32,000 bases of DNA from Candidatus Electronema halotolerans. Its GTDB lineage: Bacteria > Desulfobacterota > Desulfobulbia > Desulfobulbales > Desulfobulbaceae. The position numbers and the translations under genes are program-made. This document shows, piece after piece, positions 1 to 32,000 of this stretch; position 1 is the stretch's first letter, and each line of letters opens with the position of its first letter. Below the pieces are notes generated by a model. That model was not told the DNA's origin. It saw only the letters and a program-made list of their open reading frames with translations, and searched no databases. The stretch spans positions 3,030,001-3,062,000 of the forward strand of contig OW818675.1 of assembly GCA_942493095.1 (NCBI GenBank). Direction: 5' to 3'.

Positions 1-33
1 GTATTTCTCCCAGAGCAGTTTTCCTGCTGCTGC

Positions 34-1215
34 TCATTCCTGCCAGAACGGCGACATTTCCCGCAATCCTGCAATGATTTCCGGCATTTTCGCCAAGACA
101 AAATCCACTTCCTCCTCAGTGTTGTAAATTGAGAGACTGAAGCGGATCGAACCGTGCGCGGCGGTGAAGGGCACGCCCATTGCCCGAAGGACGTGGGACG
201 GTTCCAGCGAACCGGAGGTGCAGGCCGAGCCGGACGAGGCGCAGATATTATGCCGGTTCATGTGGAGAAGGATGGCCTCGCCTTCGACGTACTCAAAGCT
301 GATGTTGCTGGTGTTGGGCAGCCGCTGCTCGGCGTGGCCGTTGCGCATGGATTTGGGCACCGCCGCCAGCAGACCCTGCTCCAGCTTGTCGCGCAGAGCA
401 CGGACCCGCGTGTTTTCCTCTGCCATCCTCTGCCCGGCAAGCTCACAGGCCTTGCCCAAGCCGACAATTGCCGCCACGTTCTCGGTGCCGCCCCGGCGGC
501 CCTTTTCCTGATGCCCGCCGTGCAAAAATGGAACAAATGGCGTTCCCTTGCGCACATAGAGCGCGCCAATGCCTTTTGGCGCATGGAGCTTGTGGCCGGA
601 CAGGGAGAGAAAATCAATTTGATTGCTCTTCATGTTGATTGGCACCTTGCCCACGGCCTGCACTGCATCTGTGTGGAAAAGGATGCCGCGCTCCTTAGCC
701 ATGACCGCCATCTCCTCCACCGGAAAGATGACCCCGGTCTCGTTGTTGGCCCACATGATTGAAGCGATGGCAGTGTTGTCGGCAAGAGCCTCGTAATAGC
801 TGTCTATATTGAGGGTGCCGTCCTCTGCCACACCAAGGCGGGTTGTGTGATACTGATGACCGGTTAGCTGGCCGAGATTCTCGCAGAGATTTTTGACTGC
901 CGGATGCTCGACTTTGGTGGTCACCAACTGCCGCTTGTCTTGGTAGGATTGAAGGGCGGAGAGAATGGCAGTGGAGTCGCTTTCTGTGCCGCAGCTAGTG
1001 AAAACGATTTCCTCCGGCTCCGCGCCGAGCAGCTCGGCGACGTGGCCGCGAGCCTCAGCCACCACCCGCCCGACTTGGCCGCCAAAACTGTGCATGGACG
1101 AGGGATTGCCGTAGCAGTCGCTGAGAAAGGGCAGCATCGCCTCCAGCACTTCCGGGGCAATCCGGGTGGTGGCGTTGTTGTCCATGTAGATGACCTTGCT
1201 TGCGTCGCAGTCCAT
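34..1215 (-). CDS. nifS: Cysteine desulfurase, NifS type (class V aminotransferase)
   Basis: 393-aa ORF. PLP-lysine context SGHKLHAPKGIGALYV and active-site Cys loop SSGSACTSG are present. The start codon overlaps the nifU stop (ATGA), suggesting translational coupling. Confidence 0.9.
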   Translation of the reverse strand: MDCDASKVIYMDNNATTRIAPEVLEAMLPFLSDCYGNPSSMHSFGGQVGRVVAEARGHVAELLGAEPEEIVFTSCGTESDSTAILSALQSYQDKRQLVTTKVEHPAVKNLCENLGQLTGHQYHTTRLGVAEDGTLNIDSYYEALADNTAIASIMWANNETGVIFPVEEMAVMAKERGILFHTDAVQAVGKVPINMKSNQIDFLSLSGHKLHAPKGIGALYVRKGTPFVPFLHGGHQEKGRRGGTENVAAIVGLGKACELAGQRMAEENTRVRALRDKLEQGLLAAVPKSMRNGHAEQRLPNTSNISFEYVEGEAILLHMNRHNICASSGSACTSGSLEPSHVLRAMGVPFTAAHGSIRFSLSIYNTEEEVDFVLAKMPEIIAGLREMSPFWQE

Positions 1216-2051
1216 CAGCGTGCCTCCTCGACAATCAGGGTTTCGGCCACCTGCTCGCGCAGTTTCTTTTCCACGTAATTCTTGAGCGTGGTGAATGAGG
1301 ATTGACAGCGGGCGCAGGCTCCGCGCAGGGAGACCGTGACAATATCGCCTTCAACATCAATCAGCTCAATATCGCCGCCGTCCTTTTTCAGGGTGGGACG
1401 AATCTCCCGTTCGATCACCTCTTCAATTTTTTTGATTTTCTGGAGGGTGGTCATGCGCGGTGTCTTGACTGGGACCGTCTTTGCCCCTGCCAGCTCCTGC
1501 ACGGTCTGCTGGAGCAGTTCGCGCAGCCGGTCTTCGCACTTGCCGCAGCCGCCGCCCGCCTTGGTGTAGTTGGTGATTTCCTCGACCGAGCGCAGGCTTG
1601 ATTCACGGATGGCATGGATGATCTCCAGATCAGTCACGCCAAAGCATTCGCAGACCACATTGCCCTGCGCCATAGGCAGGATCACGCCCCGATAGTTGGC
1701 AATGGCCGCTTCCAAGGCTTCCCGGCCCATGACTGAGCAGTGCATCTTCTCCTTGGGCAGGCCGCCGAGCGCGTCAGCAATGTCCTGATTGGTGATCTTG
1801 GCCGCTTCGTCAATCGACATGCCTTTGATCAGCTCGGTCAGCACCGAGGAGGAGGCAATGGCTGAGGCGCAGCCAAAGGTTTTAAATTTTGCGTCCGTGA
1901 TGATGCCGTCCGCATCCACCTGAATGGTCAGCTTGAGCGCGTCGCCGCAGGCCAAAGAGCCGACCTCGCCAGTGCCGCTCGGCTTGTCCAGCACGCCGAC
2001 ATTTTTCGGATTGATGAAGTGCTCCCGCACCTTGTCTGTATAATCCCACAT
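1215..2051 (-). CDS. nifU: Fe-S cluster assembly scaffold NifU (full three-domain form)
   Basis: 278-aa ORF. N-terminal IscU-like Cys triad (LACGD, FGCASA, MHCSVMG), central 2Fe-2S module (CECFGV, GGGCGKCE) and C-terminal NifU domain (RGACARCQSS). Confidence 0.9.
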   Translation of the reverse strand: MWDYTDKVREHFINPKNVGVLDKPSGTGEVGSLACGDALKLTIQVDADGIITDAKFKTFGCASAIASSSVLTELIKGMSIDEAAKITNQDIADALGGLPKEKMHCSVMGREALEAAIANYRGVILPMAQGNVVCECFGVTDLEIIHAIRESSLRSVEEITNYTKAGGGCGKCEDRLRELLQQTVQELAGAKTVPVKTPRMTTLQKIKKIEEVIEREIRPTLKKDGGDIELIDVEGDIVTVSLRGACARCQSSFTTLKNYVEKKLREQVAETLIVEEAR

Positions 2052-2259
2052 GATATGCTGTTCCTTGCGTTGTCCTTGCAGGCTTGCGCCGCTTTCTGTT
2101 TTTTCAGGCCAGATTACCTCAAAATCAGCGGTCCTGCACGGGTTAAGGTTGACAGGACGGAAAAATTTTTATAAAAGTCCTTACTTGAGGAGTAAAATCG
2201 TCCGGCTTCAGGCTGGTCACACATAACACTGATAACTGCGGGTTCAGGGAGATTGAAAT

Positions 2260-4704
2260 ATGGGACAGGCGCACGATGAAAAACTGATTCTTTGGTTTGA
2301 TGAGATCGGCATTGAGGATGTGCCCCTTGTGGGCGGCAAAAATGCCTCGCTGGGCGAGATGTATCAGCATCTGACCGGCAAGGGCGTGGCTGTCCCGCAT
2401 GGTTTTGCGATCACTGCCTACGCCTACCGCTATCTGCTCAAAGAGGCGGGCGTTGAAGAGGAAATCAGGAAGGTGCTCTCTGATCTGGACACCGAGGACA
2501 TGGCCAACTTGGCCGAGCGCGGCGAGAAATGCCGGAACATCATCCGCAACGCCCCGTTTCCGCCCCTGCTGCGCGACGCGATCATTGAGGCCTACAAGAA
2601 GATGGAGGCTGAATATGGCGAGAACGTGGATGTGGCTGTCCGTTCCTCAGCCACGGCGGAAGACCTGCCTGATGCCTCGTTTGCCGGTCAGCAAGAGACC
2701 TATCTGAACATTCACGGCTACGAGAACATCATTCAGAACTGCCGCAAGTGCTTTGCCTCGCTGTTCACCAATCGGGCGATTTCTTACCGTCAGCATCAGG
2801 GCTATGGCCAGTTTGACGTTTATCTGTCAATCACCATTCAGAAGATGGTGCGCTCTGACTCGGCCTGCTCCGGCGTTATGTTCTCCATTGACACAGAGTC
2901 CGGCTTCAAGGATGCGGTCTTCATCACCGGTGCTTGGGGCTTGGGCGAGAACGTGGTGCAGGGCGCGGTCAACCCGGACGAGTATTACGTCTTCAAGCCG
3001 ACCCTGAAGCAGGGCAAGCGGCCTGTGGTCAGCAAGAAGGTCGGTTCCAAGGCGATCAAGATGATCTATGACAACGACCCTGCCAGCCCGGAGCCGGTCA
3101 GGAACATTGACACCACTGAGGCGGAGCGCAACGCCTATGTAATCAACGATGATGAGATTCTTCAGCTCGGCAGCTGGGCCTGCATCATCGAGGAGCATTA
3201 CAAGAAGGGCATGGACATCGAGTGGGCCAAGGACGGCGACGGCGTGAACGTCGGCACTGGCAAACTGTTCATTGTCCAAGCCCGGCCTGAGACCGTGCAT
3301 TCGCAGGCAAAAAAAGGCATGATCGAGACCTACAAGCTGCTGGAGCACGGCAAGGTGCTGACCGAGGGCTTGGCAGTCGGCAGCAAGATTGGCCAAGGCG
3401 TGGCCCACTGCATTGCGGATGCCAAAGATATTGGCACGTTCCGCAAGGGCGAAGTGTTGGTCACAGACATGACCGATCCTGACTGGGAGCCGATCATGAA
3501 GATTGCTGCCGCCATTGTCACCAACCGGGGCGGTCGCACCTGCCATGCCGCGATCATTTCCCGCGAGCTGGGCATTCCCTGCGTCATCGGCACCGGCGAC
3601 GGCTCGGAGCGGATCGTCACCGGGCAGGAAGTCACAGCCTGCTGCGCTGAGGGCGAGACTGGCTATGTTTATGAAGGTCTGCTCAAATATGAGGTGCAGA
3701 AAACCGATCTCAGCAGCATGCCGCCGACCAAGACCAAGATCATGATGAACTTGGCCATCCCGGAGAAAGCCTTCTCCGAATGCCAGATTCCCAACGACGG
3801 CGTTGGCTTGGCCCGCGAGGAGTTTGTCATCAACTCCCATATTGGCCTGCATCCGCTCGCGTTGTACAACTACGAGGAGCTGAAGGCATCGAGCGACCCG
3901 GAGAAGCAGGAGGTTGTCCGTCTGATTGATGCGAAGACTGGTGCATACACGGACAAGAAGCAGTTCTTTATCGACAAGGTGGCCGAAGGCGTGGGCCGGA
4001 TTGCTGCTGGTTTCTATCCGAAAGATGTCATTGTCCGCCTTTCTGACTTCAAGAGCAATGAGTACGCCAACCTTGCAGGCGGTCATTTCTACGAGCCGGA
4101 AGAGGAAAACCCGATGATCGGCTGGCGCGGCGCGTCCCGCTACTACGATCCCAAGTACCGGCCTGCCTTTGAGCTGGAGTGCCAAGGCCTGCTCAAGGCC
4201 CGTAATGACATGGGCCTGACCAATATCAAGCTGATGGTTCCTTTCTGCCGCACCCCGGAAGAGGGTAAAAAGGTCATTGAGGTCATGCGTGAATGCGGCT
4301 TAGTGCAGGGCGAGAACGGCTTGGAGCTGTACGTGATGTGCGAGATTCCGAGCAACGTCATCTGCGCGGATGCGTTCGCTGACATTTTTGATGGCTTCTC
4401 CATCGGCTCCAACGATTTGACTCAGCTCACTTACGGCCTTGACCGCGACTCCGGCATCCTGACCGGCATTGCGGACGAGCGCCATGAGGCGGTCAAAGAA
4501 ATGATCCGCATGGTGATCAAGACTGCCAAGCGGCGCGGGCGGAAGATCGGCATCTGCGGCCAAGGGCCGTCCGACTTCCCGGACTTTGCCACCTTCTTGG
4601 TTGAAGAGGGCATTGACTCCATGTCCCTGATCCCGGACACGGTCATCAAGACCCGTTTGGCTGTGCATGAGAAGGAAAAGGAGCTGGGCATCGCGCCGGA
4701 GTAA
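2260..4704 (+). CDS. ppsA: Phosphoenolpyruvate synthase (pyruvate, water dikinase)
   Basis: 814-aa ORF. ATP-grasp N-terminus (VPLVGGKNASLGEM), phospho-His swivel motif GGRTCHAAIISRELGIPCV and C-terminal PEP-utilising domain (GICGQGPSD). The last ~600 nt are repeated twice downstream. Confidence 0.95.
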   Translation: MGQAHDEKLILWFDEIGIEDVPLVGGKNASLGEMYQHLTGKGVAVPHGFAITAYAYRYLLKEAGVEEEIRKVLSDLDTEDMANLAERGEKCRNIIRNAPFPPLLRDAIIEAYKKMEAEYGENVDVAVRSSATAEDLPDASFAGQQETYLNIHGYENIIQNCRKCFASLFTNRAISYRQHQGYGQFDVYLSITIQKMVRSDSACSGVMFSIDTESGFKDAVFITGAWGLGENVVQGAVNPDEYYVFKPTLKQGKRPVVSKKVGSKAIKMIYDNDPASPEPVRNIDTTEAERNAYVINDDEILQLGSWACIIEEHYKKGMDIEWAKDGDGVNVGTGKLFIVQARPETVHSQAKKGMIETYKLLEHGKVLTEGLAVGSKIGQGVAHCIADAKDIGTFRKGEVLVTDMTDPDWEPIMKIAAAIVTNRGGRTCHAAIISRELGIPCVIGTGDGSERIVTGQEVTACCAEGETGYVYEGLLKYEVQKTDLSSMPPTKTKIMMNLAIPEKAFSECQIPNDGVGLAREEFVINSHIGLHPLALYNYEELKASSDPEKQEVVRLIDAKTGAYTDKKQFFIDKVAEGVGRIAAGFYPKDVIVRLSDFKSNEYANLAGGHFYEPEEENPMIGWRGASRYYDPKYRPAFELECQGLLKARNDMGLTNIKLMVPFCRTPEEGKKVIEVMRECGLVQGENGLELYVMCEIPSNVICADAFADIFDGFSIGSNDLTQLTYGLDRDSGILTGIADERHEAVKEMIRMVIKTAKRRGRKIGICGQGPSDFPDFATFLVEEGIDSMSLIPDTVIKTRLAVHEKEKELGIAPE

Positions 4705-4728
4705 ACGGCGGCGGTAGCGAAGGATGAG

Positions 4729-4764
4729 AAAGGGCGGGGTTGTATCTCGCCCTTTTCTGCTTTT
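4729..4764 (+). terminator. Rho-independent terminator after ppsA
   Basis: Stem aaagggcg / cgcccttt with an 11-nt loop, followed by a T-rich tail (ttttctgctttt). A related hairpin follows ppsA copy 3. Confidence 0.6.
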
Positions 4765-4819
4765 CGATGGAACAGAAGGAAATCAAGGTCATTTTTACGA
4801 AAATGCCAACAAAGGTATC

Positions 4820-6205
4820 ATGAAAATAAAAATTAGAAATCTTGGCGCGTTGAAGCAGGCAGAGTTCATGCTTGGAGAGATGACAATTATATGTGGCAGC
4901 AATAATACAGGAAAAACCTATGCCACCTATGCGCTTTATGGTTTTTTATCTACTTGGCATGAAGTGCTGTCTATTAATGTCGAATCAAAAAATGTAAGTG
5001 AATTGATGACTGATGGTGTGACACATATAGATATCAATAATTATATTAATAATGCTGAACATATATTGTCTGACGGGTGTGCAAGATATACAAATTTTTT
5101 GCCAACAATTTTTGCAGCTCCAAAGGACAGATTCAAAGAGAGCTCATTCGCTGTGACTGTTGCCGCAGATCATATAAAACCTTTTGGAAAATATGAGCGG
5201 CGCATGAAGGCAGCAAGCAAAGAACTGTTCTTTATTACAAAGGAGGAGACCAGCTCTGATGTGGTTGTCACTTTGCTTGTGGAGAAAGGCCGGGTTAGAC
5301 TGCCGCAAGACGTGATCAAAAAAGTTATTGGCAACGCACTGAAAGAAATTATTTTTGGGCAGTTGTTTCCAAACCCGTTCATTGCCAGCGCGGAGAGGAC
5401 AGGCGCGGCCATCTTTCGCAAGGAACTGAATTTTGCCCGCAATCGTCTTCTCGAAGAGATGACGAAAACAGATCAATCGGTCAATCCGGTTGATCTCCTT
5501 TTTAAAACATATCAAGATTATGCGCTTCCAGTGAAGGATAACGTTGACTTTACTCGACAAATTGAAACGTTAGCAAAAAAAAGCAGCTTTATTGATGAAC
5601 AACACCCGGATGTGATAATTAATTTTTCTGATATTATCGGCGGCGAATATCGAGTTACAAAGAATGATGAGCTGTATTATATACCAAAAGGTAAAAGAGT
5701 TAAACTAACGATGGATGAAAGCTCAAGTGCAGTACGTTCATTGCTGGATATCGGTTTTTATTTAAAACACATGGCGCGGCCTGGTGATCTGCTGATGGTA
5801 GATGAGCCAGAACTTAATTTGCACCCGGAAAATCAGCGGCGAGTGGCAAGGCTGTTCGCGAGATTAATCAATCTTGGCATTAAAGTTTTTATTACGACCC
5901 ACAGTGACTATATTATCAAAGAACTGAACACGCTGATCATGCTTAATCATGACAAGCAGCATCTAAAAAATATTGCTGACCGGGAAGGATATCGCAAAGA
6001 TGAACTTATTTCTTCCGATCAAGTCAGAGTTTATATTGCTGAAGAATCAATGGTAAAGCTAGATGGAGGGCAGCGTAAAACCCGCTGTCAAACATTAGTA
6101 CCTGCCGATATAGATCCTGAACTTGGCATTCAAGCACGTAGTTTCGATACAACTATTGAATCCATCAATAGAATTCAAGAAGAAATTGTCTGGGGAGAGG
6201 AGTGA
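4820..6205 (+). CDS. ABC/SMC-like P-loop ATPase (AAA_15/AAA_21-type), predicted defence-system ATPase
   Basis: Walker A GSNNTGKT (nt 4895-4918), signature-like SSSAVRSLL, Walker B/D-loop LLMVDEPELNLHPENQ (DEPE at 5801-5812) and H-loop FITTHSDY. A long insertion separates Walker A from the signature motif. I prefer the ATG at 4820 (MKIKIRNLG...) because the longer frame from 4724 runs through the ppsA terminator. Confidence 0.8.
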   Translation: MKIKIRNLGALKQAEFMLGEMTIICGSNNTGKTYATYALYGFLSTWHEVLSINVESKNVSELMTDGVTHIDINNYINNAEHILSDGCARYTNFLPTIFAAPKDRFKESSFAVTVAADHIKPFGKYERRMKAASKELFFITKEETSSDVVVTLLVEKGRVRLPQDVIKKVIGNALKEIIFGQLFPNPFIASAERTGAAIFRKELNFARNRLLEEMTKTDQSVNPVDLLFKTYQDYALPVKDNVDFTRQIETLAKKSSFIDEQHPDVIINFSDIIGGEYRVTKNDELYYIPKGKRVKLTMDESSSAVRSLLDIGFYLKHMARPGDLLMVDEPELNLHPENQRRVARLFARLINLGIKVFITTHSDYIIKELNTLIMLNHDKQHLKNIADREGYRKDELISSDQVRVYIAEESMVKLDGGQRKTRCQTLVPADIDPELGIQARSFDTTIESINRIQEEIVWGEE

Positions 6206-6208
6206 AGC

Positions 6209-6766
6209 ATGACAGATATTGAACTCCTTGGTCTGATGGTAAAAGATGAAATAAAAGTGTCTACCGAGGATAGAAATGGAAAGTTGTATGTCACATTAAG
6301 TGACCCACAATCTCCCAAAGGTTTAGTCACCATTGCAGGAGTGCCAGATAACGTCCTTGTCATCAAAGCAGATAACTTTGACTCGCCTGATTCATTTTTT
6401 ACTGGCTCAAGAGGAGAATGTAAACGGGCTGATTTCATTATCGCAGCAGAAACCGCACAGAAAAAAGTTATACTGTGCATTGAGATGAAATATAGGAAAG
6501 GCAAGCCAAATGAAATTGTTCAGCAGTTAAGAGGAACTCGCTGCCTTCTTTCTTATTGTCAGGAAATAGGTAAGGCCTTTTGGGACAAGCAAGATTTCCT
6601 TAAAGGGTATGTTTATCGTTTCGTCAGCATAGGCAATCTCAGCATAGCAAAGCAGAAAACCCGGATAGATCGTCAGTCAGCAATACATGACCGACCAGAA
6701 CGGATGATGAAAATTGATTGGCCAAATAGCCGAATCGAATTTAATAGGTTAGCTGGAAAAAGATGA
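6209..6766 (+). CDS. Small protein with PD-(D/E)xK nuclease-like motif (putative effector)
   Basis: 185-aa ORF starting 3 nt after the ATPase stop. Core pattern KRADFIIAAE...KKVILCIEMKYRKG...QQL gives D (6431-6433) on one hydrophobic strand and E-x-K (6482-6490) on the next, as in restriction-endonuclease-fold enzymes. This is a motif-level call only. Confidence 0.6.
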   Translation: MTDIELLGLMVKDEIKVSTEDRNGKLYVTLSDPQSPKGLVTIAGVPDNVLVIKADNFDSPDSFFTGSRGECKRADFIIAAETAQKKVILCIEMKYRKGKPNEIVQQLRGTRCLLSYCQEIGKAFWDKQDFLKGYVYRFVSIGNLSIAKQKTRIDRQSAIHDRPERMMKIDWPNSRIEFNRLAGKR

Positions 6767-6769
6767 TAT

Positions 6770-7123
6770 ATGAAAGCAAACATTGCGAATTCAATAACTA
6801 TCAACAGCAGCTACGCCGAACTGCTGCCTTCTTTTCATGATGACCTTCAGTCTGCAGTTGATGCCGCGCTGCAACGCTATCTGATTGATGAGATTGCCGC
6901 TAAGATTGCTGGCCTGAAGAAGAAAGAAAAGCTGTTCCGGCTCAAATACAGCTGCGATTACAAAACCTTTTCCCAGCGCATAGCTGAGGACGAGGAATAC
7001 ATCAATCAAATTGAGAGCAGTATCAGCAAACTCTGGGAGTCTGATTTAGCTGATTGGGAATTCTGCGAGAAAGGAATAAATGATTGGACGAAAAAGTTGC
7101 AGAATATTTTGCTGCTGTCGTAA
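6770..7123 (+). CDS. Hypothetical small acidic/helical protein (possible antitoxin-like partner)
   Basis: 117-aa ORF starting 3 nt after the previous stop. It overlaps the next ORF by 40 nt. No family was recognised. Confidence 0.55.
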   Translation: MKANIANSITINSSYAELLPSFHDDLQSAVDAALQRYLIDEIAAKIAGLKKKEKLFRLKYSCDYKTFSQRIAEDEEYINQIESSISKLWESDLADWEFCEKGINDWTKKLQNILLLS

Positions 7124-7479
7124 AAACAGCGGCAGACATCTTTGAGAACTGTGCGCATGAGACAGATTTTACACCGGAACGCGCTATCCTCCATCTTCAT
7201 GGGGAATACGATTCATGCAAGATTCTGATCACCGAGCTGTTCAGCGATAAGGTGCGCAAATACCGGTATTACGTTTTACAAGGAAGTCGGGTGGAGGCAG
7301 GCTTTGACAATGCCCCTGATCCACGGGCTATACGAATGAAATACGGCAAGATCGGCAAAGAACACGCTGGTGAGAATATTCCGCATCTTCATCTGGACGA
7401 CAAGACCAGCATGGTGCTGACTGAGGAGATGATGTTCTCTGATTTTGTTGAGTGGTTGCGGAAAAATCCTATCTTCTAA
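7084..7479 (+). CDS. DUF6516/TumE-like small protein (family assignment tentative)
   Basis: 131-aa ORF with a TTG start immediately after an in-frame TGA. aaagga lies about 10 nt upstream. KYRYY...GFDNAP...IPHLHL...FSDFVEWL resembles, from memory, the KYRYHW...WDNAPHH...PHHxH layout of DUF6516 proteins. Confidence 0.5.
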   Translation: MDEKVAEYFAAVVKTAADIFENCAHETDFTPERAILHLHGEYDSCKILITELFSDKVRKYRYYVLQGSRVEAGFDNAPDPRAIRMKYGKIGKEHAGENIPHLHLDDKTSMVLTEEMMFSDFVEWLRKNPIF

Positions 7480-7561
7480 CCAAACCATTTCTCTTTTCCA
7501 CTCCGGTCAAGAGGCGTTTTCCATTGGTCAGAAAATAGTTGCGGCCTTCTGCGGTAGGGTT

Positions 7562-8174
7562 TTACGAGCTTTCCGAACGAGGAAAACCCGATGATTGGCT
7601 GGCGGGCGCGGCGCGTCCCGCTACTACGATCCCAAGTACCGGCCTGCCTTTGAGCTGGAGTGCCAAGGCCTGCTCAAGGCCCGTAATGACATGGGCCTGA
7701 CCAATATCAAGCTGATGGTTCCTTTCTGCCGCACCCCGGAAGAGGGCAAAAAGGTCATTGAGGTGATGCGCGAATGCGGCTTGGTCCAGGGCGAGAACGG
7801 TTTGGAGCTGTACGTGATGTGCGAGATTCCGAGCAACGTCATCTGCGCGGATGCGTTCGCTGACATCTTTGATGGCTTCTCCATCGGCTCCAACGATTTG
7901 ACTCAGCTCACTTACGGCTTAGACCGCGACTCCGGCATCCTGACCGGCATTGCGGACGAGCGTCATGAGGCGGTCAAAGAAATGATCCGCATGGTGATCA
8001 AGACTGCCAAGCGGCGCGGGCGCAAGATCGGCATCTGCGGCCAGGGGCCGTCCGATTTCCCGGACTTCGCCACCTTCTTGGTTGAGGAGGGCATTGACTC
8101 CATGTCCCTGATCCCGGACACGGTCATCAAGACCCGTCTTGCAGTGCATGAGAAGGAGAAGGAGCTGGGCATTG
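7562..8174 (+). pseudogene. ppsA: Displaced ppsA 3'-end fragment (copy 2), truncated at its 3' end by IS66
   Basis: Aligns to ppsA nt ~4085-4692. The encoded 190 aa are identical to copy 1 despite about 20 nucleotide differences. Indels, including an extra ggcg near 7603, break the frame at the 5' junction. The last 4 codons are replaced by the IS end. Confidence 0.85.
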
Positions 8175-8192
8175 GTAACTGATCACAGGGTG
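8175..8192 (+). repeat. IS66 left terminal inverted repeat
   Basis: GTAACTGATCACAGGGTG matches the reverse complement of 9643-9660 at 15 of 18 positions. Confidence 0.7.
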
Positions 8193-8267
8193 TCTCTAAA
8201 AAACACTGGCGCTTGGCATCGCAACTGGATAAATTGTGAGCAGTAATTTTTTCCGCAGGAGAAAGCT

Positions 8268-9638
8268 GTGACCGCCCCGTTCCATTGTGAAAATTTTGAG
8301 ATAAGCGAGGAAGACCTTGCCGCTACACCTCCTGCGGTGCGGAAGCTGCTGTCTTTTTTGATCGCTGAGGTAACGCGGCTGAGAAAACGGGTCGAAGAGC
8401 TTGAGGCGAAACTCGGCGAAGATTCCTCGAACTCGAACAGGCCGCCTTCTTCCGACTCTCCGTTTACAGAAAAACGGCAGAGAGATCAGGCGGGGAAGCC
8501 CCGGAAAAAGCGGCGTGGATATCGTCAGGAGCTGATGCCGCCGACAGAAACGCAAAAAATGTATCCTTCCGCCTGCTCGTGCGGTTGCGGCAAATTCAAA
8601 AACATACGGTCATATTATACGCATCAGCATATTGAACTGCCGGAAATCGTGATGCAGGTCAGGCATTTCCTTCTTTATAAAGGGGAATGCGCCGCCTGCG
8701 GCAAAACCGTCAGAGGCTGTGTTCCCGATGAATTCAGAACCGGTTTCGGGGCGCGGTTCACCGCGCTGGTTGCCGAACTGAGCGGCATGGACGGCAGCAG
8801 CCGGGGAACTGTGCGGAAGTTCATCCGTTCCGTGCTCGGCGTTCCTATCAGCGCCGGGGCGGTGCAGAAGATCATTGACCGGGCTTCGGCGGCTGTCGCG
8901 CCGCACTATGAGGCCGTCCGGGCTGCCGTCACAAGCGGGGATGTCGGGCATATTGATGAAACGACGTGGAAAACTGGCGGCAGACTGCGCTGGTTATGGG
9001 TTATGGCGAACCGGCAGGCCGCGTTCTTCATGATTCATCCGAAACGCTCCAAGGAAGCGTTTGAAGAACTGATCGGCGCTTGGAACGGCATTCTCATCAG
9101 CGACGGATACAACGTGTACCAAAAATGGGTCGGCAAGCGGCAAACTTGCCTCGCGCACCTGATCCGCCGTGCCGACGGCCTTGCGGAACGCGCTGACCCT
9201 GAACTCGCCGCCTGCGGAAAATGGGCCGCTGCGGAACTGCGGCGGCTCTGCCGCATGGCGAAAGACCCGCCGACTGAAGGCGAACAGTCCGCATTTTATG
9301 CCCGGCTCTGCCGACTTATCCTACGCTGGCGCGATTGCGACAGTGATGCGGGGAGGTTTGTCCGTCATATTGACAAGGAAATGGAGGCGTTGTTCACTTT
9401 CTTGCTCGAAGAAGGCGTAGCGCCGACAAATAATCCAGCGGAACGGATGCTCCGCTTCGGCGTACTGTGGCGCAAACGGAGTCAGGGCACTGACAGCGAC
9501 AAGGGAAACCGCTGGGTTGAACGAATCCTTTCCCTCCGGCAGACATGCCTGCTTCGGGGAAAATCCACTTTCGAGGTGCTCACCGAGGCCATGCGCTGCT
9601 ATTTCAGAGGACAGATGCCGGATTTAAGCTGGGTCTGA
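8268..9638 (+). CDS. IS66-family transposase (TnpC-like)
   Basis: 456-aa ORF with a GTG start and aggaga RBS. N-terminal leucine-zipper region followed by SSNSNRPPSSD, a zinc-finger-like CSCGCGKF...CAACGK, and a DDE core. All are typical of IS66 transposases. Confidence 0.9.
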   Translation: MTAPFHCENFEISEEDLAATPPAVRKLLSFLIAEVTRLRKRVEELEAKLGEDSSNSNRPPSSDSPFTEKRQRDQAGKPRKKRRGYRQELMPPTETQKMYPSACSCGCGKFKNIRSYYTHQHIELPEIVMQVRHFLLYKGECAACGKTVRGCVPDEFRTGFGARFTALVAELSGMDGSSRGTVRKFIRSVLGVPISAGAVQKIIDRASAAVAPHYEAVRAAVTSGDVGHIDETTWKTGGRLRWLWVMANRQAAFFMIHPKRSKEAFEELIGAWNGILISDGYNVYQKWVGKRQTCLAHLIRRADGLAERADPELAACGKWAAAELRRLCRMAKDPPTEGEQSAFYARLCRLILRWRDCDSDAGRFVRHIDKEMEALFTFLLEEGVAPTNNPAERMLRFGVLWRKRSQGTDSDKGNRWVERILSLRQTCLLRGKSTFEVLTEAMRCYFRGQMPDLSWV

Positions 9639-9642
9639 GCGG

Positions 9643-9660
9643 TACCCTGTGATCGCTTAC
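9643..9660 (-). repeat. IS66 right terminal inverted repeat
   Basis: The reverse complement reads GTAAGCGATCACAGGGTA. Confidence 0.7.
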
Positions 9661-10053
9661 GAAAACGGCTTGGAGCTGTACGTGATGTGCGAGATTCCGA
9701 GCAACGTCATCTGCGCGGATGCGTTCGCTGACATCTTTGACGGCTTCTCCATCGGCTCCAACGATCTGACCCAGCTCACTTACGGCTTAGACCGCGACTC
9801 CGGCATCCTGACCGGCATTGCGGACGAGCGCCATGATGCGGTCAAAGAAATGATCCGCATGGTGATCAAGACTGCCAAGCGGCGCGGGCGCAAGATCGGC
9901 ATCTGCGGCCAGGGGCCGTCCGATTTCCCGGACTTTGCCACCTTCTTGGTTGAAGAGGGCATTGACTCCATGTCCCTGATCCCGGACACGGTCATCAAGA
10001 CCCGTCTTGCAGTGCATGAGAAGGAGAAGGAGCTGGGCATTGCGCCGAAGTAA
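9661..10053 (+). pseudogene. ppsA: Displaced ppsA 3'-end fragment (copy 3), 5'-truncated at the IS66 right end
   Basis: Aligns to ppsA nt ~4311-4704 and keeps its own stop codon and terminator. It differs from copies 1 and 2 by one internal residue (E to D in ERHDAVKEM). Its C-terminal ...GIAPK also differs from copy 1 (...GIAPE). Confidence 0.85.
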
Positions 10054-10084
10054 GGTGGCTGCAATAAGAGCTTGAAGCACGATG

Positions 10085-10120
10085 AAGGGCGGCCTGCGGG
10101 TTCGCCCTTTTTTGTTTTTT
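10085..10120 (+). terminator. Rho-independent terminator after ppsA copy 3
   Basis: Stem aagggcg / cgccctt followed by ttttttgtttttt. It is homologous in layout to the hairpin at 4729-4764. Confidence 0.65.
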
Positions 10121-10154
10121 CTCCGCTGCTTGACAGGATGCAAATGATCATGCT

Positions 10155-10568
10155 ATGCTGGAAACCGTTTCAAAATCTCGCTTCAAAGCAAAGGCACTTG
10201 AATATTTTCGCAAGATAGAGCAGAACGGGCAGGCTGTGATCATCATTGATCATGGGAAGCCCGTGCTGCAAGTGCTGCGTTTTGATGATCCTCTGGAGCC
10301 AGTTGGCATGTCTGGCTTTGTGGCGGCAGGAATCAGGAGTGAATATCTTTTTTTTCTTTGCAGCAGAAGAGTGTGTGCGAATGATTCCATCAGGGTGGCA
10401 GAGTGGCCTGCCGGGTGTTGTTCAGAAACGCTTATCCCAAGGCAACGGATGTGCAAGCCTCATGCGGCAGGCATATTCAGCGCGGATGCTGTTTTTGGCT
10501 TTTCTTGCATCTGGATTGGTGTTATAGTTAGGCAGCACTTATCCCAGCGGTCAGAAAAGGAGATATGA
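10155..10568 (+). pseudogene. Phd/YefM-type antitoxin N-terminus, probably degenerate and orphan
   Basis: The first ~50 aa (SKSRFKAKALEYFRKIEQNGQAVIIIDHGKPVLQVL) fit the Phd/YefM pattern. The remaining ~85 aa look like non-coding read-through. No toxin ORF follows. Confidence 0.35.
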
Positions 10569-10795
10569 ACGGCGAGGATAAGAATCGATTTGTGAATCAA
10601 CATCATCAGAGCGGCTGCCCTGACGATGTTCAGTGATGCAAGTCAATTGCCGCTGTGTGCATTCATATACGGCAAAAGTGCGACTCACCCCGATTAAGCG
10701 GCATCGGCAGGAAATTTTTTGGTTTTACAAAACGTTTTATCTGGCGGTATTATAACCGTCTTATATAGCAACTCAAAAAGGCAGAGGTAAGAAAG

Positions 10796-12880
10796 ATGAA
10801 AGGAAAAAAAAGTTATTCCCGCAGGCCGGTGTGCTTGCTCGCCCCGGCAGCACTTATTGCAGCGTTGGGCCTTGGCACAGCGTCGCACGCTTTCGCGGCG
10901 CAGGAGATTGATGTTCAGGGCGGAGCAGACAACACCTCCATTGCTGACGGCAGTGCCACGCCATCTGTTGATGATGGCACAGACTTCGGCGGCGTTGAGA
11001 CCAGCACTGATGCAGTCAAAACCTACACCATCCTCAATACTGGTGATGCAGACTTGACACTGAACGGCACGCCGCTTGTTAAGCTTAATCCAGTTGCGAC
11101 TGATGATAAAGGCTGCGACGCTTTCAGTGTTACCACCCAGCCGACAAGCCCGATTGCTGCGACTAAAAACACCACCTTCACGGTGACGTACAATCAAGCC
11201 GCATCCGGCAGCTTGGATAAATGCCAGATAAGCATCGCCAACGATGACGACAATGAAAATCCTTACGATTTTGTCATCCAAGGTTCAACTGTCCCAGAGA
11301 TGGATGTGCAAGGGAAGACCGTCTCGATCACTGACGGAGACACCACGCCATCTGCTGCTGATGACACTCTCTTTACCGCAGGCAGCGGGTCGGCCAAAAC
11401 CTACACCATCCTCAATACTGGTGGTGGAGACTTGACTCTGAGTGGCACTCCGCTTGTTGATCTTGTTGAGTTTGCAGATGGTGATGGAAGCTGTGACGAT
11501 TTCAGCGTCACCGCCCCGCCGACAAGCCCGATTGCTGCGGGCGGCAACACCACATTCGTTGTGACGTACACTCCGACTGGTGATGAAAATGGAACACCAT
11601 GCAAGGTCAGCATCGCAAATAATGATGCCGATGAGAATCCTTATGATTTTGCCATCCAAGTTGCGCTTCCTGAGATCGATGTTCAGGGAAACAGTGTCTC
11701 CATTGCTGACGGTCATGACACGCCATCTTCTGCTGATGACACCGACTTTGGCGGCGTTCCCACCAGCACTGATGTGACCAAAACCTACACCATCCTCAAC
11801 ATTGGCGGCGCAGACCTGACTTTGGACGGCACTGACTCGAATTATGTTGTGCTTGAACCGGTGGCGGATGGTGATGCAGGCTGCGGCGCGTTCACTGTCA
11901 CCCAGCCGACAGAAACAACGATTGCTGCGGGCGCAAGCACCACTTTCACGGTGACATACAATCAAGAGACAGTCAACACCGTGGATAAATGCGGGATCAG
12001 CATCGCCAATGACGATGCCGATGAGAATCCTTATGATTTCACCATCCAAGCCTCAACCGGCCCTGAAATGGATGTTCAGGGAAACAGCGTCTCCATTGCT
12101 GACGGCGACGATACGCCAGACATGGCTGATGACACCGACTTCGGCGGCGTTCCCACCAGCACTGATGTGACCAAAACCTACACCATTCTTAACATTGGCG
12201 GTGCAGAGCTGACCTTGGGTGTTGATCCTGTCACTAACGATGCTGCTGCTGGTTGCAATTTCTTCACCATCACCCAGCCGGCGGAAACAACACCGATTGC
12301 TGCGGGCGCAAGCACCACTTTCACGGTGACATACAAACAAGCGACAGCCAACACCTTGAATACATGCGGGATCAGCATCGCCAATAACGATGCCGATGAA
12401 GGTCCTTCTTATGATTTTGTCATCCAAGCCTCAACCGGCCCTGAGATGGATGTTCAGGGAAACAGCGTCTCCATTGCTGATGGCGATGACACCCCAGACG
12501 TGGCTGATGACACCGACTTCGGCACAGTTAACGTCGGTAAAACTCTGAGCAAAGCCTACACTATCCTAAACACTGGCGGTGCAAATTTGACCTTGGACGG
12601 CGATGCTCCGGATTATGTTGTGCTTAATGGTGAAGGTTGCGCCTCATTCAAAGTCACCACCCAGCCAACAACACCGATTGCTGTGGGCGCAACATCTGCT
12701 GTCACCTTCACAGTGGAATATGCCCCGACCGCTGTTTCGGAAGGAGAACAATGCACTGTCAGCATTGACAATAATGACAGCAATGAGAACCCTTATGATT
12801 TTGTCATCCAAGGGAAAGGCGGAAAGAGCGGCGCAAGTTACCTCCCGGCGGTCTATGAAGTACTGCTGAACGGAAACTAA
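10796..12880 (+). CDS. Secreted repeat protein with five tandem Ig-like (choice-of-anchor-D / ASH-like) domains
   Basis: Signal peptide ending AFA|AQE. Five units of ~125-131 aa each start (E/P)(I/M)DVQG. Each carries KTYTILNTGGxxLTL, two Cys, and ANxDxDENPYDFxIQ. Confidence 0.85.
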   Translation: MKGKKSYSRRPVCLLAPAALIAALGLGTASHAFAAQEIDVQGGADNTSIADGSATPSVDDGTDFGGVETSTDAVKTYTILNTGDADLTLNGTPLVKLNPVATDDKGCDAFSVTTQPTSPIAATKNTTFTVTYNQAASGSLDKCQISIANDDDNENPYDFVIQGSTVPEMDVQGKTVSITDGDTTPSAADDTLFTAGSGSAKTYTILNTGGGDLTLSGTPLVDLVEFADGDGSCDDFSVTAPPTSPIAAGGNTTFVVTYTPTGDENGTPCKVSIANNDADENPYDFAIQVALPEIDVQGNSVSIADGHDTPSSADDTDFGGVPTSTDVTKTYTILNIGGADLTLDGTDSNYVVLEPVADGDAGCGAFTVTQPTETTIAAGASTTFTVTYNQETVNTVDKCGISIANDDADENPYDFTIQASTGPEMDVQGNSVSIADGDDTPDMADDTDFGGVPTSTDVTKTYTILNIGGAELTLGVDPVTNDAAAGCNFFTITQPAETTPIAAGASTTFTVTYKQATANTLNTCGISIANNDADEGPSYDFVIQASTGPEMDVQGNSVSIADGDDTPDVADDTDFGTVNVGKTLSKAYTILNTGGANLTLDGDAPDYVVLNGEGCASFKVTTQPTTPIAVGATSAVTFTVEYAPTAVSEGEQCTVSIDNNDSNENPYDFVIQGKGGKSGASYLPAVYEVLLNGN
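10904..12813 (+). repeat. Five tandem coding repeats of ~375-393 nt
   Basis: Unit starts are at 10904, 11297, 11672, 12065 and 12443. The first ~100 nt of units 4 and 5 are about 90% identical by eye. Confidence 0.8.
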
Positions 12881-12961
12881 ACACTGCGGCAACATGCGCT
12901 GGTTTCTCGTGAACATTGCGGGAAACCAGCAGCAAGATGCTCTTCCTTCAGTTTCACGCAA

Positions 12962-12997
12962 AAGCCCTTCTGACAGGCTATCCTGTCAGAAGGGCTT
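12962..12997. terminator. Bidirectional terminator hairpin between convergent genes
   Basis: Perfect 16-bp stem aagcccttctgacagg / cctgtcagaagggctt with loop ctat. Short A/T stretches flank it on both sides. Confidence 0.65.
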
Positions 12998-13026
12998 TGT
13001 TCTTCCCGCCTTTTCTCCCCTTCAGA

Positions 13027-13911
13027 TCAACGCAGGCCGATCTGCTCCATTGCCGCAGTCAGTTTGTTCAGCGAAGCCTCGTCCATCTCGGTCATGGGCA
13101 GGCGCAGCTCCGGCGAGGCGATCTTGCCGAGCAGATGCAAGGCTTTTTTGGCCGGGGCCGGGTTGGGGCAGCAGAACATGGTGCTCATGAGCGGGAAAAG
13201 CTGGTAGTGCAGCTCCTTGGCCTTGGCTAAATCACCATTCAGGGCCGCTTCCATCAGCTCGGCCATAGCCTTGGGCATCACGTTCGAGGTCACGGAAATC
13301 ACACCCTTGCCGCCGATCAGCACTGTGGGCATGGAGGTGAAGTCATCGCCGGACAGCACAATGAAGTCCTTGGGGCAGAGCCGGATGATCTCGGAAATCT
13401 GATTCAGGCAGCCGCAGGCCTCCTTGATGGCAATGACATTGGGCAGCTCTGCCAGCCGGGCCACAGTGGCCGGGGCCATGTTGGTGACAGTCCGGCTCGG
13501 CACATTGTACAGGACTATGGGAATATTCACAGCCTCGGCAATGGTTTTGAAATGCTGATACAGCCCGTCCTGGCTTGGCTTGTTGTAATAGGGCACCACG
13601 GACAGGACTGCGTCCGCGCCGCTGGCCTTGGCTGACTCGGTCAGTTCAATGGCCTCCAGGGTGTTGTTGGCCCCAGCTCCGGCAATGACCGGCACCCGGC
13701 CCGCCACAGTCTTGACAGTCAGCTCAATGACCCGCTTGTGCTCATCAAAGCTGAGGGTGGCGGACTCGCCGGTGGTGCCGCAGGGCACCAAGCCGTGGAT
13801 GCCGCTTTCGATCTGGAAATTGATCAGATTGACCAAGCTTTCCTCATCAACGTTGCCGTCCCGCATCGGGGTGACAATGGCAGTGATGGCTCCCTGAATG
13901 TTTTTTGTCAT
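13027..13911 (-). CDS. dapA: 4-hydroxy-tetrahydrodipicolinate synthase
   Basis: MTKNIQGAITAIVTPM... and GTTGES are typical of DapA. I prefer the ATG at 13911, which is preceded by aaggagg, over the longer frame starting at 13962. Confidence 0.9.
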   Translation of the reverse strand: MTKNIQGAITAIVTPMRDGNVDEESLVNLINFQIESGIHGLVPCGTTGESATLSFDEHKRVIELTVKTVAGRVPVIAGAGANNTLEAIELTESAKASGADAVLSVVPYYNKPSQDGLYQHFKTIAEAVNIPIVLYNVPSRTVTNMAPATVARLAELPNVIAIKEACGCLNQISEIIRLCPKDFIVLSGDDFTSMPTVLIGGKGVISVTSNVMPKAMAELMEAALNGDLAKAKELHYQLFPLMSTMFCCPNPAPAKKALHLLGKIASPELRLPMTEMDEASLNKLTAAMEQIGLR

Positions 13912-14221
13912 CGCATCCTCCTTGAATGTAAGGCAATGCCCTGCTGGGCAGTTTTTTCGCATGACTCCTCAGAGGAGTCTTTTTACGACGGCATTATAAA
14001 CAACATCTGCATGTTCGCCACCCTTAACTGGCCTGCATTCAAATAAATCAGCAGTTCCGCTATAGCTGAGGGAGAAGAGCGGCTGCTTGACTTGAACAAG
14101 CTCAGGTCTGCAATCAGCAGAAAGAATCCGGCTTGCTTAACTTGGCCGCAGCGGGTATAGTAAAAAAACGCCCGCGCAGGGGAAATTTTATCAAATCCTT
14201 GATCTTATCGGCAAAAAAACA

Positions 14222-14824
14222 ATGCGACTCGTCTTAACATGCTGTCTGTCACTGCTTTTGTCAGCTCCGCCCGCACTGGCCAGCCTTGCAGACCAAGTCC
14301 GTTTCCTTGACACCTGGTCAGAATTGAATTCATGGGATTTAGGAGGAGTGCAGCCGCTTGATTTCGCCCAGACCTTGGACAAGAAATTCGTCTTTGTGCT
14401 GGGACAGGACGGCGGCATCCATATCTATTCCGCAGTCGGCGAACAGCTTGGCACGATCAGAACCGGCAGCCAGCCGATATCCTTTGCCATTGAAGCACGA
14501 GGCAGAATGCTGCATCTTGTTGACCGGAGCGGTGCCTGCACGGCAGTCAGCGTGTCGCTGGCAGGCGGCTCTCTTGACTGGTCTGTCCTCAAAACATGGA
14601 AAACAGCGGCCCGGCCCATTGACATCGCGACCGCGCATGAACGGCAGCGCGTCTTCATTCTTGAGGCGGACAATGCCGTGCATGTTTATTCTTTCGCCGG
14701 AATGCCCTTGGGCAGCATTGCCGCGCCTCCTGGCACCTTTTCCATCAAGACGGTGCCCTACAGCAGAAAACTCTATCTTGCCGCGAGAAACGGCATTTTC
14801 ACTGGCATGGAAAGCCCGTTCTGA
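14222..14824 (+). CDS. Secreted protein made of two copies of a ~85-aa beta-propeller-blade-like module
   Basis: Signal peptide MRLVLTCCLSLLLSAPPALA. The motif VFVLGQDGGIHIYSAVGEQLGTI recurs as VFILEADNAVHVYSFAGMPLGSI. The same module occurs in the next gene. Confidence 0.75.
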   Translation: MRLVLTCCLSLLLSAPPALASLADQVRFLDTWSELNSWDLGGVQPLDFAQTLDKKFVFVLGQDGGIHIYSAVGEQLGTIRTGSQPISFAIEARGRMLHLVDRSGACTAVSVSLAGGSLDWSVLKTWKTAARPIDIATAHERQRVFILEADNAVHVYSFAGMPLGSIAAPPGTFSIKTVPYSRKLYLAARNGIFTGMESPF

Positions 14825-14867
14825 CCTGCCGCCCTTGCTTGAGGCGGAAAAAATACGGCTGTTCCGC

Positions 14868-14896
14868 TTGCTGGACAGCAGGGCAGGCAGTATAAT
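14868..14896 (+). promoter_or_regulatory. Candidate sigma70-type promoter
   Basis: TTGCTG, a 17-nt spacer, then TATAAT. The gcagtataat box is duplicated 40 nt downstream at 14927-14936. Confidence 0.35.
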
Positions 14897-15106
14897 GGCC
14901 GCCAAGTGACACTCTCTATAGCCGAAGCAGTATAATTTGATGAGCGTTCTTTCTGCCGCCCGCCGTAGGGGTCGTGTCTGCCCGTGCAACGCGCCAAAAT
15001 GACGGGAAACACCGGGGGGCCGACCTTACGGGAGAGAGACAGATGACAGCGTCATTGTAGCCTGCTTCAGCTCTATTATTCTCAACACGCATCAAGGAAA
15101 AAAACC

Positions 15107-15985
15107 ATGAAGAAGACTCTTGCACTGTGCTGCCTGTTTCTGCTGCCTGGGCAGTTTGCCGCAGCCCAAGCCCCGCAGGCTGATCAGTCAACAGCAAGCA
15201 AGCCGGATCAGCTGACGTGGACCGTCATGCAGGAATGGAAGATGAAGACCAAGCCGGTTGATTTTGTCCAAGCACTGGACGGCAGGATTGTCTTTGTGCT
15301 CGGTGATGACAGCAAAGTGCATCTCTATTCTGCTGAAGGGCAGGAACTGGGTGAAATTCCAGTTGATCAGAGCACAGTGGCCATTGATATCGCCCCGCGT
15401 GGCGAAATGCTCTATCTTGTTGATCAAAATCAGAATTACAAGGCTCTTGACATCTCCTTTGCCAAGGATATTGATGTCAGCGGCTCCCCAGTCAAGGGCA
15501 AGGCGGATGCGCCGGTGAGCATCGTGGTCTTCTCTGATTTTCAGTGCCCCTTCTGCAGCCGGATTGAGCCGATTTTGGCAGAGGTCCTGAAACGGAATCC
15601 TGACACTGTCAACGTGATCTTCAAACACATGCCCTTGGGCATGCATCAGCAGGCCGAGCCTGCGGCCCGGGCCGCCATTGCCGCCCAGCAGCAGGGCAAG
15701 TTTTGGGAGATGCACGACGCGCTCTTTGCCGCCGCCTCCAAAGGCAAGCTGAATGCCGAGTCCATTGAAAAGGCGGCCAAAGACCTTGGCTTGGACATGA
15801 AAAAGTTCAAGGCTGACGTGAACAGCGAGGCCACCAAGGAGCGGTTGAGCAACGATCTGAGCGCGGCCCGTCTGGCCGAAGTCAACGGCACGCCGACGCT
15901 GTTTGTCAATGGCCGCCGGGTCAATTCGCCCAGCCCGGACTTCATTCAGAAGATGCTTGATCAGGAACTGGCCAAGAAAAAATGA
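15107..15985 (+). CDS. Periplasmic DsbA-family thiol:disulfide oxidoreductase with an N-terminal blade-like module
   Basis: Signal peptide present. The N-terminal ~90 aa are homologous to the module of the upstream gene. The thioredoxin fold has a CPFC active site (FSDFQCPFCSRIEP). Confidence 0.85.
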   Translation: MKKTLALCCLFLLPGQFAAAQAPQADQSTASKPDQLTWTVMQEWKMKTKPVDFVQALDGRIVFVLGDDSKVHLYSAEGQELGEIPVDQSTVAIDIAPRGEMLYLVDQNQNYKALDISFAKDIDVSGSPVKGKADAPVSIVVFSDFQCPFCSRIEPILAEVLKRNPDTVNVIFKHMPLGMHQQAEPAARAAIAAQQQGKFWEMHDALFAAASKGKLNAESIEKAAKDLGLDMKKFKADVNSEATKERLSNDLSAARLAEVNGTPTLFVNGRRVNSPSPDFIQKMLDQELAKKK

Positions 15986-16001
15986 ATCCGGTGCCGCAGC
16001 C

Positions 16002-17018
16002 TTGAAGAGAAAGACCGGACTTCATCAGGCAACTGAACAGCATCTGGAATTCAGCGATGATGCCGCTGCCCAAGTGTTGTTCGGCGACCTGAACCGCAAT
16101 CTGCACACCGTTGAACAGGCTGCCGGAGTCCGCATTCATCAGCGGGGCGGCAGCCTGCTGCTTCAAGGGCAGGCCCATGCCGTGGAGCTGGCCGCGTCTC
16201 TGCTCCGCCAGCTCTACGGCTTAGTCCGCAAAGGCTGTCCGGTTTTCAGTCAGGATGTGGCCTTTGGCCTGAAAATCTTGGAAGCCTCCCCTGAGGCGGC
16301 CTTGGAGGAAATCTTTCTCGACAAGGTCTGCATCACGGCCAAAAAGCGGATCATCTCGCCAAAAACACTCAATCAGAAAAATTACATCGAGGCCATCCGC
16401 GAGAATGGCATAGTTTTCGGCATTGGCCCGGCAGGCACCGGCAAGACCTATTTAGCTGTGGCTATGGCGGTGGCCGCCCTGACTTCGGAGCTGGTGCAGC
16501 GAATCATTCTCACCCGGCCTGCTGTGGAGGCGGGCGAGAAGCTCGGCTTTCTGCCCGGCGACTTGGCTCAGAAGGTTGATCCCTACCTGCGCCCGCTCAC
16601 CGATGCCCTGAACGAGATGCTCGGCCCGGACAAGGCGGCGGAGCTGGTTGAGCGCGGGGTGATTGAGATCGCGCCGTTGGCCTTCATGCGCGGCAGAACC
16701 CTGAACAAGGGGTTCATCATTCTTGACGAGGCCCAGAACACCACCCGCGAGCAGATGAAGATGTTCCTGACCCGGATTGGCTTTGACTCGCAGGCCGTGA
16801 TCACCGGCGACATCACCCAGGTCGATCTGCCCGGAGGGCAGGCTTCAGGGCTGATTGATGCCAAACAGGTGCTGCGCAACATTGAAGGCATCAGCTTCTG
16901 CCAGTTTGACAGCAGCGACGTGGTCCGTCATCCGCTGGTCCAGCAGATCATCCTTGCCTACGAAAAAGCAGGCCGCAAAGAACAGGCGGATGCCGGGCAT
17001 GACCATCAACCTGATTGA
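16002..17018 (+). CDS. phoH: PhoH-like ATPase
   Basis: Walker [14 protein letters not shown] and Walker [10 protein letters not shown]. The start is uncertain. TTG at 16002 avoids an 83-nt overlap with the upstream gene that the ATG at 15903 would create. Confidence 0.85.
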
Positions 17019-17439
17019 TCAGGCCGACCAAAGCCGCTTCCGGCTCAATCATGCGTTCCTGCGAGCGCGGACAGCCCGGCTGCTGGACCTGCTTGGCCAG
17101 CAGGAGGCTGCGGTCAGCGTGGTTCTGCTGACAGATCAGGAAATGGCCCGCTACAATCAGACCTACCGGCACAAGGATGGGCCGACCAATGTGCTCTCCT
17201 TTCCGGCGGAGATGGAGGGCGAGCTGGGTGATATTCTTATTTCGGCAGACACGGCCTGGCGGGAAGCCGGAGAAAAACAGATTCCCCTCCATCAGCACCT
17301 CACGTGGCTGCTCATTCACGGTCTGCTGCATCTGCTGGGCCATGATCACGAGGCCTCCGAGGAGCAGGCGGAAATCATGCAGGACAAGGAAACACAGCTT
17401 TTTCAAGCTATTCAGCATCTTCATTCAGGAGGACGGATC
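16990..17439 (+). CDS. ybeY: Endoribonuclease YbeY domain (no stop codon; frame continues into pdxJ)
   Basis: Zinc motif [11 protein letters not shown]. The start is ATG at 16990 or 16999, overlapping the phoH end. No stop codon occurs before the pdxJ ATG at 17440, which is in the same frame. Confidence 0.8.
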
Positions 17440-18162
17440 ATGCCGCAGCTTGCTGTCAATGTTGACCATATTGCCACGATCAGAGAGGCCAGAGGCGGAG
17501 CGGAACCAGACCCGGTGCTGGCCGCAGGCATCTGCGAGCTGGCCGGAGCCAAAGGCATCGTCGTGCATCTGCGGGAGGATCGCCGTCATATTCAGGATCG
17601 GGACGTGCGCCTGCTCCGCCAGACTGTCAAGACCCGGCTCAATCTGGAAATGGCGGCAGTCAAAGAAATCATCGGCATTGCCTTGGAAGTGCTGCCGGAC
17701 TTGGTCACGCTGGTGCCGGAAAAGCGGCAGGAGCTGACCACTGAAGGCGGCTTGGACATCATTGCCAACGAGAAAAAAATCAAAAAAACGGTCAGCAGAA
17801 TGATCGAGGCAGGGATTCCAGTCTCCATTTTTGTTGATCCTGATGCCGAGCAGATCAAGGCGGCCTTGGATGTCGGCGCAGCCTGTGTCGAGCTGCACAC
17901 AGGCCGTTACTGTGACGCGAAGAGTCAGCAGGAGCGGGACCGGGAATTTCATCTGCTCGAACAGGCGGCAGAGACCGCTTTTGCCTCTGGCCTGCGGGTC
18001 AATGCGGGCCACGGTCTTGACTACCGCACCACAGGCCGGATCGCCGCTATTCCGGTAATTGAGGAGTTGAGCATTGGTCATGCCATCATTGCCCGGGCCG
18101 CCTTTGTCGGCTTGGATCAGGCGGTGCGGGAAATGCAGGACTGCATTGATCTGGCCGCCTGA
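17440..18162 (+). CDS. pdxJ: Pyridoxine 5'-phosphate synthase
   Basis: [19 protein letters not shown]..., [10 protein letters not shown] and NAGHGL are typical of PdxJ. It has its own strong SD, aggagg, with a 7-nt spacer (acggatc) before the ATG. Confidence 0.9.
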
Positions 18163-18166
18163 GACA

Positions 18167-18691
18167 ATGACCGCAATCAGCCGCAATCAGCCCTGCCCCT
18201 GCCGTTCAGGCCAAAAATACAAACATTGCTGTCTGCCGCTGCGCGAGGCCGGGCTGCCGCAGCCAAAGGTCAGATCAAATCAGCAGGTTTCGCTTTTGGC
18301 AGAAGTGGAGAAGGTGCAGCAGACCGCCATGCTGCGGCGGGAAAGCTGCCGCGAGCTGGGAGTCTTTGTCCTGTTCAGCACTCAAGACGGCGATGCTTGG
18401 GTGCTGGAGACCACGGAGCGCGATGCCTTTCAAGCCGGAGCCGCCGGGCTGCCACTGCCGCTGCCAGTGCATGAAAACCGGGAGGTGATCGAAGTGGATT
18501 GGAGCCACAGTTTTGCCCTCTGCGGCCGCCGCCTGCGCCTGACCGAGCATGAAAGCGGGGCGGAAACAGAGCTGCGCCGCGCTCCGACCATGCAAATCAG
18601 TGCTGCTCTGCGCCGAATAAAAAAACAGTATCCTGCCGAACTGCTCCGCCAAGTGCATCTGCGGCCTGACGCAGCTCAGTCTGCTGACTGA
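18167..18691 (+). CDS. SEC-C metal-binding motif protein, function unknown
   Basis: The N-terminal PCPCRSGQKYKHCC is the SEC-C motif. I prefer the ATG at 18167, directly after the pdxJ stop. Confidence 0.7.
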   Translation: MTAISRNQPCPCRSGQKYKHCCLPLREAGLPQPKVRSNQQVSLLAEVEKVQQTAMLRRESCRELGVFVLFSTQDGDAWVLETTERDAFQAGAAGLPLPLPVHENREVIEVDWSHSFALCGRRLRLTEHESGAETELRRAPTMQISAALRRIKKQYPAELLRQVHLRPDAAQSAD

Positions 18692-19015
18692 GATGCGTCT
18701 GCTCCGCTTCCTGCCGGTCATAAATCTTTGTCCCCTTTCGCTCACCTTCCTGCTTGGATATTCTGGCTGACACGGTCGGCGCGGCTATTGCCGTTCTTCT
18801 GCTGCAGGCCCGCCAGAAGAGGGTGACGGGCTGAAGCGCAGCCGCTGCCGGAAAACCTGCTTGAAATATAATAAAAAAAACAGTACAATTTATTGTACTT
18901 GTTGGAATGGCAAAAAAGATGCTGCTGCTCAATTTTATCGCATTGCAATGATATGATTTCGCGTATGACGCGCTGGGCTGCCAAGCACTGCCGCTGTCGG
19001 CAGGGCAAGCTGAAT

Positions 19016-20515
19016 ATGCGGCTGCCGGTGGGAAAGGCCGTCAGAAAAAATAAAAAAATGATCTTGTGCAGCTCTGTGGTCATTGTATCTGTTGAACTGA
19101 TTTTTCTCTTCATCACATACACTTCCTTGCGGAGCACCATGTTCCTCACCCTGCTGCAGCAGGCGCGGCGGCATCAGGATGAGTTCACGCTCAATCTGAA
19201 AATGGCGTATAACAGCATGTTGCAGATGTCAACCCTGATCACCAGCAACAGCGATTTGACCAAGGCGCTGCTCAAGGAGCAGCCGCATCCTGCCGACGAC
19301 GCAGACAATCAGAAAAAAAATCAGGAACAGAACGCGCCGACAAAGCCGCCTTTTCAAAAAACCTATCAATTTGGCTCTCTTGAAAGCAGTCCTTATCTGC
19401 TTTCAAGAGACAGGCAGACCTATAGCTGGCTTCGGGGCGTGTCGCCTGTCTGGGCTGTGAATCCCAGCAGCAATGAAAAAGTGTATGTTGGCGCAGTGGA
19501 AATCAGCACCACTTTCAAGGATATTGTCAGGCTGTACGGCAAGCTGTTCCGGGTTGATGCGGCTGTGCTGCTCAACAAGGAACATGTGCGCAACAGAATG
19601 TGGAATGACAGCACAAAAAAATATTTTGAAAACCATCCCAATGCCAATCATTATGTCGAAGTGGCCACTTCTCCGCTGCTTGCGGAAATGCTCTCTCATA
19701 TCTTCATCAAAAGCGATTATAAAACAGACAATGTCTCAATAGTTTACCATGACCACGCCTTTTATTCGCTCTATTACTTTCCGCTGCCGGAAAATGATGA
19801 TCAGGAGCCAAATGCGGAACTGCCTGGCTTCATGCTGATTTGGGAGGATGTTTCTGATCAGGTCTTTCAGCATGCAAAAAATTTTGCTGTTGCTGTCGGA
19901 CTGGCGGTGCTCGCCTTTTTTCTGATTGAAAGCGGCCTGATCTGGCTGCTGAACCGGGAGACGCGGCTCTCCGCCGCAGAGCAGTGCGCGGCAGTGGATG
20001 AGCTGACCGGGCTGTTCAACCGCCGCTATTTTGACGATCTTTTGGAAAATGAACTGCACCGGATCAAGTTGAGCCACGATGCGCCCCTGTCGCTGATCAT
20101 CTGTGATGTTGACTACTTCAAGCGGTACAACGACACTTATGGCCATAAAGCGGGCGATGAATGCCTCCAGCAGATCGCGGACACGCTCCGGCGGCAGGCG
20201 AGGCGGAGCAGCGACTGCGTGGCCCGCTACGGCGGCGAGGAATTTGTCATTGTCCTGCCGCGCACCGACCTCCCTGCGGCGATTGAAATTGCTGAAACCG
20301 CCCGCAAAGCCGTGCTTGGCCTCAGCATCCCTCATGCCAGCTCCAGCATTGTGCCGGTGGTCACTGTGACCTTGGGCGTGGCCTGCACCAAGCAGCTGGC
20401 TGAATATGACAACCTGTTCGAGGCAGCTGACCGGAATCTTTACATTGCCAAAAACAATGGCCGCAACCGGATCGAACCGTTGAAGCGGGATGCTCTCAAA
20501 ACTATGGCAATATGA
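19016..20515 (+). CDS. Membrane-bound diguanylate cyclase (GGDEF) with a periplasmic sensor region
   Basis: Two TM segments flank a loop of ~300 aa. The C-terminal GGDEF domain has active-site GGEEF and an RSSD I-site five residues upstream. The start is uncertain between 18893 and 19058. Confidence 0.85.
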   Translation: MRLPVGKAVRKNKKMILCSSVVIVSVELIFLFITYTSLRSTMFLTLLQQARRHQDEFTLNLKMAYNSMLQMSTLITSNSDLTKALLKEQPHPADDADNQKKNQEQNAPTKPPFQKTYQFGSLESSPYLLSRDRQTYSWLRGVSPVWAVNPSSNEKVYVGAVEISTTFKDIVRLYGKLFRVDAAVLLNKEHVRNRMWNDSTKKYFENHPNANHYVEVATSPLLAEMLSHIFIKSDYKTDNVSIVYHDHAFYSLYYFPLPENDDQEPNAELPGFMLIWEDVSDQVFQHAKNFAVAVGLAVLAFFLIESGLIWLLNRETRLSAAEQCAAVDELTGLFNRRYFDDLLENELHRIKLSHDAPLSLIICDVDYFKRYNDTYGHKAGDECLQQIADTLRRQARRSSDCVARYGGEEFVIVLPRTDLPAAIEIAETARKAVLGLSIPHASSSIVPVVTVTLGVACTKQLAEYDNLFEAADRNLYIAKNNGRNRIEPLKRDALKTMAI

Positions 20516-20533
20516 CAGGCTGCCAGTTTTTTC

Positions 20534-21871
20534 ATGAAAATTTGCCAAGATAAGCCTGCGGCCCGGCGGCTGGCTCTTGCCTGCCTGACGGCTTGGTCAG
20601 GCACTGGCAGGCCGGTGCAGGGGTTCCTTGACAGCATCATCCATGCCGCCAATCTGAGCAGCGAGGACAGGCAGCTGGCAGTGATGCTGGTTATGGGCGC
20701 AGTGCGGCGGCAGGGCGTTCTTGACCAGATCATCAGCCGTTTCAGCAAAACGGCCCTGGCCAAGATGAAGCCGCTGACCTTGGCCGCCCTGCGGATCGGG
20801 ATTTTTCAGCTCTGTTTCTTGGAGCGGGTGCCCGCTACGGCGGCAGTCAATGAGACAGTGGCTGCTCTGAAGAAAATGCGCCAGCCTGCTTGGCTGCTCG
20901 GTTTTGTCAATGGCCTGCTGCGCAATATCGCCCGGCACAAGGAGGAGCTGCCCCGGCCTGAAGACTTTGGCCCGGAAATCAATCATCCGGCGTGGCTGAT
21001 TGCACGCTGGCAGCGGCAGTTTGGCGTGAAGAAAACGCAGACCATCTGTCAGATCAATGACATGGAGCCGCAGCTCTGCCTGCGCAGTTCAGGTGTGAAG
21101 AAAGAGGAGCTGGTCCAACGGCTGACGGAACAGGGCATCAGTACTGTGCCGGGACGATACGCGCCGGACAGCCTGCTTGTCCCTGACTGGCGCGGCCCAG
21201 TCACTGCCCTGCCCGGTTTTGCCCAAGGACTGTTTCAGGTGCAGGATCAGGCAGCCCAGCTCGCCTGCCTTCTGCTTGGTCCGTTCCAAGAGCAGGGCCG
21301 CTATTTGGATGCCTGCGCCGGCTTGGGCGGCAAAACCTGCGCCCTGGCCGCACTCCTGCCTGCGGGCGCATCGCTGACTGCGGTGGAGCCGGATGCCCGC
21401 CGTATCAGCCTTCTGCACGAAAACTTGGCCCGCCAGCAGCTACAGGACCGGGTCAGTATTTTTCATGGCCGCTTGGAAGAGTTCGCTGCAACTGCGCCGC
21501 CGCCGTTTGACGGCATTCTCTTGGACGCGCCCTGTTCTGGCACCGGAGTGATCCGCAGGCAGCCGGATATCCGCTGGAACCGGCAGCCGGACGATTTTGC
21601 CAAGCATCAAGCCGTGCAGCTCGGCCTGCTCCAGACAGCGGCAAAGCTGCTGGCAACAAACGGGGTGCTGGTCTATGCCACCTGCTCCCTTGAGCCGGAA
21701 GAAAACCAGCAGCTCATTGCCCAGTTCCTATCTGCGCAAAATGATTGTAATCTGAGTGATTGCCACGACCTGCTCCCGCCAGTTGCAGCAGAGCTGCTTG
21801 ATGGGCAAGGCTGCTTCGCGCCGCTGCCAAGTCAAGAGATGGACGGCTTTTTTGCGGCAAGATTGAACTGA
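20534..21871 (+). CDS. rsmB: 16S rRNA (cytosine-C5)-methyltransferase RsmB/Sun
   Basis: NusB-like N-terminus. SAM motif DACAGLGGKT and catalytic motifs DAPCSGTG and ATCS. Confidence 0.85.
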   Translation: MKICQDKPAARRLALACLTAWSGTGRPVQGFLDSIIHAANLSSEDRQLAVMLVMGAVRRQGVLDQIISRFSKTALAKMKPLTLAALRIGIFQLCFLERVPATAAVNETVAALKKMRQPAWLLGFVNGLLRNIARHKEELPRPEDFGPEINHPAWLIARWQRQFGVKKTQTICQINDMEPQLCLRSSGVKKEELVQRLTEQGISTVPGRYAPDSLLVPDWRGPVTALPGFAQGLFQVQDQAAQLACLLLGPFQEQGRYLDACAGLGGKTCALAALLPAGASLTAVEPDARRISLLHENLARQQLQDRVSIFHGRLEEFAATAPPPFDGILLDAPCSGTGVIRRQPDIRWNRQPDDFAKHQAVQLGLLQTAAKLLATNGVLVYATCSLEPEENQQLIAQFLSAQNDCNLSDCHDLLPPVAAELLDGQGCFAPLPSQEMDGFFAARLN

Positions 21872-21984
21872 ATGTAAACTGTCAAGCCCTTGCCATAGCC
21901 TATGCTCTGGAGCAGGCAACAGCCTTCCGGTGCAAGTAAAAGGAGCAGCGATGCGCAGTTGCAGGACTGCGGCAGGCAGGGTCT

Positions 21985-22830
21985 CTACAACGGCAAGTCC
22001 GGGTGAATCAGCTTGGCAATGACGGCAAGGGTGCTGGCAAAGGTGGCGGGCGAGGGGCTGCATACCAAGTTTGGGCTGATAACATGCACTTGGCCGCGCT
22101 GCACTGCGCTGAGAAAGGGAAAGCCCTGCCAGGTTTCCTTTTCCTGCCGGGCCAGGCCGCCGCTCTCGCTGCCCATCATGGCAATAAGGATGACATCCGG
22201 GTTCAGGTCGATCACCTTTTCCCGGCTGACCGTGCCGTGGAACTGCCCGGCCAAGATATTGCTGCTGTTGCTCAGGGTGATGTAGTCTTGAGTGAAGGAG
22301 TCTGGGGCCGCACCAAAAAGAGGACTGGCTCCGATCTGGAGAAAGACCTTCTGCTTGGGCAGCTTGGCGGCGGCAGCGGCAATAGCCTCCACCTTGGCCT
22401 GAGCCTGTTGAATGACCTCCTCTGCCTTGTCCTCCAGACCGAGCAAGGTGCCAAGCTGGCGGAAATGGCCGCACACCTGCGCAAAGGAGTCTGGCTGCCT
22501 GAACTGCACCACCTTGAGACCAAGACGGCGCAGCTTGTCCATCTGCGGCGGTGAGGTCAGGCCGGTGGCTAAAACCAGATCAGGGCGCAGGGCAAGCAGC
22601 TTTTCCACAGAAAACTGCATCACCGAGCCGACCTTGGCTTTCTCCTTGGCCGCTGGCGGGCGGACGCAGTAGGTCGTAGTGCCGACCAAGCGGTCGCCCG
22701 CACCAAGGAGGAAGACGTTCTCGGTGTTCATTGGTCCGAGTGAGACAATCCGCTGGGGCCGGGCTGCGCTGCTGTCTTCCAAGGGCAGCAGGCAGAGCAG
22801 GAGGGCGGCAAGTAGGACAAGGCGCTTCAT
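21985..22830 (-). CDS. Periplasmic substrate-binding protein, BtuF/FhuD-like (cobalamin or iron-chelate)
   Basis: Signal peptide present. PQRIVSLGPMNTENVFLLGAGDRLVG is typical of the cluster A binding-protein N-terminus. It starts 3 nt after the TonB receptor stop. Confidence 0.75.
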   Translation of the reverse strand: MKRLVLLAALLLCLLPLEDSSAARPQRIVSLGPMNTENVFLLGAGDRLVGTTTYCVRPPAAKEKAKVGSVMQFSVEKLLALRPDLVLATGLTSPPQMDKLRRLGLKVVQFRQPDSFAQVCGHFRQLGTLLGLEDKAEEVIQQAQAKVEAIAAAAAKLPKQKVFLQIGASPLFGAAPDSFTQDYITLSNSSNILAGQFHGTVSREKVIDLNPDVILIAMMGSESGGLARQEKETWQGFPFLSAVQRGQVHVISPNLVCSPSPATFASTLAVIAKLIHPDLPL

Positions 22831-22833
22831 GGC

Positions 22834-24786
22834 TCAATACTCCCAACGCAGGCTGAGGAAGAGACTGCGGCCCGGCAGGGGATAGCCCTTGACATAGGCG
22901 TAGTCCTCATCTAAGAGATTGCTGGCTCGACCGCGCAAGGAAAACGCGCCATAGATCGGGTCCTCATAGAACCGCCACGCTGCTGTCAGATCAGCGACCA
23001 TGCTGGAGTCCAGCTCGACCAAAGGCCGGGGGCTGGCCTCGGACTGCCAGTCTTCCACAAGCTGCCTGCCCATGCAGGCCACGTTGAGGCGAAAGGAGAG
23101 CCTGCCGCCGTCATCCGCAGCCAGCCCGGCTGCCAGAGTTGAGCCGCTGACCTGCTCAAGGTCTTCACCTGTGCTTTTGTTCTCATACTGGGTCAGGACA
23201 GTCAGATTGAGATAGGGGCGCACCGACCAGCTCCAGTTGAGCAGCAGGCCGAGGTCATGGGAGAACTGGCCCTCAAGGCCGGAGATGACCGCATCGCCAA
23301 GATTCTGCCAGCTTCGGGTGCTGTCCGGCAGCGGGGCGACAATGATCTTGTCCTCAAAGTCGGTGTGAAAGTAGGTGAGCGCGGCTTGGAAAAAGCCTTG
23401 GCTGAAGTCGAGACCTGCTTCATAGGTCGTGCTCTGCTCTGGTGCAAGAGCAGGGTTGCCCACAGTGCGGGTGCCGAACCTGCTGAAATCCGCGCCAAGC
23501 TGATCCGCTGAGGGCAGGACAAAGCCTTGGGCATAGCGGGCGCGCAGTTTGAGGGCATCCGTGGCCAGCCAAGTCAGGCCGACCTGCGGCGTGAAATGAC
23601 TGTCGTCGTGGCTGCGGCCTGCTGGTTCCTCCATCTCGGTGCTGTACCAGTCATAGCGCAGCCCTGCATCAAGGCTCAGGCGGTCTTTAAGCAGACTCGT
23701 CCTGCCCAGCAGGAACAGGGCCGGGTTGCTGTAGCTGGTTTCCTGCGGTGTCCAAGTGTTTTCGACTTCATAGTACAGCCAGTCCGCTCCGGCAGTGACT
23801 GTTGCCAAGCCAAACGCGCTCGTGAACTGGGCTTGCCCGCCCTGCTGCTTGGTCGTGTTTTCCGAGACGCTGCCGTCATCCCAGCCGTCTGGATCAGAGG
23901 CAGCCGGATCAAGCCAGCTGTTGTTGTCCTTGCCCAAGAAATAGCGGACCAGCCACTGCTGGGACTGTGATCCTTTGCCCCGCCAGCTCAGGTCAGCCGA
24001 CCAATTCTCCTTATCCGTCCGGTCATCCAAGTCATTGCTGGCCAAATAGCCGGGGTTGCCTGCATCGTCCAGATTCGAGGCCGTGATGATCAGGCCAACA
24101 CGGTTTTCTTTTGTGAACGACCAGCCTGCATTGAGGCTGAGGCCGGTCTCGCTGCTGGCAGTGTTGCCATAGAGCTGCCCGCTGCCGGTCTCATAGTCGC
24201 CTTGTTCAGAGCGGGAGACGCTGCCTGCAAAATCGAAGTGCTCCTTGACCCAGGTGCCGCTGAGACTGGCTGCAGCCGCATCAAAGGAGCCAGCCCCAGC
24301 CTCGGCGGCCAAGGCGTTCTTCTCACCTTGGCGAGTGATGATGTTGATCACTCCGCCCATGCCTGCGGAGCCGTACTGCACTGCTCCCGGCCCCCGGATG
24401 ATCTCAATCCGCTCGACATTGTCGGTCAGGAGCTTGGCCGCGTTGCCAGTCCCAGCCCGGCGGCCATCAAGCAGGATCAGGACATGGCCTTGCAAGTCGT
24501 TGCCGTGGGTGTCGGTGCTGAAACCGCGCAGGCCGACTGCAGTCAGTCCGCCCGGATACTGACGCACTTGGGCAGCACCTGTTTGCGCCAGCAGCTCGCC
24601 GACCGTGGCTGCGGCAGACTGAGCAATCTCCTCATGGTCAATGACCCTGACAGCTGCGCTGACCTGTTTGCGGCTCTCTTCCACCCGGGAGGCCGTGACC
24701 ACCACTTCGTCCAGCAGCACAGAGGCGGCGACCGGCTGCATCCAGAGCAACAGCGGGCAGAGCAGGACAATCTGTTTCTTCTTCAT
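22834..24786 (-). CDS. btuB: TonB-dependent outer-membrane receptor (BtuB-like)
   Basis: Signal peptide, TonB-box/plug region (DEVVVTASR, IEIIRGPGAVQYGS) and a C-terminal beta-barrel ending in ...LSLRWEY. A cobalamin riboswitch lies upstream. Start chosen at M21 (24786). Confidence 0.85.
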   Translation of the reverse strand: MKKKQIVLLCPLLLWMQPVAASVLLDEVVVTASRVEESRKQVSAAVRVIDHEEIAQSAAATVGELLAQTGAAQVRQYPGGLTAVGLRGFSTDTHGNDLQGHVLILLDGRRAGTGNAAKLLTDNVERIEIIRGPGAVQYGSAGMGGVINIITRQGEKNALAAEAGAGSFDAAAASLSGTWVKEHFDFAGSVSRSEQGDYETGSGQLYGNTASSETGLSLNAGWSFTKENRVGLIITASNLDDAGNPGYLASNDLDDRTDKENWSADLSWRGKGSQSQQWLVRYFLGKDNNSWLDPAASDPDGWDDGSVSENTTKQQGGQAQFTSAFGLATVTAGADWLYYEVENTWTPQETSYSNPALFLLGRTSLLKDRLSLDAGLRYDWYSTEMEEPAGRSHDDSHFTPQVGLTWLATDALKLRARYAQGFVLPSADQLGADFSRFGTRTVGNPALAPEQSTTYEAGLDFSQGFFQAALTYFHTDFEDKIIVAPLPDSTRSWQNLGDAVISGLEGQFSHDLGLLLNWSWSVRPYLNLTVLTQYENKSTGEDLEQVSGSTLAAGLAADDGGRLSFRLNVACMGRQLVEDWQSEASPRPLVELDSSMVADLTAAWRFYEDPIYGAFSLRGRASNLLDEDYAYVKGYPLPGRSLFLSLRWEY

Positions 24787-24822
24787 CTCTTCGCTCGGTT
24801 CAGGTTCTGTCCGGGAGAAACG

Positions 24823-24858
24823 AAAAATCCCCAGACCAATATACAATTGATCCGGGGA
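24823..24858 (-). terminator. Riboswitch expression-platform terminator (attenuator)
   Basis: On the minus strand tccccgga / tctgggga form an 8-bp stem (one G-U pair) with a 15-nt loop, followed by ttttt. It sits between the aptamer and the btuB start. Confidence 0.55.
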
Positions 24859-24938
24859 TGCCCTTGCTTATCCGCGCAGATGCAGCTTGAGAATCTCCTG
24901 TCCACGAGGATTCCCGCAGCGTTGGTGCTGCTGCCGCA

Positions 24939-25116
24939 TCTCAGGCAGGTCTTCTGACTCCCCTGCTCCGGCAATGGCCTTCCCGTCCGGCTGGACAGTG
25001 GCGCACAAGATTGCCGGAGTTCCTTTCCGCAGCAAGGAAAGGCAGGGTTACAGCGGCGGGCCCGTTCCGGTTTCGCACCGGATTCCCTTTTCATCCGCGC
25101 AGCGCGGAACCTGAGA
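24939..25116 (-). promoter_or_regulatory. Cobalamin (AdoCbl) riboswitch aptamer
   Basis: The minus strand reads AAAAGGGAATCCGGTGCGAAACCGG...CCCGCCGCTGTAA...GCCACTG...GGGAAGG...GAGTCAGAAGACCTGCC (B12 box at 24944-24960). P1 is closed by tctcagg / cctgaga. Confidence 0.85.
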
Positions 25117-25124
25117 ACTGGCCC

Positions 25125-25153
25125 ATCATAGCCGCAATGGACAGTCGCGTCAA
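25125..25153 (-). promoter_or_regulatory. Candidate sigma70 promoter for the riboswitch-btuB transcript
   Basis: Minus strand: TTGACG, a 17-nt spacer, then TATGAT. It ends about 8 nt upstream of riboswitch P1. Confidence 0.45.
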
Positions 25154-25281
25154 GTCTCCTGCCGCATGAGCAGCCTGCGGAGCAGTTTGCCCTGCCAGCC
25201 AAACAGGTCAGCTTGAATGCAACATATATTCAGCAATGGCATGAATTGAACTGTGCTGGATTCACGTTCCAAGCGCAGGCG

Positions 25282-25315
25282 CAAAAAAAAGGAAGCTGTC
25301 TGTGCAGACAGCTTC
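25282..25315 (-). terminator. Rho-independent terminator of the 25346-26065 gene
   Basis: 11-bp stem ggaagctgtct / agacagcttcc with a 4-nt loop, followed on the minus strand by an 8-T run. Confidence 0.65.
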
Positions 25316-25345
25316 CTTGGGGTTTCCTGCCGTTCTTTCTGTCGG

Positions 25346-26065
25346 TCAATACGAGAACGTGATGGACATGCCGCCGTAGAAGGCATCAGCACTCTCATCC
25401 GCTGCCGATGCAGCCGAGAGGTTGCTGCCTGCTGCCGCCTGGCTTGGCTCCAACTGGCGTGACCATTGCAGCTCTGGTGTGACTGTGAGAAAGCTGCCAT
25501 AGGAGACAGGCAGATTGAACGACATGCACACCGCCCTGCTGTCCGCATCCTCCTGACCGCTTGCCAGCGCAGAGGGCGACAGCAGCGTGGCTTTGGAAGC
25601 CACGCCAAAGGCCAGACTGTCGCTGATCTGAAATTCTTTGGCAAGATTGAAGGTCAGATACCACGGAGCCGCGCTGTCGTTGAGCAAGGTGTTCCGCTGC
25701 GAGTCAAAGTAGGTGTCAAAATTTGACAGCCCCTCGCCCCGTTTTTCTTCAGGATCAGCATAAAGATAGCCTGCGGAGAAACCAAGGCGGCTTCCTGATG
25801 TGCCTTCGTAGGACAGCGTGATGTCCTGTCCTTCCAGCGGCCCCTGCACATTGGCAAGACTTTTGAAGGTGCTTGCCGAGCGGCTCAGGGAGAATTCTCC
25901 CGGAGCATCAATGCCTCCGTACATGCCAGCGGCCAGAAGCAGGCTGCTGACAGCGGCGCTGTCCTTGCAGGCAGGAGTGCTGCAAGGTGAGGATGCCGCC
26001 GCAAAGGCAGGCATCCCGACCATCAAAATTGCTGTCAATTGGACAGTGCGTTTCTTCATCTTCAT
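25346..26065 (-). CDS. Putative small outer-membrane beta-barrel protein
   Basis: Signal peptide (MKMKKRTVQLTAILMVGMPAFAAA). The sequence has an alternating amphipathic character and a C-terminal ...GGMSITFSY with terminal aromatic residues typical of OMPs. No family was recognised with certainty. Confidence 0.6.
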   Translation of the reverse strand: MKMKKRTVQLTAILMVGMPAFAAASSPCSTPACKDSAAVSSLLLAAGMYGGIDAPGEFSLSRSASTFKSLANVQGPLEGQDITLSYEGTSGSRLGFSAGYLYADPEEKRGEGLSNFDTYFDSQRNTLLNDSAAPWYLTFNLAKEFQISDSLAFGVASKATLLSPSALASGQEDADSRAVCMSFNLPVSYGSFLTVTPELQWSRQLEPSQAAAGSNLSAASAADESADAFYGGMSITFSY

Positions 26066-26206
26066 TCTTCTTCATCCCAGGCTGTGTTGTGCGGCTGCCA
26101 TAGTGAGGCGCTTGGCAAATCCGCATGGAGGGCCTACTCTCAGTATAATGCCTGGCAGCAGGAATAACAATCCAAAAAGCTGAACTTGACAAAAAAGGTT
26201 TAAAAT

Positions 26207-27757
26207 TTAATATTTCCCGCAGGAAGCAGCGATTGCCCCGGCCAGATCGCTGATTGTGTATCGTTCCGGCTGGATATCCACCTTGAGTCCGTGCTGCCGC
26301 ACCGTCTCCGCCGTGACCGGGCCAATGGCGGCAATTTTGACCGCATCCAAGAGCTGATGCAGCTCGGCCTCATCCTGGGCATCAACCATAGTCAGAAAAT
26401 TGGTCACGGCTGAGGAGCTGGCAAAGGTGACAATGTCAATTTCCCGCGCCAGCAGCTGGCGGCGCAGCTCCTCTTTCCGGCCCGGCGGCGGCACGTTCTG
26501 ATACACCGGAGCTGCCGTGACCGAGCCGCCCGCATCCTCCAGCATTTCCGGCAGGGTTTCCATTGCCTTCAAAGCGCGGGGGAGCAGGAACCGTTTGCCC
26601 TGTGCCTCGCCTGCGGCAATCAAGGTCTTGGCCAGCTCTTCGCCGGTGAATTTGTCAGGAATCAGATCCGCCTTGAGACCGTATTTGCCGATCTCGTCAG
26701 CAGTAGTCCTGCCGACCGCGCCGATCTTGCAAGGAGCAAGAGCGCGGCTGTCCAAGCCTTTTTCATGCAGCCGCTTGAAAAAATAGATGACTGCGTTCAG
26801 GCTGGTGAAAAGCAGCCAGTGGTAGGTAGCCAGATTGCTCAGGGCTGTGTCGATAACCGAGCAGTCAGCTAACGGCTCAATGTGAATGGTCGGATATTCC
26901 AAGCATTCGGCTCCGTACTCCTCCAGCTTGGCGACTAATTCGCTGGCCTGCTCGCGGGTGCGCGTAACCACGATCCGCTTGCCGAACAAAGGGCGGCATT
27001 CGTACCAGTCAATGGTCTGGCGCAGCTTGACCACCTCGCCGACAATCACCAAGGCAGGCGGGGCAATCTTGGCGGCCTTGACCACCTCGGTGATGGTCGC
27101 CAAGGTGCCGACCACAGACCGCTGCTGCGGGGTCGAGGCCCAGCGCACCACGGCCACGGGCGTGTCCGGGGCGCGACCGTTGTCGATCAATTTCTTGCTG
27201 ATCACAGGCAGGTTCTTGATTCCCATATAGACGACAATCGTGCCCGCGCCAGTGGCCAGCTTGTCCCAAGCAATATTCGACTTCTCCTTGCCATCCGCCT
27301 CATGCCCGGTGACAAACGCCACTGAGGCGGTGTAATCGCGGTGGGTGATCGGAATGCCCGCGTAGGTGGCCGCAGCTGTGGCCGAAGTCACGCCCGGCAC
27401 CACCTCAAAGTCAATGCCCGCCTTGACTAATTCCTCAATCTCCTCTGCCCCGCGCCCAAAGATGAAGGGATCGCCGCCCTTGAGCCGAACCACCCGCCTG
27501 CCTGCCGCACCGTGCTCAACCAGCAGCCGGTTGATGCCCTCCTGGGGAATGATATGCTGGACCCCGCCTTTCTTGCCGACATAAATCCGTTCGGCAGTTG
27601 CAGGCGCATGGGACAACAGCTTGACATTGGCCAAGTGGTCATAGATCACCACTTCAGCCCGCTCCAGCAGAAATTTGCCGCGCAGGGTGATCAGGCCGGG
27701 GTCGCCGGGACCTGCGCCGACAAGATACACTTTACCTTTTTGAGGGATGTCATTCAT
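26207..27757 (-). CDS. cobA: Bifunctional uroporphyrinogen-III C-methyltransferase / uroporphyrinogen-III synthase
   Basis: The N-terminal SUMT domain has VYLVGAGPGDPGLITLRG and VVRLKGGDPFIFGRG. The C-terminal ~250 aa are HemD-like. This fusion is common in anaerobes. Confidence 0.9.
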   Translation of the reverse strand: MNDIPQKGKVYLVGAGPGDPGLITLRGKFLLERAEVVIYDHLANVKLLSHAPATAERIYVGKKGGVQHIIPQEGINRLLVEHGAAGRRVVRLKGGDPFIFGRGAEEIEELVKAGIDFEVVPGVTSATAAATYAGIPITHRDYTASVAFVTGHEADGKEKSNIAWDKLATGAGTIVVYMGIKNLPVISKKLIDNGRAPDTPVAVVRWASTPQQRSVVGTLATITEVVKAAKIAPPALVIVGEVVKLRQTIDWYECRPLFGKRIVVTRTREQASELVAKLEEYGAECLEYPTIHIEPLADCSVIDTALSNLATYHWLLFTSLNAVIYFFKRLHEKGLDSRALAPCKIGAVGRTTADEIGKYGLKADLIPDKFTGEELAKTLIAAGEAQGKRFLLPRALKAMETLPEMLEDAGGSVTAAPVYQNVPPPGRKEELRRQLLAREIDIVTFASSSAVTNFLTMVDAQDEAELHQLLDAVKIAAIGPVTAETVRQHGLKVDIQPERYTISDLAGAIAASCGKY

Positions 27758-27867
27758 GATGCAGTGGGGATGCTTATAGGTGCTTTGCTGATGACCGGCT
27801 TTCGGTCACGGCCCGCAGCATACCACAGACTGTTCCTTTGTGCCATAACTTCAAGCGCAGAGGTCTG

Positions 27868-28563
27868 TCAAGGCGCTTTGACCAGCGAGAGCAGGCCGTC
27901 AGCGGCCCGGCGGGCGGCCACGGCAAAGGCAAAGGCGTTCAGGCGCAGGCAGAGATAAAAATCCGAGCTGGGATTCCACGGTTTGGCCGGATCAAAGAAG
28001 CGGGCTGAACAGGGCGAGGCTTTGAGCTGGGGGATGACCGACTCCTCGTCAAACGGCTGGTCCGTGAGCAGGCATTCCAAATAGTCAGCGCAAAGATCGT
28101 CCTCATCAGTCGGCGTTTCCGCCTGCCAGCCCATTCTGACCAAGGTCACTGTTGCCGGAGATTGTCTTCTGATGTAGCGGGCTGTTGCGCTGGCATTGAC
28201 AAAGGCTCCGGTCAGCACTTCATCGGCCTGCGTCGCATTGACAATGCCCTGGGTGCCGGCATGGGTGGTCTGAATGACATGTTTCCGGCGCAGGTCGGCC
28301 TTGGCCAGCTCGGTCGGCGAATTGCCAAAGTCAAAGCCGTCCAATTTCCTGCCGCCCCGTTCCCCGATCAGCACCGGCTTGGCCAGTGCTTCCTGTTCCC
28401 GCAGAGCCAGTGCCTCGCCGACATCGCCGACCGGCAGAACCCGCGCCGCGCCGCCGTCCAGACAGCAGCAGACCGTGGAAAAAGCCCGGAACACATCAAT
28501 GATCACAGCAATGCCTTCCGCTTCCCGTGCTCCGGCAGTGAAGTCTTTTTTGAGAATTTTCAT
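27868..28563 (-). CDS. comB: 2-phosphosulfolactate phosphatase family protein
   Basis: The pattern VIIDVFRAFST...FGNSP fits the ComB family. I prefer the ATG at 28563 because the longer frame overlaps the actP terminator. Confidence 0.8.
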   Translation of the reverse strand: MKILKKDFTAGAREAEGIAVIIDVFRAFSTVCCCLDGGAARVLPVGDVGEALALREQEALAKPVLIGERGGRKLDGFDFGNSPTELAKADLRRKHVIQTTHAGTQGIVNATQADEVLTGAFVNASATARYIRRQSPATVTLVRMGWQAETPTDEDDLCADYLECLLTDQPFDEESVIPQLKASPCSARFFDPAKPWNPSSDFYLCLRLNAFAFAVAARRAADGLLSLVKAP

Positions 28564-28593
28564 AACGTCAGGCTGCTCCTTGTCTGCCTCGCC

Positions 28594-28632
28594 AAAAAAA
28601 GGCGGCACCCCGGCCAGTTCCGGGATGCCGCC
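28594..28632 (-). terminator. Rho-independent terminator after actP
   Basis: On the minus strand aggcggcatcccgg / ccggggtgccgcct form a 14-bp stem with one mismatch, followed by a 7-T run. Confidence 0.65.
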
Positions 28633-28657
28633 TTCCTTGATCCTGCTGCAAAAAATA

Positions 28658-30415
28658 TTACCGCATCACCATGCCCGGCACCCGGATGTCCTCAACCAGA
28701 TGCTGAATATGCTCCGGCGGCGGCGGGGTGATGCTGGATACGGCGTAGGCAACCGCAAAGTTGACTAATGCGCCAATGGTGCCAAAGGCTTCCGGGGAAA
28801 TGCCGAGGAGCCAGTTCTCAGCCACATTCTTGGCCATTTCCGTGCCCGGCATGAAGAACCAGCCCTTGAACCAGAAGATGTACACCAAGGTGACGCTGAG
28901 ACCGGCCAGCATGCCGGCAATCGCGCCTGCCTTGTTGATCCGCTTGACAAAGATGCCCATCATCAAGGCCGGGAAGATGGACGAGGCTGCCAGGCCAAAG
29001 GCAAGAGCCACGACCTGAGCTGCAAAGCCGGGCGGATTGAGGCCGAAATACCCGGCCACGACAATGGCTCCGGCCATAGCGATGCGGCCTGCCATCAGCT
29101 CGCCTTTGTCGCTCATGTTTTTGGCGACAATGCCTTTGAGCAGGTCATGCGAGATGGACGAGGAAATGGCTAAGAGCAGACCAGCAGCCGTGGAAAGCGC
29201 AGCGGCAATCCCGCCTGCGGCCACCAAGGCAATCACCCAGTTGGGCAGGTGGGCAATCTCCGGGTTGGCAAGGACCATGATGTCGCGGTCAACCGTGACC
29301 ATCTCATTCTCAGCGCCCTTGTAGTCAGGGCCGACATACTGGATGCGGCCATCGCCGTTCTTGTCCTCAAACTTGAGCAGGCCGGTCTTCTCCCAGTTCT
29401 TGAACCAGACAGGCCGTTCCTCCACCTTGAGCCACTGCCCGGTCGGGGTCTGCTGGGCCGCCTGGGCGGTGCTGGTGGGCCGGATGGTTTCCAGCAGATT
29501 GAACCGGGCCATTGCCCCGACTGCCGGAGCCGTGGTGTAGAGCAGGGCGATGAAGACTAACGACCAGCCCACAGACGAGCGCGCATCCTTAACCTTGGGC
29601 ACCGTGAAGAAGCGGGTGATGACGTGCGGCAGGCCAGCAGTGCCGATCATCAGGGTCATGGTGTAGAGGAAGATGTTCAAGGTGCTGCCGTGCTGACTGG
29701 TGTAGTTGTTGAAGCCAAGCTCAACCAGCACCTGATTCAGCTTGTCGAGCAGGAACATGTTGGAGCCGTCATTGAGCTGCGCGCCCAGACCGAGCTGGGG
29801 CACCGGATTGCCGGTGAGCTGGAGGGAGATGAAGACTGCGGGTACGGTGTAGGCAAAGATCAGGACGCAGTATTGGGCGATTTGGGTGTAGGTGATGCCC
29901 TTCATGCCGCCCATGACCGCATAGATGAACACAATGATCATGCCGACCAAGAGGCCGTACTCGTAGGGCATCTCCAGGAAGCGGGAAAAGGCCACGCCAA
30001 TGCCCTTCATCTGGCCGATGACGTAGGTCAGCGAGGCTGTGATCAAGCAGATGACCGCGACAACACGGGCTGTGCTGGAGTAGTAGCGGTCGCCGATAAA
30101 GGCGGGCACGGTGAACTTGCCGTACTTGCGCAAGTACGGGGCCAGCAGCATGGCTAAGAGGCAGTAGCCGCCAGTCCAGCCCATCAGGAAGACCGAAGCG
30201 TCATAGCCGCCAAAGGCGATCATGCCGGCCATGGAAATGAATGAGGCAGCTGACATCCAGTCCGCGCCAGTGGCCATGCCATTGAGGACCGGATGCACCC
30301 CTTTGCCTGCCACGTAGAATTCGCCGGTGGAACCGGCCCTGGCCTTGATCGCAATCCAGATGTAGAGGGCAAAGGTCGCGCCGACCACCAGATAGGTCAT
30401 TGTCTGCAAATCCAT
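28658..30415 (-). CDS. actP: Sodium:solute symporter family, cation/acetate symporter ActP-like
   Basis: 585 aa with multiple TM segments. The N-terminus GEFYVAGKGVHPVLNGMATGADWMSAASFISMAG is typical of ActP/VC_2705-type SSF transporters. A DUF4212 gene precedes it. Confidence 0.85.
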   Translation of the reverse strand: MDLQTMTYLVVGATFALYIWIAIKARAGSTGEFYVAGKGVHPVLNGMATGADWMSAASFISMAGMIAFGGYDASVFLMGWTGGYCLLAMLLAPYLRKYGKFTVPAFIGDRYYSSTARVVAVICLITASLTYVIGQMKGIGVAFSRFLEMPYEYGLLVGMIIVFIYAVMGGMKGITYTQIAQYCVLIFAYTVPAVFISLQLTGNPVPQLGLGAQLNDGSNMFLLDKLNQVLVELGFNNYTSQHGSTLNIFLYTMTLMIGTAGLPHVITRFFTVPKVKDARSSVGWSLVFIALLYTTAPAVGAMARFNLLETIRPTSTAQAAQQTPTGQWLKVEERPVWFKNWEKTGLLKFEDKNGDGRIQYVGPDYKGAENEMVTVDRDIMVLANPEIAHLPNWVIALVAAGGIAAALSTAAGLLLAISSSISHDLLKGIVAKNMSDKGELMAGRIAMAGAIVVAGYFGLNPPGFAAQVVALAFGLAASSIFPALMMGIFVKRINKAGAIAGMLAGLSVTLVYIFWFKGWFFMPGTEMAKNVAENWLLGISPEAFGTIGALVNFAVAYAVSSITPPPPEHIQHLVEDIRVPGMVMR

Positions 30416-30429
30416 AGTCTGTCGCTCCT

Positions 30430-30687
30430 TCAGTCTTCCTGAACGCCGAATTTCTTGTCAAGCTTGTTCATCCGCCAGGCATAGAAGAAGACGAGGATGA
30501 CGAAGCTGTAAATGGACCCCTGCTGGGCAAACCAGAAGCCGAGCGGATAGCCGCCTAAGATGTGAATGCTGTTCAGTAGCGGGGCCAAGAGTATCCCGCA
30601 GCCATAAGACACCAGAAACCAGACAGCCAGACAGCCGAGAACCAGCCGGATGTTGGCCTGCCAGTACGCTTGTGAGTCATTGCTCAT
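30430..30687 (-). CDS. DUF4212 small membrane subunit of the solute:sodium symporter
   Basis: 85 aa with two TM segments. It sits immediately upstream of the actP-like gene, which is the conserved pairing. Confidence 0.8.
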   Translation of the reverse strand: MSNDSQAYWQANIRLVLGCLAVWFLVSYGCGILLAPLLNSIHILGGYPLGFWFAQQGSIYSFVILVFFYAWRMNKLDKKFGVQED

Positions 30688-30812
30688 GCGTCTTTCTCCT
30701 CTTGTGAGTTGTATGATTGAATGCGACTCTCTCCTCAGTGCCGGAGCCGGGTCCGGTGTTGCACATTACCTGCTGTTCCACCCTTCTGTCAAGCTGGAAG
30801 AGAGGCGGAAGA

Positions 30813-31523
30813 TCACAATCTGCCGCTGCGCCCGGCCCGGTACAAGTCCTTCAGTGTGGCAATGCCGCCCTGGCGGAACTTCTTGACCAAGTAGAGAAAG
30901 AGGTAGGCGGTCTGGAGCGCGTCTTCGAGCGCGTCATGAGGCTTGAACCTGGGCAGGTTGAAGCTCTCAGTCAGCGCGTCCAAGTTGCAGGGCATGGACT
31001 GATCCGTGCTGCCGTAGAAGTCCTTGCTCCCTGCCTCCTGATAGCGGCGGGCCAGGCGCATGGTGTCAATGCTCGGATTGGCAAGGCTGCCGCCAAGGGT
31101 CTTCTTAGCCGCCTTGCTGAGAAAGTGCATGTCCAGATCAACAAAGTGGCCGACTAACAGGCTCTTGCCGCAGAACTCGACAAAGGCTGGCAGGACCTCC
31201 TCAAGAGGCGGGGCTTGGGCCAGCTGCTCCGGGGTGATGCGGTGAATCAGGGTGGCGAGGTTGGGCTGAATCTTGTCCGGGCGGACATGGCTGTGAAAGC
31301 AGTGGCTCGGCGCAATCTGCAACTGTTCGATGCGCACTGCGCCAATGGCGATGAGCTGATCCTTGCGGCGATGGAGGCCGGTCAGCTCAGTGTCAAAGAC
31401 CGTGAAGCTGTACTCATCCAGCGGCCTGCCCTGGTCGAACTCGGCAAACAGCACCGCATTCTTGCGCAGGACAGGATGCAGCTCTTGCAGGCCAAAGAGT
31501 TTGCGCAGCAAGGTCAGCAGCAT
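30813..31523 (-). CDS. DEDDh 3'-5' exonuclease (DNA polymerase III epsilon-like)
   Basis: Exo I motif FTVFDTELTGL, Exo II-like GHFVDLDMHFL and Exo III HDALEDALQTA. Confidence 0.8.
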   Translation of the reverse strand: MLLTLLRKLFGLQELHPVLRKNAVLFAEFDQGRPLDEYSFTVFDTELTGLHRRKDQLIAIGAVRIEQLQIAPSHCFHSHVRPDKIQPNLATLIHRITPEQLAQAPPLEEVLPAFVEFCGKSLLVGHFVDLDMHFLSKAAKKTLGGSLANPSIDTMRLARRYQEAGSKDFYGSTDQSMPCNLDALTESFNLPRFKPHDALEDALQTAYLFLYLVKKFRQGGIATLKDLYRAGRSGRL

Positions 31524-31651
31524 GGCTGCTGGCTGCTGTTACGCTGTAGGGCCACGGCCTTTTCAAGCTGCAAGCGTGCCTGGAGCTTCTCATCCCAGCG
31601 TTGCGCCGTCTCCTCTTTGAACCGCTCGTCGGTCATCATCCGGGCTGCTCA

Positions 31652-32000
31652 TCAGGCCGTGGTTATCTGGAGGATGTCCACCAGCCTGCCGCCGTAATCC
31701 GTGCGGATCATCTCCCAGAGGCCGGTGTAGTCGTTCACGGTCAGGTCGAGCGAGGTCAGGGCGGAACCGGCAAAACCGGAGAGGGTGAAATCGCCGTTGT
31801 GGGTCACAGCCAGCTCGGCCCCTGCGGCCCCGTCTTCCTGCATATCCAAAAGGCGGAAGACCAGCTCCTCCTGCTGGAGATCCTGCATCACCTCCACCCG
31901 CACCGTGCTGTCCGCAGACAGGCTGCCGCCGGTGACCACCACGTTGGGCGCAGCCGCGCTGCCGGTCAGGATTCCGTGTTCCGGCGGGTTGGGATGACTG
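31652..32000 (-). CDS. C-terminal part of an unidentified protein (ORF open to the window edge)
   Basis: The frame has no stop from 32000 down to the TGA at 31652-31654. The sequence is beta-rich with no recognised motif. Confidence 0.4.
   Translation of the reverse strand, partial: SHPNPPEHGILTGSAAAPNVVVTGGSLSADSTVRVEVMQDLQQEELVFRLLDMQEDGAAGAELAVTHNGDFTLSGFAGSALTSLDLTVNDYTGLWEMIRTDYGGRLVDILQITTA

Follow-up and report, generated by a model that had tools for sequence, protein, structure and literature searches.

Many defence islands occupy hotspots without recognisable mobility genes. How they reach them is a general question, and one that can be addressed at the ppsA locus of cable bacteria, a group that is uncultured and resists genetic work. 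We analysed a 32-kb stretch of DNA from a Ca. Electronema-like cable bacterium (hereafter the window) together with the related contigs L086, L087 and L090, in which about 10 kb is seen around each locus, and with L001 for its cargo. The locus is an unusually legible record, in that every arrival would have left behind a displaced piece of ppsA that can be dated, and the four genomes illustrate different cargo and arrival orders at one site. It also provides a first mobile-DNA hotspot and defence repertoire for cable bacteria: PD-T4-4, NACHT/STAND, ApeA-HEPN, MNT-HepT and TumE-like.

Copies of the ppsA 3′ end and what separates them

As the original prediction had it, the window contains three non-identical copies of the ppsA 3′ end (Table 1). 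Self-BLAST aligns copy 1 with copy 2 (4099-4691 with 7575-8172; 95.8% identity, 20 mismatches, 3 gaps), copy 1 with copy 3 (4311-4704 with 9660-10053; 95.7%, 17 mismatches) and copy 2 with copy 3 (7792-8174 with 9660-10042; 97.65%, 9 mismatches), in each case with E = 0, and the same three-copy family is recovered by a repeat search of the window. The stop codons and terminator hairpins described for copies 1 and 3 were found as well, the latter being T1 and T3. The limits given for copy 2 had to be redrawn: the repeat is real but its homology is clean only from 7607 (ppsA 4126) onward, the preceding segment being a degenerate edge, referred to here as the R1 junction, whose indels include one 4-nt insertion. 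At its other end, copy 2 is truncated by an insertion sequence 11 nt short of the stop codon. This IS66-family element and the degenerate 5′ edge had both been overlooked previously. Copy 3 has the C-terminus APK-stop, matching ppsA of Ca. Electronema aureum (93% protein identity with the window ppsA), and is probably the oldest resident ppsA end.

Table 1. Features of the ppsA locus in the window
Feature	Position	Strand	Evidence
Intact ppsA (phosphoenolpyruvate synthase, 814 aa; target gene)	2260..4704	+	Pfam PPDK_N, PEP-utilizers, PEP-utilizers_C
Copy 1, repeated 3′ segment within working ppsA	4078..4704, clean register 4126-4704	+	Self-BLAST, alignment
T1 terminator hairpin, then U-tract	4728..4756	+	Terminator scan, 13-pair stem; -19.1 kcal/mol, z = -2.8
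PD-T4-4_A / PDC-M47A AAA_15 ATPase, gene A (predicted defence cargo)	4820..6205	+	PADLOC PDC-M47A 791 bits, PD-T4-4_A 544 bits; Pfam AAA_15, AAA_21
PDC-M47B / weak PD-T4-4_B partner, gene B	6209..6766	+	PADLOC PDC-M47B 245 bits
orf117, small protein paired with orf131	6770..7123	+	Homologue in Ca. E. aureum (see text)
orf131, widespread small-protein family, TA-like	7084..7479	+	Weak TumE-toxin similarity
Conserved right-end spacer of R1 element	7490..7553	.	87.5% identity in L086 and L090
Degenerate 5′ edge of copy 2 (R1 junction)	7551..7606	+	Local alignment, five indels relative to ppsA 4078-4125
Copy 2, displaced ppsA 3′ segment equivalent to 4126-4693	7607..8174	+	Self-BLAST, alignment, codon comparison
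IS66-family insertion sequence, 1486 bp	8175..9660	+	Pfam DDE_Tnp_IS66, zf-IS66, DUF6444; NCBIfam transpos_IS66 241 bits
Copy 3, displaced ppsA 3′ segment equivalent to 4312-4704, own stop	9661..10053	+	Self-BLAST, alignment, codon comparison
T3 terminator hairpin, then U-tract	10079..10115 (approx.)	+	Fold -20.8 kcal/mol, z = -3.5

Between copies 1 and 2, 18 of 189 codons differ (20 nt) and all 18 changes are synonymous, in line with the roughly 20 differences and unchanged amino acids claimed earlier. The recount also agrees for copies 2 and 3, with nine differing codons and the single E-to-D replacement. Copies 1 and 3 differ at 15 codons, two of them non-synonymous: the E to D change was correctly noted, but an E to K change in the last codon had been omitted. 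Copies 2 and 3 do share variants against copy 1, at 11 nucleotides. These substitutions are not a neutral mix, since the neutral probability of the synonymous excess is 3e-10 for copies 1 and 2, 4e-6 for copies 2 and 3 and 5e-5 for copies 1 and 3. With dN/dS of 0.03-0.07 in every pairing, the pattern bears out the proposal that the divergence arose within working ppsA genes of different lineages, and displaced copies in relatives behave alike, also when compared with each other. The differences between copies 1 and 2 form a mosaic, with 0 of 138 nt differing over 4126-4263 and then 20 of 429 nt (Fisher p = 0.006).

The islet that lies between copies 1 and 2 has a GC content of 0.42, against 0.57-0.59 in ppsA and nifSU. 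Its first two genes, A and B, are adjacent and match PD-T4-4 / PDC-M47 profiles, as do their L086 orthologues, and by profile match the pair is a predicted PD-T4-4 / PDC-M47 defence system. PD-T4-4 is an anti-phage system (PMC9519451). The window pair resembles it in being a two-gene operon whose gene A matches PD-T4-4_A and differs in that gene B matches the PD-T4-4_B profile weakly (E = 2.5e-4). The following gene, orf117, has no family match in Pfam or NCBIfam profile searches, while orf131 has 344 homologues and resembles Pfam TumE (E = 0.11 for orf131, 1e-4 for its homologue P0044). The two were not necessarily imported as cargo, because Ca. E. aureum also has them 3′ of its ppsA, the orf117 homologue there being 92% identical. 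The spacer at the right end of the islet is also present in L087, as part of a 117-nt match to window 7490-7599 (84.6%).

The IS66-family element between copies 2 and 3 includes one transposase gene (8268-9638) and inverted repeats, GTAACTGATCACAGGGT / GTAAGCGATCACAGGGT, which begin with GTAA. Its termini coincide exactly with the end of copy 2 (8174) and the start of copy 3 (9661), so that it fills the whole gap and links ppsA position 4693 with position 4312 from a different allele. Members of the IS66 family are expected to generate an 8-bp target duplication (ISfinder). The window element has the DDE_Tnp_IS66 transposase, the zf-IS66 domain and the terminal inverted repeats of the family; it differs in its target site, as the flanking 8-mers, GGGCATTG and GAAAACGG, do not match and no target-site duplication is present in them. 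The missing duplication implies a recombinant or rearranged IS66 copy and not another family. Because the ppsA flanks do not match and the duplication is missing, the junction between copies 2 and 3 points to an IS-bridged event, either IS-IS recombination or an IS-mediated rearrangement. Of the proposal that integration occurred serially, at least twice, the serial displacement thus stands, but the event separating copies 2 and 3 is to be assigned to the IS66 element and not to an islet.

The copies could in principle be an assembly artefact, produced by misjoining a multicopy IS or the variants of a single ppsA 3′ end from different strains: they differ by strain-level amounts, an IS is a classic misjoin site and the two IS junctions (8174/8175 and 9660/9661) lie outside the independently confirmed span. 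However, two short-read assemblies from separate runs reproduce much of the region exactly, contig L081 (ERR9670067) being 100% identical to window 4627-7634 and L082 (ERR9669565) to 4627-7423. The junctions between ppsA and the islet and between the islet and copy 2 are confirmed, because these independent contigs match the window exactly there. In addition, L085 (ERR9670067) encodes the orf137 protein exactly and its gene layout, though not an alignment, suggests a span of ~9976-11779, so that it appears to include the junction between copy 3 and downstream DNA. The ppsA homology ends exactly at both IS termini, and similar structures occur in three unrelated assemblies (L086, L087, L090). 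Misassembly is consequently very improbable. It should nevertheless be noted, as a warning for assembly, that the short-read contigs break precisely at these ppsA repeats.

Organisation of the site in related genomes

The nifS-nifU-ppsA left flank is conserved, whereas the four genomes carry unrelated sequences beyond their rightmost ppsA copy. In L086, ppsA is followed by NACHT and MNT-HepT genes, a displaced copy (ppsA′) of about 790 nt with T1, then PD-T4-4, orf117, orf131, orf115 and the spacer, and finally a 60-nt ppsA remnant. The L087 locus includes ApeA-HEPN, orf117, orf131, four small genes, the spacer, a degenerate edge as in the window and ppsA′ with T3. In L090, ppsA with T1 precedes two unknown genes, orf115 and the spacer, followed by MNT-HepT and by ppsA′ with T3. 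Displaced 3′ copies are therefore present in all three and bound the alternative cargo that had been predicted for relatives. Across the window, L001, L086, L087 and L090, the cargo 3′ of ppsA varies between PD-T4-4, ApeA-HEPN, NACHT with MNT-HepT, a 210-aa secreted protein and unknown genes.

The right junctions fall at three ppsA positions (~3897, 4078-4126 and 4312), as do the left junctions (~4690, 4693 and after the terminator), and the ppsA repeats are 0.38-0.81 kb long. The junction of a second element, R2, lies at the same nucleotide (~3897) in L086 and L090. The R1 edge is common to the window, L087 and L086, its indels to the window and L087, and it carries a small inverted repeat (TTTTCC-GAACGA-GGAAAA in L087, 5/6 matching in the window). 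The order of the R1 and R2 elements in L086 is the opposite of that in L090, and their right junctions are fixed; the insertion was therefore serial, and serial insertion displacing the resident ppsA 3′ end is well supported by these comparisons. The terminators fit the suggestion that the islet brought the present 3′ end with it: in two genomes a functional 3′ end with T1 directly adjoins the PD-T4-4 islet, T1-type terminators also lie 3′ of L086_mid and L090_full, and a T3-homologous terminator follows the rightmost ppsA copy in L087 and L090, making three genomes with the window.

Judged by their codons, the displaced copies look recently functional. L086_mid and L090_disp are separated by a dS of 0.76 with dN/dS of 0.05, the full and displaced L086 copies by a dS of 0.32-0.38 with dN/dS of 0.02, and each displaced copy holds one or two indels. 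Heavy decay is confined to a single copy, the 60-nt L086 remnant, which is also the only one too short to recombine. Copies within a genome are mutual nearest or near-nearest relatives (4-7.5% divergence), and the three window copies group together when compared with those of relatives.

This grouping, together with the 138-nt identical tract, would also be expected if the copies were old, vertically inherited local duplications kept gene-like by intragenomic gene conversion, with later allelic replacement of the working gene. Such duplications would accommodate R1 and R2 junctions common to lineages 9-15% diverged, and a PD-T4-4 block whose divergence between the window and L086 is close to that of ppsA itself (85.5% against 86.2% identity). 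They are improbable all the same: the opposite R1/R2 order would require extra rearrangements from one ancestral arrangement, the cargo varies between genomes, copies that adjoin one junction in separate genomes show dN/dS of 0.05 and not about 1, and the import of foreign ppsA 3′ ends would still be required. Moreover, the L086 displaced copy is as distant from its own ppsA as from that of other species, so that no homogenisation is visible in L086.

Under serial insertion, new DNA would enter working ppsA together with a replacement 3′ segment, and each insertion would shift the previous 3′ end downstream as a 5′-truncated, non-functional copy; the newest insert would therefore be leftmost. 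In the window, the original gene would have ended in copy 3 and T3. IS66-bridged recombination of two ppsA alleles would then have given ppsA(...4693)-IS-(4312...) copy 3, with ppsA still functional, minus only its last three residues. Finally, an R1-type islet, composed of a surrogate 3′ end with T1, the PD-T4-4 pair, the TA-like orf117/orf131 and the spacer with its eroded ppsA edge, would have entered the functional copy and displaced copy 2.

Possible routes of insertion

We give about an even chance to the view that in this lineage the ppsA 3′ end is an accretion site into which blocks lacking an integrase insert by RecA-dependent homologous recombination. Islets would pass between related strains as blocks consisting of a ppsA 3′ end, cargo and a ppsA′ fragment, and not by integrase-mediated mobility. 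Both arms would pair with the single ppsA of the recipient, in a two-armed exchange or by Campbell-type integration of a looped-out circle. The junction and the first tens of nucleotides would be carried along with the cargo and erode, since this margin is never renewed by recombination, while the remainder of the right-hand copy would be the recipient's own, recently functional 3′ end. As the downstream sequences are unrelated, ppsA′ is the sole right-hand homology available, and the 4-7.5% divergence within genomes is as expected if recombination requires similar donors.

The main rival is that the islets are CIME-like remnants or satellites without an integrase, mobilised in trans by that of an ICE, a prophage or a chromosomal gene using att sites in ppsA, with fixed cores at ~3897 (R2) and ~4120 (R1) and with surrogate 3′ ends keeping ppsA intact. 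Direct repeats of the ppsA 3′ end indeed flank the islet and ppsA is intact (in L086 the gene ends in ELGR-stop), the surrogate end bears its own terminator type, T1, and a degenerate element-side arm adjoins a clean displaced copy. The same junction nucleotide recurs across genomes beside lineage-specific, recently functional displaced copies, which is also predicted for a site-specific recombinase and counts against RecA, although under homologous recombination a recurring junction could travel with the cargo. The inverted repeat within the R1 edge could be a recombinase core, and a recombinase may act in trans from beyond the ~10 kb seen per locus. Site-specific elements typically accrete in tandem, and CIMEs retain att sites while losing recombination genes (PMC7563491).

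Despite these points, we consider an integrase acting in trans unlikely. Searches with Pfam, NCBIfam and PHROGs identified no integrase or recombinase in the islet or the rest of the window, as had been noted for the window, and no tyrosine or serine recombinase or excisionase in the L086, L087 and L090 loci or their ~10-kb flanks. Neither ICE/IME genes nor an integrase-bearing tandem partner occur in the four loci, the spacer was not found in viral contigs, and ppsA is not reported as an att site in the literature searched. A surrogate of 580-810 nt far exceeds the need of such elements, the L086 left junction truncates the working ppsA and leaves the non-native ELGR end in place of a proper surrogate, and the junction between copies 2 and 3 is an IS and not an att site. 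The earlier view of integrative elements targeting a gene 3′ end is hence retained for displacement of the resident end but not for site specificity, given the lack of a recombinase, the varied junctions and the long repeats.

Homologous recombination fits the data at least as well as site-specific recombination, and we favour it for the combination of no recombinase, long homology, several junction positions and the mosaic of copies 1 and 2. It has its own costs: the original creation of each junction still requires an illegitimate event, and under the simple Campbell model the 138-nt identical tract requires gene conversion or later allelic replacement. Cable bacteria are, moreover, not known to be naturally competent or to take up DNA by another route. 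No contig of the same species with an empty site was found on searching, and no excision product or circular junction was observed; the case for mobility therefore comes from comparisons alone.

More tentatively, and with less than even confidence, we suggest that these are an undescribed class of "homology-arm" islets lacking an integrase, in which a defence/TA cassette is permanently coupled to a long, 5′-truncated piece of a housekeeping gene and may enter any related genome with no recombinase but RecA, so that the target is duplicated each time and displaced ends are stacked. The eroded edge would then be the margin of the arm that never recombined. In a more novel variant, one of the conserved small proteins encoded at the element ends, from orf117/orf131 or orf115/orf89, may be a new kind of recombinase. 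If insertion is driven by RecA through a portable ppsA arm, it would provide a simple and general route by which defence genes spread among related strains without an integrase, and would account for cases at other loci in which partial housekeeping-gene copies are stacked.

Relationship to known elements

The prophage-like e14 and phage 21 enter the 3′ end of icd in E. coli and carry a replacement 3′ end together with their own integrase, the surrogate being short (about 165 bp). As at ppsA, the gene they enter keeps its function, since a new 3′ end arrives with the incoming DNA; the resident end is left downstream in partial form, and the two ends differ largely at silent positions. In contrast, the ppsA islets have no integrase, surrogates of 0.4-0.8 kb, several junctions and only defence/TA cargo.

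In streptococci, ICEs, IMEs and CIMEs stack in tandem at the 3′ ends of genes such as fda and tRNA-Lys, CIMEs being defined by their retained att sites and dependent on the integrase of a tandem ICE or IME (PMC7563491). The ppsA elements are likewise stacked at one gene 3′ end in varying order, bounded by target-derived repeats and devoid of recombination and conjugation modules. They differ in that no ICE/IME partner, att core or conjugation remnants were found at the four ppsA loci.

Exchange by homologous recombination is ascribed to minimal mobile elements and to defence hotspots flanked by core genes, the former being swapped between two different conserved genes without duplication (Saunders and Snyder 2002, cited in PMC3787668). 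By that account they share with the ppsA islets a variable cargo among close relatives, with different cassettes at one site, no mobility genes and transfer attributed to homologous recombination. The ppsA islets are not flanked by two distinct conserved genes, the right-hand homology being a ppsA fragment. Both arms come from the same gene, so that an islet would bring in a long direct repeat, and the older ends build up.

Copies of the ppsA 3′ end and the sequences between them

Comparison of the window with itself revealed the three copies of the ppsA 3′ end claimed in the original prediction, and the same family was also recovered by a repeat search. They are the 3′ segment of the working gene (copy 1) and two displaced segments downstream (copies 2 and 3). 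Positions 4099–4691 and 7575–8172 are 95.8% identical (20 mismatches and 3 gaps), 4311–4704 and 9660–10053 are 95.7% identical (17 mismatches) and 7792–8174 and 9660–10042 are 97.65% identical (9 mismatches). A codon-by-codon recount upheld the differences originally counted by hand: of 189 codons, 18 (20 nt) vary between copies 1 and 2 without any amino-acid change; 9 codons distinguish copy 2 from copy 3, one of which changes the amino acid (E to D); and 15 distinguish copy 1 from copy 3, with two replacements (E to D, and E to K at the last codon). Among these copies dS is 0.10–0.16 and dN/dS 0.03–0.07, and the neutral probability of the synonymous excess lies between 3e-10 and 5e-5. The terminators proposed behind copy 1 (type T1) and copy 3 (type T3) are both real: the T1 hairpin was detected by a terminator scan, and the two hairpins have folding energies of about −19 to −21 kcal/mol, each with a U-tract behind it.

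Alignment of the 5′ edge of copy 2 (7551–7606) with ppsA 4078–4125 requires five indels, one of them a 4-nt insertion. This degenerate edge is sharply bounded, the body of the copy (7607–8174) containing no indels. Copies 1 and 2 are identical over 4126–4263 (0/138 differences) and differ at 20 of 429 positions beyond (Fisher p = 0.006); over 4126–4263, copy 1 differs from Ca. Electronema aureum at 15 of 138 positions. Sliding-window divergence over the whole of ppsA gave no clear recombination breakpoint.

Features of the window and organization of the related loci (semicolons separate blocks; ppsA′, displaced ppsA 3′ copy)
Feature or locus	Position or source	Description
ppsA	2260–4704	814-aa ORF; three expected Pfam domains
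T1 hairpin	4728–4756	terminator behind copy 1
Islet 1	about 4767–7550	low-GC defence block
Spacer	7490–7553	conserved stretch at right end of islet 1
R1-edge inverted repeat	7568–7588; L087 about 3600–3620	at 5′ edge of copy 2
IS66-family insertion sequence	8175–9660	1486 bp; fills gap between copies 2 and 3; single transposase gene
Promoter-like sequence	10130–10159	TTGACA-18-TATGCT
orf137	10155–10568 (+)	137-aa ORF right of copy 3
Repeat protein	10796–12880 (+)	694 aa; about five tandem units of ~378 nt (~126 aa)
YbeY/PdxJ ORF	16855–18162 (+)	435 aa
L086	GCA_026122915.1	full ppsA, abnormal end at about position 4690 (ELGR*); NACHT/STAND + MNT-HepT; ppsA′ ~790 nt (from equivalent 3897) + T1; PD-T4-4 A/B – orf117 – orf131 – orf115 – spacer; decayed 60-nt ppsA remnant
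L087	JGI metagenome	ApeA-HEPN – orf117 – orf131 – four small genes – spacer – degenerate edge with the window's indels – ppsA′ + T3-type terminator
L090	JGI metagenome	nifU – full ppsA + T1; two unknown genes – orf115 – spacer; MNT-HepT; ppsA′ (from equivalent 3897) + T3
L001	Ca. E. aureum	ppsA – 210-aa secreted protein – orf117 – truncated orf131 – putative IS at contig end

Islet 1, between ppsA and copy 2, has a GC content of 41.6%, against 57–59% for ppsA and nifSU. It includes a two-gene PD-T4-4 / PDC-M47 defence system (PADLOC 791, 544 and 245 bits) as well as the small genes orf117 and orf131, which overlap; orf131 belongs to a widespread family with weak similarity to the TumE toxin. 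A 90% identical orf117–orf131 pair occurs at 232–971 of contig L088 (Logan SRR12687664), beside Ysc84, rubredoxin and ribosomal proteins L21/L27. Since no ppsA is in view there, the pair is itself mobile or multi-copy, without a tie to ppsA.

The transposase of the element between copies 2 and 3 carries the Pfam domains DDE_Tnp_IS66, zf-IS66 and DUF6444 and matches NCBIfam transpos_IS66 (241 bits). Its inverted ends are GTAACTGATCACAGGGT and GTAAGCGATCACAGGGT, and both IS termini are the exact limits of ppsA homology. There is no target duplication: the flanking 8-mers, GGGCATTG on the left and GAAAACGG on the right, do not match and correspond to different ppsA positions (4693 and 4312). The junction shares the topology of the islet insertions. 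Its likeliest origin is recombination between IS copies located at these two positions of two different ppsA alleles, which would also give back a nearly full-length gene. The working ppsA of L086 ends (within 3094–3130; equivalent 4690) three nucleotides from the IS66 site of the window (4693), and insertions may be tolerated, or favoured, at the very 3′ end of ppsA. The odd L086 end (…GGTAA…) was rejected as a relic of the same IS66 element, as the match is just 5 nt long and L086 lacks homology to the IS.

Mis-assembly was addressed with two independent short-read contigs, L081 (ERR9670067) and L082 (ERR9669565), 100% identical to window positions 4627–7634 and 4627–7423 respectively. The ppsA-to-islet junction and the islet-to-copy-2 junction are thereby confirmed, as is the 4-nt insertion; this check does not extend to the two junctions of the IS. 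A further ERR9670067 contig, L085, encodes the exact orf137 protein, its span of about 9976–11779 being read from gene layout and not from alignment. The short-read contigs end where the copies become identical, as expected of k-mer assemblies.

The remainder of the window is housekeeping, with nifS and nifU upstream and dapA, DsbA, PhoH, YbeY/PdxJ, GGDEF, RsmB, a TonB receptor and CysG/HemD on the downstream side. Just right of copy 3, orf137 is probably a decayed toxin-antitoxin remnant: its first ~45 residues weakly match Phd/YefM antitoxins (E = 1.3e-3, short of the Pfam cut-off) and the remainder does not look like coding sequence. The units of the 694-aa protein that follows are mutually 65–90% identical and match HYDIN/VesB-like Ig and DUF1573 domains; it is probably a repetitive protein of the surface or periplasm. 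The YbeY/PdxJ ORF, with a YbeY endoribonuclease domain (residues 79–185) and a complete PdxJ domain (198–431), represents a gene fusion or, alternatively, two genes run together by mechanical ORF calling.

Related loci and order of arrival

The source organism is a relative of cable bacteria. Its closest genome match is Ca. Electronema aureum GS, whose ppsA is 93% identical at the protein and 89% at the nucleotide level. The nifS–nifU–ppsA synteny is kept across Desulfobulbaceae but the stretch downstream of ppsA is not. Three related contigs with displaced ppsA 3′ copies (L086, L087 and L090) were reached via orf131 homologues and fragment-length ppsA ORFs. Their layouts differ, as expected from the alternative cargo predicted downstream of ppsA in relatives, and cargo has thus turned over between genomes. 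Two other long contigs with a fragment-length ppsA ORF proved misleading, the gene being split by a frameshift (L089) or interrupted by an N gap (L091). An apparent 250-nt insertion in ppsA of Desulfobulbaceae UBA5173 (L016, about 12155–12402) consists of Ns that fill a scaffold gap and is not a mobile element.

Two classes of right-hand junction can be distinguished. In R1, the spacer and an eroded edge meet ppsA at about 4078–4126; in R2, HepT meets ppsA at 3897, the nucleotide being identical in L086 and L090. The R2 element lies to the left of the R1 element in L086 and to its right in L090, and the two types are therefore independent arrivals in different order. This bears out serial insertion at the ppsA 3′ end, and insertion was into the working copy. 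T1-type terminators occur behind working or surrogate ends and T3-type terminators behind the rightmost copy of the window, of L087 and of L090, which fits T3 being the terminator of the original resident gene.

No extra ppsA fragment was found at any of 80 species-representative genome loci. Displaced ppsA ends are limited to a small Electronema-like subclade, although short-read MAGs would be prone to break at such repeats. Exact-protein look-ups with the window ppsA, the IS66 transposase, the copy-3 ORF and dapA returned nothing on record, so that a same-species empty site was not found. A metagenome scan with a ppsA 3′ pattern common to all copies gave two contigs (88–90% identity) with no useful downstream context, and the conserved spacer was not found in viral contigs.

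In L086, an IS (DDE_Tnp_1) at the contig start (1–400) replaces the conserved nifS–nifU neighbours of ppsA. In L001, the truncated orf131 homologue lies within 13590–14119, and at the end of the short-read contig is a minus-strand ORF (13900–14076) that we take to resemble an IS1-type transposase. This contig end would hide any ppsA fragment farther downstream. The closed genome of Ca. Electronema aureum GS has 125 more IS elements than the short-read MAG (PMC10030654).

Displaced copies as recent working genes

In every comparison of copies dN/dS is at most 0.076. Full and displaced copies give dS 0.32–0.38 and dN/dS 0.02 in L086, and dS 0.31 and dN/dS 0.05 in L090. The middle copy of L086 and the displaced copy of L090, both beside an R2 junction in different genomes, give dS 0.76 and dN/dS 0.05, indistinguishable from pairs of functional genes. 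The lesions of displaced copies are limited to one or two indels each (+4 nt in copy 2; −34 and −1 in L086; −45 and −1 in L087; −45 in L090), which are unlike between genomes. If a quarter of the 20 differences between copies 1 and 2 were pseudogene-born, the probability of no amino-acid change would be about 6e-4. Together, these observations imply old, shared junctions and displaced copies whose bodies became pseudogenes only recently. Simple decay following a local duplication and co-inherited pseudogenes are both ruled out, and functional 3′ ends must have been captured repeatedly, which is the core of the original prediction. The ppsA ends differ in origin, and the synonymous excess, low dN/dS and few indels support their divergence within functional ppsA. 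That the displaced copies are functional small ORFs was rejected in view of frameshifts and 34–45-nt deletions in the relatives' copies.

Route of insertion and comparison with known systems

As originally noted for the integrase, no recombinase was found in any of the four loci (the window, L086, L087 and L090) or within about 10 kb of them using four profile libraries and precomputed annotations. The enzyme of insertion is inferred, and we favour homologous recombination, both for this reason and because the repeats (0.38–0.81 kb) far exceed what an att-linked surrogate needs, because the right junctions fall at three positions and so do the left ones (L086, about 4690; the IS, 4693; all others, behind the terminator), and because the relationship of copies 1 and 2 is mosaic. 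Moreover, donor and recipient alleles are just 4–7.5% apart, the sole heavily decayed remnant is one too short to recombine, and the sequence right of the last copy is unrelated between genomes, leaving the ppsA fragment as the only right-hand homology available.

The mobile block would be composed of a ppsA 3′ end, cargo and a ppsA′ fragment. It could enter a naive genome by a double crossover, both arms pairing with the single resident ppsA, or could loop out as a circle and re-insert Campbell-style. By either route, the cargo would always carry along the junction and the right arm's first tens of nucleotides, which would never be refreshed; the sharp, eroded edge observed at R1 is exactly what this predicts.

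The main rival is a recombinase supplied in trans and acting on att sites in ppsA (CIME-like; PMC7563491). It would account equally well for the identical junction nucleotides, and the R1 edge holds a small inverted repeat, perfect in L087 (TTTTCC-GAACGA-GGAAAA), matching at 5/6 positions in the window (CTTTCC-GAACGA-GGAAAA) and missing from the matching working ppsA sequence; this repeat may represent a recombinase core or have arisen by chance. However, there is no partner element, the surrogates are long and the ppsA end of L086 is truncated, and homologous recombination is the route we prefer.

Integrase-bearing elements in protein-coding and tRNA genes, such as e14 and phage 21 at icd, bring a replacement 3′ end and leave the displaced end downstream, as seen at ppsA, although the ppsA locus has neither an integrase nor an att partner. 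Like streptococcal ICE/IME/CIME arrays, in which tandem accretion includes members without an integrase (PMC7563491), it shows tandem accretion of integrase-less members. It also resembles minimal mobile elements, whose cargo is swapped without mobility genes (PMC3787668), in exchanging cargo without such genes. In contrast to cassette swapping, both arms of the ppsA islet derive from one gene, so that insertion duplicates the target. In the literature searched, ppsA is not described as an attachment site. Interest in the locus would grow if insertion were indeed driven by a RecA-only "portable homology arm"; it unites traits of all three known systems and fully matches none of them.

Follow-up and report, generated by a model that had tools for sequence, protein, structure and literature searches.

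A candidate defence pair and a putative toxin-antitoxin pair lie side by side 3' of ppsA in Candidatus Electronema halotolerans

In a 32,000-nucleotide stretch of Candidatus Electronema halotolerans DNA (the window, from whose first letter all positions are counted), four tightly packed and co-oriented genes occupy a low-GC block (~4766-7570) that lies 3' of ppsA. We conclude, with a probability of roughly 0.85, that the block consists of two modules of two genes, each gained by horizontal transfer and independent of the other, which have come to lie side by side at a variable site. Genes 1 and 2 correspond to PDC-M47, a candidate phage defence unit composed of an ATPase and a predicted nuclease, and genes 3 and 4 form a putative toxin-antitoxin pair resembling TumE-TumA. 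The features of the locus are as follows.

2260..4704, + strand: ppsA (PEP synthase), intact, an 814-aa ORF whose last ~600 nt are copy 1 of a triplicated segment
4728..4765, + strand: intrinsic-terminator-like hairpin of ppsA (hairpin at 4728-4756, a 13-pair stem with 6 G-C pairs, then a T-run)
4820..6205, + strand: gene 1, OLD-type ABC ATPase, 461 aa, PDC-M47A (by PADLOC, Pfam and motif conservation)
6209..6766, + strand: gene 2, PD-(D/E)xK-type protein, 185 aa, PDC-M47B (by PADLOC and invariant residues)
6770..7123, + strand: gene 3, 117 aa, no known domain, in the antitoxin (TumA) position upstream of gene 4
7084..7479, + strand: gene 4, divergent TumE/DUF6516-like protein, 131 aa, TTG start, predicted toxin
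7573..8182, + strand: ppsA 3' fragment, copy 2, which has 95% identity to 4096-4704 and a 4-nt insertion
8175..9660, + strand: IS66-family insertion sequence, transposase at 8268-9638 (Pfam DDE_Tnp_IS66, 2.5e-34; DUF6444)
9660..10053, + strand: ppsA 3' fragment, copy 3, 95-96.5% identical to copies 1 and 2

The GC content drops from 0.55-0.60 in ppsA to 0.36-0.46 over ~4800-7400 and rises again to 0.54-0.58 past 7500. The genes are separated by 3 nt (genes 1 and 2) and 3 nt (genes 2 and 3), and genes 3 and 4 overlap by 40 nt, so that our ORF and GC scan agrees with the first-pass annotation of this DNA, which had described a segment poorer in GC than its flanks with four co-oriented ORFs at these spacings. 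On its left side, the low-GC cassette is bounded by the ppsA hairpin. Because the longest ORF of gene 1 starts at 4724, inside this hairpin, and both PADLOC ATPase models align from its residue 33, we assigned the true start to the ATG at 4820, which gives the 461-aa protein. A single promoter-like site, a weak one (9/12 match), was located upstream of gene 1, and no convincing promoter or terminator was found in the sequence between genes 1 and 4; from the spacing, the four genes may share one transcript. The window contains no tRNA gene as an integration target. The genes that flank the block are housekeeping genes (NifS, NifU, DapA, DsbA-like, PhoH, YbeY/PdxJ and GGDEF), and we therefore rejected a large, classical defence island and regard the locus as a small hotspot.

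Gene 1 matches the PADLOC model PDC-M47A along its entire length (E=1.2e-238, 790.6 bits, profile 1-461 of 461) and scores lower with PD-T4-4_A (E=1.3e-163, profile 1-457 of 460). It was proposed earlier to be of the AAA_15/AAA_21 type, in agreement with its Pfam matches (AAA_15, 8.6e-29; AAA_21, 1.3e-17) and with our assignment as an OLD-type ABC ATPase. The complete set of ABC/SMC-type ATPase motifs reported at first pass can also be read in the sequence: Walker A CGSNNTGKT, signature SSSAVRSLL, Walker B VDEPE and H-loop TTHSDY (positions 25-33, 301-309, 327-330 and 359-362 of the 461-aa protein). Long inserts separate Walker A from the signature, and each of the four motifs is at least 95% conserved in 72 homologues. 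A sequence search of the PDB returned generic ABC ATPase matches only (UvrA, OLD, PtuA). We predict that gene 1 encodes the sensor or regulator of the pair.

Gene 2 is matched nearly end to end by PDC-M47B (E=1.3e-73, 244.6 bits, profile 1-184 of 186), while its match to PD-T4-4_B is weak and partial (E=2.5e-4, 18.7 bits, residues 68-151). The D...ExK core that had been noticed in this protein is borne out by conservation, as D75...E92-x-K94 is invariant in 37 homologues, and so are E70, K72 and Q106. When the AF2 model of gene 2 (pLDDT 83.8) was compared with the PDB by Foldseek, there was no match at E<=1e-3; the top matches were nearly all restriction-fold nucleases (FokI, Mus81, EndoMS, PaqCI, MspJI, BamHI and HamA), none of them significant, with the best at E=0.02 and TM ~0.3. 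Searching PDB sequences with the gene 2 profile gave nothing significant. Gene 2 is the predicted nuclease effector.

For the co-occurrence analysis we used 80 related loci on one-genome-per-species contigs from many phyla. Wherever the contig reaches, a homologue of gene 1 (49-90% identity) lies directly upstream of gene 2, and the distance from the gene 1 stop to the gene 2 start is mostly -1 nt among the homologous loci. Clustering of the neighbouring ORFs of the 80 loci revealed no recurrent third component near the pair (largest cluster, 10/80). The distribution of PDC-M47 is patchy across cyanobacteria, Desulfobacterota, Proteobacteria and other phyla and, taken with the low GC content, would fit mobile defence cargo. 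At the level of sequence, genes 1 and 2 are PDC-M47, a strict and widespread two-gene candidate defence unit. The earlier statement that no named system applies does not hold, since PADLOC lists this pair as PDC-M47, whereas the association of an ATPase-nuclease pair with defence is upheld by the PADLOC matches to PDC-M47 and PD-T4-4 and by published relatives.

PDC-M47 is multi-gene system no. 47 among the "phage defence candidates" of PADLOC-DB v2, which were defined through their embedding in defence loci (Payne et al., bioRxiv 10.1101/2024.01.29.577857). We noticed that one homologous gene 1-2 pair sits between an N6_N4 methyltransferase gene and a ResIII helicase/nuclease gene, which is the same kind of embedding. 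A full-text literature search for PDC-M47 found no paper and no published phage test. The products of genes 1 and 2 align with the A and B models over their whole length, and the two genes are direct neighbours on one strand, with A preceding B; no difference from PDC-M47 was detected in sequence, and genes 3 and 4 are not part of this two-gene candidate.

The comparisons with PD-T4-4 identify PDC-M47 as its sister clade. PD-T4-4 has been validated by experiment, having emerged from a functional selection against phage (Vassallo et al. 2022, PMC9519451), and was published as a PD-(D/E)xK protein and a P-loop NTPase that form higher-order complexes. In both systems a ~460-aa ABC ATPase is followed by a ~190-aa PD-(D/E)xK-type protein, the ATPases are homologous over their full length, and both are carried on mobile DNA. 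However, gene 1 has ~31% identity to true PD-T4-4_A proteins, and true PD-T4-4_B proteins score 63-147 bits with the model to which gene 2 gave 18.7 bits, implying that gene 2 is a distant homologue and not a member. True PD-T4-4 pairs carried by a Vibrio P2-like phage and by a 4.8-kb Col plasmid of E. coli cross-match PDC-M47B weakly, and their partner proteins align with the gene 2 profile in hhalign at E=6.5e-4 and 8.2e-5.

WonAB, which has been described as similar to PD-T4-4, protects against phage in experiments; it acts via abortive infection, and its function depends on the presence of both genes as well as on the ATPase motifs and on the lysine of the nuclease (Adams et al. 2025, PMC12137116). 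The same study describes "OLD-ABC ATPase + novel REase" operons that vary in their inserts and C-terminal extension and in some cases in the nuclease. By published description, WonAB has the design predicted for genes 1 and 2, in which a small variant PD-(D/E)xK protein accompanies an OLD-type ABC ATPase that carries long inserts and is extended at its C terminus. By analogy with WonAB, the gene 1 ATPase would dimerise via its ATP sites, its C-terminal region would hold or stabilise the small nuclease, and on sensing an infection cue it would license this nuclease, with abortive-infection-type protection as the possible outcome. Septu (PtuAB), Gabija, PARIS and OLD share the OLD/AAA_15-type ABC ATPase module, as seen in weak partial PADLOC matches (E=1e-9 to 1e-30) that score far under those to PDC-M47 and PD-T4-4, but their effectors are of the HNH, Toprim or DUF4435 type, partnered or fused, whereas the effector here would be a separate PD-(D/E)xK protein. 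Pfam and PADLOC searches found no HNH, Toprim or DUF4435 domain in genes 1-4.

The PDC-M47 pair changes little as the discovery of a defence system, being in PADLOC already, with PD-T4-4 and WonAB published. As a strict two-gene unit with invariant ATPase motifs and D/E/K residues, it is a well-defined target for a first experiment. Cable bacteria are not known to grow in pure culture, and their phages are little known; the genes described here give this group specific candidates for immunity, located at a variable site.

We then consider genes 3 and 4. Gene 3 has no match in Pfam, NCBIfam, PHROGs or PADLOC and no antitoxin or DNA-binding domain recognisable in these searches, and its homologues lie immediately 5' of gene 4 homologues in six other loci. 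For gene 4, the same four databases gave nothing beyond a sub-threshold match to Pfam TumE (PF20126; E=0.11, 13 bits, with a gathering cut-off of 23.4). Its relatives do match TumE, 18/37 of the close and 20/37 of the divergent ones (E<=0.01 for the latter), the best at E=2.9e-7, implying that gene 4 is a divergent relative within the superfamily and not a member as Pfam defines it. The AF2 model of gene 4 (pLDDT 84.2) contains a helix at 3-19, seven strands between 21 and 113, a helix at 118-127 and one additional short helix. This order of secondary structure, compared by description, agrees with the alpha+beta fold published for TumE, in which two helices pack against an antiparallel sheet of seven strands and which has no confident PDB match (Durairaj et al. 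2023, PMC10584680). Foldseek found no PDB match to the gene 4 model at E<=1e-3, and a weak topology match to p32/gC1qR-like proteins (E=0.04) was taken as non-informative; profiles of genes 3 and 4 gave nothing significant against PDB sequences.

The resemblance of gene 4 to DUF6516/TumE suggested at first pass is therefore real with respect to its relatives and its fold, although the score of gene 4 itself stays below the threshold, and the proposal of an antitoxin/toxin-like pair is strengthened by the same two lines of evidence. As in TumE-TumA, the arrangement is bicistronic with the DUF6516-like gene 3' of a small unrelated partner; it differs in the sub-threshold score of gene 4 and in a partner family without a recognised DNA-binding or antitoxin domain. 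From this analogy we infer that genes 3 and 4 are a TumE-TumA-like type II toxin-antitoxin pair, in which gene 4 would inhibit translation and gene 3 would neutralise it. The TTG start and a gene 3/4 overlap of 37-40 nt are conserved in seven loci, and the Shine-Dalgarno-like AAGG of gene 4, itself a conserved motif, falls within the conserved Lys-Gly codons of gene 3. The weak TTG and the AAGG inside gene 3 may keep the toxin output under the antitoxin output. The analysis defines a compact, highly conserved TumE-like subfamily with its own partner family, most of which the Pfam TumE model misses.

The two pairs are found together rarely. Genes 3 and 4 accompany genes 1 and 2 in 3/80 related loci, all of them in Candidatus Electronema, and neither gene 3 nor gene 4 was seen in 76/80 other gene 1-2 loci (DNA 3' of gene 2, as far as the contig extends and to 8 kb at most). 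The gene 3-4 pair in turn occurs between unrelated genes and without genes 1 and 2 in at least four to five other genomes. Stand-alone pairs of this kind, with upstream partners homologous to gene 3, are present in Desulfonema, a Desulfobacterales MAG, Chloroflexota, Desulfamplus and Magnetomoraceae; these hosts include a magnetotactic Desulfobacterota lineage related to Desulfobacterales. The same locus is split among the cable bacteria: in Ca. E. aureum, ppsA is followed by an unrelated ORF and then by gene 3 and a truncated gene 4, genes 1 and 2 being absent, and Electrothrix has ppsA and genes 1 and 2 without genes 3 and 4. The unrelated ORF of Ca. E. aureum encodes 185 aa, the same length as gene 2, and was considered as a diverged gene 2 and rejected (BLASTP E=0.42). 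The first-pass annotation had read the four genes as possibly a single new system and had made this novelty depend on the absence of confident named-system profile matches and on co-localisation of the four genes; confident matches and genes that do not co-localise were both found, which tells against the novelty.

The ppsA gene aligns over its whole length with ppsA of other cable bacteria (86% nucleotide identity to Ca. E. aureum), in which the product contains PPDK_N, PEP-utilizers and PEP-utilizers_C domains. Copy 2 of its 3' end, frameshifted close to the 5' end and with a residual ORF that matches Pfam PEP-utilizers_C, forms the right boundary of the cassette. The IS66-family element, with terminal inverted repeats at 8172-8191 and 9644-9663, adjoins the end of copy 2 and the start of copy 3; the zf-IS66 match in its transposase is under the gathering score. 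Copy 3 runs on into the native downstream flank, and together with the sequence beyond it corresponds to the region directly 3' of ppsA in Electronema sp. KV. The locus is composite and its position variable, with repeated pieces of the ppsA 3' end on either side, and E. nielsenii has at the same spot also a STAND-like NTPase and an MNT/HEPN pair. The second and third ppsA copies and the IS66-family element had been overlooked before.

Two extensions of the two-module reading can be proposed, and we consider them, taken jointly, speculative and unlikely. The ppsA 3' end might act in cable bacteria as a recombinase-free capture site, where defence and toxin-antitoxin cassettes would each bring their own ppsA 3' copy and be stacked via homologous (Campbell-type) recombination. 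In Electronema, the TumE-like pair might have been captured into the PDC-M47 transcription unit, where it would work with PDC-M47 as a second abortive effector or as a cassette-locking addiction module.

A secondary coupling, confined to Electronema, is in our view improbable. Here a promoterless toxin-antitoxin pair would be transcribed from the promoter of the defence pair. It would either stabilise the cassette in the manner of an addiction module or provide a second line of abortive defence, with the effector set free once infection causes transcription or translation to collapse. The gap between the two pairs is 3-9 nt in four Electronema genomes, and the homology with E. aureum begins exactly at the ATG of gene 3, implying that the former upstream promoter region, if any, was replaced by gene 2. 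In this setting genes 3 and 4 thus probably lack their own promoter, and a functional coupling could have been acquired. However, neutral stacking of cassettes at a hotspot explains the juxtaposition equally well, the same spot in E. nielsenii gathered the additional genes mentioned above, and gene 2 may itself contain a promoter.

The two-module reading also has to be weighed against a true four-gene defence system, co-evolved and co-transcribed, with an ATPase sensor, PD-(D/E)xK and TumE-like effectors and gene 3 as regulator. The tight spacing without a detected internal promoter or terminator would agree with such a system, and so would the four-gene order, which E. nielsenii and Electronema sp. 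KV share, with 3/4 genes in sp. PJ. However, the order-keeping loci are all close relatives sharing one ancestral locus and count as approximately one event, and considering the separate occurrence of each pair, including the split in E. aureum and Electrothrix, we find this system very hard to sustain. That genes 1 and 2 are not a defence unit at all but an ATPase-nuclease pair with a housekeeping role, or with one in maintaining a mobile element such as a plasmid or prophage, could draw on the candidate status of PDC-M47, on relatives carried by small Col plasmids and by a temperate phage and on the housekeeping neighbours in the window, but is highly improbable given that PD-T4-4, the closest characterised relative, came from an anti-phage selection, that WonAB is protective, that homologues are embedded in restriction-modification loci, and that the patchy distribution and low GC content favour mobile defence cargo.

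The low-GC block behind ppsA was confirmed as the first-pass annotation had described it: the GC content falls from ~0.57 before the ppsA terminator-like hairpin to 0.36-0.46 behind it, as far as ~7500, the four co-oriented ORFs lie at the coordinates and spacings listed here, and every quoted sequence motif was found.

2260-4704: ppsA, ending with a strong terminator-like hairpin
4728-4756: the ppsA terminator-like hairpin, followed by a T-run
4820-6205: gene 1, OLD-type ABC ATPase, co-oriented with genes 2-4
6209-6766: gene 2, PD-(D/E)xK-type protein, 3 nt from gene 1
6770-7123: gene 3, in the antitoxin position, 3 nt from gene 2
7084-7479: gene 4, TumE-like, TTG start, 40-nt overlap with gene 3

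The true start of gene 1 is the ATG at 4820, because the longest ORF opens within the ppsA terminator, at 4724, and aligns with the two PADLOC ATPase models (PDC-M47A and PD-T4-4_A) from residue 33 onwards. Gene 3 is identical (100%) to the protein GCAAIG_13655 of Candidatus Electronema halotolerans, the cable bacterium to which the window belongs. The proposal that the four genes form a single system did not hold, as gene 3 and/or gene 4 occurs in 3 of 80 loci of genes 1-2 and the two stand alone elsewhere. The 'four-gene operon' consists of two modules placed side by side in one lineage: a PDC-M47 system, which is a candidate defence pair of PADLOC, and a divergent TumE-TumA-like toxin-antitoxin pair. 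Both modules belong to known kinds, and the novelty is low.

The four-gene set had been thought to match no named system, but gene 1 matches PADLOC PDC-M47A end-to-end (E=1.2e-238) and gene 2 matches PDC-M47B (E=1.3e-73). The assignment of gene 1 to the AAA_15 and AAA_21 families agrees with Pfam. The PDC systems are predicted 'phage defence candidates', recognized by their embedding in BREX, DISARM or type I restriction-modification loci (bioRxiv 10.1101/2024.01.29.577857). PD-T4-4_A is a further match for gene 1 (E=1.3e-163), whereas gene 2 matches PD-T4-4_B only weakly (E=2.5e-4). PD-T4-4 was obtained in E. coli by functional selection for anti-phage activity (PMC9519451) and is reported to consist of a PD-(D/E)xK nuclease and a P-loop NTPase that form higher-order complexes (bioRxiv 10.1101/2025.07.10.664194). 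True PD-T4-4 pairs are carried by a 4.8-kb Col plasmid of E. coli and by a Vibrio P2-like phage, in which a CI repressor and an integrase flank the pair; the B proteins of both cross-match PDC-M47B weakly. PDC-M47 is therefore sister to PD-T4-4: the ATPases of the two are clearly homologous, the nucleases distantly so. PD-T4-4 was called similar to WonAB of Vibrio cholerae by the WonAB authors; WonAB pairs an OLD-type ABC ATPase with a variant PD-(D/E)xK protein, depends on both genes as well as on the lysine of the nuclease and the motifs of the ATPase, and acts by lysis-independent abortive infection once phage DNA replication is under way (PMC12137116). By analogy with these relatives, the gene 1 ATPase would control the PD-(D/E)xK nuclease of gene 2 and cause abortive infection.

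A gene-2 profile built from 37 homologues, in which E70, K72, D75, E92, K94 and Q106 are invariant, was used to scan one genome per species. The scan returned 80 loci from cyanobacteria, Desulfobacterota, Gamma- and Betaproteobacteria, Riflebacteria, Aminicenantes, Verrucomicrobia and Chloroflexota. Wherever the upstream DNA suffices, gene 2 is directly preceded by a homologue of gene 1 (49-90% identity), in most loci with -1 nt between the gene-1 stop and the gene-2 start, and the Walker A, signature, Walker B and H-loop motifs show at least 95% conservation among 72 ATPases. Clustering of the neighbouring ORFs gave no recurrent third gene, the biggest cluster covering 10 of the 80 loci. Genes 1-2 are thus a strict pair for which a third gene is unnecessary. 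A ~104-aa ORF lies 5' of gene 1 in 10 of the 80 loci. In a Gammaproteobacteria MAG (3981-11242 of the locus), an N6_N4 methyltransferase and a DUF4325 protein flank the pair on one side and a ResIII protein of 895 aa on the other; the whole resembles a type III-like restriction-modification locus and fits the embedding signal of the PDC systems.

AF2 gave a confident model of gene 2 (pLDDT 83.8). Its best PDB matches are nearly all restriction-fold nucleases (FokI, Mus81, EndoMS, PaqCI, MspJI, BamHI, HamA, AddAB), none of them significant (best E=0.02), and the nuclease fold therefore rests on the invariant motif and the literature on the relatives, by which it is supported, not proven.

Among the 80 loci, homologues of gene 3 and/or gene 4 were found in Electronema only (sp. 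PJ, E. nielsenii and sp. KV). Gene 4 has >340 close homologues of 129-133 aa, mainly in Desulfobacterales and Chloroflexota. In five other genomes (a Desulfobacterales MAG, Desulfonema limicola, a Chloroflexota contig, Desulfamplus and a Magnetomoraceae genome), a 110-117-aa gene-3 homologue lies 5' of a gene-4 homologue amid unrelated genes, with no genes 1-2 near the pair. The TTG start of gene 4, its 37-40-nt overlap with gene 3 and an AAGG-type Shine-Dalgarno-like motif within invariant Lys-Gly codons of gene 3 (7060-7090 in the window) recur in all seven loci examined, the window and six others, and the TTG start and AAGG motif are kept in Desulfobacterota and Chloroflexota alike. The arrangement looks like a built-in means of keeping toxin translation low and coupled to that of the partner.

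The resemblance of gene 4 to DUF6516/TumE was upheld through its relatives and its model. Gene 4 itself falls under the threshold against Pfam TumE (E=0.11); at E<=1, PF20126 is matched by 18 of its 37 close relatives (best E=1e-4), and at E<=0.01 by 20 of 37 divergent ones (best E=2.9e-7). In the AF2 model (pLDDT 84.2), seven consecutive strands lie between an N-terminal and a C-terminal helix, and the model has no confident match in the PDB; this agrees with the published TumE fold, a seven-stranded antiparallel sheet with two helices packed on it that likewise has no PDB match (PMC10584680). TumE toxins are translation inhibitors encoded 3' of diverse small partners (PMC10584680). No domain was detected in gene 3. 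From these relatives, gene 4 may be a translation-targeting toxin neutralized by its upstream partner.

The gene order behind ppsA varies among other cable bacteria.

Ca. E. aureum (7275-9343 of the locus): an unrelated secreted-looking ORF, gene 3, the first ~100 nt of gene 4, an IS1-like element
Electrothrix: only genes 1-2
E. nielsenii: a 620-aa P-loop NTPase and an MNT/HEPN pair, a second ppsA 3' piece, genes 1-4

In Ca. E. aureum, genes 1-2 are absent from the ppsA locus, and the unrelated ORF behind ppsA has 185-210 aa and a hydrophobic N-terminus. The gene-3 homologue is intact (92% aa identity) and gene 4 is cut off before the IS1-like element, leaving an orphan antitoxin-position gene and a destroyed toxin-position gene. 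The NTPase of E. nielsenii F5 (cargo at 3206-5731 of the locus) carries GPAGSGKT...DGFDE and is STAND/NACHT-like by eye. The ppsA-downstream site is a variable spot and, given the NTPase and MNT/HEPN-like pair of E. nielsenii, the cargo stacked there differs by species. Co-transcription of genes 1-4 in Electronema is plausible and the E. aureum homology begins exactly at the ATG of gene 3; we therefore allow a small chance that the two modules have acquired some coupling.

The last 400-600 nt of ppsA are present three times in direct orientation, with the four-gene cassette and an IS element lying between the copies.

4096-4704: ppsA copy 1
7573-8182: ppsA copy 2, frameshifted
8175-9660: IS66-family element with a lone transposase ORF (8268-9638)
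9660-10053: ppsA copy 3, running on into the native downstream flank

The copies are mutually 95-96.5% identical and 88-90% identical to other Electronema species, and the short-read contigs of the cassette end at these repeats. No integrase is present. Campbell-type integration through homologous recombination would leave such a pattern if circular cassettes each had a ppsA 3' fragment. The IS66-family element has terminal inverted repeats of the GTAA(C/G)...ATCACAGGGT type; its left end takes the place of the last three codons of copy 2 and its right end adjoins an internal position of copy 3, so that it is not a simple insertion with target-site duplication. On the 3' side of copy 3, the GC content is still somewhat low (0.46-0.52); a 137-aa ORF (10155-10568) has no domain match, and a 694-aa protein (10796-12880) contains repeated Ig-like/DUF1573 (HYDIN/ASH-type) domains.
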